Positions 1 through 64,000 of a stretch of 64,000 nt of DNA are shown here, piece by piece. Positions within the stretch are counted from its first letter, which is position 1, and every line of letters starts with the position of its first letter. The stretch is from a phage. Under the pieces are notes generated by a model, which was not told where the DNA came from, searched no databases, and saw only the letters and a list, made by a program, of their open reading frames with translations. Position numbers and translations under genes: made by a program. The DNA is taken from sequence record PZ445448.1. One strand, written 5' to 3'.

Positions 1-98
1 TGTATCCAGCTCCAGACTTTATTCTTGCATTTCCTCCGTGCACGCATTTAGCGGTATCAGGTGCTGCACATTTTAAGAAAAAGCTGGCTAAGGATCCT

Positions 99-539
99 TT
101 GATCCAAATTAATGCTGTAAAGGATGCTCGGGTTGCGGAAGAGTTGGGAGAGATTTACGATTGCCCGTGGCATGTAGAGAATCCTGTAGGGGTTATGTCC
201 ACACTGTGGCGAAAACCTGATTACCGTTTTCATCCTTCGGATTATGGTGGGTATTTACCGGAGGATGATGTAAACCCCTGGTTTCCTGAATTTATAGCTC
301 CACGTGATGCCTATCCAAAAATAACTTGCGGCTGGATAGGCAATGGATTTATAATCCCGGCCACAAAACCTGTCCCGCAAATAGTTGACGCGGTTAGCGG
401 GTATTCCATGCAACACGCCAAGCTGGGTGGAAAGAGTGCAAGAACGAAGATGATCCGAAGCCTCACGCCACGTGGCTGGGCAAAAGCCGTATTCTTAGCA
501 AACGAGCCTGTAGTAAGGAGCAGAATTAATGGGAAGTAA
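99..539 (+). CDS. hypothetical protein
   Basis: 146-aa ORF ending 11 nt into primase-helicase start; no recognisable motif; may extend upstream of window. Confidence 0.35.
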   Translation: MIQINAVKDARVAEELGEIYDCPWHVENPVGVMSTLWRKPDYRFHPSDYGGYLPEDDVNPWFPEFIAPRDAYPKITCGWIGNGFIIPATKPVPQIVDAVSGYSMQHAKLGGKSARTKMIRSLTPRGWAKAVFLANEPVVRSRINGK

Positions 540-2607
540 ATTTATGGCATCTGCATACAACCGTTTCGGTGAGCCAAACCCGAAAGCAACTAAGTATAAA
601 AGTGGGGGAAGTGTGAAACGAGACTATCGTGATGAAAAAGAGGTTGAAACTGTAGAGACTGTTTTAGAAAATACTAAAATTGTCCCTGTCCCACAACAAA
701 ATATCGGTCTGATGGCTGCACAATATTTTGGTGTGCGATCAGCATTGTCACAAGAAGACGGTGTGACAGTCACTGCAACATATTTCCCATATTACGACCG
801 CTACGGAAATCTGTCCGGTTTCAAAAAGCGTGACTGGACTATTCCTAAAGAACAAAGGGGCCACTTCTCCGTTGTTGGCATCGTAAAGGCCAACTCCCAG
901 ATGTTTGGTCAAAAGCTGTGTGCATCTTCCAACAACCGTAAGCAGATTAACGTTTGTGAGGGAGAAGGTGATGTTATTGCAGCATGGCAGGCTGCATATC
1001 AGATACAAGTAAAAGGGATTCTCACCAACGCTAAAGCCCCGGCAAAGGTGAAGCAGTGGGCTAAAGAGGTCCAGGACGGGATCGACGCAGTTATCAACGG
1101 TGGTGATCTGGCAGGAAAACCCTGCCTGCCTTTTGTTGGAATTAACTGTGGATGTGCAAACGCAGTAGATACTTTTGCAAACAATGAGAAGTTTATCCGT
1201 AGCTATGGAACAGTTGTGCTGGCAATGGATAACGATGCAGCTAACGAGGTAGAGAAGCAAAAACACGTCATTAAAGGTGTTGAGGCCACGCACAATATCG
1301 CAGCATTTTTGATGGCTGATAACGTTTACCACGTAGAATACCCTGGTGAAGTAAATGACCCTGACGGGGTAAAAGATATCCGTGACATGCTGAAGGCTAA
1401 AAAGCTGGAAGATATTGTCAACATGTTCCGGCACCCTGTTAAATATGTGCCTGATGCTGTGTCGGATTTAGAAGACTTCTCTATCGAGTCTTTGCGGAAA
1501 AAGACTTCCAACGGGGTAGATATCAGCGCAGAGTTCCCAAAACTGCAAAAAATGCTAAAAGGCTTGCACAAAGGGACACTCGTAATGCTTACAGGGCCAT
1601 CAGGGGGCGGTAAAACAACTGTAGCTAAAAAACTGGAACATTGTATTGCAAGATACCTAATGGACCCGACATGCCCGAAGGCTGATGACTATGAAGAGGA
1701 TGATCGTCTATGTATGATCCATCTTGAGGAGGACCCAGAGGAAGCAATTAACTCCTTGTATGCAAACCAGTTAGGGTTTGATGTTAAAGAGTTTGTTGAA
1801 GATCCTAGCCAGTTTTTAACTGATCAAGAACACGCAGAGATTCACCAATCATGGGCAAAAGCTGGAAAAATCAAAGTGTTCAAACATTTCGGATCTATTC
1901 CGGTGGACGAGTTGATTACCAAGCTTAAGCAAATGGTTTGCCTGTACCATTGCCGTTATATTGTGCTGGATCACCTGTCCATGGTAATTTCAGGGCTTAA
2001 TGTTAAGGATGAGCGAAAAGAACTGGACATGGCTATGACTCAGCTGGCTGCGTTTTGTAAGCAGTTTAACGTGTTTATCTTGGTGATCGCTCACCTCAAA
2101 CGTACAGAGATTGTGCCTCCTAAGGACAAGGATGGTAACCCGTTACCTTTCTGGTATCCTGTGCGAAAAGAGAATTTGCGAGGATCGGCGGGGCTTGAAC
2201 AGTTGAGTTGGGTAGTCATAGGTGTCGAGGCCGAAGAAATGGTGGATCGTTCTCGTGGACGTGTCCGTCTGGTAGGTCTTAAAAACCGTCCAGCAAAAAC
2301 TCTAGGTATTGCTGACACTTTGGTTATGGACCCGCACACAGGTAAGTTCCATGATGCCAGTAATTGGTACTGGGACAAAGAAATGCAAATGTTTACAGAC
2401 GGAGAAGGTGGGGAGGTTGTTTGGAGACCTCAGGCTATGTTTGAGGATCAGGAGCATGCAGTTGTAGAAACACCTATGGGCAAGGTTGTGGCTGATAAGG
2501 TTGTAACTCCTACTGTTAAGCCTGTTGACACGCAGGAAGACCTCCAGTACGATGATCCATCCTCTGACCCGGTCCCTGGTTTTGAGGATGATGAAACGCC
2601 TTTTTAA
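529..2607 (+). CDS. DNA primase-helicase (TOPRIM + DnaB/T7 gp4-like helicase)
   Basis: TOPRIM-like CEGEGD and MDNDAANE; Walker A GPSGGGKTT; Walker B IVLDHLS; acidic C-terminus ending ...EDDETPF. Confidence 0.8.
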   Translation: MGSKFMASAYNRFGEPNPKATKYKSGGSVKRDYRDEKEVETVETVLENTKIVPVPQQNIGLMAAQYFGVRSALSQEDGVTVTATYFPYYDRYGNLSGFKKRDWTIPKEQRGHFSVVGIVKANSQMFGQKLCASSNNRKQINVCEGEGDVIAAWQAAYQIQVKGILTNAKAPAKVKQWAKEVQDGIDAVINGGDLAGKPCLPFVGINCGCANAVDTFANNEKFIRSYGTVVLAMDNDAANEVEKQKHVIKGVEATHNIAAFLMADNVYHVEYPGEVNDPDGVKDIRDMLKAKKLEDIVNMFRHPVKYVPDAVSDLEDFSIESLRKKTSNGVDISAEFPKLQKMLKGLHKGTLVMLTGPSGGGKTTVAKKLEHCIARYLMDPTCPKADDYEEDDRLCMIHLEEDPEEAINSLYANQLGFDVKEFVEDPSQFLTDQEHAEIHQSWAKAGKIKVFKHFGSIPVDELITKLKQMVCLYHCRYIVLDHLSMVISGLNVKDERKELDMAMTQLAAFCKQFNVFILVIAHLKRTEIVPPKDKDGNPLPFWYPVRKENLRGSAGLEQLSWVVIGVEAEEMVDRSRGRVRLVGLKNRPAKTLGIADTLVMDPHTGKFHDASNWYWDKEMQMFTDGEGGEVVWRPQAMFEDQEHAVVETPMGKVVADKVVTPTVKPVDTQEDLQYDDPSSDPVPGFEDDETPF

Positions 2608-2669
2608 TGTTTAACAAAGAGTGGGAGGGGTAGTACAACCGCCTCCCCTTTAAGGAGAACGTTTATACT

Positions 2670-5093
2670 ATGAGTATGTGGAATTTTGACTTTGAGGCCT
2701 CAGGTCTTCTGGACGAGGAAGATCTTTACTACCATTGTGGCCTGTTTAAAGAGTTGAATAAAAATAATTTTATGTTGTTTTTGCCTATCAATGATAGATC
2801 TCATTACAGTGAAGAGGAGGTTGAAAAAGCAAAACAATTTATGCTGGCAAAGCAAGATATCTATCCTAGCTGCTCTGTCCGTATTGCGGATTTCAGCCAG
2901 CTTGAATGGTGGTTAACCGGGAACTCCGATTGGTCACCCACATCATTAAGTTGTCACAACTGTTTTAGTTATGACTTTATCTTGATGGAGAAGCTGTCTG
3001 GTATTCATTTTGATATGTTCCGTGATCCCAAGTGTATGGGGACAATCAATAATCATCAGGTGAACCTGTTCGACACTCTGCCAATGAGTCGTATACTATG
3101 GCCCGACAGACCGTTACCTAAAGGATGCCCTGATTCTGTATACAATCCTGTTACAAAACGTATGCAGCAGGTAGGTCCTCATGGCCTAATGGCGTGGGGG
3201 TACGCTTTAGGAAACCAGAAGGTTAAAATTGATGACTGGAGAAATTTACCTCTGTGGAAGTATGTTGATCGTGTATTCGAGGACGTTATCATCCAGGAGC
3301 TGCTCTGGAAAGAGCTGGTAGCGGAATCAAAAGGTGTATTCTACGGCAAATCTGACATGCAGAACTTTATGTACGATCCAGCCAAAGAGAAGCCGAAAGG
3401 GTTCAAGAAGATTACCTGGAAGAATGCATTACGCCGAGGCATGCTGCAGCATTTCCTGATGGAGCTGCAGGCTCGACAGGGTGTGTATTTCGACATAGAT
3501 GGGGCTATTGCTTTACGTGACCGCTGCGATGCGTGGATGAAAGAGATCGCTGATCGTGTTGAACCACAACTTCCTTTAAAAGAGTTATCAATGTCTCAGC
3601 GGCCTAAGTTCCCTGAAAAGCCGTTTAACCAGGATGGGACAATCTCCAATAATGGTTGGAAATGGTTAAAAGACAAGCTTGGCTACCCTGTGGACATGAG
3701 TGCTTTAGAATTCAAAGCTCCTCCTAAGCGAGCATTTACCTCCACAGGAGATGTCAGTAAGATGGGGATAAAATGGTGTGAAGAGATGGGCTGTAAAGAC
3801 CCTGATAAGATGGCGGATTTCTTGAGGGGCTATATCAAGGGCACCTCCACACCACAACCTTTACCTAAAGAGCTAATGGATCAGGCAATAAGTGATCTAC
3901 AGCAGAAGCGAATGCCTGACTGCAAGATACCTATGAAAATCAGCAATCAGGACGATATTAAGCGATACCTGATCAGTGCTGGTTGGCTTCCGACAATGTG
4001 GAGAACTAAGGATGTAACTAAAGACAGCAAGAAGAAAGCTCTACCTGATGCAGATGTTGATGCACGAGTGTATGCATATATGGACGAGCTTTTAGAGTCA
4101 GAGTATTGTGACCTAATTATCAACTTCTGGAACAAAACTGATGCTAAGTTCCAGACAACCGTGCACAAGTTCCGAAGCTTTCCTAACTCCGAAAGGATTA
4201 AAAAGGAAGTATTCGGGAAAATACGTAGAAAAGCTAGGGCACTTATTACTTCTCCGCAACTGAAAGATACGTTTGGACACCTATGCCCGAATCTTGAAAA
4301 ATTGAACGGAGAGATGGCTAAAGATATCGTCTTGTGGTTATCATTGCGAAACCGCAGATCGGTCCTTGATCCAATCAAGGAGGATAAGGTTGATACTGGT
4401 CTTCTTAATCACCCACGTTTGAAGATTGACCATAAGCTTCCTGCTAAAAGTTCTGGATTAACAAACACTTCCCGACAGAAACATAGTATTTGTGCAAACA
4501 TGCCTAAACCATCTCCTAAAGTGGTTATGGGTAAAGAGATGCGTAGTCTGTGGGGTGTTCCTCCAGGATACTTTGAGATCGGTATTGACGGGTCCAACTT
4601 AGAGCAGCTTATCGGGGCTTGGGGTGCCTTTGAGTTCGACAACGGCCTGTATTACGATGTTGTAAGTAACGGGGACGCACACCAAAACAATGCTGAGGCA
4701 TATACAAAAGTAGCAGGTAGAGAGGTGTCTCGTAACGACGGTAAACCTATCACGTATGGGGTTATGTATGGGGCACAAAAAGATAAAGTTGCAGATATGC
4801 TGGACATCTCTCCAGAGTTGGGACAAAGGGTAATCGATGCACTCTGGGATGCCAACCCTGGTCTTAAGGGGCGTAAAGAAGATCTGGAGAAATTCTGGGA
4901 AGCAACGGGTAAGAAGTTTATCTACTCTTTTGATGGTCATGCTATCTGGACCCGATCTAAACACTCTTTACTTAATGCATACCAACAAAATGGCGGCGCA
5001 TCGTTGTGTGACTTAGTTGGGATACTCATGCACCATCAAATGGTGAAGCGTGGGTGGTACGATGAAGGTGTTCGTCGTATTATCTATTACCAT
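2670..5093 (+). CDS. DNA polymerase, family A, exon 1 (3'-5' exo + polymerase motifs, ends before motif C)
   Basis: N-terminal FDFEASGL (DnaQ-like Exo I); motif B-like KPITYGVMYGAQ; ORF stops one codon after ...RRIIYYH; SD aaggag upstream. Confidence 0.8.
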
Positions 5094-5935
5094 AAATAAC
5101 ATTGTGGCTTCGTGCAGTGATGCACGTCGAAAACCTCTTTAATTGACGGGAAGGCTAAGTTGACTTTTACACCTAAACATGGTAAAAGCTCAATATGCTA
5201 ATCCGCAGCGAAGACTAAAGGGGTGTAGTTAAAATGGCTAGATCAGTTGAGTATCACGGATATACCGTGTTTGATGATGGAACAATACCTTTATCGAAAC
5301 GTGATCATACAACAATGTTTTGTTTTGATAATGGTCGAGGTTACCTTTGCGTAACCATGTTCATCGAGGGGAAGCAGTGCACAAAAGGTGTCCACCACTT
5401 GGTTGCTGAATGCTTTGTATCAAACCCTGATCCTGAAAGGCTCACATGGGTGAACCATAAGGACGGAAACAAATACAACAATGCATACTGGAACCTTGAA
5501 TGGACCACCCCTGGTGGAAATATCAAACACGCTTATGATAATGACCTCAGAGTAAGGCCAGTCGGTGAGTATAATGCCAACGCTGTACTGACCGAGGATG
5601 AGGTAACGGAGATTTGCGAACTGTTACAAAGTGGTTTACGACAATGCGAGATTAGGGATCTTGGGTATCCTTATGAGACGGTCAGAGCCATAAAGCAAAG
5701 AAGACAGTGGAAACATATCTCTAAAAACTACACCTGGTAGTAACGTTCAGAGACTATCGAAAGCATAGCGCCAACATAAATTGGTGCGAAGAAGCGAGTA
5801 GAGTAGACCAGCAAGTGCGGTCGAAATGGGAGGTGCCTTGGTAACAAGGTAGTGAGATAGTCCGATCCATACAGGAAACTGTATGGCTGTGCACGTAATG
5901 GTGCGGGGTAGCTTAACGACCTACCTGAACTATTG
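5094..5935 (+). mobile_element. putative group I intron with HNH homing endonuclease ORF, inserted at polymerase motif C
   Basis: Exon ends in U (5093), insert ends in G (5935); GACUA and UAGUC strings in 3' part; flanking ORFs rejoin in frame as YYH|DEYQ. Confidence 0.6.
5234..5740 (+). CDS. HNH homing endonuclease
   Basis: HHLVAECF...VNHKDGNKYNNAYWNLEW HNH motif; lies inside the insert splitting the polymerase gene. Confidence 0.75.
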   Translation: MARSVEYHGYTVFDDGTIPLSKRDHTTMFCFDNGRGYLCVTMFIEGKQCTKGVHHLVAECFVSNPDPERLTWVNHKDGNKYNNAYWNLEWTTPGGNIKHAYDNDLRVRPVGEYNANAVLTEDEVTEICELLQSGLRQCEIRDLGYPYETVRAIKQRRQWKHISKNYTW

Positions 5936-6289
5936 GATGAGTACCAACTTCAAGTCCCTGACACACCGAAGTATAAGACTGTGTACACCTTCGACACAAT
6001 CGAAGAACTGGAAGCATTTAAGGCAGAGCAGGAGGCCAAACTTCATGTGTTCGACGGTCATAAGTACAAAAAGGCACGCAAGGATGAGGACGGAAACGAA
6101 GTGGTTGACAGAGACGGAAACACGGTGTACGATCCTATCCTGAACGATGACGGAAAGCTTGAACTTATCTGGAGCCCTGTGGGTGAAATGGTGGTGCATT
6201 GCTTCTGGCAAGCTTCTAAAATGATGGGCGTCCCGTTCCAGATCACGGGTGAATACCTGTGTGGTCGTAATTGGGGTGATTGTCACTAA
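5936..6289 (+). CDS. DNA polymerase, family A, exon 2 (motif C to C-terminus)
   Basis: Begins DEYQ (completing HDE motif C after splice), ends ...GRNWGDCH like T7 polymerase C-terminus; no ATG or SD of its own. Confidence 0.65.
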   Translation, partial: DEYQLQVPDTPKYKTVYTFDTIEELEAFKAEQEAKLHVFDGHKYKKARKDEDGNEVVDRDGNTVYDPILNDDGKLELIWSPVGEMVVHCFWQASKMMGVPFQITGEYLCGRNWGDCH

Positions 6290-6338
6290 TGTAAACTATC
6301 AACACATGGAAGTGTTGTTGAGCAAAGAGGAGACTTTT

Positions 6339-6623
6339 ATGGTAGTAGAACCAACAAAAACATTTACATCCATGACTATCCCTGTTATTATGCAGGTGGA
6401 GTGTGTTCAGGTATCTCAAGTGTGGCCAGGCACTAAAATCCCAACAGGGCCTGATTTCTTTCAGGTTGGGAAAGTGTACAATGTCTGGAAGGCACCAGAT
6501 TGTCACCCTTTCATTAAAGATGACCGTGGGATGCTGTGGTATCTTGGAAATGACTTGACACTGCACCTTGGGAATGCTATTATTGCAGTATTCAGACTTA
6601 ACAAGAAGGAGACCGATCAATGA
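6339..6623 (+). CDS. hypothetical protein
   Basis: ATG with SD aaagaggag 6 nt upstream; longer track ORF 6249.. overlaps polymerase exon 2. Confidence 0.4.
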   Translation: MVVEPTKTFTSMTIPVIMQVECVQVSQVWPGTKIPTGPDFFQVGKVYNVWKAPDCHPFIKDDRGMLWYLGNDLTLHLGNAIIAVFRLNKKETDQ

Positions 6624-6847
6624 CGACTTTGGTTAAAGCCACCTTTGTAGAAGAAAAGATGACAGACATGTCATTCTTTAAAGAAGGAAAGACCTACGAG
6701 GTTTATTACGATAAAGCTCGTGCAAACAAAATGATTAAAGACGAGGAAGGGGTTGACTGGTATATCTCTCACCTGGCAAACGGTGAGTATCATATCTACG
6801 GAACCACTTTGCTTGCCAAGTTTGTAGTTGTTGAAGAGGACCTATGA
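6620..6847 (+). CDS. hypothetical protein
   Basis: 75-aa ORF, ATGA start/stop overlap with upstream gene. Confidence 0.5.
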   Translation: MTTLVKATFVEEKMTDMSFFKEGKTYEVYYDKARANKMIKDEEGVDWYISHLANGEYHIYGTTLLAKFVVVEEDL

Positions 6848-7038
6848 AAGTAAAGTATCTTGCTGAAGGTATGAATAGGTATTTTACCCTTGGTGAAGAA
6901 TATTGGCCCTTTACAAACAACGGCGATGTCTACGTGAAAGATAATTTCGGCACGCCGTGGTTTCTGCACTCTAATGGGCTGGGATACTCCATTTACTGCG
7001 GTGCAGTGAACAACACAACTCTTGCAGAGTTCGTTTAG
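6844..7038 (+). CDS. hypothetical protein
   Basis: 64-aa ORF, overlapping-stop coupling. Confidence 0.45.
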   Translation: MKVKYLAEGMNRYFTLGEEYWPFTNNGDVYVKDNFGTPWFLHSNGLGYSIYCGAVNNTTLAEFV

Positions 7039-7048
7039 AGGAGGTAGG

Positions 7049-7420
7049 ATGTTAGTAAAAGGTACCCACACAGTCAAACAACGTATTGAAGTTGAGATTG
7101 ATGATTGTGAGCTGAAGCATATTTTACGGTCATGCTCCAACGTTTTGCTCCTTAGTATTCTTCAGGAGCGAGCGGAGAACGAGTTCTTAAATGCATTGGC
7201 AGGCCGTCCCGGTGACTTCTGTGTGCGTAAGCGTGGTGACAACAAGTCGTGGTTGTGGGAGATCGATGCCGACTGGGATTACCACAAAAATGAGGGTATA
7301 GATGAGCCTATTCGTGAACTGACGGACAAAGAGATTCAGATGTACAATGAAGTTTGTCATTGGGCAACACGCCAACAAATTTACCTAGACCCTGTGTGGC
7401 TGATTGAAAATAGTCGTTGA
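7049..7420 (+). CDS. hypothetical protein
   Basis: Start moved to ATG 7049 preceded by gaggaggtagg SD. Confidence 0.5.
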   Translation: MLVKGTHTVKQRIEVEIDDCELKHILRSCSNVLLLSILQERAENEFLNALAGRPGDFCVRKRGDNKSWLWEIDADWDYHKNEGIDEPIRELTDKEIQMYNEVCHWATRQQIYLDPVWLIENSR

Positions 7421-7445
7421 CAAGAAGTAAGGTTAGATGTAAGAT
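7417..7445 (+). promoter_or_regulatory. sigma70-like promoter
   Basis: TTGACA-17 bp-TAAGAT upstream of gene 7497. Confidence 0.45.
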
Positions 7446-7496
7446 ACTCCTCACAAACAGAGTATTGATTGTTAAATAATTAAGGAGACCTCTAAG

Positions 7497-7751
7497 ATGA
7501 AAATCATGTTGAAACCAGAATGCGTTGCAAACGACCGAGCTTTTAAAGATTGCACACTTGGCGCTACTTATGAAGCAGAGTTTTGTGAGAACCCTTTGGT
7601 AAAAGCCCTTTTGGAAGAAGGGGCCCCTCTATCACAAGAAGAGCTTGATGAGCTGGAAAACTCAGCACAGTGCCTTACCTTTAAAGATGATGAAGGAGAC
7701 TCTGTCTGGTGCACTGTTAACGAAGTAGTTTTTGTAAAAACTGAACATTAA
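7497..7751 (+). CDS. hypothetical protein, paralog of 7815..8075
   Basis: Shares AFKDCT and DDEGD..WCT motifs with the next gene; SD aaggaga. Confidence 0.55.
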   Translation: MKIMLKPECVANDRAFKDCTLGATYEAEFCENPLVKALLEEGAPLSQEELDELENSAQCLTFKDDEGDSVWCTVNEVVFVKTEH

Positions 7752-7754
7752 TAC

Positions 7755-7783
7755 TTGACAACAGCGATAGGACCTAATACAAT
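7755..7783 (+). promoter_or_regulatory. sigma70-like promoter
   Basis: TTGACA-17 bp-TACAAT, overlapping GGACC...GGTCC hairpin. Confidence 0.45.
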
Positions 7784-7814
7784 GGTCCTATCAAAACGAA
7801 AGGGGACCACAGCA

Positions 7815-8075
7815 ATGACCAAACAATATCAACGAATTAAAGCCAAGGTTAAGCCAGACTATCTAGAGAAGGACTCTGCTTTTCGGGACTGCACAGCTGA
7901 CAAAGTTTACACAGGGGCCGTCCTGTTGAACGATAAACTTGAAGTAGATGTGCTGGGTAAAGAGGCCGTTATCGAGGATGACAACGGTGACTGTGTTTTC
8001 TGCACCACACGAGAGCTAGAAGTCTTAGAATATTTCGGTGAAATCTTCAACTCCTTAGACGACGAGGAAGCGTGA
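7815..8075 (+). CDS. hypothetical protein, paralog of 7497..7751
   Basis: Start set at ATG after aaggggacc SD; AFRDCT and DDNGDCVFCT motifs. Confidence 0.5.
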   Translation: MTKQYQRIKAKVKPDYLEKDSAFRDCTADKVYTGAVLLNDKLEVDVLGKEAVIEDDNGDCVFCTTRELEVLEYFGEIFNSLDDEEA

Positions 8076-8464
8076 TGAAAAATATTTGGGATATCGATAT
8101 CTTTGAAGCCTCTAAGCTTGACGGTGCTGATGGAGTGATTATGGTGTCTGATGGCAAGGCAACACTAACTTCCGGAGATATCATCTATGCCTTGGACGAG
8201 CTGGCGCTTCTGAAATCTACCGGTAACACTTTGGAGGAGCGTCTTCAAGGATTCGCTTTCAAAGAAGGTACAAATACAGCCATGATGTGCACCACACGGA
8301 CAGTTCAGGTTGGTAACGGTGTCTATATGATTATTGCTGTGTGTCCTAAATTCAGCAACGTCAACAAAGATGATGCTGACGCGGTCAACGATGTGGTTGT
8401 TCTCTTCGTGGGTGACGCTATGGCAGATCTGATGAATGCAGGAGAAGCAGCAAATGAAGACTGA
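8072..8464 (+). CDS. hypothetical protein
   Basis: 130-aa ORF, ATGA overlap with upstream gene. Confidence 0.5.
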   Translation: MMKNIWDIDIFEASKLDGADGVIMVSDGKATLTSGDIIYALDELALLKSTGNTLEERLQGFAFKEGTNTAMMCTTRTVQVGNGVYMIIAVCPKFSNVNKDDADAVNDVVVLFVGDAMADLMNAGEAANED

Positions 8465-8756
8465 AAACATCACCCCAGCAGGGTTCTTAAAAGTATACCG
8501 TGAACTGCTATATACTACAGAGGACAGTGTTCTAGAGTATCCAGAATATCTTTTGCTGTATAAGTATCTGCAGGAGGCTGGTGAAAATCTGCCAGTTAGT
8601 GCAGAAGGTGGTCCAAACTGGATATACAGCGCATGGAGAAAGGTTGACATTCTCCCAGACCCAGGTAAAGATATGGTAGTTTGGCAGCTTATCAACAACA
8701 TCGGGATTCCAATCTTTGATGAAGCTGTTAAAATCTATTTTGAACTTGACGATTAA
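8454..8756 (+). CDS. hypothetical protein
   Basis: Internal ATG 8454 overlapping previous stop. Confidence 0.45.
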   Translation: MKTENITPAGFLKVYRELLYTTEDSVLEYPEYLLLYKYLQEAGENLPVSAEGGPNWIYSAWRKVDILPDPGKDMVVWQLINNIGIPIFDEAVKIYFELDD

Positions 8757-8773
8757 TATCAGGAGACCTTAAG

Positions 8774-9019
8774 ATGACTGAAGCAGTTGCTCGCGCAGGA
8801 CAGAAAGTACGTTGTGTTGAAGTAGGTTTTGGTGGCAAAGGGTGTCAAAACTTGACTCAAGGCAAGGAATATGCTGTTATCTCTGGTGGTGGCGACGAAA
8901 GTATTGTGTTCGAGGGCCACATCCTGGATGCTGAAAACTTTGAAATCTTTGACGACGATGGGGATCCGATCACCTGCCTGCTGGACGGGAATTGGGGAAC
9001 TTTCGAAGTGATTGGCTAA
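8774..9019 (+). CDS. hypothetical protein
   Basis: 81-aa ORF with SD aggagac; DDDGDPITC motif echoes 7497/7815 family. Confidence 0.5.
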   Translation: MTEAVARAGQKVRCVEVGFGGKGCQNLTQGKEYAVISGGGDESIVFEGHILDAENFEIFDDDGDPITCLLDGNWGTFEVIG

Positions 9020-9102
9020 CAAATACCTATTGTAATTTACAGAAGGGGATGCTAAAATAGTGTCTCCTTCTATGTTGTTCAAATAAAATCGGAGATTCCA
9101 TA

Positions 9103-9471
9103 ATGGAACAAATGAACGATCAAGAGTCGGTTGCGATGAACGAGCAAGAACAACCTCAAGAATTTTTCTTAGGGTTAAGTAAAGATCAAGTGTCTCTTTT
9201 GCTAGTGCTTTCTTCTTTCATGGGAAGACTTCAGGAGCTCACACAACAACCGGAGGCTGAACAATTATTTCAGGCTCTGCGTGAAGAAGAAAAATATCGT
9301 CGTTTGGACTATGCCTTAGGTTGGGTAGCTCAACAACGAGATATGCTGATGGCCCTCTCTGGGACCACAAGTTTTGCAATGGGCCTGTTGGCTCAAGTTC
9401 AGGACAAATTAATTCAAGCAGGGTTTGCACACACGGCAAACACTAACGAAGAACAAGGAGACAAAGAATGA
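9103..9471 (+). CDS. hypothetical protein
   Basis: 122-aa ORF; SD ggagattcc. Confidence 0.5.
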   Translation: MEQMNDQESVAMNEQEQPQEFFLGLSKDQVSLLLVLSSFMGRLQELTQQPEAEQLFQALREEEKYRRLDYALGWVAQQRDMLMALSGTTSFAMGLLAQVQDKLIQAGFAHTANTNEEQGDKE

Positions 9472-10694
9472 GCGTTATTCAACAATTCGCTAACCCGATG
9501 AATCCGCGTGAAACTGTTTTACTGGCTCACGGCATGATTAAACGCGTCAGCATCAAGCCTATCAAAGGTGCTGATCCTACAACAGGTATTAAAACCACTG
9601 TGTGGCAAGGTAAGAAAATTGAATCCAGCCACACCATCTCTTTACTGATTTCTGAACTGGATTCCTCTGATAACCTACTTCAAGGTGGTGAAGAAGTTTG
9701 GATCAGTATGGGCGATAAGCTGCTTAAACCGGGTCATCAAGACTCTGTCTCTGTTAAAATTGATGACAAGTGGGAAACCGTAACGCCAGGATGGATCGTA
9801 AATATCCCTTTGAAGGCAAACGAGCATAACGGTAAGACCTACTACAAAGGCTCACTGGCTAAGATGGTTAAGCTGGGTGCAGGAGAGGCTCCAGCAGCGA
9901 CTCAGCAGCAAAAACAGCAACAAGGTGCACAATCACAAGGCCAGAAGCAGAAACCTCAGCAGAATGCCAATCAGGACGTTTTACGCATCTATGGTGATGT
10001 GACTCAGATTGTTGGCAACGTGGTTACTGTAAATGATCACAAGATTGGCGAAGGTGCTATGGTTGTAACTGATGAGCAGCTTAAAGACCTGGTGGTAGGT
10101 GGTCGTGTTGCAGCCATTGTGGACAAAGACACCGGAAACATTATCAGTGGTTTCAAAGCCTACCCACCTAAGGCAGAGAACGGCACTCAAGGCCCTGGTG
10201 GCAAGCGTAAATCCTCTTACGACCCTATTGGTGTGGAGACGGGGCATAGCATCAATGCGTTGCAGATCATCCTGGATCGTGGGTTTAAGGTAGACGACCC
10301 ACTAGGCGTGGCTAAAACACTGCACGTAGTCACCATCGAGCTTAAGAAAGAGTATGCTCAAGCCACCAACCGAACTGAAGATGAAGTAGGTGCCAGTGTC
10401 GGTAATGCGGTGTTGAACGCTTGTCGCCGTATTGACAAGAAAACGAAAGTTGATGATTTTGCAGCGGCAATTACTGCAGAAGCAAAAGATGTCTTGACTA
10501 ATCTGGCTGAGCCGTTGTACGATTGGATCAAGAACGGTGCTGGGTCAACTGACCATCAAGAACCTCAGGCTGCCAAACAGGAAGCAGCTCCACAGCAAAA
10601 CACTGTAGACGCTCCTCCTGTAAATGATGGGGAAGATGACCCGATGGATCAGAATCCAGCACAGTATGACTTCTGTGATGACATACCGTTTTAA
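9468..10694 (+). CDS. putative ssDNA-binding protein with SSB-like acidic C-terminal tail
   Basis: 408 aa; Q-rich linker (QQQKQQQGAQSQGQKQKPQQ); C-terminus ...YDFCDDIPF resembling E. coli SSB tip DDDIPF. Confidence 0.45.
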   Translation: MSVIQQFANPMNPRETVLLAHGMIKRVSIKPIKGADPTTGIKTTVWQGKKIESSHTISLLISELDSSDNLLQGGEEVWISMGDKLLKPGHQDSVSVKIDDKWETVTPGWIVNIPLKANEHNGKTYYKGSLAKMVKLGAGEAPAATQQQKQQQGAQSQGQKQKPQQNANQDVLRIYGDVTQIVGNVVTVNDHKIGEGAMVVTDEQLKDLVVGGRVAAIVDKDTGNIISGFKAYPPKAENGTQGPGGKRKSSYDPIGVETGHSINALQIILDRGFKVDDPLGVAKTLHVVTIELKKEYAQATNRTEDEVGASVGNAVLNACRRIDKKTKVDDFAAAITAEAKDVLTNLAEPLYDWIKNGAGSTDHQEPQAAKQEAAPQQNTVDAPPVNDGEDDPMDQNPAQYDFCDDIPF

Positions 10695-10705
10695 CAATTA
10701 GTTAA

Positions 10706-10738
10706 CATAGCCCTGCCCGAAAGGGTGGGGCATTTTTG
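10706..10738 (+). terminator. stem-loop plus T-run after SSB-like gene
   Basis: gccctgcccgaaagggtggggc followed by atttttg. Confidence 0.4.
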
Positions 10739-10756
10739 TATAAGGAGATCTGAAAA

Positions 10757-11173
10757 ATGACATTAGAAGATATCATTGTTAAACCTGAGAACTATGACCA
10801 ATACAACCTGTCAACTCAATCTGTAGACCTTGGATGCGCCACAGTTAGTGCGTGGCTGGTTAATGGAAAAGAGCTGGACAAGTGCTTAGAAGCTCACATG
10901 TCTGTTAACAAGTTTCTGGATGAAAATACTCACTGGCTTGAGGGTGCTGGAGTATATGCTTCATGGTTGGAGAGCATGGGCTTTGACTATCAATCTGATG
11001 AAGGGTGGTGGAGCTATCTAGCTATCTGTCCAGAAACACTGCAATGCTTCATGAAATACTCTGAAGATCTTGAGTACCGGGCGGTGGTTGATAGTGCTAT
11101 TGCCCGTTATAGCCGTAAACCTTTTTCCCATGACATTAAAACTGTGGAAGAATTTGTTGAAGTTTTCTGTTGA
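10757..11173 (+). CDS. hypothetical protein
   Basis: 138-aa ORF; SD aaggagatc. Confidence 0.5.
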   Translation: MTLEDIIVKPENYDQYNLSTQSVDLGCATVSAWLVNGKELDKCLEAHMSVNKFLDENTHWLEGAGVYASWLESMGFDYQSDEGWWSYLAICPETLQCFMKYSEDLEYRAVVDSAIARYSRKPFSHDIKTVEEFVEVFC

Positions 11174-11198
11174 CACAGGTTGAAAGGTGTGCAATTAT
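11170..11198 (+). promoter_or_regulatory. sigma70-like promoter
   Basis: TTGACA-17 bp-AATTAT(AA). Confidence 0.4.
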
Positions 11199-11269
11199 AA
11201 CTTCATAAAACGGGAGGACGTGATGAACGAAGAAAACTGGGATGTATAACTAACAGGAGGCCACTGCCC

Positions 11270-11467
11270 ATGATTTATCGAATCCGTGTAAGAGAAGATG
11301 CACCAGGCTGTTACTTTGACTGGCGTGGGTGGTGGTTTCTCCACCCAATGGATGGACTCACAGATAGAATGCTGGATGCTGCCCTTTATACAGATACCGA
11401 CATAGAGTATAATCTTTATCTGAAGGATGGTATAGATAACGGCCTGTTTGAAGCAATTCCTGTGTAA
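11270..11467 (+). CDS. hypothetical protein
   Basis: 65-aa ORF; SD aggaggcc. Confidence 0.4.
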   Translation: MIYRIRVREDAPGCYFDWRGWWFLHPMDGLTDRMLDAALYTDTDIEYNLYLKDGIDNGLFEAIPV

Positions 11468-11592
11468 GAGACTGTGATAGCCATGTTTTATGATCTTCCT
11501 GTAGCACCACCTGTTGAACCTGGAGAACTAAGATGATCTATGAAATGCCAAAATTGATCCGTGACGATGCCTAAAACGCTCACACCATTATT

Positions 11593-11958
11593 ATGGGCAA
11601 ACGCATGGATATTATTTGTCATAAAGATTTCTGGGAAGGAAGTTACTTCACAGAATATTTTGGTAAACTGGACAATGGTCTGCTGATCCAGTTCTACACC
11701 GATGCGGAAAACAACATTCACTGGGAGTTCGAAACTGAAGATATCCATAAACTTTTCACCTTCCTCGGTATTAAGGTTGAGGCCAAGTTTGAAGAAGGTG
11801 AGTGCGACGATTGTGGATTCTATGAGGTAACAGATTTCTATCTCCCGAGTGGTGAGAACCTTTACTATGAGAGTCACTTCGGAAACACCAACATGCCTCA
11901 AAGCTGGGAAGAATTTTTCAGTATCGTAGAAGAGGAGCTGGCATACCGTGATTATTGA
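11593..11958 (+). CDS. hypothetical protein
   Basis: 121-aa acidic ORF. Confidence 0.45.
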   Translation: MGKRMDIICHKDFWEGSYFTEYFGKLDNGLLIQFYTDAENNIHWEFETEDIHKLFTFLGIKVEAKFEEGECDDCGFYEVTDFYLPSGENLYYESHFGNTNMPQSWEEFFSIVEEELAYRDY

Positions 11959-12406
11959 TACTGTAAAGGGAGATTTAATCTCCCTTTTTAAGAGCGGTGC
12001 TGGTCACCTAATCCACGGTTGTAACTGCTTCCACACAATGGGTAAGGGCATAGCAAAACAGATTGCCCGTGAGTTTCCTCAAGCATTGTCAGCCGACAAA
12101 GAGACCAGACACGGTTGCCTAAGTAAACTGGGTGCGTTCTCCCGATGGGAGCACTTATCTCCGAGAGGTATTGTCTACGGAATCAATCTGTATACTCAGT
12201 TCTACCCAGGGCCTAATGCTGAATATTTCTCAATCCTGAAAGGCTTTGAGCTAGTCAATGAGGTATTCGAGGGATCGACTTTACCATTCTACATCCCTAA
12301 GATCGGGTGCGGCATAGGCGGTTTGAAGTGGGAGCACGTAGAGGACGTTATTAACCTCGCCACTTTTGATATAGATATTATCGTGGTGGAGTACAAAGAG
12401 TGTTGA
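11948..12406 (+). CDS. macro-domain-like protein (ADP-ribose binding/processing)
   Basis: GDLISL...HLIHGCNCFHTMGKGIAKQIAREFP resembles macro domain VNAAN...GGGV..AI core. Confidence 0.45.
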   Translation: MIIDTVKGDLISLFKSGAGHLIHGCNCFHTMGKGIAKQIAREFPQALSADKETRHGCLSKLGAFSRWEHLSPRGIVYGINLYTQFYPGPNAEYFSILKGFELVNEVFEGSTLPFYIPKIGCGIGGLKWEHVEDVINLATFDIDIIVVEYKEC

Positions 12407-12431
12407 CAGCCGACTTTTGAGATGGTATAGT
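12403..12431 (+). promoter_or_regulatory. sigma70-like promoter
   Basis: TTGACA-17 bp-TATAGT overlapping macro gene stop. Confidence 0.5.
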
Positions 12432-12462
12432 CACCACAACGATTGAGAGAGGGAGCACCACT

Positions 12463-12663
12463 ATGGAGACTAAAATCTTAATTCTGGCTGTGATAGATAC
12501 GACCGAAGGGGCCGTGTTCGAATCTGCAGGAGGGTATTTCTACCTGCCCTACGGAAAAATAACTTCCGAACCGAGTAAAGATTCAATCCTTAAAGTGTTC
12601 CCTTGTGCTTTCTGGCTGGAGATTCTAGTAGAAGATTGCAGAGGATTGGGGAGAGAATTATGA
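12463..12663 (+). CDS. hypothetical protein
   Basis: 66-aa ORF with SD agagaggg. Confidence 0.35.
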   Translation: METKILILAVIDTTEGAVFESAGGYFYLPYGKITSEPSKDSILKVFPCAFWLEILVEDCRGLGREL

Positions 12664-12854
12664 GAAACAAGAAAGAGCTTTATTCTGGCGAGTGGATCAA
12701 CGATCAACAGGTCGGAGAGGTAACCTGCTTCCGGTGTTTTACTCGGTACAATCTTAAAACTGCACCAAAAAGTGTTCCAAAGACTGACGGTTATTACATA
12801 AAAGAACCTCATTGCCCAAAATGTAAATGCCGATTGTACTGGAGCAATCTATAA
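12660..12854 (+). CDS. small zinc-ribbon protein
   Basis: CFRC ... CPKCKC pairs; SD ggggagag before ATG 12660. Confidence 0.5.
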   Translation: MRNKKELYSGEWINDQQVGEVTCFRCFTRYNLKTAPKSVPKTDGYYIKEPHCPKCKCRLYWSNL

Positions 12855-12858
12855 GAGG

Positions 12859-12886
12859 TTGACATCTGAAAACTGCAGTGTATAGT
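12859..12886 (+). promoter_or_regulatory. sigma70-like promoter
   Basis: TTGACA-16 bp-TATAGT. Confidence 0.5.
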
Positions 12887-12917
12887 ATACGCATAAACTA
12901 ACAGAGAGCGATGTATT

Positions 12918-13109
12918 ATGGTAATTTTTAACCGGGATGGTATCATAGTTAGACAGCACCCGTTCCTTGAATACTATCAAATTGAGCAATGGTGCTACGG
13001 GGATTGCAGTCACTCCTATGGGCAAAGTTGGGGATATCGCACAGTTTTTGAATCAACAGACCTTGACAAAGTAAGACAGAAAGTTTTAGAACTTATTAAC
13101 AACAAGTGA
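12918..13109 (+). CDS. hypothetical protein
   Basis: 63-aa ORF. Confidence 0.45.
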   Translation: MVIFNRDGIIVRQHPFLEYYQIEQWCYGDCSHSYGQSWGYRTVFESTDLDKVRQKVLELINNK

Positions 13110-13118
13110 GTATGATAT

Positions 13119-13451
13119 ATGGTAACATTAGAAAGACGTAAAGCTATCGCCGCCACACTGGCAGACATCTTTTGGGATTGCAACTTAAAAGATACCAGAA
13201 ATTGTGGCGCATCTGTAGATGTATTATTCCCACGGCCCACCATTGTTGCAATGGGAAACCTGTTAAACGTAGTGTACGGAGCATGGGACAAAGAAGGTGG
13301 ATTCTATATCTGGCAACCTGACTACGGAGCCTGGAAAGAGGTAAGGGGTGCGGATGACTTTGGGCCTACAGTTGCTAAGATGGATGGCTGGGAAATTTAT
13401 GTTGGAAACGACATGAAGCTGAAAGGCGAGATTGTTTACTGGTTACCTTAA
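13119..13451 (+). CDS. hypothetical protein
   Basis: 110-aa ORF. Confidence 0.5.
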   Translation: MVTLERRKAIAATLADIFWDCNLKDTRNCGASVDVLFPRPTIVAMGNLLNVVYGAWDKEGGFYIWQPDYGAWKEVRGADDFGPTVAKMDGWEIYVGNDMKLKGEIVYWLP

Positions 13452-13471
13452 GAAAGTGCAGGAGATAAAGT

Positions 13472-13717
13472 ATGAACAAAGGGTGGACATTTGTAGACGG
13501 CGTTAAAAACATGCCTCTAGGAAAGTATATCGTAGCCATGGCTGATGAGGATGGCAATGTAGATTTCGGAGCTTGCGAGGTTGTTCTTGCAGGATCTGGT
13601 AACTATGTGAGTAAAACCGGGATAATTAACGGTCAGTTCTACTTTGATCACAACCCTGTTGTAGCGTATATGGCTATGCCAGAGTTCAAGTTCCCAAAGG
13701 AGGGTGCAGATGTTTAA
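13472..13717 (+). CDS. hypothetical protein
   Basis: 81-aa ORF; SD aggaga. Confidence 0.5.
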   Translation: MNKGWTFVDGVKNMPLGKYIVAMADEDGNVDFGACEVVLAGSGNYVSKTGIINGQFYFDHNPVVAYMAMPEFKFPKEGADV

Positions 13718-13907
13718 GCTTAAATCTGCATGGAACATCGCTGTGGGGGACGAGATCCGTATCCCAGGTGGAAAGACCATTATGAAGATATCTCGTATTG
13801 AGTACGAAGGTGACCGTGTATTCCACATCTTCGCAGAAGATGGTCGAGAAATTTATATACAGGCAGGTTCTCACATTTATATCCGTAAGAAAGGGGACGA
13901 CAAATGA
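13704..13907 (+). CDS. hypothetical protein
   Basis: 67-aa ORF; SD aaggaggg. Confidence 0.45.
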   Translation: MQMFKLKSAWNIAVGDEIRIPGGKTIMKISRIEYEGDRVFHIFAEDGREIYIQAGSHIYIRKKGDDK

Positions 13908-14233
13908 CAGAGATCATCATTTCAACTGCAGGGTATGTGTTCCTGACAATCATTGCACTGACTATTTTGGTGACAGTGTATGGGTTTGTTATCCTTCCTA
14001 TCCTTGAGACATTTAGTTTGTGTCGGTGTTGGAGAAAAGCTTACGGTCCACAACCATGGAAGGACTGGCCCCACCTGGTGCGCTTAGCGTTCTCTTATGC
14101 TTACGATCACTCCAGTAGTGCATGCATAACCGGATACCACGCCCACAACTGGAGCTGGGAAGGATTGAGGAAATGGAATGTTACAAAGACCATACCTCTA
14201 CGCATGTACAAACCTAAAAACAAAGACAGCTGA
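13904..14233 (+). CDS. membrane protein
   Basis: N-terminal hydrophobic stretch IISTAGYVFLTIIALTILVTVYGFVILPIL. Confidence 0.45.
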   Translation: MTEIIISTAGYVFLTIIALTILVTVYGFVILPILETFSLCRCWRKAYGPQPWKDWPHLVRLAFSYAYDHSSSACITGYHAHNWSWEGLRKWNVTKTIPLRMYKPKNKDS

Positions 14234-14269
14234 TACTTGAAAATTCCTGGCATATCAAGTGTAAGGGGG

Positions 14270-14730
14270 ATTTCTAAAATGGATTTCCTCCTTTTGATAT
14301 TTCACCGGGCTGGATATTTTAAAATTCTTAGAAAATCAGAAAATGGATCGAAAACTAAAATGGATTTTTCAGAGTAGGCGCGACAAGCTGAATAACTCAT
14401 CCTATCGTTTGCACCATATTCCAGGCCACCATTATAGATTTCCCACACATGCTAACCTCCCTCTACTAGAACTTCCTCCACTTGCCCTTAACCTTCTATG
14501 GTAACAATCTAACCACTATCTTGAAGTTGCGGTGCAGCTTTCCAAGTACTCGATCTACTTTTCATTTCATGGCTTGGATTTTCTGAAAATTTTTCTCGAT
14601 AAATTTCTCAGTACTCGATCTGTTTTTCGTTTTCTGAATCGGATTTTCTGGAAATCGTTCCGGATCTCGACCTGAAATTTTTGGGGACGAAATCGATTTT
14701 TCGTTTTCAGAAATGGATTTTTAAAATTTC
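14270..14730. repeat. iteron-like direct repeats in AT-rich noncoding region
   Basis: Repeated AAAATGGATTT and two ~50-bp copies AGTACTCGATCT..GGATTTTCTG(A/G)AAAT. Confidence 0.5.
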
Positions 14731-14868
14731 TATATGGGAATATTTTATGGGATACTGTTTTATAGGAAATTGTTACGGAGGGTAATTAGCATGCTAATTA
14801 AATTTATTAAATGCGAGGAGTTCTCATTTAGAATTTTGAATGATAATCATTCTCGTTTGCAGAATAAC

Positions 14869-14914
14869 GGGCAGGCCCGGTGATTGTCTCCCCCGTCACC
14901 GGTGCCTGCCGTCC
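14869..14914 (+). repeat. long palindromic hairpin; inverted-repeat copy A
   Basis: gggcaggcccggtga..tcaccggtgcctgcc; reverse complement of 14870-14894 matches 24494-24518 at 24/25. Confidence 0.6.
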
Positions 14915-15374
14915 TTTCGATAGGTATATTGTGCCACCTGGCGGGGCCGCTGTCAACACTTTTCAAAAAATTTTTCTAACCTGATGCGCTAACCGCTGCA
15001 ACCTGGCGGGGCCAGCCTGGCAGGACCTAACTGACCAGGTAGGAGAGAATGAAGGCTTGTAAACCTGGTGGGCCTATGCTATAGGACAGGTAACAATTGA
15101 AGAGGAGGTACAAAAATGAAAGGTAATGTGATCCCCTGGAAAATGTAGCTATTAATGACGCTGAGGCTATCGCCCTGGTTGAAAAGGCCATGGCGGGAGC
15201 GTTGGAACATAAAGAAGAGTACGAAAAAATGATGGTTAACCTGGTAGGGCGGCGGCAGGTGGATTCTATCATAAAAAATAATTTAAAATAATTGTTGACA
15301 ACCGGGGGAGTCCTGCTATTCTTACCCTACAAGGTGAACAACACCGCACTAACTAGTAAAGAGGATAAAAAATC

Positions 15375-15572
15375 ATGAACGCATACGGAATCAAAGTACG
15401 TCGCAACACTCGCCAGGTGGTCACCGATCAAGTGGTTTGCCTGGTGGATGTAACCATCAACAACGGGCAAGGCCTTTATAAATTTCGTCGCGGTCATAGC
15501 TATACCCTGCAACAGCTTAATCGTTGCGCCCTGACAAAAGGTCAGATCAATCACTGGTTTAATAAAAAATAA
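15375..15572 (+). CDS. hypothetical protein
   Basis: 65 aa; SD agaggataa; weak TTGACA promoter ~15295. Confidence 0.5.
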   Translation: MNAYGIKVRRNTRQVVTDQVVCLVDVTINNGQGLYKFRRGHSYTLQQLNRCALTKGQINHWFNKK

Positions 15573-15575
15573 GTA

Positions 15576-15604
15576 TTGACATACGCCCCGACACAAAATA
15601 TACT
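15576..15604 (+). promoter_or_regulatory. sigma70 promoter
   Basis: TTGACA-17 bp-TATACT. Confidence 0.6.
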
Positions 15605-15636
15605 GAAATCACAAAAGACACTAAGAGGATAAAATC

Positions 15637-16035
15637 ATGAAAACCACAACCTTTAATTTTGACAATGCCGACTTCTCTTTTTCTGATGTCAAGAACTGCC
15701 GCCGTGATCGTGGATTTTACAAGGCTTATAATCTGGTTGGCCTGGACGATGATAATAATTTGCACGAAGTAGCGGAGATCCGGTACTATGCCGCCGCCAG
15801 CGGTAACACTAACTACTGCGTTTTTTGGATACACGACAACAAGAACAATAAGTACGGTTATACTGGCGGCAAGGCGAGCGGTCACGGTTATGATAAAGCT
15901 AACGCAGCACTTGAGAGCGCATTAAATGCTATGGGGATCACTGCCAACGGCTGGATCTATGAAGAAGAGTTTTTGTCAGCACTTGCTGCCCACCTGGGGT
16001 ATAAAAAGCACATTGTGACATGCGCCCACGAATAA
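15637..16035 (+). CDS. hypothetical protein
   Basis: 132 aa; SD agaggataaaatc. Confidence 0.55.
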   Translation: MKTTTFNFDNADFSFSDVKNCRRDRGFYKAYNLVGLDDDNNLHEVAEIRYYAAASGNTNYCVFWIHDNKNNKYGYTGGKASGHGYDKANAALESALNAMGITANGWIYEEEFLSALAAHLGYKKHIVTCAHE

Positions 16036-16050
16036 AAAAAAAAAAAATTA

Positions 16051-16078
16051 TTGACACGCTGCAAAATTCAAGTAAACT
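16051..16078 (+). promoter_or_regulatory. sigma70 promoter with A-tract UP-like element and leader hairpin
   Basis: A14 run, TTGACA-16 bp-TAAACT, then hairpin ggcgggaaTGTttcccgcc (16089-16107). Confidence 0.6.
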
Positions 16079-16127
16079 ATACACAAAAGGCGGGAATGTT
16101 TCCCGCCAACACAAAGGAAAAAAGATC

Positions 16128-16523
16128 ATGAATAAGAACGTACGCCGCATCATGAACGAACTGGCAAACGATGAAAAAATTATTGATATGCATTTGGTCA
16201 ACATTTGCCGCCGTTGTGTAACATATAACAACCGCGCCGCAAAAGCGCGTGAGATGAACGCAAAAGGCACCTTAAAGCCCTTTCAGGTGGTTGTAAAATC
16301 TATAACCAGTGCAGCAGGCCAGGCGCATGACCACAACAACGGGAGCACTAATATTGATCCGTCTTACGTAATGAAACGGATCCGGACTTGCAAGAATAAA
16401 GAGCAGGTGTATAACGTCATAGATTGGCTGGACTCCCTGGGCGATGTGGTTTATAATAGGTTTTCTGCAGCTATCGAGATCCAGCTTGACAGACTGGACG
16501 GGAAAGTACTGAAAACTTACTAA
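16128..16523 (+). CDS. hypothetical protein
   Basis: Start at ATG 16128 after aaaggaaaaaagatc leader; track ORF starts upstream inside promoter. Confidence 0.55.
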   Translation: MNKNVRRIMNELANDEKIIDMHLVNICRRCVTYNNRAAKAREMNAKGTLKPFQVVVKSITSAAGQAHDHNNGSTNIDPSYVMKRIRTCKNKEQVYNVIDWLDSLGDVVYNRFSAAIEIQLDRLDGKVLKTY

Positions 16524-16524
16524 G

Positions 16525-16572
16525 TTTATTTTTAGATGGCCTTGACGCCAGGGCCATCAATAAAGTAAACTA
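16525..16572 (+). repeat. conserved ~45-bp hairpin element, copy 1
   Basis: tttatttttaGATGGCCTTGacgcCAGGGCCATCaataaagtaaact. Confidence 0.6.
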
Positions 16573-16602
16573 ATCCCAGTTAAGCTAAAAGGAGGCTTGA
16601 AG

Positions 16603-16722
16603 ATGAGCACTACACGCCAGCACACAAAGGTAACTATTATCGTTTGCATCATTGGTTATATCCTGGCGCAAATGTTGATGGGTAGCGCCAACGGTGTCGC
16701 AAAATTTTTCTTAAACTTTTAA
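16603..16722 (+). CDS. small hydrophobic peptide (39 aa)
   Basis: SD aaaggagg 7 nt before ATG; TM-like IIVCIIGYILAQMLMG; below ORF-track cutoff. Confidence 0.35.
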   Translation: MSTTRQHTKVTIIVCIIGYILAQMLMGSANGVAKFFLNF

Positions 16723-16750
16723 TTGACAAGCTAACTTAGATCGGTATACT
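16723..16750 (+). promoter_or_regulatory. sigma70 promoter with leader hairpin
   Basis: TTGACA-16 bp-TATACT; leader gggaaaacttccc. Confidence 0.6.
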
Positions 16751-16800
16751 AAACACATCAACGGGAAAACTTCCCAGAACACACAAAAGGAGAAAACACC

Positions 16801-17142
16801 ATGACCACTATGACCGCCGCAGAAAAAGCTATTCAGATCGCTGCCCTGAAAAAACAGATCGCAGACCTTGAGAATAAGATCGATAACTTTGAAATCGACG
16901 AGGACAAGTACGACGAAAACTATGATGAATGGTTAGACGAGATCTACGGCGAAATTATGATCGGAAACATTTCTTTTCTTCCGTCGCGTATCCTCAAGGA
17001 GCTAGATCCTATCGCTTACCGCTGCGGATTTAGCGACTACATCGACAGCCTGGATATTGAGGACGATGAAGAATACCAGGAATTACAGACAGAGTTGGAA
17101 GAAGCAAAAGAAGAGCTTGCGGAGCTGGAAGAAAACGAGTAA
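16801..17142 (+). CDS. highly acidic coiled-coil protein
   Basis: 113 aa, D/E-rich (DIEDDEEYQELQTELEEAKEELAELEENE). Confidence 0.55.
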   Translation: MTTMTAAEKAIQIAALKKQIADLENKIDNFEIDEDKYDENYDEWLDEIYGEIMIGNISFLPSRILKELDPIAYRCGFSDYIDSLDIEDDEEYQELQTELEEAKEELAELEENE

Positions 17143-17143
17143 G

Positions 17144-17190
17144 ATTATTTTTAGATGGCCTTGACTCCAGGGCCATCAATAAAGTAAACT
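17144..17190 (+). repeat. conserved ~45-bp hairpin element, copy 2
   Basis: Same stem GATGGCCTTG/CAGGGCCATC, loop ACTC. Confidence 0.6.
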
Positions 17191-17231
17191 TTATACTGTT
17201 AACACTGAACTAATGCATAGGAGTTAAAACC

Positions 17232-17477
17232 ATGGCAGCACTAATCACTAAATATTACGCCCCTACCAACACCAAAAGCGCCCGTATCATGGTAAAAGGC
17301 TTCGGACGTAAAAAGGTTTACACCTGGGATTATGCCTTAGACACGGAAGACAACTACACCAACGCGATGACAGATTTTATTAATGAGCTGAACACGCGGA
17401 TCTTGACAAATTATAAAATTACCGATATTGCCTATATAGGGGAAGGCGGGATCTGTTTTGTCGGTATCGTCAAATAA
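17232..17477 (+). CDS. hypothetical protein
   Basis: 81 aa; SD aggagttaaaacc. Confidence 0.5.
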   Translation: MAALITKYYAPTNTKSARIMVKGFGRKKVYTWDYALDTEDNYTNAMTDFINELNTRILTNYKITDIAYIGEGGICFVGIVK

Positions 17478-17488
17478 ACTGTTTTTTC

Positions 17489-17512
17489 GGTGGTCCTGGT
17501 AGCAGGGCCATC
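17489..17512 (+). repeat. diverged copy of hairpin element
   Basis: GGTGGTCCTG gtag CAGGGCCATC; stem kept through wobble-compatible changes. Confidence 0.45.
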
Positions 17513-17535
17513 TATAAAGATAGTTTATCAATACA

Positions 17536-17907
17536 ATGAAAGGAGAAAGTAACATGATCAGTGGGGCAAGTTTTATCATTGGCGCTATTGCTACGGCTTT
17601 AATTGTAAATAAGATCCAGGATAAAAAGGAAAGAGGAAGTACCGCCCTTGCAGAATATCCATTTTGGGCATTCAACGATAACGAAGATTATATTATAAAG
17701 TATAAAAATAAAGAAGGTGACCAAGTAACACCACGACCGATCCCGGCTTACAAAATGCAGGAAACACTATACCGCCTGGAGGCGGGTGGCGCAAAAATTG
17801 TAGACTTTTGGGGATACGACCACACAGATCAGGAAGTTATAAAGCGCCGTATCCGGGCTATTCAGGCCAATATTGAAGTTAGCAAGGGGGGAATATATGA
17901 AAATTAA
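17536..17907 (+). CDS. membrane protein
   Basis: N-terminal TM ISGASFIIGAIATALIV; SD aaaggagaaag. Confidence 0.5.
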   Translation: MKGESNMISGASFIIGAIATALIVNKIQDKKERGSTALAEYPFWAFNDNEDYIIKYKNKEGDQVTPRPIPAYKMQETLYRLEAGGAKIVDFWGYDHTDQEVIKRRIRAIQANIEVSKGGIYEN

Positions 17908-18094
17908 TTTCGAGAAAATTGTAAAGCGCCCTCATGATTCCGAAGAGCTGCCAGAACGCCGCCAGCGTAACAATAAACTGAATAAGCCAAAAAGGTTTGG
18001 GAAGATCTGGCGGAATCATTATGATCGTAAATTGCCGGGCCTACTTTTGGAACGTGAACGACAAGCGGAACGATACCGCCACAAAGACAAATAG
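17897..18094 (+). CDS. small basic protein
   Basis: Start at internal ATG after aagggggg SD; R/K-rich. Confidence 0.4.
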   Translation: MKINFEKIVKRPHDSEELPERRQRNNKLNKPKRFGKIWRNHYDRKLPGLLLERERQAERYRHKDK

Positions 18095-18099
18095 CAACC

Positions 18100-18130
18100 A
18101 ACGCCCCGCCATTGTGCGGGGCTTTTTATT
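18100..18130 (+). terminator. rho-independent terminator
   Basis: cgccccgcc attgt gcggggc followed by TTTTTATT. Confidence 0.7.
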
Positions 18131-18251
18131 TCTATCCTACGAATAGCGCCCCTGGTTGGCCCTGTAAGCGCCAAAAAGGCCCCCACCTATGCAATCGCCC
18201 CTTTAACCTGAAAACATCGCCCAGGGCCGTTTTATGGCGTTAAAAATATCA

Positions 18252-18279
18252 TTGACATCGTCAACAGGTTAGCTATACT
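18252..18279 (+). promoter_or_regulatory. sigma70 promoter
   Basis: TTGACA-16 bp-TATACT. Confidence 0.6.
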
Positions 18280-18311
18280 AACCACATCAAAGAGAGAAAG
18301 GAGTAAACGCC

Positions 18312-18572
18312 ATGCGTAAATTAAAAAATTTTGATAAAGTTGATGTTATCCTGAATAATTTTTACTACTGCAACAACAAGGCTATTTGGTGGCGTGATAG
18401 TTCCACCGATAAAGTCAAAGCGCGCTTTCTTCAGGGGCACTGGCAAGGCCGCCCAGTGATTAAAATCATGGGGCAATTGGTAGCGTTTAAAAATTGCCGC
18501 CGTGTTGATGACGTTGAGGAGATTTTAAACATTTTGCGCCACAATAATTTAAAAAATAGTGTTGACAAGTAA
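18312..18572 (+). CDS. hypothetical protein
   Basis: 86 aa; SD aaaggagtaaacgcc. Confidence 0.5.
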   Translation: MRKLKNFDKVDVILNNFYYCNNKAIWWRDSSTDKVKARFLQGHWQGRPVIKIMGQLVAFKNCRRVDDVEEILNILRHNNLKNSVDK

Positions 18573-18589
18573 ATCTCAATAAGTATAAT
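18562..18589 (+). promoter_or_regulatory. sigma70 promoter with leader hairpin
   Basis: TTGACA-16 bp-TATAAT; hairpin ggcgggaaaacttcccgcc. Confidence 0.65.
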
Positions 18590-18646
18590 TAAACACACAG
18601 GCGGGAAAACTTCCCGCCACTAACAAAGAAAACAGGAGAAAATATC

Positions 18647-19270
18647 ATGACCACCGTTAACATTACCACAGGTTACAATTTAGCTTTCGACGTGCTGACC
18701 GACGAACAAAAAGAAAAAGCCGTTGAAATGGTCCGCGAAAGAGAAGAACACAGCGGGGATAACTTTTTTGCAGAAAGTGTAATTGAAGACTATAAAGAAT
18801 ATATCTTTCCAGAGTATGGCCTTGAAGATACCGAAGTACATTGGTCCGGCTTTTGGTGCCAGGGCGACGGCGCATCAATCAGTGCGGAAAACGTGGATTT
18901 AGAAAAATTCTTGCGTAAAGTCAAGTCTCTGACTAAATTCCGCTCAATTCGTCACTTGTTCGGCACAATGCACGATGGCGAGCTATCCGCAAGTGTTGAG
19001 CGCGATCCATATAGCCGTTATAGTCACGAAAACACTGTAAGCGGGTACATCGATACTACATGGCTAGACCTGACCGCCAAACAAGAAAACAAAGTGGAAG
19101 ACCTGGAAGAACTGATCACCGAGACGGTACGGGAGCTATCCCGCAAGGTTTACGTAGACCTGGAGGAGGCCTATCTAGAACAGTTCACCGCAGAAAACCT
19201 GATCGGCCTTATCGAGGCCAATGATTGGCGGTTTGATGTCGATGAATATGGTGAGATGACTTTTTCATAA
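18647..19270 (+). CDS. hypothetical protein
   Basis: 207 aa acidic; SD aacaggagaaaatatc. Confidence 0.55.
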   Translation: MTTVNITTGYNLAFDVLTDEQKEKAVEMVREREEHSGDNFFAESVIEDYKEYIFPEYGLEDTEVHWSGFWCQGDGASISAENVDLEKFLRKVKSLTKFRSIRHLFGTMHDGELSASVERDPYSRYSHENTVSGYIDTTWLDLTAKQENKVEDLEELITETVRELSRKVYVDLEEAYLEQFTAENLIGLIEANDWRFDVDEYGEMTFS

Positions 19271-19278
19271 ATAAAGTG

Positions 19279-19306
19279 TTGCAATAACCTAAAAACCTGC
19301 TATATT
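19279..19306 (+). promoter_or_regulatory. sigma70 promoter with leader hairpin
   Basis: TTGCAA-16 bp-TATATT; hairpin gggggcaagacgtttgccccc. Confidence 0.6.
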
Positions 19307-19360
19307 AAAACTCAAGGGGGCAAGACGTTTGCCCCCACACAAAACAAAGAGGAAAACATC

Positions 19361-19741
19361 ATGAAAAACACTACTAAAGCTATTGACACTGTTATGTTTA
19401 ACCTGGTTACATTCCGTGAAGATATGAAAGATCTTCCACGTGAAACAGTGTGCGATCACATTGAAAACTATCGCAAACTAATCAAAGAGTTGCCTTTAAA
19501 ACGTGACCAGTATGCGGCTAACGCTATGCTTAACGCCATGATCAAAAAGATGATTCAGTGTGATTTAACTCTGGCCTATGATTATGCAGGTGGTCGTTTT
19601 GCAGTATACAATCAGCCCGTGCCTGGTATGAGCACCACCGAAGAATTGCACGCGTTAAATCTGAAACAAGATGTATGGGATAACATGCCCCGCGTGGTGG
19701 TGTGGGCAGAAAGCGGAAAGATTTACGGCGATAATTTTTAA
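19361..19741 (+). CDS. hypothetical protein
   Basis: 126 aa; SD agaggaaaacatc. Confidence 0.55.
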   Translation: MKNTTKAIDTVMFNLVTFREDMKDLPRETVCDHIENYRKLIKELPLKRDQYAANAMLNAMIKKMIQCDLTLAYDYAGGRFAVYNQPVPGMSTTEELHALNLKQDVWDNMPRVVVWAESGKIYGDNF

Positions 19742-19749
19742 TCAGGTAA

Positions 19750-19777
19750 CAGGCGGCATATTTGCCGCCTTATTGTT
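19750..19777 (+). terminator. rho-independent terminator
   Basis: ggcggca tatt tgccgcc then TTATTGTT. Confidence 0.55.
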
Positions 19778-19805
19778 AAACAGAACTGCAAAAGAGGTAC
19801 ATAGA

Positions 19806-20177
19806 ATGGAATTTATTATTTTGGCTGTAGTAGTTGCCTTGTTCAACGCCTGGATCGCTGGCAAGATAGGTAGATCCGCTTTTCTATGGTTTGTTATATC
19901 TATTTTCCTGGGAGTGGTTGCAACTATTGTATTGGTTATCCTTGCAATTGTTGACAAGGGCGATAATAGAAAGGGTAAAGTGTTTTCCGACCTGTATGAC
20001 GCACAAACGTTTGTCAACGCCTATTATAGTGATCTTCCAGTCTCCCTACGCTGCAGCCTGGCACAACAGGTTTTTGATGAGGCTAAAACCAGAGACCAAG
20101 CCCATGAGATATGTTTAACTGAAGCGGATCGCCTATTTGAGAGGAATAGAAAATATGTGGACCAGCCGTTTAAATAA
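19806..20177 (+). CDS. membrane protein
   Basis: Start at ATG 19806 (SD agaggtacatag); two hydrophobic segments. Confidence 0.5.
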   Translation: MEFIILAVVVALFNAWIAGKIGRSAFLWFVISIFLGVVATIVLVILAIVDKGDNRKGKVFSDLYDAQTFVNAYYSDLPVSLRCSLAQQVFDEAKTRDQAHEICLTEADRLFERNRKYVDQPFK

Positions 20178-20396
20178 CGCCACGTTAATTAATCCCTTTA
20201 GTGAAGATTTGAAGCCAGCCGCCTGGCGTGACGGATTCAATAACGAACGCTTTATTTTCAGGCCTGATCTTGAGGAATTTTATAACAATGGATCGAACAA
20301 CAGCGGAGATAATTTTTCTTGTGGTGTGCGTGGTGATAGGACTCCTGGGGGCCATTGTAAACCACGTCACTACTAACAGGAGGGAAGGGGGAGACG

Positions 20397-20516
20397 ATGA
20401 CAACCAAGGATAAGCCATGCGCTGATAAGGTGCGCCGTGTTATGGTATGGCTTGAGATTATCGCCCTTGAAATATTGTTAGGCGTAGGGATGTACTTTAT
20501 CGCTGTAAGTAACTAA
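20397..20516 (+). CDS. small hydrophobic peptide (39 aa)
   Basis: Strong SD aggagggaaggggga; TM-like VMVWLEIIALEILLGVGMYFIAV. Confidence 0.35.
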   Translation: MTTKDKPCADKVRRVMVWLEIIALEILLGVGMYFIAVSN

Positions 20517-20518
20517 GA

Positions 20519-20550
20519 GCGGCCCCCGATCATGGGGGCCTATCTTTTAA
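20519..20550 (+). terminator. rho-independent terminator
   Basis: ggcccccgatcatgggggcc then TATCTTTT. Confidence 0.6.
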
Positions 20551-20570
20551 AAAATTTTTCTTCCGGGGTG

Positions 20571-20598
20571 TTGCAATCCGGTCCGGAATGTGGATAAT
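20571..20598 (+). promoter_or_regulatory. sigma70 promoter with leader hairpin
   Basis: TTGCAA-16 bp-GATAAT; hairpin ggggagctaatcccc. Confidence 0.6.
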
Positions 20599-20654
20599 AA
20601 CAATCAACGGGGAGCTAATCCCCACCACCACAAAAACCAGAAAGGAGAAACAAA

Positions 20655-20855
20655 ATGAGCAACAATATCCGCGTTATTAACTTCAAAAAAGAAGAAAAAA
20701 TTGCCGTGCTGATTGACGGTCAAGAAATCTTCAAGGGCGACTATGAAGATCATCAAACGGCGATTAGTATCACTCGCGTGATTGGTTATCATAATTTCTA
20801 CCCCCAAGGCGCTGAGGCAGCAGTTAAACGAATCAAAGAGATTGTAGGCCTGTAA
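20655..20855 (+). CDS. hypothetical protein
   Basis: 66 aa; SD aaaggagaaacaaa. Confidence 0.55.
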   Translation: MSNNIRVINFKKEEKIAVLIDGQEIFKGDYEDHQTAISITRVIGYHNFYPQGAEAAVKRIKEIVGL

Positions 20856-20856
20856 A

Positions 20857-20905
20857 ATTTATTTTTAGATGGCCTTGACTTCAGGGCCATCGATAAAGTA
20901 AATTT
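20857..20905 (+). repeat. conserved ~45-bp hairpin element, copy 3
   Basis: Same stem GATGGCCTTG/CAGGGCCATC, loop ACTT. Confidence 0.6.
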
Positions 20906-20948
20906 AAACCCTGTTAAAATACCACGCAGTTAACAAGGAGTGATAGAC

Positions 20949-21248
20949 ATGTTTATCCAGGCTAATAATCTTTATTTCTTTGATGGTCAGATCGTAGATG
21001 GTGTGGAAGTGGAGATCACCGGGTGCCCTGGCGGTCAGGCTATGACTTTTCGGAATAATGCCTTTGATGATTCTCATATCGTTATGAGAATGGAAGTTAC
21101 GAAGCTGGACGACAAGAAAACACTTATTGACTATTCTGTGAAAGATCATCCAGACTACCGCATGATCCATGGTGATTTGTGCATTGTTGACCGTGACAAG
21201 GTGGGCGGCATTGTGATCGCTATTGTGAACGATGTTTTCTCAAACTAA
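20949..21248 (+). CDS. hypothetical protein
   Basis: ATG 20949 with SD aaggag 8 nt upstream. Confidence 0.5.
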   Translation: MFIQANNLYFFDGQIVDGVEVEITGCPGGQAMTFRNNAFDDSHIVMRMEVTKLDDKKTLIDYSVKDHPDYRMIHGDLCIVDRDKVGGIVIAIVNDVFSN

Positions 21249-21265
21249 TTTCAGCAGGCGATTTT

Positions 21266-21616
21266 ATGAAAGTCAAACTATATTACCTTAATGAGCTTAA
21301 CCCCCTTGCCCAGGTCCGCGCCCTAGCTAATACCTTGATTTGTGAGAAATCTGTATATTGTGTTGAGCTTAACGCCATGCGTGAACGTCTCAAAGGTGGT
21401 TACTTTGACATCCATGCTGCAATCAACGGCCTGAATATGGAATTTATACGCTTACGTAACAGCCGCCGGAATCTGGCAAGAATGGAACAAGATCCGGCCC
21501 ACCTTCGTAAGCTGGTTATTGAAAATCATCTGATGTTTAATGCCGAGGGTGATTATTACCATTTTCACCGCAAACGCTGGTACCGTGGCGGCAATACAGG
21601 CAAGAATGCAAAATAA
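21266..21616 (+). CDS. hypothetical protein
   Basis: 116 aa basic ORF. Confidence 0.5.
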   Translation: MKVKLYYLNELNPLAQVRALANTLICEKSVYCVELNAMRERLKGGYFDIHAAINGLNMEFIRLRNSRRNLARMEQDPAHLRKLVIENHLMFNAEGDYYHFHRKRWYRGGNTGKNAK

Positions 21617-21650
21617 GGCCCCTAGCAGGGCCTGCAGCAATATAATCACA

Positions 21651-21684
21651 TAAAGGCCATGCGGTTGCATGGCCTTTATTATTT
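21651..21684 (+). terminator. rho-independent terminator
   Basis: aaaggccatgc ggtt gcatggccttt then ATTATTTT. Confidence 0.7.
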
Positions 21685-21733
21685 TGGCGTTACAACGGCA
21701 TACGGGGCGCTTAAAAAATTTTTAAAGAAGTAC

Positions 21734-21761
21734 TTGCATCATTCCCGACAATATGGATAAT
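21734..21761 (+). promoter_or_regulatory. sigma70 promoter with leader hairpin
   Basis: TTGCAT-16 bp-GATAAT; hairpin gggggaggccccc. Confidence 0.6.
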
Positions 21762-21818
21762 AAGAGTTGTCGAGGGGGAGGCCCCCAATCGTTGACCAGA
21801 TAGATAGGAGTTAAAATC

Positions 21819-22103
21819 ATGGCTATTGTTACCGCTGGCGATGTAGTAGAAATGGAAGCAAAATACTTAAAAGCGGGTATGCACATCCTACGGAATGATC
21901 AAGAGTTATTATTAACGATGGTTGACTATAATCACGGCCAGGATTATCCAAGCATCGACTACTTTTTTGAGTATGTTGATGAAGAGTTGAAAGAGGATGA
22001 GGCCTATTGCGGTGAGTTCTGCAACTTCTTTTGTCCTGATGAGGTTGTAAAGGTTATTTATCAACCTGGCGTAGCTTTCCCGCTGCACGCTATCAATAAA
22101 TAA
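21819..22103 (+). CDS. hypothetical protein
   Basis: 94 aa acidic; SD ataggagttaaaatc. Confidence 0.55.
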   Translation: MAIVTAGDVVEMEAKYLKAGMHILRNDQELLLTMVDYNHGQDYPSIDYFFEYVDEELKEDEAYCGEFCNFFCPDEVVKVIYQPGVAFPLHAINK

Positions 22104-22158
22104 ACCTGGCGGGGCCGAAAAGGCCCCCAATTATGAAAATAAAGAGAGGCAAATCATC

Positions 22159-22392
22159 ATGATGGAACAAATTAAACGCGCCGAGGCTATTAATGGCAAC
22201 GTGATCTATTTTGTCAGCAAAAACGAAAAAGGCGTACCATATGCGGCAGTAATAGTACAACCTGACGGCGATTATTGGTTTACTGTGTACGGCGCTTATT
22301 CTTTTGGGCGTCCAGTGCATGATAAAATTTTGAAAGTAGCGAACCCTACCGGGAAGAATATCACAGCAGAAAAATTTTTTGAAAATAGTTGA
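22159..22392 (+). CDS. hypothetical protein
   Basis: 77 aa; SD aagagaggc. Confidence 0.5.
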   Translation: MMEQIKRAEAINGNVIYFVSKNEKGVPYAAVIVQPDGDYWFTVYGAYSFGRPVHDKILKVANPTGKNITAEKFFENS

Positions 22393-22416
22393 CATGACCA
22401 TATAAGACTGTAATAT
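22389..22416 (+). promoter_or_regulatory. sigma70 promoter with leader hairpin
   Basis: TTGACA-16 bp-TAATAT; hairpin gggggcaactaacccc. Confidence 0.6.
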
Positions 22417-22467
22417 ATAAATCAAAGGGGGCAACTAACCCCACCAACTACAAAGAGGATAAAAATC

Positions 22468-22647
22468 ATGGCTATTATTGCAAAGACTGAGATCGTAGGC
22501 TTAGATTCTATTCTCCTCGCATATGAGGAAGCTATAGAAATGTATGTGGTTTCCTATGGTGAGTATATCCGTGAATATAAATCTATTGATCTGGCTTTTG
22601 AATGTTATATCCGCCAGGTTAATAAAGCGTACGATGATTATCGTTAA
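22468..22647 (+). CDS. hypothetical protein (59 aa)
   Basis: SD agaggataaaaatc; below ORF-track cutoff. Confidence 0.4.
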   Translation: MAIIAKTEIVGLDSILLAYEEAIEMYVVSYGEYIREYKSIDLAFECYIRQVNKAYDDYR

Positions 22648-22653
22648 AATAGT

Positions 22654-22682
22654 TTGACAACAGCCATCTTACAAAGCATAAT
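22654..22682 (+). promoter_or_regulatory. sigma70 promoter with leader hairpin
   Basis: TTGACA-17 bp-CATAAT; hairpin ggcggtggaatggtccgcc. Confidence 0.6.
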
Positions 22683-22734
22683 ACATAAGGCGGTGGAATG
22701 GTCCGCCACCTGGAACAAAGAAGAGGTAAACACC

Positions 22735-22980
22735 ATGAAAAGCAATAAAGGTTATAACGGTTACAAAAACAAAACTCATTGGAATGTAAGCCTTTGGATT
22801 AATAACGATGAGTCATTGTACCGGTTGGCCCAAGGCTTTATTAACGCCAATGCTAATCGTAATGATGCGGCGCGGGATATGATGCTTTTTCTGGAGCTAA
22901 CCGGACAAGATAAGACCCCGGACGGCTTCAAGTACAGCACTACGGCGATCCGTGCCGCGATGGTTGGAATGAAACACTAA
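22735..22980 (+). CDS. hypothetical protein
   Basis: Start at ATG 22735 after agaggtaaacacc leader. Confidence 0.5.
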   Translation: MKSNKGYNGYKNKTHWNVSLWINNDESLYRLAQGFINANANRNDAARDMMLFLELTGQDKTPDGFKYSTTAIRAAMVGMKH

Positions 22981-23057
22981 AAGCACATAGCTGCCTTACC
23001 CTGGGGCTGTGGTAGCGGCCCCATGAATAAGGTTACTAACAGAAGAGAATAAACACC

Positions 23058-23162
23058 ATGAAACAGAAATTAATCGATGCAGTGATCTTGGTTATTGCCC
23101 TGGGTATTGGCCTGATTGCAACCATGTCTAATATGATCTTGTCTTCCAACGGTATCGGGTGA
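23058..23162 (+). CDS. small hydrophobic peptide (34 aa)
   Basis: SD agaagagaataaacacc; TM-like AVILVIALGIGLIATM. Confidence 0.35.
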   Translation: MKQKLIDAVILVIALGIGLIATMSNMILSSNGIG

Positions 23163-23171
23163 GGTTGGCAA

Positions 23172-23387
23172 ATGATCACTAACAAAACAGGCAAAACGGA
23201 ATTTTTACGCAACTTACAGATCGGCAAGCCTGAGATCTGGTACTGCACTAAAACACCACGTGACGAAATGAAAGACTTCACCGCCACGCTGCAACGGGTA
23301 AAGATATCTATCACGCAGAAAAAGGCCTTACTAGTGGTGGAAGGGGAGATCCCCCAAACCGTTGTTATAGTTGAGCGTACAGCATAG
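23172..23387 (+). CDS. hypothetical protein
   Basis: 71-aa ORF. Confidence 0.45.
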   Translation: MITNKTGKTEFLRNLQIGKPEIWYCTKTPRDEMKDFTATLQRVKISITQKKALLVVEGEIPQTVVIVERTA

Positions 23388-23478
23388 TTTAATTTATACA
23401 GATACCTGAAAATTAACCAACAAAGCATAAACAGGCGGTTACCGCCGCCTTAAACGTAGCAGAAAGAGGATAGACACA

Positions 23479-23763
23479 ATGAAAAAGATGATCGCAGTGG
23501 TTACCCTGGTTGTTGGACTTAATGCGCCTGTAATGGCTAAAGAGCTGGCAAAAGAGGTTAATCTAACGGATATTCATGCCGTCAATCAAATCGGGGTTAC
23601 TTATCGCTTATGCCTTGCCGCTAAAACTTTTAAGGACGGCACAACAGAGTACTACGGATTCGAGGGTATCCGGTGCGGTGAGCTTGCTCGCGACCTTAAG
23701 GAAGATCCAGACCTGGAGGATCTGCCCATAACCGTGAACGGAAAAACTTACGTGAACCGTTAA
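23479..23763 (+). CDS. secreted/periplasmic protein
   Basis: Signal-peptide-like MKKMIAVVTLVVGLNAPVMA; SD agaggatagacaca. Confidence 0.55.
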   Translation: MKKMIAVVTLVVGLNAPVMAKELAKEVNLTDIHAVNQIGVTYRLCLAAKTFKDGTTEYYGFEGIRCGELARDLKEDPDLEDLPITVNGKTYVNR

Positions 23764-23765
23764 CC

Positions 23766-23900
23766 ATGAGAAAGATAATTATTACCATGGGGATCGTGGC
23801 GGCAATGTTGGCGATCTTTCCCTTTATGGTTAGGTATGTGCTGATTAATGTTGTCCTGGTAGTCAGCGATCTGGTGTTATATATTAACTCATTGTTTTAG
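23766..23900 (+). CDS. small hydrophobic peptide (44 aa)
   Basis: ATG overlaps upstream stop; TM-like ITMGIVAAMLAIFPFMVRYVLINVVLVV. Confidence 0.3.
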   Translation: MRKIIITMGIVAAMLAIFPFMVRYVLINVVLVVSDLVLYINSLF

Positions 23901-23908
23901 GCGCGATA

Positions 23909-24100
23909 ATGACAGCGGAAGAAGTTAAAAAAGTACTGGCGGTACTGCGTTATCATAATCATTGCAAGGTGAAGAATGATCCTGATTATCTTGATTCATC
24001 CCTTGAAGAGGATACACTACAAGCCATAAGCAACATGCAAGAATTGCTTAAGCGTATGACAGAGAAAAACCGACCGGACTACATAGGGGGTAAAATATGA
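23909..24100 (+). CDS. hypothetical protein
   Basis: 63-aa ORF. Confidence 0.45.
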   Translation: MTAEEVKKVLAVLRYHNHCKVKNDPDYLDSSLEEDTLQAISNMQELLKRMTEKNRPDYIGGKI

Positions 24101-24408
24101 TCGCTATTACGCCAACCGTTTTAGATTGGTATCGGCAACGCATAGCGCCTCCGCTGGCTATCTTCAAAGATGCGGAAGCAAAACAACGCCGGATCTCAAT
24201 ACATGAGATCATCAACCTTAACGCTGGAGGCACACCATACCGCCCAGGACCTGGCCGTGAGATGGACAATACATTGGCGATCCTGAAGATACGCCGTAAA
24301 CGGTCCTCCCTTACGCTGGATTCATTACACACAATGCAGTCCCCGTTCCAGGTGACTGGGAAACGGATCGCCAGGTCCTGGACAAAGGCCAATGACCGGA
24401 CCGTATAA
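24097..24408 (+). CDS. hypothetical basic protein
   Basis: 103 aa, R/K-rich, ATGA overlap with upstream gene. Confidence 0.45.
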   Translation: MIAITPTVLDWYRQRIAPPLAIFKDAEAKQRRISIHEIINLNAGGTPYRPGPGREMDNTLAILKIRRKRSSLTLDSLHTMQSPFQVTGKRIARSWTKANDRTV

Positions 24409-24493
24409 ATAAAAAGTGTTTTGGTACTGATTTTGGGGTTGACTTGTTCGGCCCCTTTTGCTATTCTTATTAAACGGGCGGCACTTGGGAACA

Positions 24494-24518
24494 GGGGGAG
24501 ACAATCACCAGGCCTGCC
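24494..24518 (+). repeat. inverted-repeat copy B
   Basis: gggggagacaatcaccaggcctgcc = reverse complement of 14870-14894 with one mismatch. Confidence 0.6.
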
Positions 24519-24543
24519 TGTCATATAAGAACTATAAAAACCG

Positions 24544-24572
24544 TTGACATCTGCCAGGGGGTGGGGTAACAT
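24544..24572 (+). promoter_or_regulatory. sigma70 promoter with leader hairpin
   Basis: TTGACA-17 bp-TAACAT; hairpin ggggcaaaggtgccc. Confidence 0.55.
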
Positions 24573-24626
24573 TTATCTTGAAGGGGCAAAGGTGCCCACA
24601 CAACAACCAGAAGAGAGGAAAACACT

Positions 24627-24899
24627 ATGTCAAGCTGGATTAATCAAGAAGTCGAATCACGTTTTAATGCTATTTGGGATCTCATCGAAAAAGAAGACGG
24701 CACATCAAGCCCCTACCTCAACAATTTGGAATTCCATTTTGTGGAAGCGATGAACGCAGAACATGATCACGAAGGTGGTGCGGACGAGTTCGCTAAAGGG
24801 TATGGCTTCAACAATGCCAACGAAATGATCGAGGCGGTTGTACTCCAGGCTGAGGAAGATTATCAATTAAAAACGCTTGAATTCTGCCGCCGTAAGTAA
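24627..24899 (+). CDS. hypothetical protein
   Basis: 90 aa acidic; SD agagaggaaaacact. Confidence 0.55.
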   Translation: MSSWINQEVESRFNAIWDLIEKEDGTSSPYLNNLEFHFVEAMNAEHDHEGGADEFAKGYGFNNANEMIEAVVLQAEEDYQLKTLEFCRRK

Positions 24900-24959
24900 T
24901 AAGATAATGACACGGGCCGGGAGGCCCACTAATCAGAACCACACAAAGAGGTAAACATC

Positions 24960-25223
24960 ATGAAACGTCTTGATCAGCTTAAACTAGTTCAGTACATGGC
25001 CTACAAAGTTCTTGAAGTCCAAAAAGGTAGCAAAAAAGAGGTTTGCGAGAAAGCATATAAGATCTTTACCCGTAAAAAAGATGATTGGATGTTACGCCAG
25101 ACCAAAAAAGCCGATATCCTGGGATACCTGGAAGAAGAGATCCGACTTGAAGAACAAGAAGAGATCCGCCGTAGTGAGGCAGATTATCAGGCAGCTTGGG
25201 AAAACTGGATGAGCAACAAATAA
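24960..25223 (+). CDS. hypothetical protein
   Basis: 87 aa; SD agaggtaaacatc. Confidence 0.5.
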   Translation: MKRLDQLKLVQYMAYKVLEVQKGSKKEVCEKAYKIFTRKKDDWMLRQTKKADILGYLEEEIRLEEQEEIRRSEADYQAAWENWMSNK

Positions 25224-25289
25224 TACAACAAGTTACATGGTCAGGGGCAATAAAGCCCCTTGATCACATAAAAATTATGCTATCCCTGG

Positions 25290-25318
25290 TTGACAGGGAT
25301 CGGCAGTTTTGCTATATT
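25290..25318 (+). promoter_or_regulatory. sigma70 promoter
   Basis: TTGACA-17 bp-TATATT. Confidence 0.6.
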
Positions 25319-25367
25319 CTTTTTTGAAGGGAAGTTGTAAGAAAATTAACTAAGAGGTAAAAACACC

Positions 25368-25787
25368 ATGAACATTAAATCTAATAATCCGGCATATAGC
25401 TTTGATAACGCTTTTTGTCACGGTCCGGCGGCGAAAGGATTCGAAATCGATGGTAAACTAATTATTGTCAATGTTGACGGGGAAGAGGTTGCAGTATATC
25501 CGGTGGCAGACGTAAAAAGCCGTTTACAATGCCGCATGGATGTTACCGCCTATCAGCTTGATCCGGTCCGCATAGTTGCCCTGGTCCTGGAAGAAGAAAT
25601 TAAAGCCATGCACCATAGCAACAGATTTATTGGTGACGCGCAGGATAATATGAAAGTATGCCGCCATAAAGTTAATGAAGTGCTTAAAGAGTACGGCTAT
25701 AAAGATCTTATGATCAAACGTGAGGAAAAATTCCGCTACCGTAACGACCTGGCAAATCGGATTTTTGAAATATACGAATCATTATAA
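25368..25787 (+). CDS. hypothetical protein
   Basis: 139 aa; SD agaggtaaaaacacc. Confidence 0.55.
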   Translation: MNIKSNNPAYSFDNAFCHGPAAKGFEIDGKLIIVNVDGEEVAVYPVADVKSRLQCRMDVTAYQLDPVRIVALVLEEEIKAMHHSNRFIGDAQDNMKVCRHKVNEVLKEYGYKDLMIKREEKFRYRNDLANRIFEIYESL

Positions 25788-25810
25788 TTTTTTAACTGAA
25801 TTATCAAGGG

Positions 25811-25836
25811 GCTTAGGCCCCTTTCTTTTTGTCTGC
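25811..25836 (+). terminator. rho-independent terminator ending plus-strand block
   Basis: aggggc tta gcccct then TTCTTTTT. Confidence 0.65.
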
Positions 25837-25839
25837 TCT

Positions 25840-28310
25840 TCCTCCTACCACAAACGGCCCAGCCTGGCAAGTGGAATAATTGACTAGCCATCAATCCCAC
25901 ACACTGTACAAATATACATGGAAAATAACTATTGCATAATTTTTCATTGTGTGGTAGCAGGTCCATTTTTACCCGTTTTCTCTCTCAAAATTGCACGTAA
26001 TGCCGCTATTGCACAAAATTTAACCTGATGCACATCTTCAATATCTTGTCAACAACTAAAAATCTTTATAAGTCATACACTTACACACTCACAAAAGCGT
26101 GTTCTACGTGAAAAATCGAGTATAACTATAGCCGCCAGATCTCAGAATTTACGTACGCTCACCATTCTATAGTCTGCTAAGTATTTATTCCAACCATGGA
26201 ATAACGGAATAGTCAATACCTGCATAAAATAATTATTCGTGTAAACTGCATAACATAAATCAGCTCAGGTGTCAACATTTTTCGTAAACAGTCCGAAATT
26301 GTCACGGTGAGTTATCATAAACAGAGAAATATTTAGTCGTCTAATGTTTACTGTACATTACTATACTGACTGGAATCATTAGATGACTAAGAGAAAGATA
26401 AGAAATAATTAACAATACAATTATTTTATCTGTAACAATAAGGCAACTATGCAAACGAATGGCATGGCGCGACGGAGTCGCGACATAATATAAAAGCAGT
26501 AACCATCACCCCCGTGATAGTTTGTCTGCAAACTATTAATCAGATCATAGTTGCCTTGTATTTAGTTAATCATGACATAACAAGCAAGGCAACTATAGAT
26601 CTTCTAATAGTTGCCCTGCTTTTATATTATGTCATAGAAACACCCGAAGGGGTGACCAAAGGTCACCTGGCATGGCCAGTGAAAGATTATTAACTTGTTA
26701 ATTGTTAACTTGCTAATTGTTTTCATGCAAACGAATGTCATGGCTTATCCTATCTGTGTAAACAGTCAAGGTGTAAACTATCCAGGCGTAAACAATCTAT
26801 ACGTGAACAGTGAAACATGAAATAATAACAGTCGTTATTGTGTCGAAAGTGTATAAGGTGTCATAGTATGTCAGACAAGTTTTTCTCCTCTTTGTCAAGT
26901 GCTGCATGAAAAATTTACAAGCTTGTATGGTAGCATTTTTGCTGCCCTGTTTACATTCAGTTGTGTATGTATAACCCTTGTTGTGTGGGCGTTTAGACGT
27001 CTAGACGGTTGGAAGTCCGCAGGTTAATATCTAATCTATTGGCTGCTAACTATATCCCACACAAATAGTAAGAAATATAATTGTTATGTGCGTAAACAGT
27101 AACTCATGTTATCAATCCCTGTATGTATCGCCAGTGGTGCGCATAATGGGTATTATGTTAAATTGCCCGTAATGATAACTATTCTCACAATGATAGGTAT
27201 TCTCATTCACTCCCACAAGATAGGTTGCAAATGTTGTGCCACTGTGTGAACGGCCTCACCTATTAATTTGCCTCACTGCCTCGATATTTGAGAATTGTTA
27301 TAAGAATGAGAAGTATTCCCATTTCGTCCGCCTGGCAGCACTCCAGTCGCTACCGCTCATGACAGGGCAGAACTAGACCCTCTTCAGATATTTCTGGCTG
27401 ACTCTTCAGGCCTGTGTGGGAAAAGCCAACCTCTCCGGCGGCGGGGAGGGGTTTGTCAGGAAAATTGCAGGTCAATTAAAAAATTTACGTGGTATATGAA
27501 GCGCTCTTCAGGTAAGGCATGTATTATGGGATGAAACCCTCTTCAGGCAATGATATTTGTGGGTGTGATATTTGCTGGAAAGCCAGATATGACGGGACTC
27601 CCGGCGGGGCAGGGGTAGTACAGACAGGGGAAATATGGAGGATGTAGTTGGGGGAGTTGATCAAACAGGTAGAGTATGGAATATGTTACAAGTATGTTAA
27701 ATATGGAGGGTGGATATCTGTAGGATTTATGTGTAAAATCAAAGACTTAAGTGGTGTTGTGGTATTTTCTATAAATAATTCAAGTTTAATAGGTAATATT
27801 TGTCTCTATCCGCTTTGTGTGGTAAACAAATTCAGATGGTGTTGGTTTACAAGTGTATACATAATATACAAATTAAAGATACAAGAAACCCCCCTCCCCC
27901 TTCGGCTACCATTCACCTTTTCCTCTGACTGGTACTTAAACACTTATTCAGACTCTTCAGGTTATCACCCATATATCATATGGCAGTGACTGGTGTCCTC
28001 CGGCCCCTCTTTCGTCACCCGTCCGCTTCGCCATGCTAATGCCATAGCCAATGGTTCGGTTGTTCACCCTGTTCACTCAGGTGTATCTCCATACCCCTTC
28101 AAACCGAAGAGAACAGAAAACCCGAATTACTCGGTAAAAGAAAAGAGAAGAACTTAATTTTATCAGGATAGGCAAGAATGTCAAGGCATGACTGCTCACT
28201 AAACAAGCAAACAGTCATGTGTGGGAGGTAAGTGATTGTGGTGGTAGGAAATTTAGTTGAAAGATGTGTTATAGGTGCTCCCAGCACTTTAGCCGGGTAG
28301 CTAATTGTGT
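25840..28310. repeat. 2.5-kb repeat-rich noncoding convergent intergenic region
   Basis: No convincing ORF; GGCAACTAT/ATAGTTGCC inverted repeats, GGTGACCaaaGGTCACC palindrome, GTAAAC clusters, CTCTTCAGG x5-6, G-rich motifs. Confidence 0.6.
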
Positions 28311-28311
28311 G

Positions 28312-28527
28312 TCAGTCCAGTGGTTCATCACCTACTTCACTGAAATCAATGTTCATGGTCTCCTCCCAACCATCAATCTCAGCACCAGAGTAGAGATCTT
28401 TAGGACTTACTCCCAAAGCATCAGCAACAGAGTCCATATTTAACACCTCTGGCAGGTATGATTTATCGAATTCAAGGTAAATCAGGCCACGAGTATTGTC
28501 AGCTCCACCAAATATTTCTATCTTCAT
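28312..28527 (-). CDS. hypothetical acidic protein
   Basis: 71-aa ORF, first gene of minus block. Confidence 0.45.
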   Translation of the reverse strand: MKIEIFGGADNTRGLIYLEFDKSYLPEVLNMDSVADALGVSPKDLYSGAEIDGWEETMNIDFSEVGDEPLD

Positions 28528-28648
28528 GAAATCTCCTCTGGAAATGAGAGTGTGAACAGGGTTTTATACGTTCCGATGCACAGGAATTATGCACGTTTTC
28601 CTCTTCAGGCCATGCTTTAGCATGAGGAACCTGTGTGGGCTCGGTGCT

Positions 28649-29062
28649 TCATAGTCTACCACCCCTGAACTCTTCGTGCTCAGGCATAATAGAGAACCAG
28701 ATATCTACGATGTCTTCCCACGTTAGGTCATCAGCCTCAGGATCTACCTGGAGCAAAGATGGAGAATCTTCAGAATCGAAGTTTTCCTCTTGCACTGGCT
28801 CAGTCAAGGGACATATAGTCACTCCTTTGGATGTCTCTTCAGATGCATGCGTGTTTATCATGTTCCACCCGTGAGTATTCCGGCAACAGCCGCTATGGAC
28901 GTAATGATCATCAGAATAACCACCAAAACCTCTGACAATGTTTTCATTGTGTATCCCATATTCTCCAAACGATGTGTGGATACTATCACTGGAGCGGCAA
29001 TGTGTCAACAGAAACGCCGCGAGGGTTTGGTTAAAATCCGAGCGTATGGTGATTTGGGTCAA
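28649..29062 (-). CDS. hypothetical protein (start uncertain)
   Basis: Acidic C-terminal half; minus promoter TTGACA..TAGTAT near 28960-28995 suggests internal start ~28861. Confidence 0.3.
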   Translation of the reverse strand: MTQITIRSDFNQTLAAFLLTHCRSSDSIHTSFGEYGIHNENIVRGFGGYSDDHYVHSGCCRNTHGWNMINTHASEETSKGVTICPLTEPVQEENFDSEDSPSLLQVDPEADDLTWEDIVDIWFSIMPEHEEFRGGRL

Positions 29063-29221
29063 AACGGACGTGCGTTCTCGCTACGCTCGAAATATAGAGT
29101 TGTTTGTAGGAAGCTCTTAAACGCTCTGTAACGAGATTATCTGTCCAAGGTATGCAATCGTGCACCAGATAAAGAAAAGGACGCCACAGAGCGTCCTAGG
29201 TGTCTTAAATTTGATATTTTG

Positions 29222-29533
29222 TTATACCCATGAGGGTTTATCAAGGTTGGAGTAGCTGAAAGGTGTCAAAAGGTGATTGTCAAAATCTCTCAAACTATCC
29301 AGATCTTTCTCCTCGTCCTGACACCATCTGTGCCTACATTTATTGTTGTAGTGCATAGAATGCATAGCGTTCTGCAACTTAACAGGTACAAGTGATTCAG
29401 GAGTAGATAGTATTGTTGGGTATGCCAGAACCACCTCAAACAGTGGAAACACATCGAAACTAAAGTCTACCTCTGCAGAGGTTGATGGCATGTAAGAGTA
29501 TTTAGCCGCCTTTGTAGACATAATCCACCTCAC
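29222..29533 (-). CDS. hypothetical protein
   Basis: 103-aa ORF, stop/start overlap with neighbour. Confidence 0.45.
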   Translation of the reverse strand: MRWIMSTKAAKYSYMPSTSAEVDFSFDVFPLFEVVLAYPTILSTPESLVPVKLQNAMHSMHYNNKCRHRWCQDEEKDLDSLRDFDNHLLTPFSYSNLDKPSWV

Positions 29534-29856
29534 ACAGGTTTGATAATACCTTTACCGAATAATTCTTCGTATCTAATCTTATCCGGATCCCACTCCTGGA
29601 TAATTTCGAAGACAATATCCAACCCAGGGATAATCACTTCTCCAGTGTCAAGTTTGGCAAGAACAAAACCAGAAGGCTGAATGGTTTCCCAGTTGCGCCG
29701 ATTGGAATAGAAGACCTCGAAAATATCGCCGACCTTTATCTGTTGATCAAGATGTTCAAGATTCTCTTTCATATAGACGCAGCGGATTTTTCGTGCAGGC
29801 CATAGACCACCTGCATCACGTTCATTTAGCTCTTTTACAGTAATCGGTATACCCAT
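29530..29856 (-). CDS. hypothetical protein
   Basis: 108-aa ORF. Confidence 0.5.
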   Translation of the reverse strand: MGIPITVKELNERDAGGLWPARKIRCVYMKENLEHLDQQIKVGDIFEVFYSNRRNWETIQPSGFVLAKLDTGEVIIPGLDIVFEIIQEWDPDKIRYEELFGKGIIKPV

Positions 29857-29911
29857 CTCAAATCTCCTTCATAGATAGTAAAAAGAGGGGCCCAAGCCCC
29901 CCTCTTTGTCA

Positions 29912-30217
29912 TTATTCTACAGAGCGTTTGAACAGAATGTCTGCCTCAGACATGTGCTCAACCTCTTCTTCGATTTTAGCGCGACGTTTTTCAGCCTCAT
30001 AGCGAATATCGAACTCGGTAGCCACCAGAGATTTGATGAATTTAGGAGAATACAGGTGATCCTGCTTCTCAACGAGAATGATATCCTTAATGGCATCTTT
30101 CAGATCTTTAATCTGAAGTTGGAGTTCTACCAGTTCTTCGATTGTTTTGCGAAGGCGATCACGCTCTGCAGTGTCAGAAGGAAGAGAGGTGAACAGTTCA
30201 ACTTTAGATTTAGCCAT
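29912..30217 (-). CDS. hypothetical coiled-coil protein
   Basis: 101 aa, charged heptad-like sequence. Confidence 0.5.
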   Translation of the reverse strand: MAKSKVELFTSLPSDTAERDRLRKTIEELVELQLQIKDLKDAIKDIILVEKQDHLYSPKFIKSLVATEFDIRYEAEKRRAKIEEEVEHMSEADILFKRSVE

Positions 30218-30245
30218 AGTAAGAGTCTCCTTATGTTGTTTTAAA

Positions 30246-30563
30246 TTAACGTTCTACAAAAATACCGTTCAGTTCAATAACCAGGAATTTCTGGTCTTCA
30301 CTATCGTCTCGTGCCAGCACCTCACAGACGTATCGGTCATCCCCATCATCATCGCAGTCAAATACAAGACTGAGGACTTTATCATGGTAAACCTTCGCAA
30401 CTACCGCCTCGTAAGTATTGCCGATTGTGAATCCAAGATAATCTCCGATGCATTTGACAACAACATGGTCTCCAGCATTTAAGTCAATCTTCGTCATTAC
30501 TGCGCTCCTTGGGTAATAATACTGTATGTAAAACTTTAACCAGAGATGTGAATAACGCCCCAA
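30246..30563 (-). CDS. hypothetical protein
   Basis: 105-aa ORF. Confidence 0.45.
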   Translation of the reverse strand: MGRYSHLWLKFYIQYYYPRSAVMTKIDLNAGDHVVVKCIGDYLGFTIGNTYEAVVAKVYHDKVLSLVFDCDDDGDDRYVCEVLARDDSEDQKFLVIELNGIFVER

Positions 30564-30652
30564 AACACACCGATAGCGCTAAAACAGACAAGGCCATCAT
30601 TAAAGCTTCAGTAAAATCAGTCATTCCTCACCTCTTGTTAGTCACTATACTA

Positions 30653-30916
30653 TCATTTATCCTTGTCGTCAAGAACTTTTTTAAATCTTTCAGGGATATC
30701 TCCCGTTCTTAGATAGTTCATGACCTCGCAAGGTTCCCACTTGAATTTCTTACAGAGCAGGGCGGCTGAGATTGTTTCATTGCGAAAAGAAAGGATATTA
30801 ATATCCCACTCTGAGAACCCCAACTTCCGAAGGGTAGCTACAGAAATCCTCACCGCAACCCAGCAGCAAAAACATGCAACAAACGCCACTGCTACAACCC
30901 ACATCAGGATGTTCAT
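30653..30916 (-). CDS. membrane protein
   Basis: N-terminal TM ILMWVVAVAFVACFCCWVAV. Confidence 0.45.
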   Translation of the reverse strand: MNILMWVVAVAFVACFCCWVAVRISVATLRKLGFSEWDINILSFRNETISAALLCKKFKWEPCEVMNYLRTGDIPERFKKVLDDKDK

Positions 30917-31005
30917 ATAAGCACCTTACTGAAATACAAGACACAGTGTTAAGGTTACTGACCAGCAAATAATTAACAGTGCCGTTGCAACCTTGGCAAG
31001 ATTTA

Positions 31006-31293
31006 TCATAGTGCCTCTAAGATTTCATATCCTTCGGGTCGGAATACAAGCCACTCCGTGGCTCCGTTTGGTCGATACGCTTTATACAGAACAACCTGGT
31101 CTCGGCACATGCACATGGCTACATAGTTTTCATCCACACCTGCAGCCTGCATTGCATCTTCTTCTCCGGCAACTGCTTTGCTTACAACTTCCTTGGTAGG
31201 CAGGTGTGCGATCAGCTCGTCACCATCATTAATTCCAAAATGGCTGAGTTCGCCGTTGGTATCTTTAATCTTAATCTTAACCAGATCTTTCAT
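31006..31293 (-). CDS. small acidic protein, MKxK paralog family
   Basis: 95 aa; tandem member of diverged family. Confidence 0.5.
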   Translation of the reverse strand: MKDLVKIKIKDTNGELSHFGINDGDELIAHLPTKEVVSKAVAGEEDAMQAAGVDENYVAMCMCRDQVVLYKAYRPNGATEWLVFRPEGYEILEAL

Positions 31294-31622
31294 TAGTCTT
31301 CCCCCAGGTTCAAAGGTCCTAAGATTTCATATGCCAGATTAGAAGTTACAAGAGGGTCTTCTGCGTCTTTAGTATTATACCACCCGTGAATAACCAGAGT
31401 CCCACTTTGTTTCATGTCCAACTGGAACTCTTCTGCCGTTTCCTCATCCAGCTCCAAGATTTCCATAAGGTATTTGATGTTAGGGAGGTATGCAGCTGTT
31501 ACAGTCCCCTCTACCAGACCTTCAGGCCAACCTACATCTGGATGACAAGTAGGAACCAGATTGGTCAGCTTAATGGTGTACGCTTTTTCTGCACGAGCCT
31601 TCAGTAACGGGTCAATCTTCAT
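31293..31622 (-). CDS. small acidic protein, paralog family
   Basis: 109 aa; shares start/stop nucleotide with neighbours. Confidence 0.5.
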   Translation of the reverse strand: MKIDPLLKARAEKAYTIKLTNLVPTCHPDVGWPEGLVEGTVTAAYLPNIKYLMEILELDEETAEEFQLDMKQSGTLVIHGWYNTKDAEDPLVTSNLAYEILGPLNLGED

Positions 31623-31972
31623 TATTCGTCCTCCTCTTCGGTACCTGCTTCCAGTAATAAGTTAAGAATATCTTCTGCACAAGGCTCATAGAACTCTTGG
31701 CCTTCATTATCGATGATTTTGTAGTCATCTCCGCGAATAATCAGAGGATCACTCTCAAAATTATCGAGACCTTTAACAACGACAACACGATCGATTGCCA
31801 TCATTGTAAGAACTTTATCGACATCTTCCTCTGCTACACCATACTGCAGCAGAATGTCTTTGGTAGGAGGAACAGCATCCACCACAACACCGTTACCAAA
31901 ACCTTCCGGTAAGTTAGCTAAAATATCTTCCGGAACCACACTAACATCAAAACCAGTAATTTCTACTTTCAT
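31622..31972 (-). CDS. small acidic protein, paralog family
   Basis: 116 aa; MKVEITG start, acidic tail. Confidence 0.5.
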   Translation of the reverse strand: MKVEITGFDVSVVPEDILANLPEGFGNGVVVDAVPPTKDILLQYGVAEEDVDKVLTMMAIDRVVVVKGLDNFESDPLIIRGDDYKIIDNEGQEFYEPCAEDILNLLLEAGTEEEDE

Positions 31973-32233
31973 TTACAGCACCTCTTCGTCAACTACTTCA
32001 TAAAAATGGCCTGGGATTGCAATAGCGTTCTCACCTTCACCTACAAACACAGTTCCGTCAAGAATCAACATCATAAGAGTTTCTGGAATATCCTCTTCCT
32101 GAACGTTGCCAAAACCTTTAATCAGCTCGTAGGTTGGAAGATTTACCTCTAAGATGTCACCATCTTTAGAGCGGAAATCAACACCATCCTGAATCTCTGC
32201 CATTTCAAGGTTTTTCAGTTTAATCTTCATCAA
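31973..32233 (-). CDS. small acidic protein, paralog family
   Basis: 86 aa; MMKIKLKNL...VVDEEVL; minus promoter TTGACA..AATAAT ~32262-32291. Confidence 0.5.
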   Translation of the reverse strand: MMKIKLKNLEMAEIQDGVDFRSKDGDILEVNLPTYELIKGFGNVQEEDIPETLMMLILDGTVFVGEGENAIAIPGHFYEVVDEEVL

Positions 32234-32309
32234 TCAGTCTCCCGTCTTGTTAAGATGAAGGTATTATTTCACACAGGGTTGGCGTTGTCAACACCTGTGT
32301 GCAAGAAAA

Positions 32310-32705
32310 TTACTGAAACAGTGCGGATAAATTACCTTCTGGTGGGAACTTATCTGCCAAAAACGGTGTTAGCACAGTAGCCTTCTGAAGATCTGGGGTC
32401 CACTCGTTGTTCAGAACATCCCAGTAGTACGCAATGTTGCTGTGTGGGTGCCGCATTACGAACTTTTTCCCTTCGTAGTCATCTGAAACCTCTACAGAAG
32501 AAATAACAACAGAATCTTCAAGGGTTTCTTCATAGAAAGATCCACCTTCAAATTTCCAACGAGATGCAAGAGCTCCTGCCTTGAACGCTGCAGATAACGG
32601 ACTGTCTGCAAGAACATACATTTCTTGCACTCTGTCGCTGCGATCTTTGCTTCTTACGTTGTATACAGTATCTGAGCTATACTCAACACGGTATAGGCTT
32701 ACCAT
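32310..32705 (-). CDS. hypothetical protein, paralog of 34512..34910
   Basis: Shared HP.S....YW......WTP motif. Confidence 0.5.
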   Translation of the reverse strand: MVSLYRVEYSSDTVYNVRSKDRSDRVQEMYVLADSPLSAAFKAGALASRWKFEGGSFYEETLEDSVVISSVEVSDDYEGKKFVMRHPHSNIAYYWDVLNNEWTPDLQKATVLTPFLADKFPPEGNLSALFQ

Positions 32706-33064
32706 TACCGCACCTCCTCAATAACTTCCACATCTGAGCCCACCACAAATGCAAAAGGACAGGTTTCATGAAAGACATCCGGATCGCCGCCAAGCTTGCT
32801 AACAATCTCTCCACCACTAATAAACACAAGCTCACCGATATTCATCAGATTGCTGAAATAGTACCCATAATGATTAAAGAATGCAGCAGGGTCAGGTAGA
32901 CTAGTAGCCTCAAGCACTACATCAGTTGAGGTTACTTTCTTATCATAACCTCTCGCCTTTTGAGATGCAAGATCTGCAGAATCCTCAGGCGACCGGAGAT
33001 GCACAGGAATTGTTTCACCAATAAAGCGTACTTTCATATTATCACCCAACAACCATAGCTTCAA
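32705..33064 (-). CDS. small acidic protein, paralog family
   Basis: 119 aa; ...DVEVIEEVR ending. Confidence 0.45.
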   Translation of the reverse strand: MKLWLLGDNMKVRFIGETIPVHLRSPEDSADLASQKARGYDKKVTSTDVVLEATSLPDPAAFFNHYGYYFSNLMNIGELVFISGGEIVSKLGGDPDVFHETCPFAFVVGSDVEVIEEVR

Positions 33065-33305
33065 AAGGGGTCATGAACGAATAAACGGCATCATCATCTG
33101 CTTCAGGGAATGCTCCCAAAGACTTCATGTCTGAGCCCTTGACAAATACAAGGTTTTGATCAAAAGCTTCTTGAGGATCAATCCGATACATATTTCGTAG
33201 AATATCGCCTACCTCCTCATCAAGAGGTGAGTATGCTGTGCACGTTTTTCCGATCAAGCTTTGAGAATCAGGGTATCCACCTGAAGTTTTAAAATAAACA
33301 ATCAT
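33042..33305 (-). CDS. hypothetical protein
   Basis: 87-aa ORF. Confidence 0.45.
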   Translation of the reverse strand: MIVYFKTSGGYPDSQSLIGKTCTAYSPLDEEVGDILRNMYRIDPQEAFDQNLVFVKGSDMKSLGAFPEADDDAVYSFMTPFEAMVVG

Positions 33306-33396
33306 ATAGTATCACCTCTGGTAAGAGATTGGGATTCCTTTCCCACAAATAATTACAAACCTTCCTTATCGAGGAAGTATGCTAATCCAAGCAGGA

Positions 33397-33666
33397 TTAT
33401 TCCTCTACAATCTCATACACATCCGGAGTTACAATCAACTCTTCTCCGTTACCCGGTGCAACAAACACCACCATGCCTTCAGGTGTGTGCTTTTTAGCCA
33501 TCTCGATAACATCTTCTCGCAGAGCTGGCTCCATCAGATCAAAACCTTCACCCAGGGCATCACGAACCACCTTCATATAGTCAACTGGTTGTGCTTCGAC
33601 AATCATACCTTCAACCAGTCCACAGTTTTTGTCTGCCAGCTCAGTTTTGAATAATTTAATTTTCAT
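33397..33666 (-). CDS. small acidic protein, paralog family
   Basis: 89 aa; MKIKLFK...YEIVEE. Confidence 0.5.
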   Translation of the reverse strand: MKIKLFKTELADKNCGLVEGMIVEAQPVDYMKVVRDALGEGFDLMEPALREDVIEMAKKHTPEGMVVFVAPGNGEELIVTPDVYEIVEE

Positions 33667-33803
33667 TTAGAGGTCTCCTCAATTATTTGATATTAATAGC
33701 CGTAACCTAACACATTAACTACAACTGCGATTGCAAACATAATTTCAAAGCATGCAATCTCTACATTTGGAACTAATTTCTTGATCACACCCATTGTAGC
33801 ACC

Positions 33804-34121
33804 TCATTCTCTAAAGTCAATCTTTACTTTGCCTTTCCCCTTACCTTTCTTTCCACCGCATTTAGCCAGTTGACGTGCTGCAACATCTACCATACGGTCA
33901 GTTGCCTCGTAAGCATCACTGCCTTTAGCTTTGGCAATAACTTCTTTTCCAGAATTGTCAAAAATGAACGCCATAACTTCCTGGTGATCATTTTCAACTT
34001 TTACACTCACACGTGCATAGTTGGCAGAGGGATGCAAACGCTCCAGCTTAGACATTTTGTGGGAAATGAAAGACACCATACCTTCAGTGATTTCTACGTT
34101 GCCAGTGATTTCAATTTGCAT
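33804..34121 (-). CDS. ribosome hibernation promoting factor (HPF/RaiA)-like protein
   Basis: MQIEITGNVEITEGM...KLERL...VKVE...ARQLAK parallels E. coli HPF MQLNITGNNVEITEAL...KLEQY...LKVE...ARQLTK; minus promoter ~34168-34196. Confidence 0.7.
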   Translation of the reverse strand: MQIEITGNVEITEGMVSFISHKMSKLERLHPSANYARVSVKVENDHQEVMAFIFDNSGKEVIAKAKGSDAYEATDRMVDVAARQLAKCGGKKGKGKGKVKIDFRE

Positions 34122-34203
34122 AACGTGTTCCTTTTAAAGAAGAGGGAACCAAACCCTCTTTGAAAACAATGATACTAAATCTGAAGCGTTGTGTCAACAG
34201 TTT

Positions 34204-34494
34204 TTACAGATTGTTGTCGATAGTTTTTAAAATATCCACAGCAAGATCTGCCATTTTTCGAACATACTCTGCAAACTCAACAGGATCCTTGATCAAAGAA
34301 TTCACAGGGTCGTACCCTAGAGCGTTCAAAATGGCTGCAGCATCTACAACCTTCTCATCATTTGCGAAGATCTCTCCATCAAACTTGTAGGTCCATTTTG
34401 AGTCAATCTTGGCAGGGAATGATTGGTCAACGCTTGTTACACCATCCTTTTTAAACGCTCCGGTGTTATCAGTGTCTAGAACTAAATCCATCAT
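34204..34494 (-). CDS. hypothetical protein
   Basis: 96-aa ORF. Confidence 0.5.
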   Translation of the reverse strand: MMDLVLDTDNTGAFKKDGVTSVDQSFPAKIDSKWTYKFDGEIFANDEKVVDAAAILNALGYDPVNSLIKDPVEFAEYVRKMADLAVDILKTIDNNL

Positions 34495-34511
34495 GTTAGT
34501 ACCTCACCGTT

Positions 34512-34910
34512 TCAGTTTAGCTTTTCTTCAACAACCCCATAGCTCGGGACAGAGTCAAGAGCTTTCTGGTTTAAAAGTGGTGTAGCAGAATCTGCAAACG
34601 GTGTCCAAGTTTTTGTTCTGGCATTCCAGTAATGCTTCACTCTGGAATCTGGATGCACTATAACAAAAACTTTTTCACTTGTCAACACATTAATTTCTTC
34701 TACACCCTTGCTGATAATTTCTCCGTCATAGCCACCAGTCTGGTATCCTTCGTACCAGGTTCTTGCATATGCATAGCCAGCCTGCCAGCATGCAGCCTCC
34801 TCCGAGGTGGAGACTACGTAGAAGTCTTTCTCAAATTCTGGGATACGCCCTTGCTTTACGCTCCAAGCTCCGCGAATTTTCATTGTAACTTTGAACAGTT
34901 TATTTTTCAC
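34512..34910 (-). CDS. hypothetical protein, paralog of 32310..32705
   Basis: VIVHPDSRVKHYWNARTKTWTP matches VMRHPHSNIAYYWDVLNNEWTP. Confidence 0.5.
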   Translation of the reverse strand: MKNKLFKVTMKIRGAWSVKQGRIPEFEKDFYVVSTSEEAACWQAGYAYARTWYEGYQTGGYDGEIISKGVEEINVLTSEKVFVIVHPDSRVKHYWNARTKTWTPFADSATPLLNQKALDSVPSYGVVEEKLN

Positions 34911-34922
34911 AACGGTTACCCA

Positions 34923-35177
34923 TCACAGCTCTACAATCTCTGCATCTGACCCTGCCCCAAAGGCATAATAGGATTCTTCCCCGAAATAATATTCCGGTGC
35001 ACCAGCAGCGATCAGGTCTGATCCCAAGATAAACACCACGTTGTGGCCTACATAACTGTGATGTTGCCGCACAGGATCATCCCACGGCAACCCTTCAAAG
35101 TATACCGCAGGAACGACCTTTCCCTTCAGGAAGGATTGTCCCAAGTAGACGTTAGAATCAAGAATTTTAACCTTCAT
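34923..35177 (-). CDS. small acidic protein, paralog family
   Basis: MKVKILDSNVYLGQ...DLIAAGAPEYYF...AEIVEL. Confidence 0.5.
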   Translation of the reverse strand: MKVKILDSNVYLGQSFLKGKVVPAVYFEGLPWDDPVRQHHSYVGHNVVFILGSDLIAAGAPEYYFGEESYYAFGAGSDAEIVEL

Positions 35178-35394
35178 TCTCGTCCTCCACTATCTCTACA
35201 TCCTCACCAAGGGCAAAGTTGTAGGTCCACTGGCTGTCAAAGCAGTCCTGAGATGCACCAGCGGAAATAAGATCTGCACCTTTTATTTTTAAAAGGTCAG
35301 GATAATCTTCGTTAGGGATAGCGGTAAACACTTTCCCCACTAAGGGCTCCTGACCAATATAGAAGCTTGAATCTAAAACTTTAACTTTCATCAA
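35167..35394 (-). CDS. small acidic protein, paralog family
   Basis: MKVKVLDSSFYIGQ...DLISAGASQDCF...VEIVEDE. Confidence 0.5.
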   Translation of the reverse strand: MMKVKVLDSSFYIGQEPLVGKVFTAIPNEDYPDLLKIKGADLISAGASQDCFDSQWTYNFALGEDVEIVEDENEG

Positions 35395-35678
35395 CGGTCT
35401 CCCTCAGGCGGTTGTGGGACGTAAACACTGTTACGAATATCGTCAGCAGTGTAGTAATAAGTGGTTCCAACCCTATCTCGGGCTGCAATGTACTCTGCTA
35501 TACCAATAAGTGCCATTGATTTGGTGGCGTATCTTCCCCACTCGTTAGCTCCCCAGTAGAATTTAGACCAGTAGGGAATAATACCGAACAAATATACCTT
35601 TTGACGAACTTCCCAGTAAGTGCCTTTTCCGACAAGTTTAAACTCTACTTCACTACTGTTAATCTTTTTCATTATCAA
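35391..35678 (-). CDS. hypothetical protein
   Basis: 95-aa ORF, W/Y-rich. Confidence 0.45.
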   Translation of the reverse strand: MIMKKINSSEVEFKLVGKGTYWEVRQKVYLFGIIPYWSKFYWGANEWGRYATKSMALIGIAEYIAARDRVGTTYYYTADDIRNSVYVPQPPEGDR

Positions 35679-35971
35679 TCTCCCTCTACCGTGGTCGGAT
35701 TGTCAGTAAGAAATTGAGCATTGGCTGGAGGCACGCCTGACATTTTCCACACAACCATAAGTTTGTAACCAGGAACTCTATTAAGTGCAGATCGAGTAGA
35801 GTTTGTGCACGTATACTTTCGCTTTCCAAACCCGTTCTCCATCATAATCCAGTACCCAGTATCTTTGTCACCAGGTATCGGTAGACCACCTTCATCAACC
35901 CACTGAATGGACCACGGCACGATGGCTACAGCTTTATATTTAAACTTTTTAAACCACTCAAAAAGTTTCAT
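35675..35971 (-). CDS. hypothetical protein
   Basis: 98-aa ORF. Confidence 0.45.
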   Translation of the reverse strand: MKLFEWFKKFKYKAVAIVPWSIQWVDEGGLPIPGDKDTGYWIMMENGFGKRKYTCTNSTRSALNRVPGYKLMVVWKMSGVPPANAQFLTDNPTTVEGD

Positions 35972-36066
35972 AATTCAGCCTCGCATAGACATAATCACTA
36001 TAAACAGGCAAACAATGAATCCGAATGCCACGCCACCCATAAACGTTAATATTGATGCAATCATAG

Positions 36067-36252
36067 TCAATCAGCCTCGCTTGGCAACTCTTCTACCTTA
36101 ACATGCCGAAAAGTGTTACCGTAATGGTTGATCCATGACATCAGCTCGCTTTCTTGCTCTTCCTCTGGGATGAACTCTCGAATGCTGACAAGTTTTAAGA
36201 AAACCCAATCACAATCTGCACCCATTCTACCAGACAGGCAATAGTGCTTCAT
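36067..36252 (-). CDS. hypothetical protein
   Basis: Start moved to ATG after ggtggggg SD to avoid overlap with 36269..36463. Confidence 0.35.
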   Translation of the reverse strand: MKHYCLSGRMGADCDWVFLKLVSIREFIPEEEQESELMSWINHYGNTFRHVKVEELPSEAD

Positions 36253-36268
36253 AAAACCCCCACCTGGT

Positions 36269-36463
36269 TTAGAATATTGCTTCTTCCATTGCACCTGAGA
36301 GCAACAAAGAGGTGATCTGGCTAACATTCATCTCAGACTCTACTTCCTCCCCTTTGAAAGGTTCGCGGCAGAATAGGACTGTTTCAGGACTTTTACTTCG
36401 AACAATATAATACAAATCATTCAATGTGTTGTAGTAATAAGTGTTAAAACGTAAGTTTTTCAT
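36269..36463 (-). CDS. hypothetical protein
   Basis: 64-aa ORF. Confidence 0.4.
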   Translation of the reverse strand: MKNLRFNTYYYNTLNDLYYIVRSKSPETVLFCREPFKGEEVESEMNVSQITSLLLSGAMEEAIF

Positions 36464-36747
36464 TTTCTAGTCCCCTTCTTAGATTTTTGTGTAGAAACGC
36501 TTTCTGCAATACGAGACAAACGTTCTTCTGAAGCCTTGCCTATTCCAGGTTTTTTGAGTGGGTTATCTTTATGACCACAATCCAATTGGATATTGGATAC
36601 CTCTCCAACCTTGTAAGTCAATTCTAGCAAAAGGTTGTCGTCCTTGTCAAATGTTCTTACGATAAATTTTTTATCGTTCTCCTGAACTTCGTATCGGGTA
36701 CCCGCAGTATACAGCATGGTGCCATCCGCATAGGATATCCAGATCAT
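36460..36747 (-). CDS. hypothetical protein
   Basis: 95-aa ORF. Confidence 0.45.
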   Translation of the reverse strand: MIWISYADGTMLYTAGTRYEVQENDKKFIVRTFDKDDNLLLELTYKVGEVSNIQLDCGHKDNPLKKPGIGKASEERLSRIAESVSTQKSKKGTRK

Positions 36748-37091
36748 TGAACCTCCTTCTGCTGCAACAGCATTAACTCTTTGTTGGAGATTTTTACTGC
36801 TGTTTTTATTGTTCCATCTTCACGAAACCACGACCAGAACTCTACAGTGTCCCCACTGTCAAGCAAAGCATACCCGTGGTAGAAGTCTTTGTCCTTAGAC
36901 AGTTTCTCATCTATGTCTGCATCGACACATTCGTGATCCATAGCATTTTGCCTGAATGCATCGGTTATACCAATGCACGCCTTGCTCTCAAGACTGGTAT
37001 ATCCGATATCTTTTAATTCAGTTTCCCAAGTCCAGTACCCTATAAAAGCTAAAACAGCTACCCACATTAATAACGTTTTAATCTTTGGCAT
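36744..37091 (-). CDS. membrane-anchored protein
   Basis: N-terminal TM LLMWVAVLAFIGYWTW. Confidence 0.45.
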   Translation of the reverse strand: MPKIKTLLMWVAVLAFIGYWTWETELKDIGYTSLESKACIGITDAFRQNAMDHECVDADIDEKLSKDKDFYHGYALLDSGDTVEFWSWFREDGTIKTAVKISNKELMLLQQKEVQ

Positions 37092-37153
37092 TCTCTCTAC
37101 CTCTTTCTTAGTTTATTTCACTATGGCACATCCTTTGTGCCATATCTCAACCA

Positions 37154-37615
37154 CTACTTAAATAGTAGTCCAAAATAGTGCAAAATTAACAGAAGTTGAA
37201 CTACACCTAGTGCAACGGCGAGTATGTTAATCTTAGAATCGAAAAACTTCTTAACTTTTACTCTAAAAGGTTCCTTAATGTCCTTTACGATCCTATTTAT
37301 AGATGATTTCATATCCCTGATTACCATCCTAAACATTAGAGACGGATCTTCCTTCTCTGTAATAGAATCGAAAACATACTCTCTTCGGTCATAAGGACCT
37401 CCAGATCTGCGTATTAACCTCTCCACAGAGACCTCGTACGACACACCTGTAACGTAATCATCTATGATAAGTAGTGACGGGTCTTTATCGTCCAAGGGTA
37501 TTAAAGTTATCTTTCCAGATTTTGTTAAAATTTCCCCTTTTTCAAGCAAGGTGTACCAATGCTCTCTGCCAAGACTGTTGAGGCACGTTTTTACATATTT
37601 AACAAACATCGTCAC
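37154..37615 (-). CDS. tail-anchored membrane protein
   Basis: C-terminal TM ILAVALGVVQLLLILHYFGLLF. Confidence 0.45.
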   Translation of the reverse strand: MTMFVKYVKTCLNSLGREHWYTLLEKGEILTKSGKITLIPLDDKDPSLLIIDDYVTGVSYEVSVERLIRRSGGPYDRREYVFDSITEKEDPSLMFRMVIRDMKSSINRIVKDIKEPFRVKVKKFFDSKINILAVALGVVQLLLILHYFGLLFK

Positions 37616-37797
37616 CCCTCATCGCACGTCTGATATAACCACTCTATAAAATCTTGATACCATTCGCCCTCTGAGCGCTCCGTAGGCCAATAATCTTCAC
37701 CCTCTCGTGCATTAAAATCTGAGTATTCAACTTTCCACTCCTTTACCAGCTCGTGGAGAAGGTTTTCAGCCTGCTCTAAAGATTTATTTTTTACCAT
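37612..37797 (-). CDS. hypothetical acidic protein
   Basis: Start at ATG (MVKNKS) after aaaaaggagacagca SD; track ORF uses upstream TTG. Confidence 0.4.
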   Translation of the reverse strand: MVKNKSLEQAENLLHELVKEWKVEYSDFNAREGEDYWPTERSEGEWYQDFIEWLYQTCDEG

Positions 37798-37891
37798 TGC
37801 TGTCTCCTTTTTCAAGATAGTTATACATCAGAACTGCACCACCTAAGATGGCTACCAGTAACAATACCCCAGATAGCATCTCAATAAACAT
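37784..37891 (-). CDS. small hydrophobic peptide (35 aa)
   Basis: MFIEMLSGVLLLVAILGGAVLMY; below track cutoff; overlaps neighbours. Confidence 0.25.
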   Translation of the reverse strand: MFIEMLSGVLLLVAILGGAVLMYNYLEKGDSNGKK

Positions 37892-38016
37892 GGCTTGAAA
37901 CACTGGAAGGCCTCCCTAAATTAACGCACCATTTTAAATACATGCTCTTTTCCCATAAAGGTGCCTGGCTAAGATCTGCGTAGAACGCAATCTCTTTAAG
38001 AACAGTATAAACAGTT

Positions 38017-38253
38017 TTAGGTGCGGTCTCCATCCCTACCCTCCTTTTTCTCCTTACGGATATTCTTGTAGTAATCAACCAAGCACATTATCACGATGAA
38101 GATAACAACAGGCCAAAAAGGTGCAGCAGTGATGATGGTGATAAAATCATCAAACTTCACCCTTCGTCTGGACACGATGCATACACCTGTCAAGAATACC
38201 GCTGTTATAACGGACATTACCAGGTAACCTATTAGCACAACATTTATACTCAT
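38017..38253 (-). CDS. two-TM membrane protein (holin-like topology)
   Basis: Two hydrophobic segments then charged tail KNIRKEKKEGRDGDRT; not adjacent to the endolysin. Confidence 0.4.
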   Translation of the reverse strand: MSINVVLIGYLVMSVITAVFLTGVCIVSRRRVKFDDFITIITAAPFWPVVIFIVIMCLVDYYKNIRKEKKEGRDGDRT

Positions 38254-38283
38254 TGGTCCTCCCTTTGTAGGTTAAATTGTATA

Positions 38284-38817
38284 CTACAAATGGTCGCTGA
38301 GGGTGTCAAGAAAATTATCCCGTTCTTTCTCAGAGTTTTCATGTGTGTAGCTGAAAAACATATCGAGAATAACCTTATTGATATATTCCAGCTCCTCTGT
38401 GTTCAGATGCTTAGCAGGATCTACAATGACATCCCAAATATCATACAGACCGCACTCATGATACCCATAACGCCACTCAATTGTCAAGCTGAGCGGCAAA
38501 TCTTTACCTTCACAAACAACCTTCCATCTACATATGTTGGTATCTGGTCGTACCTGTGCACGGTACACCTGCACAAAATCCAATTTGAATTTGAGGTACT
38601 CGTCATACAATTTAAGCACAAAGCTCTCGATTTGTGGAGACACTTTTGCAGCAAACTGTGCGTATTTGTACTTGCACTGGATGATCTTTCTGCGTTTTGC
38701 AGTTAAATTTTTTGCCGCCAGTTGTTCTTCAGTGTATCTCCACCTACGATCAACAAACGCAACAGGGTCTTTGTCCCCATAGAGGTCTTCCCAGTTAATC
38801 AGAAGCATACCTGTCAC
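38284..38817 (-). CDS. hypothetical protein
   Basis: 177-aa ORF. Confidence 0.5.
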   Translation of the reverse strand: MTGMLLINWEDLYGDKDPVAFVDRRWRYTEEQLAAKNLTAKRRKIIQCKYKYAQFAAKVSPQIESFVLKLYDEYLKFKLDFVQVYRAQVRPDTNICRWKVVCEGKDLPLSLTIEWRYGYHECGLYDIWDVIVDPAKHLNTEELEYINKVILDMFFSYTHENSEKERDNFLDTLSDHL

Positions 38818-39047
38818 TCCTCCACAACTTCAAGGCCTTTACCGCCTCGCTCTGGCAGATTACTTAAAGATAGGTAATACATATAATCAGGAGAGATCCT
38901 GCCAGACTCTGCACCTGCAGCTAGTAAATCCTTCCCTTTAACCAGGACAACATTCTCGTTTGCAGATAGCCGTTTTGCTTCCACAATTTTACCAACACAG
39001 TCAACCAAGGAAGGGTACCCTAAATCTGTAAGAAATTTAACTTTCAT
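38814..39047 (-). CDS. small acidic protein, paralog family
   Basis: MKVKFLTDLGY...DLLAAGAES...LEVVEE. Confidence 0.5.
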   Translation of the reverse strand: MKVKFLTDLGYPSLVDCVGKIVEAKRLSANENVVLVKGKDLLAAGAESGRISPDYMYYLSLSNLPERGGKGLEVVEE

Positions 39048-39084
39048 GCTACCTCCTACCTACCGTCCCTGGTAAGATAAATTA

Positions 39085-39483
39085 TTACTGAACAGAGCGC
39101 GGTGCTGGGAAGGATAACTCTTCTAAAGAGAAGATTTCATTTCCTACCACCCAAGTTGCTGGGTCATCTGGATCAACAGGTTGGATAATCATTACCTCAT
39201 CCGCCTCGCACACACGTTTCCCACCCATAGTAGCGTCAGCCACTAACATACGCGGCTCTTCAGAAATGCACAGGTAGCCACCTCGGCCCACTGTTCCTTC
39301 CACGGGATCCTGCCCTTTGACCACAATGAATACCTTCTCTCCTGTGGAGATATTACTTTTCACACTAACAGTTTGACCAACTTTAGATGTACCGATCTTG
39401 GTGGCTTCAAACATTAAATCCCGAATTACTGTTGCATAGTTGCCGGACACTTTCTTACCTTCTTTAGTAATCTCAATCTTCAT
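39085..39483 (-). CDS. hypothetical protein
   Basis: 132 aa; MKIEIT start. Confidence 0.5.
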   Translation of the reverse strand: MKIEITKEGKKVSGNYATVIRDLMFEATKIGTSKVGQTVSVKSNISTGEKVFIVVKGQDPVEGTVGRGGYLCISEEPRMLVADATMGGKRVCEADEVMIIQPVDPDDPATWVVGNEIFSLEELSFPAPRSVQ

Positions 39484-39755
39484 AATCTAGGCTCCTTAAA
39501 TGAATCTATGTAATCAATTAAATCCCAAGCATCGCGATGGGCTGTCAGAGGGTATACTTCTCCGAGAGGGATCATAGCAATAAGTCTATCAAAAACCCAG
39601 TCTGGACGCAACATTTTATGGTGATATTCCCACTCACCTTCCACAGATTTTTTCTGAGTGATCAGGATCTCTGTGTAGTGTTTCGCCTGTCTTGAGTAGA
39701 TTGAAAATGACTTGTACATAAATGACCCCCTCTTGTTGAAAACAACAATACACAA
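39480..39755 (-). CDS. hypothetical protein
   Basis: 91-aa ORF. Confidence 0.45.
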   Translation of the reverse strand: MCIVVFNKRGSFMYKSFSIYSRQAKHYTEILITQKKSVEGEWEYHHKMLRPDWVFDRLIAMIPLGEVYPLTAHRDAWDLIDYIDSFKEPRL

Positions 39756-40040
39756 CTACCAGGTTACTGTCAAGTAGGCAACCGTATTATTTTTCTCTGG
39801 GGAGATGCCAACAACATCTACCTGCAGACCTCCTGCTCTTAAATCTCCAACAATGTGCGGGAAGTAATCTGAGAGATGCGAGGGTAGATTTATCGAAAAT
39901 CCGCACCCCAGAAAGCCTGCTAACGCTTTATTTTGTATCTCCCCTACAATCGCATCATAAATGGAGTTAAGCTCGTCAGGGAGCGTTACAGGGCGTTTTA
40001 GCGCTAGCTGGTGTAATTTGTCCTTAGCACTCATTTTCAT
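39756..40040 (-). CDS. hypothetical protein
   Basis: Start likely internal Met (MKMSAKDK) just after MTase stop. Confidence 0.4.
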   Translation of the reverse strand: MKMSAKDKLHQLALKRPVTLPDELNSIYDAIVGEIQNKALAGFLGCGFSINLPSHLSDYFPHIVGDLRAGGLQVDVVGISPEKNNTVAYLTVTW

Positions 40041-40570
40041 TTCAGGTCTACCTCTGGGGGTGCCAACCACATAAACGGCGGCAAGTCTAAACGGTTTTTC
40101 TTATCCCACACAAAATATGCATATGCTTGCCCGTCAGTTCTGCCGTTTGATTGAAATGATGGACGCTTAGATATTGTGATCACAGTAGTAGGTGCATTAT
40201 CAAGCCACCATTCAAATCTGGCTTTGCTTTCCAGAAAATTAAGACGCAAAAGCATAATAACTACGTCAGCATCTTTCAACGCCTTGTCTACAAACTCACG
40301 AGCCAGGCTGTATGGTGGGTTGGTGATAATACAGTCAACATGGTTGTATTCTGTATTCAGATAGTCAACACCTTCTTGTATTTCTCCCCATGCAGATCCT
40401 AACGGCATACGGGAGTAGAACACACCTGAGGCACTATTCCTGCAAGGCTCTAAGTAGGTCCAGTCTTCTGGGAACGGAATAAGGTCATACAGCCCTTCTG
40501 CACACCACTCCGGTGTCACATACTCATCGTAGGCGTTACGTTGTTCATCAGGTTTTCTAGCACAAGTCAT
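40037..40570 (-). CDS. DNA N6-adenine methyltransferase (phage Dam-like)
   Basis: Catalytic ITNPPYS motif; 177 aa. Confidence 0.6.
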   Translation of the reverse strand: MTCARKPDEQRNAYDEYVTPEWCAEGLYDLIPFPEDWTYLEPCRNSASGVFYSRMPLGSAWGEIQEGVDYLNTEYNHVDCIITNPPYSLAREFVDKALKDADVVIMLLRLNFLESKARFEWWLDNAPTTVITISKRPSFQSNGRTDGQAYAYFVWDKKNRLDLPPFMWLAPPEVDLK

Positions 40571-40621
40571 GCAAATCTCCAGATCATAAAAGCCCTCCGA
40601 AGAGGGCTTTAGAATTAATGT

Positions 40622-41671
40622 TTAAGCTTCTTCGACAATTCCTGCACCCAGGATTTTTTCATTGAGCTCTTTTGCTGTTTTAATAATATTGTCCACCAGA
40701 CGCTTGCGAGTCTTATCTTTCACCTTAACCTCTTCACCGCCGTTCAGAGTAGTCTTCAATTGAGACAGAATATCCTGAAGTTCAACGACAGAGAATCTCT
40801 GCAGATCTTCTGAAGTAATCTCACTCAGGGCAATTCTGACGGTCTCGCCACTTTCCATCTGCAGATTCAGGAACACAGTGTGAACATCACCTTTCGAACC
40901 ACCCGCTTTTGCAGATTCAACAGCATGAACTAACTCATCTAAAGATGTGCACTGGTGAATCTCCGGAAGACCTGCTTCACCTAACACGCCTTCTTCATCA
41001 CCTTTTGCCAGAAGCTTTTTCGGTTTTTGTCCGTTCTGGATGCGTTGTATGTTGCCTTCATCCAGAATAATAGCTCCAGTGCGTGCTGCCAGCTCTTCTC
41101 CGTCCAACCACACTTCGCCACCAGCTGTGATGGATGCGATCTCATCTTCTGTCAGCACCCCACCGTAGTATTTTTCGATCAGGCGTTCAAAACGTTTTTT
41201 CCAGTAGCTGACCTGAGTATTCATGTTCACACCGTTACCATAAGTGCCACCTTGATAGTAGTGGAACATAAACTCTGTGTCCGGAGCCACAGTACGTTCT
41301 TTACAACCAAGCCATAAGATTGTTCCAGCAGAGCAGCACATCCCTTCAGCATGTGCAACAACGCTTGCCTGAGACTCTCGGAATGCCTGCAGATAAGCCA
41401 TTGCAATGTTCACGCAACCCCCAGGGCTATTGATGATCACCCGAATGCTTTCTTCCGGCTGAGCCATACGGATCGTCTGCAGACGAGACATATGATCTTG
41501 TAAGTCTTCCAAATCGTCGATATAAAGAACGTGGTCAACAACAGGTGTTGGGTAGCTGTATGTTTCCATGATACCGCCCGGCATACCAAACATTTTATTA
41601 CTCATAGGTTCGAAACCGTTCTGTTTTTCTTTCATGCCGTGTACCATGGTTCTGCGAGGTGTTAAATTCAT
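40622..41671 (-). CDS. ClpP/S14-family serine protease
   Basis: VIINSPGGCV...CCSAGT...MFH core matching ClpP INSPGG/Ser/His arrangement. Confidence 0.65.
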   Translation of the reverse strand: MNLTPRRTMVHGMKEKQNGFEPMSNKMFGMPGGIMETYSYPTPVVDHVLYIDDLEDLQDHMSRLQTIRMAQPEESIRVIINSPGGCVNIAMAYLQAFRESQASVVAHAEGMCCSAGTILWLGCKERTVAPDTEFMFHYYQGGTYGNGVNMNTQVSYWKKRFERLIEKYYGGVLTEDEIASITAGGEVWLDGEELAARTGAIILDEGNIQRIQNGQKPKKLLAKGDEEGVLGEAGLPEIHQCTSLDELVHAVESAKAGGSKGDVHTVFLNLQMESGETVRIALSEITSEDLQRFSVVELQDILSQLKTTLNGGEEVKVKDKTRKRLVDNIIKTAKELNEKILGAGIVEEA

Positions 41672-41731
41672 GAGAAATCCTTAATATTGGAAGTTGAAAG
41701 CTATTTATTTAAACCTGATTCACATTTACCT

Positions 41732-42043
41732 TTATTTAGCAATCACTATGGAATACTTACGATTGTCAGAAGCATCACAACTCAATGATTGCCAGTCTAC
41801 CACATACCACGTATCATTGTCAACAATTACTTTATCGCCTGTTCTGTAGCAGGTACTGCTTTCAATAATCCGAGACTCGATAAAGAATCTGTGTCGGCGC
41901 TCACGTAGCAACGCTAAGTTGATTATATTACCACCACTGTCCTTGATCCACACATTCTTGGATCCTTTATTTGCCAAAATTGTCTCGCCGTTGTAGACAA
42001 ACAGGCAGTATATTTTATTCAGTTTCTCTTGTATTGTAGCCAT
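41732..42043 (-). CDS. hypothetical protein
   Basis: 103 aa; minus promoter TTGACA-17-TATTAT at ~42072-42100. Confidence 0.45.
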   Translation of the reverse strand: MATIQEKLNKIYCLFVYNGETILANKGSKNVWIKDSGGNIINLALLRERRHRFFIESRIIESSTCYRTGDKVIVDNDTWYVVDWQSLSCDASDNRKYSIVIAK

Positions 42044-42144
42044 ACTGTCCTTCTCTCTGTTTTGTCCGATAATAATATCTAAAGCTTACCTATTTGTCAA
42101 CAACTGTTTTAGATATTTAAGGGTGGAATAACCACCCTTCTGTA

Positions 42145-42933
42145 TTACTCGGAAACAGGGGTCCAAATATGATTTGCACGATCCTCAATAAGATTGAGTG
42201 CGATCTGACGACCCAACCCGGAACGAACGACATCGTCTGGACTATCAAAGCTGATCATTCCAACCTCAGGATCTGGATGACGAGTAAAGAAATCCGTCAC
42301 CCATGCAAGGCCAGATTTACCAGGGATGTCACGTTGGCTATTATCACCCATAATTACAAGGGTGGCCTGATCAGAGATCCTTGTGATAATTGACAACATT
42401 TCTTCAGGGTTAGTTTGCTGTGCCTCGTCAATCAGGACAAAGCATCGCTCATCGAAACTACGACCACGAATGCTTTCAACTTCACAAATCTCGATACGAC
42501 TGTTCTGACCGTCTCCCAGCATTGCGGCAAAAGCACCTTTGCCAACACGACGACAAATCGTGTCCATCATGCTTCGAAGATAGGGCCACAGTTTCTGCAT
42601 TGCATTTCCGGGTTTAAATCCTGAAGTCTTTCCTGTCTGGACGTAAGGACGTGCAACAATGATCTTATCAATCTCGTTCTTACGCAGAAGATCACCTGCA
42701 TATGCAGATGCCATAAATGTCTTACCGGATCCAAACACACCGTTTACAATAATAATCTTACGTGACCCTAGATAATCAAGATACTTTTGCTGCTTCTTAT
42801 TCATTGGTCGGAGAGCTGGAGCGGTGTGCTCTCTTTCGTCAGCAAATTTCTCAGCAGCCTTACGCAGGCGATCAGATTTGCGAGCCTCTCTAGCTTCATC
42901 ACGCATGCGTTTTGTTTCTTTAGCTCGACCCAT
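42145..42933 (-). CDS. phoH: PhoH-like ATPase
   Basis: P-loop GVFGSGKTFMA; VLIDEAQQ; MGDNSQRDIPG. Confidence 0.8.
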   Translation of the reverse strand: MGRAKETKRMRDEAREARKSDRLRKAAEKFADEREHTAPALRPMNKKQQKYLDYLGSRKIIIVNGVFGSGKTFMASAYAGDLLRKNEIDKIIVARPYVQTGKTSGFKPGNAMQKLWPYLRSMMDTICRRVGKGAFAAMLGDGQNSRIEICEVESIRGRSFDERCFVLIDEAQQTNPEEMLSIITRISDQATLVIMGDNSQRDIPGKSGLAWVTDFFTRHPDPEVGMISFDSPDDVVRSGLGRQIALNLIEDRANHIWTPVSE

Positions 42934-42971
42934 GTTGGGACTCCTTTCAGATTGAGATGTGCCAAGTACTT

Positions 42972-43322
42972 TTACTGCAACAGTTTTTCAATAGCCGCTT
43001 CCATGCTGCTTGCAACAGCCTGAACTCGGATATTCATCTCTTCTTGGTGGATCAGCTCCTTAAGCTCTTTAATGGTAAATTCTTTAGAGAAACCTTCCAC
43101 CATAATCTTGTGCAAAGATTCTTGCGTGTCTACTTGCAAGAACTTTTCCAGTTTGTTGGCAGAGGCTTCTAAATCAGCCCGAATACGAGGGTCATCTGTG
43201 CGATTCAGCATTAGGCGTAAGCCATCAAGATTAGTAGAAATAGCATCTGCATGTTGAGTAACTAACCGTGGCAAAATGATGTCTACAAACTTATTAGCCA
43301 AATCGATACGTTCTTGTGTCAC
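42972..43322 (-). CDS. hypothetical protein
   Basis: 116-aa helical ORF (GTG start in track). Confidence 0.45.
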   Translation of the reverse strand: MTQERIDLANKFVDIILPRLVTQHADAISTNLDGLRLMLNRTDDPRIRADLEASANKLEKFLQVDTQESLHKIMVEGFSKEFTIKELKELIHQEEMNIRVQAVASSMEAAIEKLLQ

Positions 43323-43432
43323 TGTTGCACCCCCTCTTCATCTTCATGATGTTTCTTTTCACGCTTGTGTTTTTTCTTAAGCTCAAGCGCAATCTCTTTC
43401 TTGTACGCCTTCTTCAAGGCTTTTTTAGCCAT
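43319..43432 (-). CDS. small lysine-rich protein (37 aa)
   Basis: MAKKALKKAYKKEIALELKKKHKREKK...; SD gaggagg; promoter TTGACA..GTATAAT ~43453-43482. Confidence 0.3.
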   Translation of the reverse strand: MAKKALKKAYKKEIALELKKKHKREKKHHEDEEGVQQ

Positions 43433-43496
43433 TTGGCACCTCCTCTGCTTTCATTTTACGATAATTATACCTATCTAAACAAAGCTTTGTCAACAA

Positions 43497-43970
43497 CTAG
43501 TCTACCTGAACCCAACCGCCTGATACTTTTTTAAACATTCTTTGGTTATCACTGCCTCGGAACGGTTTCTTGGTTGGTAAATCTTTTACATACTTACCGT
43601 CAATGATGATATCAGCCAGTTTAAGAACATCACTAGAGATATGGTCAAATGTGAACCCAGTATATACAAGAATAGTTTTCTTGTCACCAAATTTTTCCTT
43701 AATTTTCTCCATCAGGCTAATAATATCTGGCTCATTATAGTATGCTAAGGGTTCTCCACCCAGCAGAGAGATACCGCACACAGACGGGTTATCTAAATCT
43801 GACAAGATTTTTTGCAAGTCTTCTTCAGTGAACTCCCTCCCCTTATCTTTTGACCAAAATGCCTGATTAAAGCAACCAGGGCAAGCGTGTGGGCACCCAG
43901 ATACCCACAAGGCAGTTCTAATACCTGGCCCTTCGGTGTAAGATATTTCTGTGTATCCGACAATGTTCAT
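43497..43970 (-). CDS. nrdG: anaerobic ribonucleotide reductase activating protein
   Basis: GPGIRTALWVSGCPHACPGCFN radical-SAM cluster motif as in T4 NrdG; 157 aa. Confidence 0.85.
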   Translation of the reverse strand: MNIVGYTEISYTEGPGIRTALWVSGCPHACPGCFNQAFWSKDKGREFTEEDLQKILSDLDNPSVCGISLLGGEPLAYYNEPDIISLMEKIKEKFGDKKTILVYTGFTFDHISSDVLKLADIIIDGKYVKDLPTKKPFRGSDNQRMFKKVSGGWVQVD

Positions 43971-44083
43971 AGATACTCCGCATCACATTTAGGGCAATGC
44001 CAAATAAAATCGTCTAGTGCCTTGCACCAACGAAGATTGCAACTACATCCGCACTTGCAAATTTTATAAATACCTGATGACAT
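43967..44083 (-). CDS. small Cys-rich zinc-ribbon peptide (38 aa)
   Basis: MSSGIYKICKCGCSCNLRWCKALDDFIWHCPKCDAEYL; stop overlaps nrdG start. Confidence 0.3.
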   Translation of the reverse strand: MSSGIYKICKCGCSCNLRWCKALDDFIWHCPKCDAEYL

Positions 44084-44146
44084 ACTGCACCTCCTAGCTC
44101 ACTGTGTGTCAATAATATGCCACATCCTTGTGGCTTTTGTCAAGAA

Positions 44147-45409
44147 TCAGCAACCACAACTTCCGTAGTGCTTAACTCGCTCGATAACTTCCGCTTGCTT
44201 ACCTTTATTGTAAGGACGGGAGTTAGGACTGGAAAGATATCCAGACACTCTTCGGATCACTGAGATATATTGTTCATCGTGGCATCCGCACGCAGGGCAG
44301 CAGAACCCTTTAGCTGTTGCACTGAACTCACCAGAGAAACCACACTTGAGACATTTATCCACAGGTTGGTTAATACCAAAATACATAATGTGTTTATACC
44401 CGAAGTCAACAAGAGCCTCTAAAGCATCCAAGTTGTTTTTCAGGTTAGGTGTCTCTACGTATCCGATGTTGCCACCAGAGGAGATCATAGCAAAACCTTC
44501 CTCATACTCCCACTTATCAAAAGGAGAGCTATTTATCCATACTGGCTGATGGAAACTGTTGGTGAGATATTCATGCTCGTGCTTCAACACTTCCGGATAT
44601 TCACGATCCAGACAGGTTGCAGCTTTATAGCATAGACTCTCAGAAGGAGTGCCGTACAAGCTAAACGCTAGTCTACTTTCCTTCTTGTATCGCTCACAAG
44701 CATCTCTCATGTGCTGAAGGATTCCAAGAGCTAAAGCCTTGTCACCCTCTCTACCCAAAATCTGACAGGTTTCATACACACCAATATACCCAATACTGAT
44801 GGAAGCGTACCCGTCATAGAAGAGTTTATCAATACTCTCTTCAGGATCCAGGCGAGCAAGAGCTCCTTCACACCACATGATTGGGTTCTGCCCTGCCTTT
44901 GTTCCTTTTAGACGGTTAACCCTTACAAGGTGAGCCTCGTATGCAAGATCCAAGTATTCGTCAAGAACTGCAAAGAAATCAACACCTTCCGTCTTAGCTT
45001 TTGCCGCAATCATTGGTAGGTTAAGGCTAACAACGCCTAAGTTAAATCTGCCAAGATATTTCTCCTCGCCTGTTTCCAAGTCACTGTATTTGCTAAGAAA
45101 ACTCCGGCAACCCATGCTCGTTACTTTGCCATCTGTCGAGCCTGTCACTTTTCTATTTAGTGGTACAGATACGAAGTCAGGGTAGATACGTTCTGCACAG
45201 CATTCCAGAGCTAATCGTTTCAAATCATAGTTAGGATCCTCAGGGTTCATGTTGACACCCTCTTCTAGGAAGAACAGCACTTTAGGGAACACAGGTGTGA
45301 TCCGTTCTTCACCAAGACCCATTTTGTGGACTTTCAAGTAATTTTTGGTAATCATTCTACCAAAGACCGAGGTATCCAGTCCTAAACTTAATGTGATAAA
45401 AGGGGTTTG
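44147..45409 (-). CDS. nrdD: anaerobic ribonucleoside-triphosphate reductase, exon 2
   Basis: C-terminal CCPACGC zinc site and glycyl-radical RVSGYL; frame open upstream of track Met to Q codon at 45409. Confidence 0.8.
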   Translation of the reverse strand, partial: QTPFITLSLGLDTSVFGRMITKNYLKVHKMGLGEERITPVFPKVLFFLEEGVNMNPEDPNYDLKRLALECCAERIYPDFVSVPLNRKVTGSTDGKVTSMGCRSFLSKYSDLETGEEKYLGRFNLGVVSLNLPMIAAKAKTEGVDFFAVLDEYLDLAYEAHLVRVNRLKGTKAGQNPIMWCEGALARLDPEESIDKLFYDGYASISIGYIGVYETCQILGREGDKALALGILQHMRDACERYKKESRLAFSLYGTPSESLCYKAATCLDREYPEVLKHEHEYLTNSFHQPVWINSSPFDKWEYEEGFAMISSGGNIGYVETPNLKNNLDALEALVDFGYKHIMYFGINQPVDKCLKCGFSGEFSATAKGFCCPACGCHDEQYISVIRRVSGYLSSPNSRPYNKGKQAEVIERVKHYGSCGC

Positions 45410-45666
45410 CGGTCCCCACCCTTATGTTTCCACAAGGCCAGACTATCTCTTGCCTGAAATCACACCGTGTGATTCTTAATCAGACCCCTGCGTTTCGGAA
45501 TCTTCCATAATCCCTACACCAAAAGGTTAGTCGTTACAACCGCCTCACTCCTTGTGAAGCTAGTCACGGGATTGGCATAGCTTTCGCCTTAGCGTTCCCC
45601 GTTAGCCAGCGATCAGCTGACCCCTCATACTAAGGTTAGCAGAGTTTTAAAACGGCCAGTTTGTTA
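45410..45666 (-). mobile_element. ORF-less group I intron in nrdD
   Basis: Exon 1 ends in U, intron ends in G; ACGGGGAAC...CAAUCCCGUG and GACUA/UAGUC core strings; splice gives ...LTSVNG|QTPF... Confidence 0.75.
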
Positions 45667-46527
45667 ACCGTTTACCGAGGTTAGTGTGTTGATCTGATAA
45701 AGCAACGTCTGCATGCTGTCAAACACGTCTTTATCTGTCATTTGCATTGCAACAGTCTCAGCATCTGGCAACCAATGTTCCTGGCAAAATTTAAGGTTCT
45801 TCTCATAAGTCGCCTCAGCATACTGTGCCAAATAATGGTCAATATGGCTCATAGTCTGACCCCCATATTGAGCACTAGCTACTGCACTAGAGATTTGGCT
45901 AAGGATTGTTGTTGCAACCCCTATTGACTTCGGCTTACTGACATGGGCGTTACCAATGTTGAATCCGTTTTCCAACATATCTGGATAATTTACCAAACAA
46001 CAGTTTGTTAACGGACTGATCAAGTAGTCAAGATCATGCACATGGATGAAGCCTTTATTGTGCTCTTCTGAAACACGGTCTGGCAGGATCTGTGTTGATG
46101 CAAGGTGTTTGCTAAGGATGCCTGCAAGCAGGTCACGATGAGTGTGTACATGATTGGTAGGCTTATTTGCGTTTTCTTTTGTAAATTCATCACAAGTTCG
46201 ATCCAAGAAGCCACTAATATCTGCAAGCAGTTTTCCACCTGCCTCTCTGTTATTATCTCTTGTCTGTCTATACTGGATGTATTCTCTGGCTGCACATTTT
46301 AAACCCATATCCATAAGAGCATCTTCAACAAGGATATGGATATTTTTTACAGAGATCGTGCACTGGTCGGTTGGTAGATTGTTAGCAACAACTTCATTAA
46401 CCGCGCAGGCGATCCGGTAAGCTTCTTCTTCAGTATGTCCAGACTCAAGTAAGGCGGACTCTGCCGCCTTGATCACCTTAATTCCGTTATAGAACTCTTC
46501 TCTACCGTCCCGTTTTACAACTTTCAC
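45667..46527 (-). CDS. nrdD: anaerobic ribonucleoside-triphosphate reductase, exon 1
   Basis: N-terminal ATP-cone-like MKVVKRDGREEFYNGIKV; ORF stop lies 1 codon past proposed 5' splice site. Confidence 0.8.
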
Positions 46528-46802
46528 TTTTTCTCTCCAAAACCATTCTTAACAAAAGAGATGAAATCGTCGGCACCGCCTATATGGACACTGTCAAGAT
46601 CGCTTTCTAAGAAGATCTGCGGCAACGTTCTGGGGACAATTGGACTGCACTTCTCAATAAGCTCTTCTTTTGTGTAGCCCTCGCCAAGTGTCTTATATAC
46701 AAAAGGCAGACCTTTGCTGATTGCAAATTCTTTTGCTCTGACACAATGTGGGCAGTTATCCTTACCGTAAATGATGATGAAAAAAGATTTTTCGCAGCTC
46801 AT
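46524..46802 (-). CDS. glutaredoxin
   Basis: IIIYGKDNCPHCVRAKE ... RTLPQIF ... HIGGADD. Confidence 0.75.
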   Translation of the reverse strand: MSCEKSFFIIIYGKDNCPHCVRAKEFAISKGLPFVYKTLGEGYTKEELIEKCSPIVPRTLPQIFLESDLDSVHIGGADDFISFVKNGFGEKK

Positions 46803-46805
46803 ATA

Positions 46806-47894
46806 TTAAAACTCCCAAATTTCTTCTTCAGCGTCGTTAACAGTTGTGTTGACGCGGTAGTCAGTGTTCGACATTTCTTGGTTCGCCGTCTGTTGTAATG
46901 AAGGTTTCATCCACACCTGCATAAACGGTAGCGGGTCCTTTGTTGGCGGCACAAAGTCTTTGTCGATGTCGTAGTAATCATAAATCGGTGAGCAGTTATA
47001 GTCAACCCACTCTTTAAGCAACGGTGAGTTAAGACCTATAATCGCTCTTCCTTCGCTGAAAATATAGTCACTCCAACCGTACTCTTTGGTTCGTACTTCA
47101 TCAAGAATCTCTTTTAACTCCCCCTTTATCTCAAGGAAGCTTTTCTCCCATGCGGGATCATTAAGCAAGATATCAATGATGGCAAAATCACCTTTCGAAT
47201 GTAGCATTTCGTCAAGCATGATTTTTTGAACAAGCTGCGCCACCTGAACAAAGATACCCTGTTCAGCTACTGCGAAAGTGCATGCAAAACTTGCAATAAA
47301 CTCAATACTTTCCAGAGCTAAAAGCGCAAAAAGCGCTCTAAGAATGCATTTCCGCACAATATCTTCTTCAACACTAGAAGGATCCAGGCGGTATTTTGCA
47401 CCAATAACCTCAAGCTCTTGCATGTATTTGACAATAACGCCGGATCTGCTCAGAACGTTTTGGTTTTCCTGAATCTCTTCTATAATCTCACGGGCATTGG
47501 GGAGGCATTGTCTAACAATCTCTGAGTAAGTTAGTGCGTGAAGAACTTCAATCTCTGACTGTTTCATCAATAGAGTGAAAAGCTCACTATTAGTGATGAA
47601 TGGTGAAAAGAGGCAGATGATCGATCTTGCCGCAACGCTATCAGCCTCCCATTGCCACATCAAGGTCTGCACCATCACGTCATAAGTTGACTTTGAGCAT
47701 GTTACAAAATCTGAAATAGATTGCGACAAATCCACTTCATCCTCTGCCCAATCTTGCTCTTTTTGTTTTTTGTATAGTTCAAACAGTTGTGGATATTTTT
47801 TGTTGATAGAGTCGTACATACCCATTTGCTGTCCCAGAAACAGCGGATAGTCACCAGTTTTATGAGCGGTGTTCTCAGCATTAAATACAGCCAT
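46806..47894 (-). CDS. nrdB: ribonucleotide reductase class Ia beta subunit
   Basis: Paired E..H ligand motifs (EIEVLHALTYSE, LDEMLHSKGD); acidic C-terminus ...EEEIWEF. Confidence 0.75.
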   Translation of the reverse strand: MAVFNAENTAHKTGDYPLFLGQQMGMYDSINKKYPQLFELYKKQKEQDWAEDEVDLSQSISDFVTCSKSTYDVMVQTLMWQWEADSVAARSIICLFSPFITNSELFTLLMKQSEIEVLHALTYSEIVRQCLPNAREIIEEIQENQNVLSRSGVIVKYMQELEVIGAKYRLDPSSVEEDIVRKCILRALFALLALESIEFIASFACTFAVAEQGIFVQVAQLVQKIMLDEMLHSKGDFAIIDILLNDPAWEKSFLEIKGELKEILDEVRTKEYGWSDYIFSEGRAIIGLNSPLLKEWVDYNCSPIYDYYDIDKDFVPPTKDPLPFMQVWMKPSLQQTANQEMSNTDYRVNTTVNDAEEEIWEF

Positions 47895-47933
47895 TATTCT
47901 ACCTCTAAAATGGGGCCGGAAGCCCCTTTAAAA

Positions 47934-50249
47934 TTATAGTGCACAGCTTTCGCAATACGGATCTTCAACTGAACTATCTGCAATCAAAGGATAGTTCTTT
48001 CTGGTTTCATCTTCAGCCTGTTTCTTGGCATGAAGTTCCTCTGCCAAGGAGTCACCAGCACCAACCCTAGAGTTTAAATAATACCATGTCTTCATCCCGA
48101 ATTTAGTGGCACGGATAAGGTACCCTAACTGCTCCTTCATTGAAATTTTACCATCTTTCAACTTGGTGTAGTCTATGTATAAATCCGCGCTGATTGCCTG
48201 ACCTGTGAATTTTTGAATCACGGCATACATATCGATCATGTCGTTAGTATCAACGTCCCAAGCCGAAGTGTAATACTCTTTCAACTCATCATAGTCAGGA
48301 ACGATAAACAGCACCTGCCCTTGTGGCGACTTTTTAAAGATAATGTGCTCACGGACAGGATAAACCCCGTTAGTGGTGTTTGTTGCCAGCGAAGAGCTTT
48401 CATTAGGCATATATGCTTCAAGAACGCTATTACGTAGCCCACCATTTTCAACGATTTCTTTACGTAACCCTTCCCAATCCTGTTTAAGAGAAGGATCTTT
48501 CACCACGCTATCGACCTCTTTGTTATAGGTGTCGATTGGTAACCAACCTTCTGGATATTTTGTTTTATGCATCCACTCGCAGACACCACGCTCTTTTGCC
48601 AACCGTAAACTTGCCTTATGCAAGCTGTAGCTGTGAAGTTCTGCAAGATCGTGAACGAGCTGTTTACTTTCAGGAGATCCGTAAGTAACCTTGTGGCTGG
48701 CAATAAAATGTGCAACATTGGTAAGGCCAACCCCGATGGATCTGCGTTTTTTAACTGTGCTTTCCATATTTTCATACGGATATGTCATGATTTCCATAAC
48801 ATTGTCAATCATAAGCACCGTATAGTATGCAACATCCTCATACTCCTCTGGAGTAACCCTCCCAGCTACAAGAGATGACAGGAAGCACAATGCAACCTCT
48901 CCATCATCAGCATCGTACTTGAAGATATTACGCATATCTGAATAGCCTTTTGTCGGGAGGGCTATTTCTGCACACAGGTTACTTGAATAGATCACATCTT
49001 TAAAAGGTGTATGTCTATTCATCTCATCTGTCCAGTATACATACAGCCTTCCCACCTCAGTACGCTGCGTGATCAGTTCAACAGCAAGATCTCTGGCCCG
49101 GATCCATGTTTTAGGAATACTGTCATCTTTAGCAATACGATCAACCTCTGCATCAAACTCCTCCATAGACATGGTGAAGATACCCTCATGCAGTTGAGGC
49201 GCGTGCTTATAAGAAACAAGCATCCAATCCAAATTCTTAGCCACACGGTTGATAAACGACCTATTAATACCGATGGAGTAGTCCATGGTGTTGATTCTTT
49301 TTGAAGCAACAGTCATAGGGTTTCTCAAACGGATTAGCTCATCAATCTGCGGGTCCAGTGCAAGGAATGATACTGTTGCAGAACCGCCACGTGATTGTTG
49401 TCTGTTCTCCTTAACACCAGCATCAATACCTCGATAATATGGAATCTTACCCATATGTTTAATAGTGTTACCACGAACACCATCGCCTGCAGATCTTGAG
49501 GATAAATAGTAGCCGATACCTGCCTGGTTAACCGTCATTGTGTACGCAACTTCACGTGCCACGCCAATAGATTTTGCTGTATCGTCAGCTTTTATTACAC
49601 AACAAGATGCATACCCTGTCTTACCTGTGCGCAGCCCGTTTAAGTACGGTGTCGGGGCATTGATTTTTAAGTCGGACAGATAAGTGTATAATTTTACAAC
49701 ATCGTTGATACGACGTTCTTTCGGCATATTCTTCATGACAGCCATTGCTATCCCCATAAACATCATCTGGGGAGATTCAAACAAGGTGTCTTTAAGAGTA
49801 TCCTTGATCCCGTATTTGTCGCGAAACTGTTTAAGGACTGCATAGCCATAACCGAGATCTTTACTGTGGTCAATAACAGCGTCTAAAGTGTTTAGCTCGG
49901 TAAAGCTATAACCCATATCCTCCCAATACCCTTTCTCAACCATGGTATTGTAAAATGATGGTAAGGAAGGGATCTTTGTAAACCCTCCAAAAGCCTCTTT
50001 ATAAATCTGACCAATAAGAACACGACCAGCCATACGGGAATGTGCTTCGTCTTTACGGCTAACACATGAGTCTATGATAGCTTGGTTAACTTCTTTGGTT
50101 GTACATCCATCATACAGTCGTTTGTATGCATCCAGTGCAATGTGTGACCAATTGCCGTTACCGTCGTCACCGAAAATAGCTGCCTTATTTAAACGTTCTG
50201 GATCGAATGCCACTTCACATCCGTTGCTTTTAATTACCTTGGTGATCAA
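47934..50249 (-). CDS. nrdA: ribonucleotide reductase class Ia alpha subunit
   Basis: ATP cone at N-terminus; SSNLCAEI active-site loop; C-terminal CESCAL. Confidence 0.85.
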   Translation of the reverse strand: MITKVIKSNGCEVAFDPERLNKAAIFGDDGNGNWSHIALDAYKRLYDGCTTKEVNQAIIDSCVSRKDEAHSRMAGRVLIGQIYKEAFGGFTKIPSLPSFYNTMVEKGYWEDMGYSFTELNTLDAVIDHSKDLGYGYAVLKQFRDKYGIKDTLKDTLFESPQMMFMGIAMAVMKNMPKERRINDVVKLYTYLSDLKINAPTPYLNGLRTGKTGYASCCVIKADDTAKSIGVAREVAYTMTVNQAGIGYYLSSRSAGDGVRGNTIKHMGKIPYYRGIDAGVKENRQQSRGGSATVSFLALDPQIDELIRLRNPMTVASKRINTMDYSIGINRSFINRVAKNLDWMLVSYKHAPQLHEGIFTMSMEEFDAEVDRIAKDDSIPKTWIRARDLAVELITQRTEVGRLYVYWTDEMNRHTPFKDVIYSSNLCAEIALPTKGYSDMRNIFKYDADDGEVALCFLSSLVAGRVTPEEYEDVAYYTVLMIDNVMEIMTYPYENMESTVKKRRSIGVGLTNVAHFIASHKVTYGSPESKQLVHDLAELHSYSLHKASLRLAKERGVCEWMHKTKYPEGWLPIDTYNKEVDSVVKDPSLKQDWEGLRKEIVENGGLRNSVLEAYMPNESSSLATNTTNGVYPVREHIIFKKSPQGQVLFIVPDYDELKEYYTSAWDVDTNDMIDMYAVIQKFTGQAISADLYIDYTKLKDGKISMKEQLGYLIRATKFGMKTWYYLNSRVGAGDSLAEELHAKKQAEDETRKNYPLIADSSVEDPYCESCAL

Positions 50250-50554
50250 TTTGCTTCCTCCACTTCACTAACGTATTTATCAAGGCAGGTATCAGTATCT
50301 TGCTGGATAAAAGTATCCTCTTCTACAGAGATATTTATAATTTTACCTGTATACTCGTCATAATAGACATCATCATACATTTTAATATCGTTTGTCAGGC
50401 CATTGAACCAAAGCCAACCAACATACTCTGCCCGACTTGCAAAACCAAGATCCTTCCACTTGGAGTTATGACTCATCTTCACCACCTTAGCTTTCAATAC
50501 CGAATAATTTTTCCAGGCGATGCAGATCTTCAAAATTGAAAGGTTCATCAACAA
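50246..50554 (-). CDS. hypothetical protein
   Basis: 102-aa ORF; start may be internal. Confidence 0.4.
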   Translation of the reverse strand: MLMNLSILKICIAWKNYSVLKAKVVKMSHNSKWKDLGFASRAEYVGWLWFNGLTNDIKMYDDVYYDEYTGKIINISVEEDTFIQQDTDTCLDKYVSEVEEAN

Positions 50555-50948
50555 TATGAATATCTTCAGCCTTTTCAGATTGTTTTGTATACTTTCTTAC
50601 ATTAACACGATCCTCTACAGGGATATCATACGGGAGATCTTGAACAAGCATTGCCTCACCAGGTGCTTTATCTACATCTAAAATATCTACACCGTTATAC
50701 ATTTGTGGGTATCTAAAGTCTGCACGCATGACACCAGCAAATACATCTGCCTTTCGATAATGTGTTGGCTTATTTTTGCATCGAACGTTTTTTCCACGAA
50801 GAACATCAATACTTTTTAAATCAAACCCTACGGCAAAGAGTGCAGCTCGGAGACCGTTTCGTGTGCGAACGTTAAACCCGGGGACGGTAGATAGAAAATC
50901 TAAAGTAACTGAAATAAATGTCTTTTTAGGAATCATAACATTACTCAT
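50487..50948 (-). CDS. hypothetical protein
   Basis: Start moved to MSNVMIPKK (SD ggagac) because promoter TTGACT-17-TATAAT (~50989-51017) abuts track start. Confidence 0.4.
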   Translation of the reverse strand: MSNVMIPKKTFISVTLDFLSTVPGFNVRTRNGLRAALFAVGFDLKSIDVLRGKNVRCKNKPTHYRKADVFAGVMRADFRYPQMYNGVDILDVDKAPGEAMLVQDLPYDIPVEDRVNVRKYTKQSEKAEDIHIVDEPFNFEDLHRLEKLFGIES

Positions 50949-51046
50949 ATCTGTCTCCATTTCTGGCTCACCAACAAAGTGAGCCATTATTATAGATTAT
51001 CTAATACTATTAGTCAACACAAAAGTTACCTATCGCTGTGATAGGA

Positions 51047-52030
51047 TTAACCTTTCACGAAGTGGTTATTAAGCAGTTGTCTGTGCTGAACCCACCCACA
51101 AAAGTTGGCAGACCAGAATTTACCATCACGGTCTTGATGGGTTACACCTTCCTGCCAAGTACTGATGTCTTGTGTGATTTCACATGAAGACAGGTAGTAG
51201 TTTAAACGTTCCATTGCATTATCGTGATCCATAGGTGTTGCCTGGTGCTCGTAAGGGCTTGCATGAATACGATCCCCACCAATCAATTTTTTAGCAACAC
51301 TATCTGCCTTTTCAAACGTGCTGTCAATATTTCGATAAGATACTTGTGCACAGCAACTAGCACTGATAGACAGAGCTTCTTTAGTATCGAGAATGCAAAG
51401 CTTTCCTTCTGTGTCACGTACAGCGTAGTTAAACTCTCCGTCCAAATAAACGTGCTCTACATATGGGGTGTGCCATTGACCCGGTTTAAGGATTTCAGGA
51501 GTGCTATTCTCAAGAGCCTCCCACATACAATTAGCTAACATCTGAATCGTAGGATCCGCATCGTGCCAGCAACGGAGGTGGAAAAAATTATTCCACTCGG
51601 TGCTTGTTACAACTGTTTTCATGCGCTGGAACGGCTCCACTAAGCGGTTACATACTTGCTTATGGTAACCAGCAAGGGCGAACTTCTCTGCATGCCAAGC
51701 GGCGTTTTTTGCAGCTTCTTTCCAAAACTCTTCAGGAGTTAGCTCCATGTCAGTGTACTCTACACGGATCTTTTGATCGTGTTCCCCACCATCTTCCATT
51801 CCTCGCTTATTTACACCGAAGCGAACTGGCATTGCCGGATTCTCCACAATCTGTTGCAGCATCTTTCCGACAGGCACTGCACGGGAAGACATGGCGTTTC
51901 GGCTGAACACTCGGTGCGTCATAAGCTCTGAGTGAATAATTCGAGGATACTCTAGCTCAAAAGTGGTGATGCGCTTACCTTTCTCGGAAATGCTGTCAGC
52001 AATGATCTTTGCAGTGCACAGTTTTAGCAT
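51047..52030 (-). CDS. putative flavin-dependent thymidylate synthase (ThyX-like)
   Basis: THRVFSRNAMSSR resembles ThyX RHR..S....S.R signature; nucleotide-metabolism context. Confidence 0.4.
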   Translation of the reverse strand: MLKLCTAKIIADSISEKGKRITTFELEYPRIIHSELMTHRVFSRNAMSSRAVPVGKMLQQIVENPAMPVRFGVNKRGMEDGGEHDQKIRVEYTDMELTPEEFWKEAAKNAAWHAEKFALAGYHKQVCNRLVEPFQRMKTVVTSTEWNNFFHLRCWHDADPTIQMLANCMWEALENSTPEILKPGQWHTPYVEHVYLDGEFNYAVRDTEGKLCILDTKEALSISASCCAQVSYRNIDSTFEKADSVAKKLIGGDRIHASPYEHQATPMDHDNAMERLNYYLSSCEITQDISTWQEGVTHQDRDGKFWSANFCGWVQHRQLLNNHFVKG

Positions 52031-52230
52031 TATTTAGCTCTCCTTGTTTTAATTTTGGAAATTTCGTCTGGGTTTATGTTGGCCTTAAATGCAAGGTATC
52101 TGTTGAACATATCGGAGCACATGTCTTGGGTGATCCTGGAGGCATACACCAGCTTACCTCCCAGATCATACACCTCTAGCCAGTCACCGTATCTGACTAC
52201 AGGATCGCCACCTTTAGAACATCTGCCCAT
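52030..52230 (-). CDS. hypothetical protein
   Basis: 66-aa ORF. Confidence 0.4.
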   Translation of the reverse strand: MGRCSKGGDPVVRYGDWLEVYDLGGKLVYASRITQDMCSDMFNRYLAFKANINPDEISKIKTRRAK

Positions 52231-52231
52231 T

Positions 52232-52825
52232 TCAAATACCTTCTAAAAACTTTCCTATTTTATACCAGCTATTAGCGGTATAGTCAACACTGACCTTTAA
52301 CTCCTCAAATTGCTCATAAGGCGTATCTTTTAGGATTTTAATAACTTCAGGGCGTGAAGCGAATTGGTTCAGGTATTCATGCCTGTCGTCAATTATAACA
52401 TCTACAGCCACATTTCCCTTGAAATGCGTGGCGTAGAAGCCGTGACCCTGGGTGTGATCGTCCAGATCCATAAAATCACTAGTCCAACGCTTTAAGAACC
52501 TTGATTTAGATGCAAGGTGACCTTTCTTGCATACCGAGATAAATGCAAGCTTGTGACCACGAGCCACCAAATCTTTCATAACCTCAATAGCCCCCTCTTC
52601 AGGCTTAAGAAAGTCGTAGAGGAACGGGTCACTCCAGAAATCAAAAGGCCCTATGATGTTTTCTTTGGGGCGATCAGGCCAATACTTTGACAGATCGTAA
52701 TACATTAACCCATTAGAAGGTTTAGTGACTGTCTTACTGGCTGGACCATATAAACGCTCCAACCACTCCCACCATGCTGTTCCTGAATCTACCAGTGTCA
52801 AATCTACATCAATACCGATTAACAT
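52232..52825 (-). CDS. HAD-superfamily phosphatase (possible nucleotidase)
   Basis: N-terminal IGIDVDLTLVD (DxDxT motif I). Confidence 0.4.
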   Translation of the reverse strand: MLIGIDVDLTLVDSGTAWWEWLERLYGPASKTVTKPSNGLMYYDLSKYWPDRPKENIIGPFDFWSDPFLYDFLKPEEGAIEVMKDLVARGHKLAFISVCKKGHLASKSRFLKRWTSDFMDLDDHTQGHGFYATHFKGNVAVDVIIDDRHEYLNQFASRPEVIKILKDTPYEQFEELKVSVDYTANSWYKIGKFLEGI

Positions 52826-53436
52826 TCTTCTTGGGCCTCTTTAGCATCAATATACTTGCACACAATCTCCGATGCACATTCCCAAGGTGCACCTTCAGGG
52901 TTTACAACATCGAACTCAATTCCTTTTATTCCGTTCTTTTCCAGACTTAGATAGGTTCTGGAATCATTTCCCCAGTCATATCCGACACGGTGAATACGGA
53001 ACAACAACAGATCTCCACCTGTGCTGTACGCGTACTCGCTAAGGCATGCCAGCTCCTCTTTGAATCCACCATCGGAGTAAACAACAACCCCTTTACCTTT
53101 AGGGAAATCTTTCTTCAAAGATGCGACTGCGGCTTTACCGAAAGCATCTTCACCAAAGATAGGTTTAATCAGATTTTCACTACAATGGATCATCCATTCT
53201 CGCGGAGAAACATGCTTGCCGTCTATCATTAAGAAAGGGCAAGGCTCTTCTTTGTAGTGGCGGTCATAAAGTGCATTCCAGAGTTGAGGAGTTACACCAG
53301 CTGCCTTAATTGCCACACTGAAGAGCATCTCCTTAACCTCACGGTGGTGTGAGTTAGGAATAGCTTCCAACAAGAGATCTGCAATGTGATCCTTACCACT
53401 GCTGGGTGGGGCGTTAAGAACAATAATATCCATCAA
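52819..53436 (-). CDS. deoxynucleoside monophosphate kinase
   Basis: IIVLNAPPSSGKDHIADLL resembles T4 gp1 LIFLSGVKRSGKDTTADFI. Confidence 0.55.
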   Translation of the reverse strand: MMDIIVLNAPPSSGKDHIADLLLEAIPNSHHREVKEMLFSVAIKAAGVTPQLWNALYDRHYKEEPCPFLMIDGKHVSPREWMIHCSENLIKPIFGEDAFGKAAVASLKKDFPKGKGVVVYSDGGFKEELACLSEYAYSTGGDLLLFRIHRVGYDWGNDSRTYLSLEKNGIKGIEFDVVNPEGAPWECASEIVCKYIDAKEAQEEC

Positions 53437-53636
53437 AAACCTCCGTGGTATTCTTCAACTGCATCAATAATACTTTTACACTTATCTACCAGCTCGTTAG
53501 CCACTACAGCATCGTCTTCCCAAACAGCTTCCTCGATCTGATCAAGCAATGATCGCATCTTACCCATCATTTCTGGGATAAAGTCTTCTGAAAAGCTGTC
53601 TGGAATTGTTAACTTTAGTGTCATTGCGTTCTCCAA
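53433..53636 (-). CDS. hypothetical acidic protein
   Basis: 67-aa ORF. Confidence 0.4.
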   Translation of the reverse strand: MENAMTLKLTIPDSFSEDFIPEMMGKMRSLLDQIEEAVWEDDAVVANELVDKCKSIIDAVEEYHGGF

Positions 53637-53651
53637 TCATACTATGCGTTA

Positions 53652-54110
53652 TTAGAAGTTTGTTTTTACACGTCCCTTTTCATCAACCTCGTTGTTGGCT
53701 AGAAGCGTTACAAAGTCTGTGAAACGGACATGAAGAACTCTTTTCTTATCAAGGTATCCTAAAGCCACCCCTGAGAAATTTAGCATCAAAGGGGCTAAAG
53801 AAGCTCTGGCACTGAAATGCTGTTGTTCTACCCTTCCAACACCCTTAGTGTAGGATGGGTTAAGATTGTAAGTTCTGAATCCCAGTTTTGTTGGAGCTTT
53901 AGAATTAAAAACAACTTTATAGCGTTTCTTACTCAACTTATGCTCCAGGATAAGCATTCCCTTATCACCCTTGATAAGTTGAAAATCTGTAAAGTGCTCT
54001 TTTAATACGAAAGGTAATGCCAGTCCCATCGCCTGCCCCCTTTGTACCGCTGTCTCACCAAAAGCTTTTGCATCAGTAAGTTCTTTGGTCAAGTCTATGC
54101 TTTTGATCAT
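53652..54110 (-). CDS. hypothetical protein
   Basis: 152-aa ORF. Confidence 0.45.
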   Translation of the reverse strand: MIKSIDLTKELTDAKAFGETAVQRGQAMGLALPFVLKEHFTDFQLIKGDKGMLILEHKLSKKRYKVVFNSKAPTKLGFRTYNLNPSYTKGVGRVEQQHFSARASLAPLMLNFSGVALGYLDKKRVLHVRFTDFVTLLANNEVDEKGRVKTNF

Positions 54111-54891
54111 ACCTAGTCTCCAAAATGTATTGTAGTTCTTTCTTACCTATACTCTTCATTCCGGCAGTCTTACCTGCTTCTTCTTGAAAAGAAGAATAGC
54201 ATTCAGCAAACACTCTGTCAACACCGTCAACTAAAGATTTTATGAAATATGTTGATTCTTCAGATTTTGGGTCATCCTCCCCCAATACTTTTCCAGCATT
54301 ATACCCAACACGTCTTACACAGAAGTCGTAGTCATCTGGAGTGCTAAAAGAAAATAACTTATTCTCCCCAATCTCTACAGGATCCCTGTTGCACGCCTTT
54401 TTCTCCCAAATTTGGAAAACACACGGCACGTCATAAGGTTTGCCATTAAGTAGAAACGAGTTCTTAGGGCACCTTTCACTGTAGACAAGGTGCATCGACA
54501 TGTCCAGTTTGTTTGCAAAAAATATTTTTTCAAATGTCCGTGGCAAGATGAAGGCTATAGCCCCTCCAAGCTCTAGCAATGATGCACAATGGTTGAAGAA
54601 TTTGCAAGCTAAAGATGAATTCTTGCCAAATGGTGGGTTACCTATGAAGACATCTGCCTTGGGATGAACCTCCAAGAAGTTTGCCTGAATGCACGGTGTT
54701 GGTCCTTCAAATTCAGGATCTGGTACTAAATCGTACGACAGTATCTCTGAAAATAGTTTTGAAAAAGAACCCCTTCCAGCAGAAGGCTCAACGTATGCAC
54801 AATTCCCATACTTATCTTTTACTTTACCAACAAGATATTCTGCATACTCAGGGTTTGTGTAATATTTGTCGTTGGACTCTTTCTTACTCAA
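54073..54891 (-). CDS. DNA N6-adenine methyltransferase (gamma-class-like)
   Basis: YYTNPEYAEYLV, VEPSAGRGSF (AdoMet site), FIGNPPFGKN (motif IV). Confidence 0.55.
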   Translation of the reverse strand: MSKKESNDKYYTNPEYAEYLVGKVKDKYGNCAYVEPSAGRGSFSKLFSEILSYDLVPDPEFEGPTPCIQANFLEVHPKADVFIGNPPFGKNSSLACKFFNHCASLLELGGAIAFILPRTFEKIFFANKLDMSMHLVYSERCPKNSFLLNGKPYDVPCVFQIWEKKACNRDPVEIGENKLFSFSTPDDYDFCVRRVGYNAGKVLGEDDPKSEESTYFIKSLVDGVDRVFAECYSSFQEEAGKTAGMKSIGKKELQYILETRYDQKHRLDQRTY

Positions 54892-54937
54892 AGTGCCTCC
54901 AAAAGGAAAAGGGAGGCTTGCGCCTCCCTATACTTGA

Positions 54938-55921
54938 TTAGATTATCTGAATCAGGGTGTTTTTCATTTCTTCTCTGGTACGGATGTTGTTACGGTCACG
55001 AACAACAGATCCACAACCTTCGCAGCGATATGTTTTAAATGCACTCAGTTGAGTATACGCCAAAGCTTCTTCCTCGTGAAGGTGTTCTCCACCACAGCGT
55101 GGGCAACGAACCTTTGGCTCCTCGTCCTGGTAGTACAATGACATGTTTGGGTGCTGCTTAGCAAACGGGCGAGCCAGCAAATACAGTCCTTCCAGAGACA
55201 GGATATCACCAACATTATACTCCCGCATCTGTTTAAATGCCTCAAGATCGCCATGGACACACTTGATCCACATTTCAAATGTGTGATCAATCAGTTTCTG
55301 TCTGGCCAGTTGGAAGTATTTGCATGCATACTCCAAAGTGTTTGCATTCAAACGGAATGCCTTCTTGATCATTTTAAGGGTGTCAACCTCTTTGTAGGGG
55401 CTTGTTGGAGGCAACCCGTGAAATGCAAATCGTTGGTTGGCCCACCCGCAGTCAAAACCTGAATTGTGGGCTACTGCGACATCGCATTTATCCAGATAAT
55501 ACCACAAATCCTGAATCAATTCGAGATCATTGTGAATATCCTCATCCCACATTTTGTAATCGGGAAGAGCGCAGTCAACCACACTAGGGCTGTCTAACCA
55601 CTTACCTGCGAAAGTTAGCATATAAGGCATAACTTCAATACCACAGGTTTGAATGTTGGTCTTATAGTGCCCAAAGAACCAGCCGTTTGTTGGGGATGTC
55701 TCTGTATCATACACCCAAACTTTAGCGCCTTTGTGCTCTTCAAGGAAGCGCTCCGTTGCTTCTCCTACAATCTCTGACATATTCTCTTGTGCACGTTTAA
55801 GCTGTAGTCGGATCCAGCTCTCACGTGACTCACGGCCTAAAAATTCACGAGCAATTTGTCTATTAGTGTATCCCTGTTGCTTTAGTGTTAAAATTTGCTC
55901 AAGAGTTAACTTTGTCATCAT
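54938..55921 (-). CDS. DEDDh-type 3'-5' exonuclease with HTH N-terminus and C-terminal zinc ribbon
   Basis: VYDTET (Exo I), AHNSGFD (Exo II), H..D (Exo III); CPRCGG...CEGCGS. Confidence 0.5.
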   Translation of the reverse strand: MMTKLTLEQILTLKQQGYTNRQIAREFLGRESRESWIRLQLKRAQENMSEIVGEATERFLEEHKGAKVWVYDTETSPTNGWFFGHYKTNIQTCGIEVMPYMLTFAGKWLDSPSVVDCALPDYKMWDEDIHNDLELIQDLWYYLDKCDVAVAHNSGFDCGWANQRFAFHGLPPTSPYKEVDTLKMIKKAFRLNANTLEYACKYFQLARQKLIDHTFEMWIKCVHGDLEAFKQMREYNVGDILSLEGLYLLARPFAKQHPNMSLYYQDEEPKVRCPRCGGEHLHEEEALAYTQLSAFKTYRCEGCGSVVRDRNNIRTREEMKNTLIQII

Positions 55922-55933
55922 CGTTAAGATTCC

Positions 55934-56155
55934 TTAGTAAAACTGAAGAATGTCTTTTAAAGCGAAGTCACGATATTCGCCCTTGTCTACATCGAAGGCA
56001 CGCATCAACCACTGCTCTTCTTTATGATACTCTGTAGAGCCAAACCATAAATTAGGCTCAGTAACGCAGCGATCTGCAACAACACCTTTCCAGTTACGGT
56101 ATTTCATCCTGATCAGGACTGAGTCGCAAGGATTGAATACCTTTTTCATCCCCAT
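55934..56155 (-). CDS. hypothetical protein
   Basis: 73-aa ORF. Confidence 0.4.
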   Translation of the reverse strand: MGMKKVFNPCDSVLIRMKYRNWKGVVADRCVTEPNLWFGSTEYHKEEQWLMRAFDVDKGEYRDFALKDILQFY

Positions 56156-56699
56156 AGAAATCTCTCTCCTCAGTTTTCTTTATAAACTCTTGCATGTAGA
56201 ACTCAATAGCCTCATGCTTGGTGCACTCCGGATCAATGACAAGATTGAGATCTGATTCTGCTCGTGCAATAATCGTAGCTTTAGAGCATCTCCTCAAGAA
56301 CTTTGTCATATCATCTCTGTAGTTTTTGTGGAGCGGGAAGTCGCTGTAGTCTTTCTCCAAATAGTCAGCCATCCGGCGCAACGCCTCTGATAAACTGCAA
56401 TCTGTATACTCGTTACAGTATTTCATCCAGTATTTAAGCACATACCCCTCAAAGGTATTAGTGCATTGAGACAAAACACCCCTGCAACGACCAGTCAGAT
56501 GATCATGATCTAAACAAGGCTTACGAAGTGGCTCGCACAAGATCGGATCAAGACCATCCTGCTCCTCTGACAATTCTTTTCGAAAGTTGGCTATGTCCTT
56601 AGAATCTTTTAACCACCCGTTATGAACTGGGGCTTTGACAGCTTTCTTTCTTATTTTACGCTTTGCGATAATCCCTCCAGATGAGCCCTGCCTATCCAA
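56094..56699 (-). CDS. endonuclease VII-like junction-resolving nuclease
   Basis: CLDHDHLTGRCRGVLSQCTNTFEG matches T4 endo VII H.DHDH..G..RGLLC..CN..EG. Confidence 0.55.
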   Translation of the reverse strand: MDRQGSSGGIIAKRKIRKKAVKAPVHNGWLKDSKDIANFRKELSEEQDGLDPILCEPLRKPCLDHDHLTGRCRGVLSQCTNTFEGYVLKYWMKYCNEYTDCSLSEALRRMADYLEKDYSDFPLHKNYRDDMTKFLRRCSKATIIARAESDLNLVIDPECTKHEAIEFYMQEFIKKTEERDFYGDEKGIQSLRLSPDQDEIP

Positions 56700-57280
56700 T
56701 AAGCATCTGCGAGATCGGCCTTACCTTGTACCAAATTGATCCCGTCTAGGAACCCAGGTTCAGATACTTCGCAGGCCTTAACCATCAACTTTTTATCCAT
56801 TGTAACAGGTTTCTTCACAGTATGCTCTTTACCTGTCTTTTTGTCAAGCTTTTTCTTCTCCTCAAAAGCAAGTTCTTCAGGAAGATGACTACGAGCAAAC
56901 TTTTTGGCAGTTGTTGGTGTCACTGTGTGGACCTTAAACAGGCCGTCATTTTCACAATCAGCTAAGGCATCCCAAAGCATAATTTCAAGACCGTAAAACA
57001 ACCCAGCCAGTTCACGTGTGGCATCCCCGCGTGATCCAAAGGAAAGCCCTTCCATAACCACGGTGTCAACGTGATGCGTGTGGATATAATATCTGACCTG
57101 TTTGCAGATCCAGTCAATACGCTCAGCAGCTGTTGCAAAAGAAACCGTCCCTGGTTTCTTCTCTTTTGCAGATGAGCTTTGAGTTCGTAACACAACCTTA
57201 TGAACAGGCTTTCCATCGTCCCATACAACGCAAGCTGTGTGTGTCAACGACTGGTCTATGGATAATAGACGCTCTCTCAT
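56651..57280 (-). CDS. RuvC-like Holliday junction resolvase
   Basis: LSIDQSLTHTACVVW, VVMEGLSFGS, GKADLADAYWIGRAH resemble RuvC catalytic motifs. Confidence 0.5.
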   Translation of the reverse strand: MRERLLSIDQSLTHTACVVWDDGKPVHKVVLRTQSSSAKEKKPGTVSFATAAERIDWICKQVRYYIHTHHVDTVVMEGLSFGSRGDATRELAGLFYGLEIMLWDALADCENDGLFKVHTVTPTTAKKFARSHLPEELAFEEKKKLDKKTGKEHTVKKPVTMDKKLMVKACEVSEPGFLDGINLVQGKADLADAYWIGRAHLEGLSQSVK

Positions 57281-57612
57281 GCTTCCTCATCCTCCTCTCC
57301 TTCATCAGGAGCATAAGCCTTATCTTTGAACAAGACGAGAGAGCAAAGCTTAACATCTGTTTCCACACTGGTGAACATGCATAACCGCTCGCCCTCAATC
57401 AACTCACAATCCTCTTTTAAAACAGCAGACCATACACGGTCATCTGCGTAATCATCTGTGTACAGGATGTATGAAATAGTGTCATCTTCATACAACCGCC
57501 ACATACCTGTGGCAACAATAAATGTATTTTTTGTTTTAATGGTCCCTGTTGTATGATCATCCTCAAAAACAGCTTCCATAATTGCACTATCTACAGAATT
57601 TTTAGTCATCAA
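57277..57612 (-). CDS. hypothetical acidic protein
   Basis: 111-aa ORF. Confidence 0.45.
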   Translation of the reverse strand: MMTKNSVDSAIMEAVFEDDHTTGTIKTKNTFIVATGMWRLYEDDTISYILYTDDYADDRVWSAVLKEDCELIEGERLCMFTSVETDVKLCSLVLFKDKAYAPDEGEEDEEA

Positions 57613-58748
57613 ATTGCTCCAACATTTCTAAGAACGTTAACAAGTTTTGTTTGATCATTGAATGTTCGCTTCATATACAAACAGTCAAAAATTATACTCA
57701 TCCATTGACCTACGGAAATTCTACGATCAATACCATTGAAGTCAGTATACTTAACAACACCTTTCGGGAACCACTTCTTGTACTGATCAATAATAGCCAT
57801 CCACATCTCCTTTGGAGTGCTGCACTGAGACAGTAGGTAGAATGCTGAGGCATCTCCGAACTTACCCTTACCGATAAGTCCCTGATACGGCTTGATGTTG
57901 TCAGCAGAGTCACCACACAGCATTTGGTATCCGAAGAACAGCATTCCGTAACCACCAACCTCTCCATTAGGCTTCATGAAGATGTTCCCCATACCGTTAT
58001 CGATCAGCATAGGGGTTTCTCTTACAAAATCTCCCTTATCGTTTCGCATGGGATCGAACACAAGCCCCGGTAGTGTTCTTTGGTCCTTATCAATAGAGAT
58101 AATAAACTTGTTGAACTTACCTGTTTTTTGGTAGTGGTTCCAACCTTCAAATTGCTGGATAGCTAACCAGTCGTCAGCCTCGATACCGTTGATCACTTGA
58201 GCATTATACTGCTTTTGGAGATACTGTCTTGCATCTCCAAGCAGCAGTGGTCGAAGAGTATTGTTACGGTTGGCTTTATATCTTTCCGGCATGGGAAGAT
58301 CTAGTCTGAAATTACCTGTGCCTCCAAGTACCCCCACGCACCGATCTTCCGGAATACCGAGATAATTAAGGACTGCATTAGCTTTACACTTAATTGTGTG
58401 CAAGCAGTTCTCTACAGGATCAGGGGTTTGGATATCTAAGACATCGAAATCTTCTCGTGTCCACGGAATAAACTCCTTGCCAGCCTTTTTACATGCAGCT
58501 TCACGGTTGGTATTCTCAGCTTTTAACCAACCACCAACGGTGTTCTTCTGCCGCCCCCAGAACTCTGTTCGTGTTTTAAACATCTTCTTACGTCCGGAGG
58601 CTTTGTGTGTTACCTCAATTGTCCTTTTTTCACAACTTGCTGCAGCTTGATATGCAACCTGATCGAAGTCATAATAAACTATAGCGTCAGGTTCAAGAAG
58701 ATCAGCCAGACAATCTATGGACTCAATAAGTGGATATTCTCTACTCAA
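57609..58748 (-). CDS. 5'-3' exonuclease / flap endonuclease (FEN family)
   Basis: GIEADDWLA and LCGDSADNIKPYQGLIGKGKFG motifs as in Pol I 5'-nuclease, T5 D15, T4 RNase H. Confidence 0.7.
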   Translation of the reverse strand: MSREYPLIESIDCLADLLEPDAIVYYDFDQVAYQAAASCEKRTIEVTHKASGRKKMFKTRTEFWGRQKNTVGGWLKAENTNREAACKKAGKEFIPWTREDFDVLDIQTPDPVENCLHTIKCKANAVLNYLGIPEDRCVGVLGGTGNFRLDLPMPERYKANRNNTLRPLLLGDARQYLQKQYNAQVINGIEADDWLAIQQFEGWNHYQKTGKFNKFIISIDKDQRTLPGLVFDPMRNDKGDFVRETPMLIDNGMGNIFMKPNGEVGGYGMLFFGYQMLCGDSADNIKPYQGLIGKGKFGDASAFYLLSQCSTPKEMWMAIIDQYKKWFPKGVVKYTDFNGIDRRISVGQWMSIIFDCLYMKRTFNDQTKLVNVLRNVGAI

Positions 58749-59049
58749 AGACCCTCCTGTTAGTTATTCTGCAAGATGGTTGGATGCTGTAATGGAAGGC
58801 ATCATCACTCTCTGCAATAAGTGACTCAACATCCCAATACTTTTCAAAAAGGAACGGATTAGACCCCCAGTGGTGGGTTATTTTCATCAAGGAGTCTGGT
58901 ATCATATAACCACAGATCTTAATTACATCGCCAGGTTGAATTGTGTTTTCATGAAGGTTGCTTGCCTTCTTCAGAATCATACCTTTATGATTCTCGTTTG
59001 CATACAACTGGACAATATCTTTATCTTCAACAATAAAAATTTTAAGCAT
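58741..59049 (-). CDS. hypothetical protein
   Basis: 102 aa; minus promoter TTGACA-18-TATTAT ~59083-59112. Confidence 0.45.
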   Translation of the reverse strand: MLKIFIVEDKDIVQLYANENHKGMILKKASNLHENTIQPGDVIKICGYMIPDSLMKITHHWGSNPFLFEKYWDVESLIAESDDAFHYSIQPSCRITNRRVFE

Positions 59050-59108
59050 ATCTAGTTCTCCTAGTTTATAGATATCTTACCGATAATATCAGATTAATAA
59101 CACTTTTG

Positions 59109-59402
59109 TCAAGACTTTTTAGTCTTTCTTGGAGAGCTTTTTGTTGATCTTTTCCTTTTGTGGTAGATTCCAAGTGCAGCGTTTTCTTGGGCGCACGTTT
59201 TAACAGTTCTCAGACAAGAACTTTCAGCTTTAGGCAGGTTTAACTCCCACCAACCAAGCCAGTAAAGTTCTGATTCAGACAACTGCTCAGATTCAGCCTT
59301 CCGATACAAGGCTTGCATACCTCTGATGATATCGTCCAGAGGTGTATCGAATACAAAAGCTGTCTTATCGAATTTCTCTTTTACAGGTTTCTTATCCATC
59401 AA
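59109..59402 (-). CDS. hypothetical protein
   Basis: 97-aa ORF, basic C-terminus. Confidence 0.4.
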   Translation of the reverse strand: MMDKKPVKEKFDKTAFVFDTPLDDIIRGMQALYRKAESEQLSESELYWLGWWELNLPKAESSCLRTVKTCAQENAALGIYHKRKRSTKSSPRKTKKS

Positions 59403-59856
59403 GGTAACCCTCTATCCACGAAAAGTCAGTCTTCCACTCTGGAACTTTACTAAGCTCACGCCACTCTGCAAAGCAGTCTCGGTAATACTCCTCTGCCATA
59501 CCTTTGGTGATCTTATTCACCTTAGCCAACTGATTAACTGCCTGAGCATACTTTCCACGAATATTTGCTAACCCAGGATGCACCGATGTGTGACAATCTG
59601 GGCACAACGCTATCAGTCCGACAAGCCGGATCACTCCCTCTTCGAAAGTGTAAAGTTCATGACACTCCACTGGGTGTTTGCTGCCTTTACCGCCGCACAC
59701 CTCACAGGTGTAGTTGGCTTCTCTATAGCACTTCTTGCGGATCTTATCCCACTCACTCTTCTTTACAGCGTTTCGGAGGTTATTATACCAAGCTGTTTCT
59801 GGGATCAGTTGCACAATAAGCCTGCGTTCAGACTTCATTAAACGTCCGTCTTCCAC
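59392..59856 (-). CDS. zinc-binding HNH-like protein
   Basis: CEVCGG...HPVECHE...CPDCHTSVH Cys/His pattern. Confidence 0.35.
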   Translation of the reverse strand: MEDGRLMKSERRLIVQLIPETAWYNNLRNAVKKSEWDKIRKKCYREANYTCEVCGGKGSKHPVECHELYTFEEGVIRLVGLIALCPDCHTSVHPGLANIRGKYAQAVNQLAKVNKITKGMAEEYYRDCFAEWRELSKVPEWKTDFSWIEGYLDG

Positions 59857-59865
59857 GTATCCTCC

Positions 59866-60072
59866 TCATTCAAAGAAATGGGTACGAGGGCAGGAACCTG
59901 CCTCTCCTTGTTTCACAAGTTCGTAGAGCTCACCTTGGCTTGTCTCATAAAGGCAAATACGTTTACCATTGTCCCGATATACATCGACAAGATACGCTGT
60001 TTCACCTGCAAACACTACACCACAGGCCAGACATGCTGCCATGAACAAAATTGCCAACAGAAAATCTTTCAT
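59866..60072 (-). CDS. small secreted/lipoprotein (possible spanin-like lysis accessory)
   Basis: Signal-like MKDFLLAILFMAACLACG; immediately downstream of endolysin. Confidence 0.35.
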   Translation of the reverse strand: MKDFLLAILFMAACLACGVVFAGETAYLVDVYRDNGKRICLYETSQGELYELVKQGEAGSCPRTHFFE

Positions 60073-60135
60073 GGTTAAACCCTCCTAAACATTTTATGAG
60101 GCAACAATACCACGTCCGTGTGGTTATGTCAATGA

Positions 60136-60606
60136 TCAATCAAGGACAACACCGCCTGCCTTTTTAAACACCTCGATCAACTTCTCAATCTTCTGTTCAT
60201 GCTGACCATATCCAGCACCAGGTAACGAAGCCCAGCGGGAACGGCATTTATGGATAGCCTCGTGGATACGCCCTTCGTCAATGTCGGCGAGAGCCTTGCA
60301 CTCACGGATCAGTTGCAACGCAATCTTGTCCTGACTGGCAGGGCCAAAATCTGGCAATCCTAACTGTTCCATGTAGTGTTTAGCAAACTTCTCCAAAACC
60401 TGGTAACGCCCAGCAGCGGAGGAGGTAAGTTTAGCATTTAGCTTAACGTACACACCTGGATGCTTGCTGTAATCGCTAAACAGCTTGCCACCAACTATGA
60501 CATCATAGCCCCGATCCTTGGTGGGTTGTCTACCATTATCTGTGCCTTCTGAATATGCGATCATATCCAAGAAAGCTTTTCGTTGAACATTTTTATCAAG
60601 TTTCAT
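60136..60606 (-). CDS. endolysin, lambda R-like lytic transglycosylase
   Basis: NVQRKAFLDMIAYSEGTDNGRQPTKDRGYDVIVGG...WASLPGAGYGQHEQK nearly collinear with lambda R. Confidence 0.9.
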   Translation of the reverse strand: MKLDKNVQRKAFLDMIAYSEGTDNGRQPTKDRGYDVIVGGKLFSDYSKHPGVYVKLNAKLTSSAAGRYQVLEKFAKHYMEQLGLPDFGPASQDKIALQLIRECKALADIDEGRIHEAIHKCRSRWASLPGAGYGQHEQKIEKLIEVFKKAGGVVLD

Positions 60607-60730
60607 TTTTCATACTCTCCAGTTTACTCATAACTAACCAGATCAACAACACTACACAGTGTGGTTATGTAGGTGCCAATTGAAAAACCATCATTCGATT
60701 GGCTACCGTTACCTACTAAACCTTCCTACA

Positions 60731-62014
60731 TCATTCCAGAACCTCCCAAGTGTCTGGGTCAACATTTCGGACGCAGATACCGACAGGGAATTGGTAGTTG
60801 TTGTCTTCTGTCCTTGATTGATATTTGAAGGTGACAAACTTGCCGATCATTTCCTGCATCCTGTCATAGCTACGCTCCTCGTGCGTGCCTTTCATCTTCA
60901 TTTTAACAATAACACCTTCCTTGTCAACACAGATAAGAACACCTTCATCATTCTTATCTTTCTCAACGTCAATAACTTTCACCTCTGCGTCGTTGAACTT
61001 TTTCCATTTCAATGCTTCAGATGTTCGCTGACCGTACTCGTATTTACCGCAGAAATTACGCATGATAGTACCTTCATATCCTTCGGACATGAATATACCA
61101 ACAGATTCTTCGCAATGATCAACTGTGTACGCAAGCTCTGCGTCAACAACCTTGATATGGTCAAGCATCAGAGTGGTAACGGTATCCTCTGCATCCATAA
61201 GATCCTTGCAGCGTCCAGACTCTGTTTCTGGATCCCACCACACCTTGTCGCTAGGAATATCAAAAATGTGATACTCCAGATCGTAGCTACAGTACCCACC
61301 GTAACGCAAATCATCACGAACAGGCTCAACATCGACAGGAATATCTACCTTGTTGAAGTTTTTGTATGTTGATAAGCCTGCCTTAATTGCTGCATGACGG
61401 CGTTTTTTATCTGCCTCATAGTCTTTATCGATCTCGGCCTGAATCTCTTCCTGTGTGCGCCACCGTTTAGCAAGAGACACTATTTTCTGCAAAGGAAGAC
61501 CATGAATGTATAGTTCCCCATCAAGTTGTTTAATCCCAGTGGTAGAATGGAAAGAACGAAGTTGCTCTAAAAGCTTTCCTTGAATAGGGTAGGACTTATT
61601 ACCACGGGAAATAAATTTAGGCTCACCATTTTGGAAAACAACAAGCAGACGAAGGCCATCTAACTTACGCAAGATCCAGCAAGGTAATTTAAGTGCCTTG
61701 CCACGCTTCAGGTAGTCATGCACCAGCATGGGTAAAAGATCAACACCCTGCTCGCAATCTTCCATGTTTTCAACATACCCCAGACGGACTTGTTTTTCCC
61801 ACTTGCTGATAGCCTCAAGCTCGGCCTGTTGCTCAGCTGTAGTCTCGTTGGCACGACCTACGTTCTTAGGTGTGCATACCGTCTCTTTGTACTGCAGTTT
61901 ACCATCAAGCTTGCCAAACTCTACGATAACCTTATCACCATCCGTGAATACTTTCCACTGTTGGTAGCTGCCATCTTTATTCAGTGCGTACAGTGTTGTT
62001 TTGATCTGATGCAT
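60731..62014 (-). CDS. ATP-dependent DNA ligase
   Basis: Adenylation motif KLDGLR (KxDGxR); 427 aa. Confidence 0.7.
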   Translation of the reverse strand: MHQIKTTLYALNKDGSYQQWKVFTDGDKVIVEFGKLDGKLQYKETVCTPKNVGRANETTAEQQAELEAISKWEKQVRLGYVENMEDCEQGVDLLPMLVHDYLKRGKALKLPCWILRKLDGLRLLVVFQNGEPKFISRGNKSYPIQGKLLEQLRSFHSTTGIKQLDGELYIHGLPLQKIVSLAKRWRTQEEIQAEIDKDYEADKKRRHAAIKAGLSTYKNFNKVDIPVDVEPVRDDLRYGGYCSYDLEYHIFDIPSDKVWWDPETESGRCKDLMDAEDTVTTLMLDHIKVVDAELAYTVDHCEESVGIFMSEGYEGTIMRNFCGKYEYGQRTSEALKWKKFNDAEVKVIDVEKDKNDEGVLICVDKEGVIVKMKMKGTHEERSYDRMQEMIGKFVTFKYQSRTEDNNYQFPVGICVRNVDPDTWEVLE

Positions 62015-62283
62015 TACTCGGCCTCTTCCTTAAAAATTTTAAACATCTCTTCTTTACTCATTACCAACCAGTCTCCCATAAAGTCAACTAGCCAATCTCC
62101 CTGGTACAAGACAAGGTTACCAAAAGGCTCGACAAGCTCACACATGCGACGAAGATCTCTGGTCCGAACAGGTGACGATGTAAACACACCTGTATCAATC
62201 CACCGTTGCAGATCAGATACTGATGAAGAGCTTCCGTCAAACTGATGTGCTTCTACAGGTTTAGCAAGATTAAATAACGGCAT
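62014..62283 (-). CDS. hypothetical protein
   Basis: 89-aa ORF, stop/start overlap. Confidence 0.45.
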   Translation of the reverse strand: MPLFNLAKPVEAHQFDGSSSSVSDLQRWIDTGVFTSSPVRTRDLRRMCELVEPFGNLVLYQGDWLVDFMGDWLVMSKEEMFKIFKEEAE

Positions 62284-62578
62284 TGCAGTCCTCCTTCTGT
62301 AGTAGGTCTTTTATAGGATAAACAAGTAAGTGTGGGTCGTAATAACGTATAGTCCTATTCTGCCACACTATGAACTTTATTACAACCAAATTTACAATAT
62401 CTTTATCACCATGTAGCCCAACACACACATTTGTCCATATTTTGTGGTTGAAGACCTTGCTATCGATGTAGATTTTAGTGTCAAACTTATCCTCCATTCT
62501 ACCAATAAGTTTGATCAGCTCCTTCATCTGGTCGCCAAACACAGCATCTTTTTCAAGATCTCTGGAATGCTTGTACAT
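62270..62578 (-). CDS. hypothetical protein
   Basis: 102-aa ORF. Confidence 0.45.
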   Translation of the reverse strand: MYKHSRDLEKDAVFGDQMKELIKLIGRMEDKFDTKIYIDSKVFNHKIWTNVCVGLHGDKDIVNLVVIKFIVWQNRTIRYYDPHLLVYPIKDLLQKEDCNAVI

Positions 62579-62640
62579 AACTGACTACCTCACTGCATAC
62601 TTTCCATAGTAAGTAAAGCCGGGTAATCCCGGCTATGTTG

Positions 62641-63354
62641 TTAAATATACTCTGTTACATCCTTGAAGCTCGAAGGCTTCATAATCTTACCTTTACTGTC
62701 AAGGAATATAATAACTTTATTGCCGTTGTAGAACTCCTCTTTAGCAACGAAACCTTCGTAGCGACCACCAAAACGACGCTCAAGATCTTTAATCTCCAAC
62801 TCGATGAGTTGTTCAGCAGGCATATCTGCACTGGCACCGTGTGAATGCCGTAGATGGTTGATCCGTGCAAACTTACTGTCATTAGATTTTAGAACCTTCC
62901 GCATCATCCCACACACATCCCCGCTAAGCTGGAACAGCAAAGCTGTTGATAACTCCGCTAGTCGGTAAGCTGACGCTCTTTGCTTGGATGTGTTTTTCGC
63001 AGCGATCAGTGTATCATAGAACTCACCGATCTTGAACTTAAGACCTCGCGGATTATCAAACAGGTTTGACCACTTTTCGTGGTTATCATTAACAAGATAA
63101 GCTGCATAACTTGTGACAACGTGAAGATCGCAGGCCTCTTTTAGCAGGTGATCTCCACCATCACCTTTCTCCAGCTCTTCCAAAACCTCATTGAACTCTT
63201 CCTCAATGAAGCTAAGCTGTAATTCGAATGGTGTGTATGATTTTTTCACTTTAGCTGCCACACGGTTCCAGTTTTCCACCCAGTTGGCAGACCAAAGGTA
63301 GTTTTCAGGCTGGGACAGTTTTTCCAGGTTGTCGATCAGTTTAGTATTCAGCAT
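62641..63354 (-). CDS. MazG-like nucleotide pyrophosphohydrolase
   Basis: EEEFNEVLEELEKGD...LLKEACDLHVV resembles MazG E..E....E...DLL core. Confidence 0.4.
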   Translation of the reverse strand: MLNTKLIDNLEKLSQPENYLWSANWVENWNRVAAKVKKSYTPFELQLSFIEEEFNEVLEELEKGDGGDHLLKEACDLHVVTSYAAYLVNDNHEKWSNLFDNPRGLKFKIGEFYDTLIAAKNTSKQRASAYRLAELSTALLFQLSGDVCGMMRKVLKSNDSKFARINHLRHSHGASADMPAEQLIELEIKDLERRFGGRYEGFVAKEEFYNGNKVIIFLDSKGKIMKPSSFKDVTEYI

Positions 63355-63367
63355 TAAAGGTCTCCTT

Positions 63368-64000
63368 TTAAAGTTCCATAAAGTTTTCTACAGTTTCAAT
63401 AAATGCTTTATCAGAGAAAGCGTCAACAGCACCGTTAAACCATACAGGGATCCCGCGATCCTCATATTGATAAAGGTCGCTACGTGAAATGCCACTTCCA
63501 TCTGCACTCTGCGAATCATACTTGTTTACAATCAGCAGTTTTGTGCCTTTACAAGTAGCAGGAAACAATTCCCAGTTAAAATTAATAACTGTGTTAGAAC
63601 AACCTACCAGGATCACCATATCATTGCTTGTGAGAGATGTCAACAGGTCATACATGTCTGTATACTTAGGAGCAACCTCACCGAAGAACACTACATTGGG
63701 CTTAACCCAGGTATACTTGCCTGTATCTACCTCCGTGTATCCGATATTTTTAATTACATCATTACCTTCAGCATCTTCGTAGGTGATTTCAGGCAAATAC
63801 CCGTGGACATGTAAAATATCTTCATGTTTTACACCAGCACGCTCCAGCAAATCATCTACATTGGTAGTAAGGTTGATCACACGACCAGACCAGCGGGAAT
63901 ACCACTCAGCGATCCGAAGATGTGCAAGGTTAGGATCAACACTGCCCAGAGCTACACGACGTGCATTGTAAAAGTCATGCACCTTATAGTAGTTCTTGGC
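63368..64000 (-). CDS. Sir2-family protein (5' end beyond window)
   Basis: LTTNVDDLLERAG, HVHG, PNVVFFGE, VILVGCS match sirtuin motifs; reading frame stays open to window edge. Confidence 0.55.
   Translation of the reverse strand, partial: AKNYYKVHDFYNARRVALGSVDPNLAHLRIAEWYSRWSGRVINLTTNVDDLLERAGVKHEDILHVHGYLPEITYEDAEGNDVIKNIGYTEVDTGKYTWVKPNVVFFGEVAPKYTDMYDLLTSLTSNDMVILVGCSNTVINFNWELFPATCKGTKLLIVNKYDSQSADGSGISRSDLYQYEDRGIPVWFNGAVDAFSDKAFIETVENFMEL

Follow-up and report, generated by a model that had tools for sequence, protein, structure and literature searches.

The 64,000-nucleotide stretch of phage DNA analyzed here (sequence record PZ445448.1; hereafter the window) carries on its minus strand an ATG-to-stop open reading frame of 105 codons, as read from the ORF list of the window and from the sequence itself, which encodes a member of the HPF/YfiA (Ribosomal_S30AE) family. 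Both the frame and the 105-residue sequence quoted in the initial annotation were confirmed. The gene lies within a long leftward block of small uncharacterized genes, downstream of nucleotide-metabolism and replication genes, and it is preceded by a candidate promoter, a stem-loop in the 5'-UTR and a Shine-Dalgarno-like element (Table 1).

Table 1. Coordinates of the HPF/YfiA-family gene, its parts and its upstream signals in the window
Feature	Coordinates	Strand	Basis or character
CDS, 105-aa HPF/YfiA-family (Ribosomal_S30AE) protein (stop codon included)	33804..34121	-	ORF, PF02482, TIGR00741, phrog_12469
S30AE core domain	33858..34121	-	AlphaFold2 and Foldseek
C-terminal tail, residues 89-105, GGKKGKGKGKVKIDFRE, plus stop codon	33804..33857	-	basic, predicted disordered
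Shine-Dalgarno-like AAGGA, 7 nt before the ATG	34129..34133	-	read from sequence
5'-UTR stem-loop AAGAGGG-TTTGGTT-CCCTCTT, 7 bp, about -9.9 kcal/mol	34140..34160	-	ViennaRNA
Candidate sigma-70-type promoter, TTGACA-17 nt-TATCAT	34169..34197	-	11/12 consensus

The protein matched the Pfam profile PF02482 (Ribosomal_S30AE, 'sigma 54 modulation protein / S30EA') with 48.3 bits (E 1.8e-12; gathering score, 23.7 bits) over profile positions 1-83 of 88, and it scored above the curated threshold of TIGR00741, the NCBIfam model of the HPF/YfiA family (45.9 bits vs a cut-off of 40.9). phrog_12469 was matched with an E of 2e-70. The best subfamily model was NF007780, which describes the E. coli-type short HPF (55.8 bits, below the equivalog cut-off of 125), and the YfiA/RaiA equivalog NF007654 gave 17.6 bits, which does not reach its cut-off of 158. 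When PDB sequences were searched with phmmer, the best matches were E. coli HPF (2rql, 4v8h and 6h4n; E 5.3e-12 to 2e-11; residues 1-89), with V. cholerae HPF also among them. The motif-for-motif alignment with E. coli HPF that had been proposed from the letters alone is thus far beyond chance. No second Pfam domain was detected in the protein, and the Ribosom_S30AE_C dimerization domain is absent. A long HPF of the type known from Firmicutes, Thermus and chloroplasts was ruled out by the length of 105 aa, the absence of this C-terminal domain and the disorder predicted after residue 90.

AlphaFold2, run on a shallow alignment with five phage sequences, gave a model whose block-mean pLDDT was 85-95 over residues 1-80 and 78 over residues 81-90. 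Its secondary structure (E2-7, H13-29, E33-42, E47-55, E60-67 and H70-89) follows the order E-H-E-E-E-H. Foldseek superposed the model on V. cholerae HPF (4hei) with an rmsd of 1.1 A and a target TM of 0.90-0.93, and on E. coli HPF in its free (2rql) and ribosome-bound (6h4n_x) forms with an rmsd of 1.2-1.5 A (1.2 A for 6h4n_x) at 42% identity. The top 35 PDB matches were all HPF, YfiA, pY or the related RafH/MPY; a weak match to T7 Gp1.2 (E 1.2e-3, TM 0.45) was dismissed as generic alpha/beta similarity. Taken together, the profile search and the structure prediction that the initial annotation had proposed as checks both came out in its favor, the one above the PF02482 and TIGR00741 thresholds and the other with an S30AE fold whose closest structures are HPFs, and the homology is fully supported by profile, sequence and fold: the protein is a phage-encoded member of the HPF/RaiA family.

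The Gly/Lys-rich tail described earlier is likewise real. It has a net charge of +5 and a pI of 10.3, and the pLDDT falls below 50 from residue 91 onward, so that it is predicted to be disordered. In the sister lineage described below (cluster P0004), the tail, YSKSKGIDKRTAKWDY, is of similar length and carries a net charge of +3, with a different sequence. A basic tail of 16-17 residues is therefore found in both phage lineages, its length and positive charge being kept and its sequence not.

Expression signals and neighboring genes

The initial annotation had assigned to the gene a minus-strand promoter of its own, and this holds as a consensus match. The -35 box is part of an extended element, AAACTGTTGACACA / CTGTTGACAC, which stands directly after the upstream stop codon and is conserved in the sister lineage (loci L002/L004), where the synonymous sites of the gene are saturated. 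Where 0.71 occurrences would be expected, the window has five copies of the motif CTGTTGACA (11167 (+), 29011 (-), 34200 (-), 2522 (+) and 63646 (-)), and at the first three of these sites it is followed by a good -10 box at 17 nt and then by a Shine-Dalgarno sequence and an ATG. The pattern suggests a family of strong sigma-70-type phage promoters read by the host RNA polymerase, and the genes behind such promoter-like sites may be transcribed early. The stem-loop in the leader, which is absent from the shorter leader of the sister-lineage locus L002, may serve as a stabilizer of the 5' end or as a weak terminator for the upstream gene. Another promoter-like sequence, TTGACT-16-TACAAT at 33820..33793, overlaps the 3' end of the HPF gene.

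None of the eight neighboring genes has a Pfam match, and there is consequently no operon logic to use. A tblastn search with an RMF sequence gave no match at E<=10 in the window, which covers about half of the phage genome, or in the comparison loci. Searches of the window for tRNA genes and Rfam families were negative. The HPF gene is directly followed by a 33-aa hydrophobic ORF, MGVIKKLVPNVEIACFEIMFAIAVVVNVLGYGY (33693-33794 (-)), which is listed as hypothetical in phages nomine and RudolfGeigy. The sister-lineage contigs have no call for it, and their gap here measures only 84 nt. In phage nomine and several other records, an 89-aa ORF two genes downstream of the HPF gene (33397..33666 (-)) bears the label 'sigma 54 modulation factor'. 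It was rejected as a second HPF, having neither a Pfam match nor similarity to the HPF gene; the label is probably annotation spill-over, and the ORF is kept as an 89-aa gene in the sister lineage.

Elsewhere in the window, about 2.5 kb (25790-28310) between convergent plus- and minus-strand blocks holds no annotated gene, tRNA or Rfam match, and its GC content drops to 0.34 around 26000-26600. An 11-nt motif, AAGGCAACTAT / ATAGTTGCC(T/C)TG, is present there four times in both orientations (26430-26630), beside a perfect 18-nt inverted repeat (26482-26499 / 26616-26633). These repeats look iteron-like and may mark an origin or a regulatory region.

Conservation of the protein in phages and of its ribosome-contact residues

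Positions 33000-35000 of the window match Escherichia phage nomine (MN850649) and PMBT16 with 100% identity. Of 118 phage records, which are nearly all rV5-like coliphages (Vequintavirus), all except one are 90-100% identical to this region. The gene is present with an intact ORF in the 118 records. It appears under the names 'sigma 54 modulation factor', 'ribosome hibernation factor', 'hpf' and 'RaiA', and the RefSeq product name 'RaiA' is a generic family label. The protein of phage rV5 (ABI79209, cluster P0001, ending in ...VKIDFGE) is also 105 aa long and differs from that of the window by one substitution, G104R (99% identity).

Several labels met in these records are at odds with the sequences. 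Records MT884008-MT884011 and OR062525/528/530 call the HPF gene 'ATP-dependent protease La type I', for which the sequence gives no support. Eighteen records (MG065644-MG065684), named 'Campylobacter phage ...', match rV5-like coliphage sequence, those listed being about 97-99% identical, and their host label looks doubtful. In the phage collection, E. coli HPF had a single match above 90%, AGRM01000002.1 (691 kb), which is a chromosomal contig of Salmonella enterica subsp. houtenae filed there; the gene matched is a bacterial hpf and does not belong to a phage.

A word-indexed homolog search with the single protein as query returned close phage relatives only. An exhaustive phmmer search of 1.84 billion representatives gave 22 proteins at E<=1e-3, one of which (P0006, a 1160-aa repeat protein) was judged spurious. 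The nearest of them was P0004 (~64-65% identity), and cellular proteins did not exceed about 45%, enterobacterial-type HPF being the closest. On phage contigs of up to 125 kb (about 137 kb for the longest of the cluster), the P0004 gene occupies the corresponding position, with the same small genes around it. Between the two lineages, pS is 0.78, which is saturated; the core has a pN of 0.22, giving a core pN/pS of about 0.28, and the tail has a pN of 0.46. Because of this saturation, pN and pS are given in place of dN/dS. The saturated pS and the low core pN between syntenic lineages indicate that the gene is old in this phage group and under long-term purifying selection. The S30AE domain was probably derived long ago from a gammaproteobacterial, most likely enterobacterial, hpf. 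The age of the gene in the group tempers the suggestion of Mizuno et al. that the phage HPF gene was transferred relatively recently (PMC6375957).

The contacts between HPF and the ribosome have been listed in a 2025 cryo-EM preprint on hibernating ribosomes of Gram-negative bacteria. According to this work, K26/Q29 touch 16S nucleotides 1496-1498, H55/E60 touch the uS9 C-terminus, T53/H62 touch m2G966, and a strictly conserved basic track on alpha-2 comprises K80, R83, K87, K89 and K91; in addition, the longer tail of YfiA heads toward the RMF site, and the short HPF tail does not clearly do so. We located these residues, in E. coli numbering, in an alignment of 19 sequences and in a second one of 140, from which 23 non-redundant cellular members were retained. 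The phmmer alignment confirmed residues 1-89 of the E. coli HPF sequence used; the comparisons further drew on its residues 90-95 and on complete YfiA and RMF sequences.

Most contact residues are kept in the phage protein. It retains K23, K26, a family-typical R at position 29, R83, Q84, K87 and K91, together with the family-invariant D69, Y71 and D75, and E60 is kept in the window's protein only, being V in P0004. Two of the five residues of the alpha-2 basic track are lost: K80 is V in the window and T in P0004 (K in 82% of the 23 non-redundant cellular members), and K89 is G and S, respectively (K/R in 81%). Other changes are H55 to F, M70 to A (M/L in 99% of the family) and I74 to T (aliphatic in 98%), the last two belonging to a change from DMYAAID to DAYEATD that is common to both phage lineages. 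Since they are also present in P0004, the loss of K80/K89 and the DAYEATD motif are conserved features of the clade and not noise.

Possible action on host ribosomes

The presence of an HPF gene in these phages is correct but already known, having been annotated in GenBank since the deposit of rV5 and published in 2019. Mizuno et al. (2019, Nat Commun 10:752, PMC6375957) listed rV5 (ABI79209, 105 aa), FV3, FFH2, JES-2013 and typing phage 14 as HPF-encoding phages, and Mathieu et al. (2020) repeated the annotation for five more rV5-like phages. The former authors used pBAD24 to express the rV5 gene in E. coli and purified the ribosomes at high-stringency salt. By mass spectrometry, no peptides of the phage HPF were detected in the 70S or 100S fractions, whereas peptides including VKIDFGE were present in the crude extract, and the 100S levels did not discernibly change (PMC6375957). 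The result was called inconclusive, with growth phase, a genuine loss of binding or stripping by salt offered as reasons; the authors speculated that a viral HPF might compete with the cellular factor and prevent dimer formation, and proposed that it might counter translation stalling imposed by the host (PMC6375957). We found no later functional study of a phage HPF in the literature searched. The initial annotation had suggested that the phage may modulate host ribosomes, shutting them down or protecting them. The homology underlying this suggestion stands, whereas the modulation itself is plausible rather than proven. In the single published test, the 99%-identical rV5 protein was absent from high-salt 70S and 100S fractions and had no effect on 100S levels (PMC6375957). 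That annotation would have been abandoned if neither a significant profile hit nor ribosome binding were found; the hit is significant, and absence from ribosomes was reported once, in this high-salt test of the rV5 protein (PMC6375957).

We tentatively favor a role like that of YfiA, although we stop short of calling it probable: the phage protein would bind weakly and in a salt-sensitive manner at the decoding site of the host 30S subunit and hold 70S ribosomes, possibly opposing dimerization, and would not promote 100S formation. The gene would probably be transcribed by the host RNA polymerase from its own sigma-70-type promoter, and the protein would bind vacant host 30S/70S ribosomes in the HPF/YfiA pocket at the A and P sites. 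Compared with the host factors, it would bind less tightly and be more sensitive to salt, because two of the five basic contacts on alpha-2 are lost and the polycationic, flexible tail may compensate for them only in part. Ribosomes would thereby be held and shielded as 70S monomers, in competition with the 100S dimerization driven by host HPF and RMF. The lost contacts fit weak, salt-sensitive binding, which in turn fits the published high-salt negative. Host HPF and YfiA are themselves reportedly stripped from ribosomes by high-salt washing, and the negative co-purification is for this reason weak evidence.

A YfiA-like outcome is favored by the YfiA-like length of the protein, the course of the YfiA tail toward the RMF pocket and the absence of a 100S rise upon expression, the last of which argues against a plain promoter of 100S formation. 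We also counted in its support the family membership, with a core that scores far better on the HPF model than on the RaiA model (55.8 vs 17.6 bits), the confident superposition of this core on 6h4n_x, the retention of most contacts, the purifying selection, the basic tails and the finding of no RMF-like sequence in the loci searched. On the other side stand the failure to detect the rV5 protein in purified 70S and 100S ribosomes despite its presence in the extract, for which a genuine loss of binding is one of the explanations offered (PMC6375957), the changes at K80, K89 and the family-typical M70 and I74, and the failure to reach either the HPF (55.8 vs 125) or the RaiA (17.6 vs 158) equivalog cut-off. 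Moreover, the tail has no similarity to that of YfiA and its sequence is not conserved between the phage lineages, and plugging the A and P sites would block the translation of phage mRNAs too, so that the benefit to the phage is not obvious. A bolder variant, which we regard as rather unlikely, would avoid a lasting block: the protein may be an anti-hibernation factor or ribosome guard, an HPF-derived decoy whose weakened core contacts and polycationic tail would allow transient binding to idle ribosomes at the decoding site, keep off RMF/HPF-driven 100S formation or ribosome-directed defense effectors, and release the ribosomes for phage translation.

The core is closest to the short HPF by profile score, sequence and fold and retains most contact residues, which would also suit a true HPF equivalent that, together with host RMF, promotes 100S formation or otherwise shuts down host translation, throttling the host or banking ribosomes for a slow cycle. 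Vequintaviruses amplify unusually slowly according to the literature, and some throttling of translation would fit this behavior. We nevertheless consider such an equivalent improbable: the 100S levels did not discernibly respond to expression of the rV5 protein, which was not in the 100S fraction (PMC6375957), the equivalog cut-off of NF007780 was failed, the protein has a 10-residue extension at the end that points toward the RMF site in YfiA, and a block of the A and P sites would halt phage translation as well. The negative co-purification (PMC6375957) is what would be expected if the S30AE fold had been exapted, with no stable ribosome binding, for another target such as RNA or a host or defense protein, the polycationic tail being a generic nucleic-acid anchor. 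The isolation of the clade, for which nothing above about 45% identity exists in the 1.84 billion representatives except the phage sister, the clade-specific, conserved change from DMYAAID to DAYEATD with the loss of K80/K89 in both lineages, and the purifying selection, which shows that the protein does something, are all compatible with this. However, nothing would account for the persistence of R83, K87, K91, K23 and K26 (and E60 in the window lineage) in a protein that had given up contact with the ribosome, and the neighborhood, in which no gene has a Pfam match, suggests no alternative partner. The high-salt negative is again weakened by the reported stripping of the host factors, and we hold exaptation to be a minor prospect.

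It is still less likely, in our estimation, that the protein specifically serves to guard ribosomes against host defenses, occupying the decoding center of idle ribosomes and protecting the 16S rRNA from nucleases or abortive-infection effectors. Hibernation factors reportedly shield ribosomes from RNases. Hibernation accompanies some defense responses, RMF being induced during DRT2 immunity according to the literature, and the idea that a viral HPF counters host-imposed translation stalling (PMC6375957) points in the same direction. This support is entirely indirect, and no defense or anti-defense gene was identified beside the HPF gene. Finally, a gene taken up from a host as a passenger, and now decaying or functionless, might fail the strict equivalog cut-offs and have no known phenotype, as is the case here, but the ORF is intact in 118 records and syntenic in the sister lineage, the core pN/pS is about 0.28 at saturated synonymous sites, the -35 box of the promoter is conserved, and the protein is stably produced in E. 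coli (PMC6375957). The selection signal effectively refutes decay, which we consider very improbable.

Few viral genes have the ribosome itself as their target. Should the protein indeed bind ribosomes, it would reveal how a lytic phage handles the idle-ribosome pool of its host in nutrient-poor niches such as the gut, and if it acts against hibernation or as a guard, a slowly replicating gut coliphage could infect starved or stationary hosts. Our additions to what was known are modest, namely the loss of K80/K89, the basic tail that is kept in character and not in sequence, the syntenic sister at 64%, the strong purifying selection and the conserved candidate promoter, and they yield a sharper and more specific hypothesis on the role of phage HPF.

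Comparison with known hibernation factors

The closest known counterpart is the rV5 gene ABI79209, which is the same gene at the same genomic position in the same genus, and nothing of substance differs, although over 33000-35000 the window is identical to nomine and PMBT16 rather than to rV5. Other phage-borne HPF/YfiA members occur in Cronobacter phage GAP32 (AFC21633) and the Xanthomonas jumbo phage XaC1, whose protein is 34% identical to E. coli HPF; these S30AE genes of jumbo phages are separate acquisitions. A search with the phage protein as query did not pick up XaC1; it gave only the rV5-like records and one match below 60%.

Among cellular proteins, the short HPF of E. coli (YhbH) has the same fold and shares 40-44% identity with the phage protein (43-44% over 87 residues by tblastn), the N-terminal MQ(I/L)xITG and the KLE, VKVE, D-x-Y and RQL-x-K motifs, and most of the ribosome-contact residues. 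The phage protein differs from it in being 10 residues longer, with a Gly/Lys tail, in lacking K80 and K89, and in the substitutions H55F, M70A and I74T. With E. coli YfiA/RaiA (protein Y), it has in common the S30AE fold and an extension beyond the length of HPF (105 aa in the phage vs 113 aa in YfiA), whereas the identity is about 22% and the tail sequences are unrelated. The phage extension, at 17 residues, is basic and predicted to be disordered, and only its length resembles that of YfiA, whose tail ends in an acidic stretch, unlike the basic phage tail. The outcome may nonetheless be alike, in that the phage protein, as YfiA does, would be bound to 70S ribosomes and would not promote 100S formation.

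Follow-up and report, generated by a model that had tools for sequence, protein, structure and literature searches.

A probable T4-like group I intron with two additional hairpins in the nrdD gene of an rV5-like Vequintavirus coliphage

The stretch of phage DNA analysed here (the window; 64,000 nt, sequence record PZ445448.1) carries on its minus strand the gene row nrdA, nrdB, a glutaredoxin gene, nrdD and nrdG. In the ORF list nrdD appears as two minus-strand reading frames, 45664..46527 (287 aa, ending in LTSVNG followed by TAA) and 44147..45355 (402 aa). A first-pass annotation had read the two frames as exons lying about 257 nt apart, separated by a compact, ORF-less group I intron. The intervening sequence as we delimit it, 45410..45666, is exactly 257 nt long, while the listed ORFs themselves lie 308 nt apart. 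The 501 nt around this interval are 99.8% identical to Vequintavirus (rV5-like) coliphages, e.g. vB_EcoM_bov10K2, HeinrichReichert and RudolfGeigy. About 23 records named 'Campylobacter phage' with the host C. jejuni (MG065644, MG065690, MG065655, MG065658 and others) are also 93-98% identical here to E. coli rV5-like phages; these records may carry wrong names or hosts, or stem from mixed samples.

Exon 1 (46527..45667, minus strand) has 287 codons with a GTG start and encodes the ATP-cone and the N-terminal part of NrdD. The ORF from GTG 46527 holds a complete ATP-cone (aa 2-91, E 1.3e-12); the nrdD CDS in the BASEL GenBank records starts 213 nt downstream of this GTG (about 46314), which would cut the domain. 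Exon 1 ends in ACC TCG GTA AAC GGT, and its final T, U45667 in the RNA, is the U of the 5' splice site. The first three intron bases (45666-45664) are TAA and form an in-frame stop codon for exon 1. Upstream of its ATG at 45355 the exon-2 frame is open past the CAA codon (Q) at 45409 and meets a TAA four codons further up, and the 18 codons before this Met are conserved coding sequence in homologues, including about 80 intron-less Vequintavirus alleles. Exon 2 (45409..44147, minus strand; 420 codons plus stop) thus begins with CAA ACC CCT TTT (QTPF) and encodes the glycyl-radical domain, and directly before its CAA lies the terminal guanosine of the intron, G45410. The LTSVNG end with its terminal U, the exon-2 frame open to Q45409 and the preceding G had all been described in the first-pass annotation and are present.

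Joining 46527..45667 to 45409..44147 yields a NrdD protein of 707 aa. This product aligns with the sequence of the T4 NrdD crystal structure 1h78 (E 1e-167) without a gap over tsvNG|QTPFitl, and is likewise gapless over the junction when compared to 9d3x. Pfam places the ATP-cone (aa 2-91), NRDD (aa 118-701) and Gly_radical all on the one spliced protein. When an artificial 400-nt exon-exon sequence was used as query, about 80 Vequintavirus records matched it in one piece with 90-95% identity, and the intron-less alleles of JeffSchatz, Murica and NHEP1 read GTC AAC GGG|CAA AC at the insertion point. The splice product TSVNG|QTPF, as originally proposed, is thus contiguous in nature at the very same point, and the 3' junction was set by these intron-less alleles together with the protein alignment. 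All intron-containing alleles have GGT where JeffSchatz, Murica and NHEP1 have GGG, so that the U needed at a group I 5' splice site is present. Two other placements were rejected: a cut behind the second U (45666) would put exon 2 out of frame, and a 5' site after G45668 combined with a 3' site after C45411, which would yield an mRNA of the intron-less type (GGG CAA), breaks the rule of a U at position -1 and a terminal G.

At this locus many GenBank entries show two separate CDS, and an ATG is available at 45355 within exon 2, as would be expected if nrdD were a genuinely split gene whose two polypeptides are translated separately and assemble after translation. There is a precedent in NrdA of Aeromonas phage Aeh1, which, according to the passages of PMC3653736 and PMC7344957 that cite this case, is split by mobE and whose products assemble post-translationally. 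We consider this very improbable for nrdD. Translation from ATG 45355 would lose the 18 open codons QTPFITLSLGLDTSVFGR, to which T4 NrdD aligns without a gap and with the QTPF motif in common, there is no start codon at the homologous boundary, and what lies between the exons is no endonuclease gene but a structured RNA of the group I type. Furthermore, the NrdD homologues, among them the roughly 80 intron-less Vequintavirus alleles, are encoded by one gene. Next to no weight can be given to another kind of intervening element, i.e. an intein, a group II intron or a translational bypass as in T4 gene 60. The stop codon right after GGU at the 5' boundary superficially resembles a bypass take-off site, but the bases just before CAA are ACCG, so that a matching GGU landing codon is absent, and the gap of gene 60 is only a fifth as long as these 257 nt. 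An intein is contradicted by the closure of all frames, and a group II intron by the length of 257 nt, the lack of a reverse transcriptase and the group I core.

The intron (45666..45410, minus strand; 257 nt) is ORF-less, each of its three frames being closed by stops. The Rfam group I model RF00028 matches 45420..45676 over its full model length with 29.8 bits (E 9e-6 locally, 0.0011 for the whole window), a score below the gathering threshold of 50 bits. A scan of the window at the gathering threshold therefore reported no match, and the intron appears only when an E-value threshold is applied. The minimum free energy (MFE) fold has a z-score of -4.59, and none of 200 shuffled sequences folded equally well. 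From the window intron and L053 (IMGVR_UViG_3300010279_000001, a metagenomic contig of Vequintavirus type with the same ORF-less nrdD intron), its closest relative among metagenomic sequences, we derived a covariance model that finds 60 phage introns in 44 sources. Among its matches is the core of the T4 nrdD intron (36.2 bits, E 2.8e-10), in agreement with the likeness to T4-type cores noted in the first-pass annotation. In the alignment of the 60 introns, 93.4% of the cells form standard pairs, compared to 58% in column shuffles and about 40% when the partners were slid by 1-3 columns; these counts are inflated because the alignment was fitted to the structure of the model, but the margin over the controls is still large. 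Changes on both sides occur in 72 of the 75 pairs, and each of the 14 helices is at least 82% paired. The pairs of the P3/P7 pseudoknot and of the P3-P8 and P4-P6 core were all mapped. An alternative procedure, MAFFT and RNAalifold on 36 relatives, misaligned P7.1-P8 of the window and recovered the structure only partly, and was replaced by the covariance-model alignment.

Further support for the fold comes from the differences among the window intron, L053 and a 797-nt form of the intron in related phages that encodes an HNH protein (the HNH form). They are compensatory or wobble changes in P1, P3, P3.1, P3.2, P6a, P7.2 and P9, and in P6a and P7.2 the sequences differ among the Vequintavirus forms while pairing is compensated. 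Helices P7.1 and P7.2 between P7 and the 3' strand of P3 are the hallmark of subgroup IA2 in the Michel-Westhof classification. Both are found here, together with core strings common to T4 sunY. Overall, the RF00028 match, the fold, the covariation and the closed frames support the original reading of the interval as a compact, ORF-less group I intron.

The full secondary structure was written out and each base pair checked. The intron starts with UAAC, then P1 follows, and P2 is absent. P1 (45650..45673, minus strand), supported by the cmscan alignment, the MFE fold and the pair check, is formed by AAACGGU of the exon and UA of the intron (45673-45665) with the internal guide UGGCCGUUU (45658-45650), and places a U45667·G wobble at the cleavage site. 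At exon position -7 an A-U pair with the guide is found here, compared to a compensatory C-G pair in the HNH form. The 5' strand of P3, CUCUGC (45639..45644, minus strand), pairs with the 3' strand GCAGGG (45491-45486, i.e. 45486..45491 on the minus strand); the former is supported by homology with P3 of T4 sunY, the latter by the MFE fold, the pair check and the family alignment. The pairing CUCUGC/GCAGGG is replaced by CUCUCC/GGAGAG in the HNH form, and L053 has GCAGAG as its 3' strand, again compensatory changes; across the family alignment, 96.4% of P3 is paired, with covariation at each of its six pairs. cmscan placed P3 differently (CGCUG..CU with CG.CAGGG). This placement was rejected in favour of the distal CUCUGC/GCAGGG, which is perfect, homologous to T4 sunY, chosen by the MFE fold and covarying.

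Between P3 and J3/4 the MFE fold contains two extra hairpins, labelled P3.1 and P3.2 in this analysis: CCUU/GAGG at 45635-45623 and GUCAGC/GCUGGC at 45621-45605 (both minus strand), the second followed by UAA (J3/4). The P4-P5-P6 domain (45538..45602, minus strand) consists of P4 (ACGGGG/UCCCGU), J4/5 (AAC), P5/P5a with a GAAA loop, J5/4 (CAA) and P6/P6a, and rests on the cmscan alignment, the MFE fold, the pair check and helices 5-9 of the family alignment. The guanosine-binding helix P7 is formed by GACUA (45528..45532, minus strand; pair check) and UAGUC (45445-45441, i.e. 45441..45445 on the minus strand; cmscan alignment and pair check), with J8/7 (AAGAGA) just 5' of the latter, and makes a pseudoknot with P3. 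GACUA/UAGUC is near-invariant in the family (found in 47-48 of the roughly 50 rows in which both strands have letters), as would be expected of the helix that binds guanosine. Of the strings that the first-pass annotation had quoted, ACGGGGAAC...CAAUCCCGUG corresponds to P4/P4' and GACUA...UAGUC to P7/P7', and both are present. P7.1 (ACC UUUU GGU, 45527-45518) and P7.2 (GGGAUU..GAUUCC, 45514-45497), both on the minus strand, covary as helices 10-11 of the alignment and are followed by CGAAAC. The P8/P8a hairpin (45452..45485, minus strand; MFE fold and pair check) is the place of the HNH ORF in sister phages. At the 3' end (45410..45439, minus strand; pair check, helix 14), P9.0 (GG/CC), P9 (CCUUGUG GAAA CAUAAGG) and a 9-nt tail end in the terminal G45410; P9 of the HNH form, CCCUGUG/CACAGGG, has C-G and G-C pairs in place of U-A and G·U, a compensatory change. 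P10 comprises 2 bp at best. The region hence folds into a P1-P9 architecture with all helices mapped and supported by covariation.

Together P3.1 and P3.2 add about 34 nt downstream of the 5' strand of P3, ahead of the UAA that leads into P4. These hairpins, helices 3 and 4 of the family alignment, covary and reach 97-98% pairing, and the variants of L053 and the HNH form keep the pairing: in P3.1 a U·G pair of the window corresponds to C-G in the other form, in P3.2 CAGC/GCUG corresponds to CGG/CCG. Subgroup IA2 is characterised by a short J3/4 of 3-4 nt, and T4 sunY and td have UAAA alone at this position, without P3.1 and P3.2, whereas two hairpins intervene here. The two-hairpin segment is flanked by a GCUAAC repeat, and its deletion would restore a canonical P3-J3/4-P4. 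Among IMG/VR contigs, 109 stretches match the core motif GCUAACGGGGAA..AAUCCCGUG..CGACUA, and the two-hairpin architecture was confirmed in roughly 35-60 examined stretches of these 109. The order of elements in the IMG/VR introns is the same as in the window (P1, P3, two hairpins, J3/4, P4-P9), but they reside in other genes or at other nrdD sites and their identity with the window is limited to the core. A first test of P3 in this set, with wide search windows and G·U pairs allowed, gave 7.75 bp within sequences compared to 7.3 bp across sequences. In an anchored 6-mer test on 35 diverse members, 27 had a perfect complement to the 6 nt after CGAAAY at a distance of 30-50 nt upstream of GCUAAC, compared to 21% of mismatched sequence pairs.

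Only one of about 11 two-hairpin introns in a test set (which includes L215, L203, L230, L190, L151, L232, L133, L150, L143 and L191) reaches 50 bits with RF00028, while canonical neighbours score 86-100. The low score is probably due to the 34-nt insertion, which made cmscan mis-assign P3, and default Rfam scans probably under-detect this layout. Literature searches on P3.1/P3.2 and on hairpins between P3 and P4 returned nothing relevant and no name for such elements. That P3.1 and P3.2 define a structurally undescribed IA2-like sub-class of phage group I introns is a tentative and rather doubtful proposal, and the layout is perhaps catalogued under another name. If it were true, many split phage genes that are annotated as two CDS would be unrecognised introns of the two-hairpin type. 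We know of no characterised ribozyme with 34 nt of extra structure at J3/4, a junction of 3-4 nt in canonical group I introns, so that catalytic competence is inferred from conservation.

The intron in T4 nrdD (sunY) is among the closest known systems. It interrupts the same host gene in the same conserved stretch of the protein, and both introns have an IA2-type core without P2 but with P7.1 and P7.2. Shared strings include the UAAC start, AAAA-P3, CAAUCC, AACGACUA (P7), GUAGGG..CGAAAC (P7.2) and AAGAnAUAGUC. Set beside T4, the window shows P4 flanked by AAC and CAA, followed by P3', P8, AAGAGAUAGUC (P7') and P9 with its GAAA loop. However, according to the reconstructed T4 splice junction, the T4 intron lies after CDS nt 538, inside the Tyr180 codon, whereas the window intron is inserted after the codon equivalent to T4 Gly190, 32 nt downstream. 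The T4 intron is 1033 nt long, with I-TevII, an endonuclease annotated as a GIY-YIG family member, encoded 3' of its core, in contrast to the 257 nt without ORF of the window. Neither the site nor I-TevII, by which an orthologue of the T4 intron would be recognised, is therefore found. The comparison with T4 suggested at the outset confirms homology of the core, but the insertion site is different and two extra hairpins are present; the window intron has a homologous core, yet is not the orthologue of the T4 intron.

Three states of the locus exist in related phages: about 80 records are intron-less, 13 carry the ORF-less form and about 28 the HNH form. The ORF-less intron is 98.8-100% identical in the 13 independently deposited phage records and 100% identical to the window in HeinrichReichert and RudolfGeigy (BASEL; MZ501073, MZ501102). 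The 797-nt HNH form (FV3, FFH2, nomine, WalterGehring, isim) occupies an insertion site identical to that of the window and shares its architecture including P3.1/P3.2, with about 86% identity over the 5' 142 nt and 3' 45 nt. It encodes a 177-aa protein in the P8 loop (HNH_3 domain, identified in the L002 ORF), with the start codon inside P8. P7.1, P7.2 and P8 differ from those of the window in sequence and length, and the exon flanks carry synonymous variants different from the window's. In the window intron no ORF is found in any frame and tblastn detects no HNH remnant, so that, of the two forms, it is the sister form that encodes an HNH_3 protein. Because P7.1-P8 diverged and no ORF remnant is left, we regard the window form as a diverged sister and not as a recent deletion derivative of the HNH form.

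The exon flanks of the window intron are mosaic. Compared to intron-less JeffSchatz, the window has nine differences in the 50 nt before the site and five in the 50 nt after it, all 14 of them synonymous, against a nrdD background of mostly 0-2 per 50 nt. The 60-nt 5' flank is closer to the otherwise diverged L053 allele than to JeffSchatz, matching L053 in 38 of 40 bases of the last full exon window and in each of the 21 exon bases that remain. Over the remainder of exon 1, identity to JeffSchatz is 97-100%, whereas identity to L053 is mostly 50-85% and rises to about 90% immediately ahead of the tract. A gene conversion that brings the intron along with a short stretch of donor exon would be expected to leave such a pattern, and together with the presence/absence polymorphism the clustered synonymous changes beside the site indicate lateral transfer. 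The window intron thus appears to be an optional, laterally moving element. The ORF-less form may have moved with the help of an endonuclease acting in trans or by ordinary recombination.

A decayed, catalytically dead relic in a nrdD pseudogene, with the phage relying on its class I NrdAB, would account for the Rfam score below threshold, for the missing endonuclease ORF and for the presence of nrdA and nrdB, but we judge it improbable. The exons are intact and the encoded protein is 99.6% identical to the NrdD of intron-less JeffSchatz, with no amino acid exchange among the flank differences. All core helices are intact, changes between the window, L053 and HNH versions are compensatory, and the intron itself is nearly invariant across the 13 records.

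With the boundaries, the covarying fold, the core homology to T4, the presence/absence polymorphism and the flank mosaicism observed directly, it is very likely that the 257 nt are a T4-like IA2-type group I intron in nrdD of an rV5-like Vequintavirus coliphage, with catalysis deduced from these features. Most likely the intron excises itself from the RNA by standard group I self-splicing. The nrd gene cluster would be transcribed through the intron, and the RNA would fold into P1-P9. Free guanosine bound in P7 would then attack after U45667, at the U·G wobble in P1, and the released 3'-OH of exon 1 would attack after the terminal G45410. The ligated mRNA, reading GGU|CAA at the junction, would be translated into the full-length 707-aa NrdD. 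If the RNA stays unspliced, the reading frame of exon 1 ends at the UAA with which the intron begins, and NrdD synthesis would thus depend on splicing.

Further insertions occur in nrdD of other viruses. L053 has a second intron-like insert of about 251 nt (about 2285..2535) after the codon equivalent to NrdD residue 387; the window-derived model gives it 32 bits and tblastn finds the gene in three exon pieces. In L043, L056, L117, L182 and L203, which are unrelated viral contigs, nrdD is interrupted at about aa 369-387 or 544-567 (window numbering) by introns of the same broad family. The occurrence of nrdD introns at still other positions in viral contigs makes nrdD a recurrent target and suggests a multi-site intron hotspot. 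L230 and L143, with five model hits each, are examples of viral contigs in which about 5-15 kb contain four or five related group I introns. In WalterGehring and nomine, a stand-alone gene for about 330 aa separates nrdD from nrdG (L003 4732..5724; L002 4825..5757). The WalterGehring record calls its product a putative homing endonuclease, the nomine record a hypothetical protein. At this place the window (about 43970..44147) and HeinrichReichert have only a short ORF of 117 nt.

The window holds a second group I intron at 5094..5935 on the plus strand (RF00028 39.1 bits, below threshold; E 1.8e-6 for the whole window). It interrupts the gene for a family-A DNA polymerase (ORF 2670..5099), and splicing after U5093 and G5935 would give IIYYH|DEYQ, restoring an HDE that we take to be polymerase motif C. 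This intron contains an ORF of 168 aa (5234..5740) whose product shows weak similarity (42% over 62 aa, E 7e-6) to the HNH protein encoded in the sister nrdD intron.

In the BASEL GenBank records nrdD is annotated as a two-part join that removes exactly 257 nt in HeinrichReichert and 797 nt in WalterGehring (annotated span minus the CDS length of the intron-less gene). According to the BASEL paper, comparative genomics served to define intron boundaries. In the rV5 genome paper terminase introns are the only ones mentioned, and a survey of phage ribonucleotide reductases does not list rV5-like phages; in the searchable literature we found no description of the RNA class, structure or splicing of the identical BASEL intron. 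The intron is ordinary in kind, and the join is already annotated in public records of identical phages. In many other public Vequintavirus records, nrdD is entered as two genes. These two-CDS records and the empty default Rfam scan make nrdD look broken, although it is most likely intact after splicing.

The importance of the intron lies mostly in annotation, and the understanding of group I introns is unchanged by it. Nevertheless, the locus provides a tidy case of intron dynamics, with one site in three states (empty, ORF-less and HNH-bearing), exon flanks that show a gene-conversion tract, and in T4 a homologous ribozyme 32 nt away that is associated with a different endonuclease.

Follow-up and report, generated by a model that had tools for sequence, protein, structure and literature searches.

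A zinc-less Sir2-family protein encoded beside RNA-repair genes in a Vequintavirus phage and its possible part in NAD+-dependent RNA repair

The rV5-like E. coli phage (Vequintavirus) of sequence record PZ445448.1 encodes a Sir2-family protein that has no zinc module and whose gene lies among genes for RNA-end processing. It was met at the end of the window, that is, the whole 64,000-nt stretch of DNA that was analysed. The protein is a zinc-less descendant of the class III (CobB/SIRT5-type) deacylase sirtuins, and it is tentatively proposed that it may perform the NAD+-dependent step of phage RNA (tRNA) break repair. The gene itself had already been annotated, and a function based on its context had already been published, so no new object is described here.

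An earlier sequence-only reading of this region had described a phage-encoded Sir2-family protein at the window edge, and this description held. The four sirtuin motifs that it quoted are all found in the minus-strand translation (Table 1) and correspond, in full-length numbering, to TNVDDLLERAG (89-99), HVHG (107-110), NVVFFGE (145-151), and VILVGCS (172-178). It gave no strand; the open reading frame does run off the window, and what lies outside is the 5' end of a minus-strand gene. The part inside comprises 210 codons without a stop and ends in ...ENFMEL. These 210 residues are identical to residues 44-253 of a 253-aa protein of phage Bas59/EduardKellenberger, and 43 N-terminal codons lie beyond the window end. 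The full gene is annotated in Bas59, in Murica, and in I29, whose DNA is 99.9% identical; the missing 43 residues were taken from phages 99.8-99.9% identical to the window phage. The Pfam SIR2 model (PF02146, cut-off 24 bits) matches the window fragment with an E-value of 4e-15 (56.6 bits) and the full-length protein with 6.9e-28 (98.2 bits). With these profile scores, membership in the Sir2 family is far beyond chance.

Table 1. Features of the Sir2 locus that lie within the window.
Feature	Position	Strand	Details
Sir2-family gene, 3' part	63368..64000	minus	codons 44-253 and TAA stop (reverse complement of 63368-63370), from translation
Spacer, Sir2 stop to next start	63355..63367	minus	13 nt; reads AAGGAGACCTTTA, Shine-Dalgarno for the downstream gene
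Putative MazG-superfamily-like nucleotide pyrophosphohydrolase	62641..63354	minus	237 aa; downstream, same transcription unit
G+C-rich hairpin AGCCGGG-TAAT-CCCGGCT, likely terminator	62617..62634	minus	7 nt past the MazG-like stop; listed on the plus strand by the hairpin scan

The NAD-binding loop, GAGLSAESGIPTFR (residues 9-22), lies just beyond the window and was read in the 99.8-99.9% identical phages. The sequence-only reading had left the NAD-binding Rossmann signature to be checked in the full-length protein; it is complete there, as G9-A10-G11-x-S13...S16-G17...F21-R22. The residues G9, A10, G11, S16, F21, R22, N90, D92, H109, G110, F149, E151, G176, and S178 are invariant in 57 homologues. 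The catalytic ones among them (N90, D92, and H109-G110) are all encoded within the window. From these conserved NAD-site residues, an NAD-consuming activity may reasonably be inferred.

The zinc module of the canonical deacylase sirtuins (classes I-IV, U) is absent, as had been noted before. There is not a single Cys between the HG and FGE motifs (residues 111-145), and the loss extends to the whole phage family: the four-Cys module is missing throughout, and two Cys are present in just 1 of 90 members. It is accompanied by a change in the active site. The Gln of the TQN(I/V)D motif, found in 100% of the zinc-bearing relatives, is replaced by T89, from which no member of the phage family departs. 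Thr89 and zinc loss are coupled across relatives, with an odds ratio of 38 (Fisher p 1e-16; best 150 representatives). The YxxR motif of class III is present and invariant, with F53-Y54-N-A-R57-R58 aligning with FYNARR of CobB. By alignment, F149 and V181 line the acyl-lysine tunnel, and the C-terminal 50 residues are phage-specific. The residues that are invariant in the phage family are nearly all common to zinc-bearing cellular relatives in housekeeping neighbourhoods.

The AF2 model was made from P0001, a full-length homologue with 93% identity (pLDDT 90, pTM 0.88). It displays the sirtuin fold, with a Rossmann domain and a small domain, and the position of the zinc module is filled by a confidently modelled three-strand sheet. 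In the model, the phage protein consists of the catalytic domain alone (253 aa), with no sensor or regulatory domain attached. The best Foldseek match is E. coli CobB (E 4e-18, TM 0.75, ~27% identity), and the top 50 matches are sirtuins throughout, with TM values of ~0.7-0.75. The best sequence match to structures is also CobB (1s5p, E 3e-21); the nearest structures are CobB, Af1-Sir2, and SIRT5. At so low an identity to CobB, the idea that the gene was recently captured from its E. coli host was rejected.

The sirtuin gene stands third in a co-directional run of genes for an Rnl1-like RNA ligase, cREC (PF20274, E 4.9e-14), Sir2, and a MazG-like protein, with overlaps or gaps of 4-13 nt between them. 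A kinase-only polynucleotide kinase and a calcineurin-like metallophosphoesterase are encoded divergently to this run. Of these linked neighbours, the MazG-like gene alone falls within the window; the others are annotated neighbours with Pfam or PHROG matches. cREC is a predicted cyclic-phosphate-processing domain. The MazG-like protein is assigned, putatively, through PHROG 671 ('nucleotide pyrophosphohydrolase', E 1.9e-21; RefSeq note for Murica) and marginal matches to Pfam PRA-PH (E 0.08) and to the HisE 1yvw profile over the EExxE...D helix (E 0.038). Its single-sequence AF2 model was unusable (pLDDT 46), it carries a conserved C-terminal module without an assigned function, and its homologues are found near Sir2 in 16 loci. 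In phage Murica, the annotation places a ribosome-binding site at the position equivalent to the 13-nt spacer and a terminator, on the gene strand, at the position homologous to the hairpin, which is likely the terminator of the run in the window phage. Pfam scans found no ART-superfamily (Tpt1/KptA) domain, and no Macro domain in any neighbour scanned. PDB sequence searches with the RNA ligase and the kinase gave no informative match and did not discriminate between a T4 Rnl1-type and a 2'-phosphate-requiring Trl1-type enzyme in the case of the ligase; for the phosphoesterase, the sole match was an uncharacterised Aquifex protein.

Sir2 homologues are annotated in ~975 of 50,697 GenBank phage records, T5.102 included. 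The linkage to RNA-repair neighbours recurs in 15 IMG/VR loci and has outlasted rearrangement in Mydovirus-type loci of roughly 145 kb. As Mydovirus-type phages are relatives of Vequintavirus, the synteny common to both is not fully independent evidence. In the unrelated T5-like phages, the sirtuin is paired with an HAD_SAK_2 'Swiss-army-knife RNA repair' phosphatase (~29 loci). A T4-like metagenomic contig has the order RlaP, Sir2, NADAR, and on a marine contig Sir2 and a NadR-like gene for NAD salvage overlap, with HAD_SAK_2 in the vicinity. The co-occurrence with the RNA ligase at the genome level is partial. Sirtuin-bearing Stephanstirmvirinae phages have, at another place in the genome, a gene for an Rnl with 47% identity, and T5-like phages have the sirtuin without the Rnl-type RNA ligase of the window phage. 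Among Salmonella-phage records, Sir2 is found in 287 and Rnl in just 14; many Pseudomonas and Streptomyces phages have Rnl and no sirtuin. The neighbours of the Justusliebigvirus sirtuin are annotated as 'putative aminoacyl-tRNA synthetase', for which no Pfam or PDB support was found, and this context is uninformative.

Sirtuin deacylation and the Tpt1 reaction follow a common two-step logic, in which C1'' is attacked and the ribose 2''-OH then attacks in its turn; the retention of His109 is in keeping with this. The proposed pathway would undo the cleavage of RNA by host metal-independent RNases. In the specific form put forward by Iyer et al. (2022), the opening of a 2',3'-cyclic end and its ligation would leave a 2'-phosphate. 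In the first sirtuin step, an oxygen nucleophile of the substrate, here the 2'-phosphate, would attack the nicotinamide-ribose C1' of NAD+ bound in the sirtuin site, and nicotinamide would be released. The retained catalytic His would then activate the 2''-OH of the ADP-ribose, which would attack the phosphate, giving 2'-OH RNA and ADP-ribose 1'',2''-cyclic phosphate. The latter would be handled by cREC and possibly also by the MazG-like enzyme. Such a scheme would parallel the chemistry of Tpt1/KptA, the proposed analogue, in its NAD+-dependent two-step transfer of ADP-ribose, and also the yeast Trl1+Tpt1 pathway, since the phage sirtuin is grouped with an RNA ligase, a kinase, and a predicted cyclic phosphodiesterase. 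Tpt1/KptA itself belongs to the ART superfamily and, unlike in chemistry, has no homology to the phage protein. No sirtuin is known to have Tpt1-type activity.

Nevertheless, several points count against the RNA-repair role. The T4-type Rnl1/PNK pathway leaves no 2'-phosphate, and E. coli has a KptA of its own. The active site is nearly indistinguishable from that of zinc-bearing cellular relatives in housekeeping contexts. The YxxR residues (Y54, R57) and the tunnel residues (F149, V181) are kept, so acyl-lysine could still be the substrate. The many phages with the sirtuin and no Rnl, or with Rnl and no sirtuin, also count against it. Throughout, the case for RNA repair is one of guilt by association.

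The neighbourhood was described by Iyer, Burroughs, Anantharaman & Aravind (2022, Viruses 14:1977, PMC9503650, section 3.7.3), who predicted that the phage sirtuin strips 2'-phosphates from RNA in the manner of Tpt1/KptA; this is an independent, published prediction. Their type 2 neighbourhood (Escherichia phage V5/Proteus phage Mydo) covers this gene family in the phage group studied here. Its members, namely a T4-like RNA ligase, cREC, a kinase for nucleotides, a pyrophosphatase of the MazG superfamily, and a calcineurin-like phosphoesterase, are matched in the lineage of the window phage. Their type 3 (T5/SP15 with an HAD phosphatase) is reproduced in the present loci, and the window-phage protein shows no substantive difference from the clade that they described. 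What is added here is the zinc loss with the coupled Gln-to-Thr change, the retention of YxxR, the AF2 model, the RlaP-Sir2-NADAR and Sir2-NadR-like contexts, and the partial co-occurrence with Rnl. A search of the literature on phage, T5, or Vequintavirus sirtuins returned no experimental work on any member.

The serious rival to RNA repair, though on balance an unlikely one, is that the protein is an NAD+-dependent lysine deacylase whose substrates would probably be acidic acyl groups (succinyl, malonyl) as well as acetyl groups. During infection, it would then reset the state in which host or phage proteins are acylated, and its RNA-repair neighbours would be mere synteny or its targets. 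CobB and SIRT5 are the closest proteins by both sequence and structure and share with the phage protein the GAGxS...FR loop, FYNxRR (YxxR), the N/D pair, the catalytic His, and the FGE loop; in the phage family, the catalytic His, the N/D pair, the FGE loop, and YxxR are all invariant, and in SIRT5 and CobB it is YxxR that binds the succinyl carboxylate. Deacylation is also favoured by the near-identity of the phage-invariant residues with those of zinc-bearing housekeeping-context relatives and by the many sirtuin-bearing phages without an RNA ligase. However, the phage protein differs from CobB and SIRT5 in its lack of zinc Cys, in Thr for Gln, and in an RNA-repair context instead of a housekeeping one. 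The four-Cys module lost by the whole clade belongs, to our knowledge, to the structure of all deacylase sirtuins characterised so far, and the change of Gln to an invariant Thr coupled to this loss argues in the same direction. All seven NCBIfam CobB/deacylase models score far below their cut-offs (best NF001753, 122.6 vs 243 bits), and enzymes that process RNA ends or ADP-ribose are found in all four gene contexts.

Other uses of the intact NAD site can also be considered. A mono-ADP-ribosyltransferase that tags proteins, RNA 5'- or 3'-phosphate ends, or NAD-capped RNA, in the service of host takeover or RNA-end protection, is improbable. Host targets are commonly ADP-ribosylated by phages (PMC9503650), ADP-ribose-processing partners (NADAR and cREC) stand beside distant members, and dedicated transferase sirtuins are known. 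The example is SirTM (class M; Rack et al. 2015, PMC4518038). It sets a precedent for a sirtuin that is not a deacylase, its operon partners having given the clue to its function. SirTM, however, keeps the zinc domain, has Gln for the catalytic His, and has a Macro partner, while the phage protein is the reverse, with His109 and no zinc Cys; in the window phage, neither Macro nor any other eraser adjoins it, and no target can be named. Likewise improbable is an NAD+ glycohydrolase that would serve host shut-off or anti-defence, whether by depletion or remodelling of the NAD+ pool or through the destruction of immune signals derived from NAD. The Sir2 domains of defence systems (ThsA, DSR1/2, SPARSA, SIR2-HerA) can, according to the literature, be pure NADases that keep the His as well; the phage protein has the Sir2 Rossmann core in common with them and, like them, plays its role where phage and host meet, and the NadR-like neighbour of a distant member suggests real NAD+ turnover. 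Unlike them, it is phage-encoded and has no sensor domain. Defence-type Sir2 models are unmatched: the sole PADLOC hit, at E 0.011, is an unrelated candidate, and Pfam SIR2_2 scores E 0.097 (13.2 bits, cut-off 24.5). The structural neighbours are deacylases and not ThsA, DSR2, or SPARSA, and the known phage counter-measures (NARP pathways) rebuild NAD+ instead of burning it. For host takeover or anti-defence through NAD consumption, as suggested by the sequence-only reading, specific support was not obtained, and the context is one of RNA-end healing and sealing. A defence-system identity (no PADLOC match) and a SirTM-like toxin/antitoxin pair (His kept, Macro partner absent among the neighbours scanned) were rejected.

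Should the protein indeed serve RNA repair, its counter-defence would consist only in undoing the damage caused by host RNA nucleases, by a mechanism different from the one suggested earlier. A wider proposal, which is rather doubtful, is that the phage sirtuins with Thr89 and no zinc would be the first of their family to act on nucleic acid, either as RNA 2'-phosphotransferases or broader NAD+-dependent RNA-end-processing enzymes. They would replace Tpt1/KptA in a Trl1+Tpt1-like phage pathway directed against host RNA-cleaving defences, with the YxxR anion pocket re-used for phosphate. The idea of an RNA-acting sirtuin has already been published, in the form of a prediction, and the novelty would therefore lie in its demonstration and not in the hypothesis. 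The clade is widespread and includes the model phage T5 and several easily manipulated phages of the BASEL collection, so the question is directly testable. If the predicted activity is true, sirtuin chemistry would be widened from acyl-lysine to RNA phosphate, and an NAD+-dependent step would be added to phage tRNA repair. It would also bear on how large virulent phages of the rV5-like, T5-like, and phi92-like groups escape anticodon nucleases and other RNA-targeting defences.

The Sir2-family reading frame at the window edge is real, and its minus strand is the only addition to what the sequence-only reading had observed. The translation runs stop-free for 210 residues to ...VENFMEL, contains all four quoted motifs (NVDDLLERAG, HG, VVFFGE, ILVGCS), has zero cysteines from HG to VVFFGE, where the zinc module had correctly been called missing, and leaves the window as had been stated, the absent portion being the 5' end. 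The fragment alone matches Pfam SIR2 (E 4e-15). With megablast, the segment 62000-64000 matched 120 phage records, led by Escherichia phage I29 (99.9%) and followed at 99.8% by A6-1 and the BASEL phages Bas59 (EduardKellenberger) and MaxTheCat, all of which are Vequintavirus (rV5-like), as are the matches of the window's first 25 kb. In near-identical records, the gene spans 762 nt, encodes 253 aa and is named 'putative Sir2-like protein' or 'sirtuin domain NAD-dependent deacetylase'; residues 44-253 of the Bas59 protein are identical to those in the window. Over its full length, the protein gives E 6.9e-28 to SIR2 and E 1.5e-108 to PHROG 2162. The Rossmann signature, on which the family assignment had been made to hinge, is present in it, because the 43 residues past the window end (MRRLIIISGAGLSAESGIPTFRSGSTAMWENFSIDEVCNIHTF) include the canonical sirtuin NAD-binding loop. 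An antisense ORF within the gene goes unannotated in all related records and is in all likelihood spurious. Records labelled 'Campylobacter phage' (MG065653, MG065654, MG065666, MG065676 and related) share 97-100% identity with E. coli Vequintavirus over the Sir2 region, one with a 100% identical Sir2 protein; their host label looks doubtful, through contamination or mislabelling.

The closest solved proteins by sequence are E. coli CobB (1s5p, E 3e-21), SIRT5 and Archaeoglobus Sir2-Af1, which are class III sirtuins. A confident AF2 model (pLDDT 90, pTM 0.88), built for a full-length homologue with 93% identity, had a floppy cofactor loop at residues 23-28, as expected, and Foldseek against the PDB placed CobB first (E 4e-18, TM 0.75, ~27% identity), then Af1 and SIRT5. 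All seven CobB/deacylase NCBIfam models scored far under their cut-offs. Across 57 diverse homologues, the invariant residues are G9, A10, G11, S16, F21 and R22 in the NAD loop, together with F53, Y54, R57, R58, N90, D92, H109, G110, F148, F149, E151, G176 and S178; residues F53-R58 form the class III YxxR motif, matching FYNARR of CobB in the alignment. The phage family differs from all characterised deacylase sirtuins in lacking the zinc cysteines, with as many as two Cys at that place in just 1 of 90 members, and in the Gln of TQN(I/V)D, which is invariantly Thr. The would-be zinc segment is modelled as three strands (pLDDT ~95). A family-profile search of 1.84 billion representative proteins gave 164 representatives at E <= 1e-30, and the best 150 of these were aligned with the reference sequence. 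Among the Thr- or Gln-bearing sequences of that set, 37 combined Thr89 with zinc loss, 82 combined Gln89 with zinc and 18 were mixed (odds ratio 38, Fisher p 1e-16). The near relatives with zinc and Gln lie in ordinary cellular neighbourhoods, e.g., beside purine biosynthesis genes or lipoate ligase. Nearly all residues invariant in the phage family are found in these relatives too, which makes the phage clade an offshoot of cellular CobB-type sirtuins that has lost zinc but whose catalytic centre is otherwise conservative.

Features of the Sir2 locus and of compared loci (genes beyond the window end taken from Bas59, Murica and I29; L numbers denote fetched loci)
Feature	Position	Strand	Remarks
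Sir2 gene, 3' part	63368-64000	minus	stop codon TAA, 63368-63370
Antisense ORF, 97 aa	63489-63782	plus	within Sir2 gene
Shine-Dalgarno spacer AAGGAGACCTTTA			inside window; 13 nt, Sir2 stop to next ORF
MazG-like ORF, 237 aa	62641-63354	minus	directly downstream of Sir2
G+C-rich hairpin	62617-62634		7 nt past MazG-like ORF; annotated terminator in phage Murica
ATP-dependent DNA ligase, 427 aa	60731-62014	minus	Pfam ligase models cover residues 285-416 only
cREC_REC protein, 116 aa			immediately upstream of Sir2, 8-nt gap; PF20274 'cyclic-phosphate processing receiver domain', E 4.9e-14
Rnl1-like RNA ligase			upstream of cREC, 4-nt overlap; PF09511, E 1e-14
Polynucleotide kinase, kinase-only, 136 aa		divergent	AAA_33; PHROG 505 'polynucleotide kinase'
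Calcineurin-like phosphoesterase		divergent	
HTH protein		divergent	
Putative homing-endonuclease gene, 717 nt	L001 3862-4578		Bas59; separates endolysin from DNA ligase
T5.105	L067 8143-8649		RefSeq name 'Sir2 (NAD-dependent deacetylase)'
RlaP (PF10127), Sir2, NADAR (PF08719)	L073 4917-7181		T4-like 71-kb metagenomic contig
Sir2 and NadR-like gene	L070 6001-7888; L071 531-4423		marine metagenome contigs

The MazG-like ORF matches PHROG 671 'nucleotide pyrophosphohydrolase' (E 1.9e-21), with marginal PRA-PH and HisE matches spanning the EExxE...D helix; the name MazG-like is used for it by RefSeq and in the available text of Iyer et al. (PMC9503650). Its invariant residues lie mostly in the C-terminal half (SNDxK 157-161, E187, E192, R194, G197, Y199, GKIxKP 222-227), which suggests a conserved extra C-terminal module with no function assigned. 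The N-terminal 280 residues of the DNA ligase gave no family match, and in Mydovirus-type loci, too, this ligase gene is found at 1-2.5 kb from the sirtuin. The homing-endonuclease gene is present in Bas59 but missing at 60607-60730 in the window and from I29 and Murica, so that a mobile endonuclease varies in presence among these phages. In related phages, tRNA genes follow farther along past the divergent genes; the window contains none.

Three contexts recurred when 64 IMG/VR loci with sirtuin relatives were fetched and their ORFs searched with iterated neighbour profiles. The first comprises Vequintavirus and Mydovirus-type phages of about 145 kb, in which 15 loci hold Rnl, kinase, phosphoesterase, MazG-like protein, ATP-dependent DNA ligase and usually cREC within 4 kb; the gene orders of the two groups differ, and the linkage therefore outlasted rearrangement. 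The second comprises about 30 loci of T5-like phages, including T5 itself (T5.102), where the sirtuin lies beside nrdD, 0.6-1.1 kb from two DUF7415 proteins and a match (E 4e-20) to HAD_SAK_2, 'HAD domain in Swiss Army Knife RNA repair proteins'. Despite its name, T5.105 belongs to these HAD_SAK_2 phosphatase-domain proteins (Pfam E 4e-20); PHROG 18062 is misleadingly named in the same way. The third comprises Stephanstirmvirinae (phi92-like, Justusliebigvirus), whose sirtuin neighbours are uncharacterised and which carry a 47%-identical Rnl at another genome site. Across genomes, the sirtuin and Rnl are coupled only in part: of the phage records, 975 have a sirtuin homologue (287 from Salmonella phages, mostly T5-like) and 758 have this Rnl, among them just 14 Salmonella records and a large number from Pseudomonas or Streptomyces phages without the sirtuin. 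The Sir2 homologues of Klebsiella phage vB_Kpn_3 (P0038) and OY978796.1 (H55) are annotated 'tail assembly protein' and 'nicotinamide-nucleotide adenylyltransferase', respectively, probably in error. Among distant members, one is on a contig of apparently cellular origin, and two others are zinc-less. On marine contigs, one of these two runs into the beginning of a NadR-like gene of 389 aa (CTP_transf_like with CoaE/AAA_18; NMN adenylyltransferase/kinase), and HAD_SAK_2 lies 2.3 kb downstream, a locus that pairs a predicted NAD-consuming enzyme with NAD salvage. The T4-like contig, which carries the other and has an HD_4 protein 1.2 kb past its RlaP-Sir2-NADAR genes, shows a context outside the three types described in the available text of Iyer et al. 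(PMC9503650).

The favoured reading, held tentatively, is that the phage sirtuin may act in RNA repair. Sirtuin deacylation and the Tpt1 reaction start alike, with attack by a substrate oxygen on C1'' of NAD+ and departure of nicotinamide; the ribose 2''-OH, activated in sirtuins by the catalytic His (here His109), then attacks an electrophilic centre, which is carbon in deacylation and phosphorus in the Tpt1 reaction. Because these two-step mechanisms match, 2'-phosphate chemistry is plausible here: an RNA 2'-phosphate oxygen would attack C1'' with loss of nicotinamide, and the His109-activated 2''-OH would then attack phosphorus. The Tyr and Arg of YxxR (here Tyr54 and Arg57, adjoining Arg58) bind carboxylate in class III enzymes; speculatively, Tyr54 and Arg57, with Arg58 alongside, could hold phosphate in the phage sirtuin. 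The yeast pathway employs Trl1 (ligase, kinase, CPDase) and Tpt1, and is paralleled by the phage set of kinase-only polynucleotide kinase, cREC as predicted cyclic phosphodiesterase, Rnl1-family ligase and NAD+ enzyme. The evidence for RNA repair is only associative, and two further points count against it: T4-type repair leaves no 2'-phosphate, and T5-like phages carry the sirtuin without this ligase.

The main rival is an acyl-lysine substrate, a lesser possibility that keeps its place because the active site is so near that of cellular deacylases; the missing zinc cysteines and the Gln-to-Thr change tell against it. A role as an ADP-ribosyltransferase is improbable, since the ADP-ribosylating SirTM class shows the opposite pattern, with zinc kept and the catalytic His lost (PMC4518038). 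NADase activity, the idea of the sequence-only reading, is likewise improbable: no PADLOC defence model or Pfam SIR2_2 was matched, and no defence-type Sir2 stood near the top of the Foldseek PDB ranking. A zinc-less phage Sir2-family gene stood up to analysis; the proposal of an NAD-consuming enzyme for host takeover or anti-defence gained only partial support.

According to the available text of Iyer, Burroughs, Anantharaman and Aravind (Viruses 2022, PMC9503650), the majority of viral sirtuins belong to a clade of their own, for which a part in RNA repair is likely. Of their neighbourhood types, the second ('Escherichia phage V5 and Proteus phage Mydo') contains the sirtuin, a T4-like tRNA ligase, cREC, a nucleotide kinase, MazG pyrophosphatase and sometimes a calcineurin-like phosphoesterase, and the third is T5-like SP15 with a HAD phosphatase. 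The sirtuin is proposed there to take off 2'-phosphates, KptA-like, while its partners open the cyclic phosphate or process an ADP-ribose cyclic phosphate by-product. As far as that text goes, the present gene-context analysis reproduces it independently. The object is already known: it carries an annotation in roughly a thousand phage genomes, T5 among them, with its context and predicted role published in 2022; the literature searched yielded no experimental studies of phage sirtuins of this clade. The biochemistry of the sirtuin lends itself to testing in T5 or the BASEL phages, and true action on RNA would be notable.
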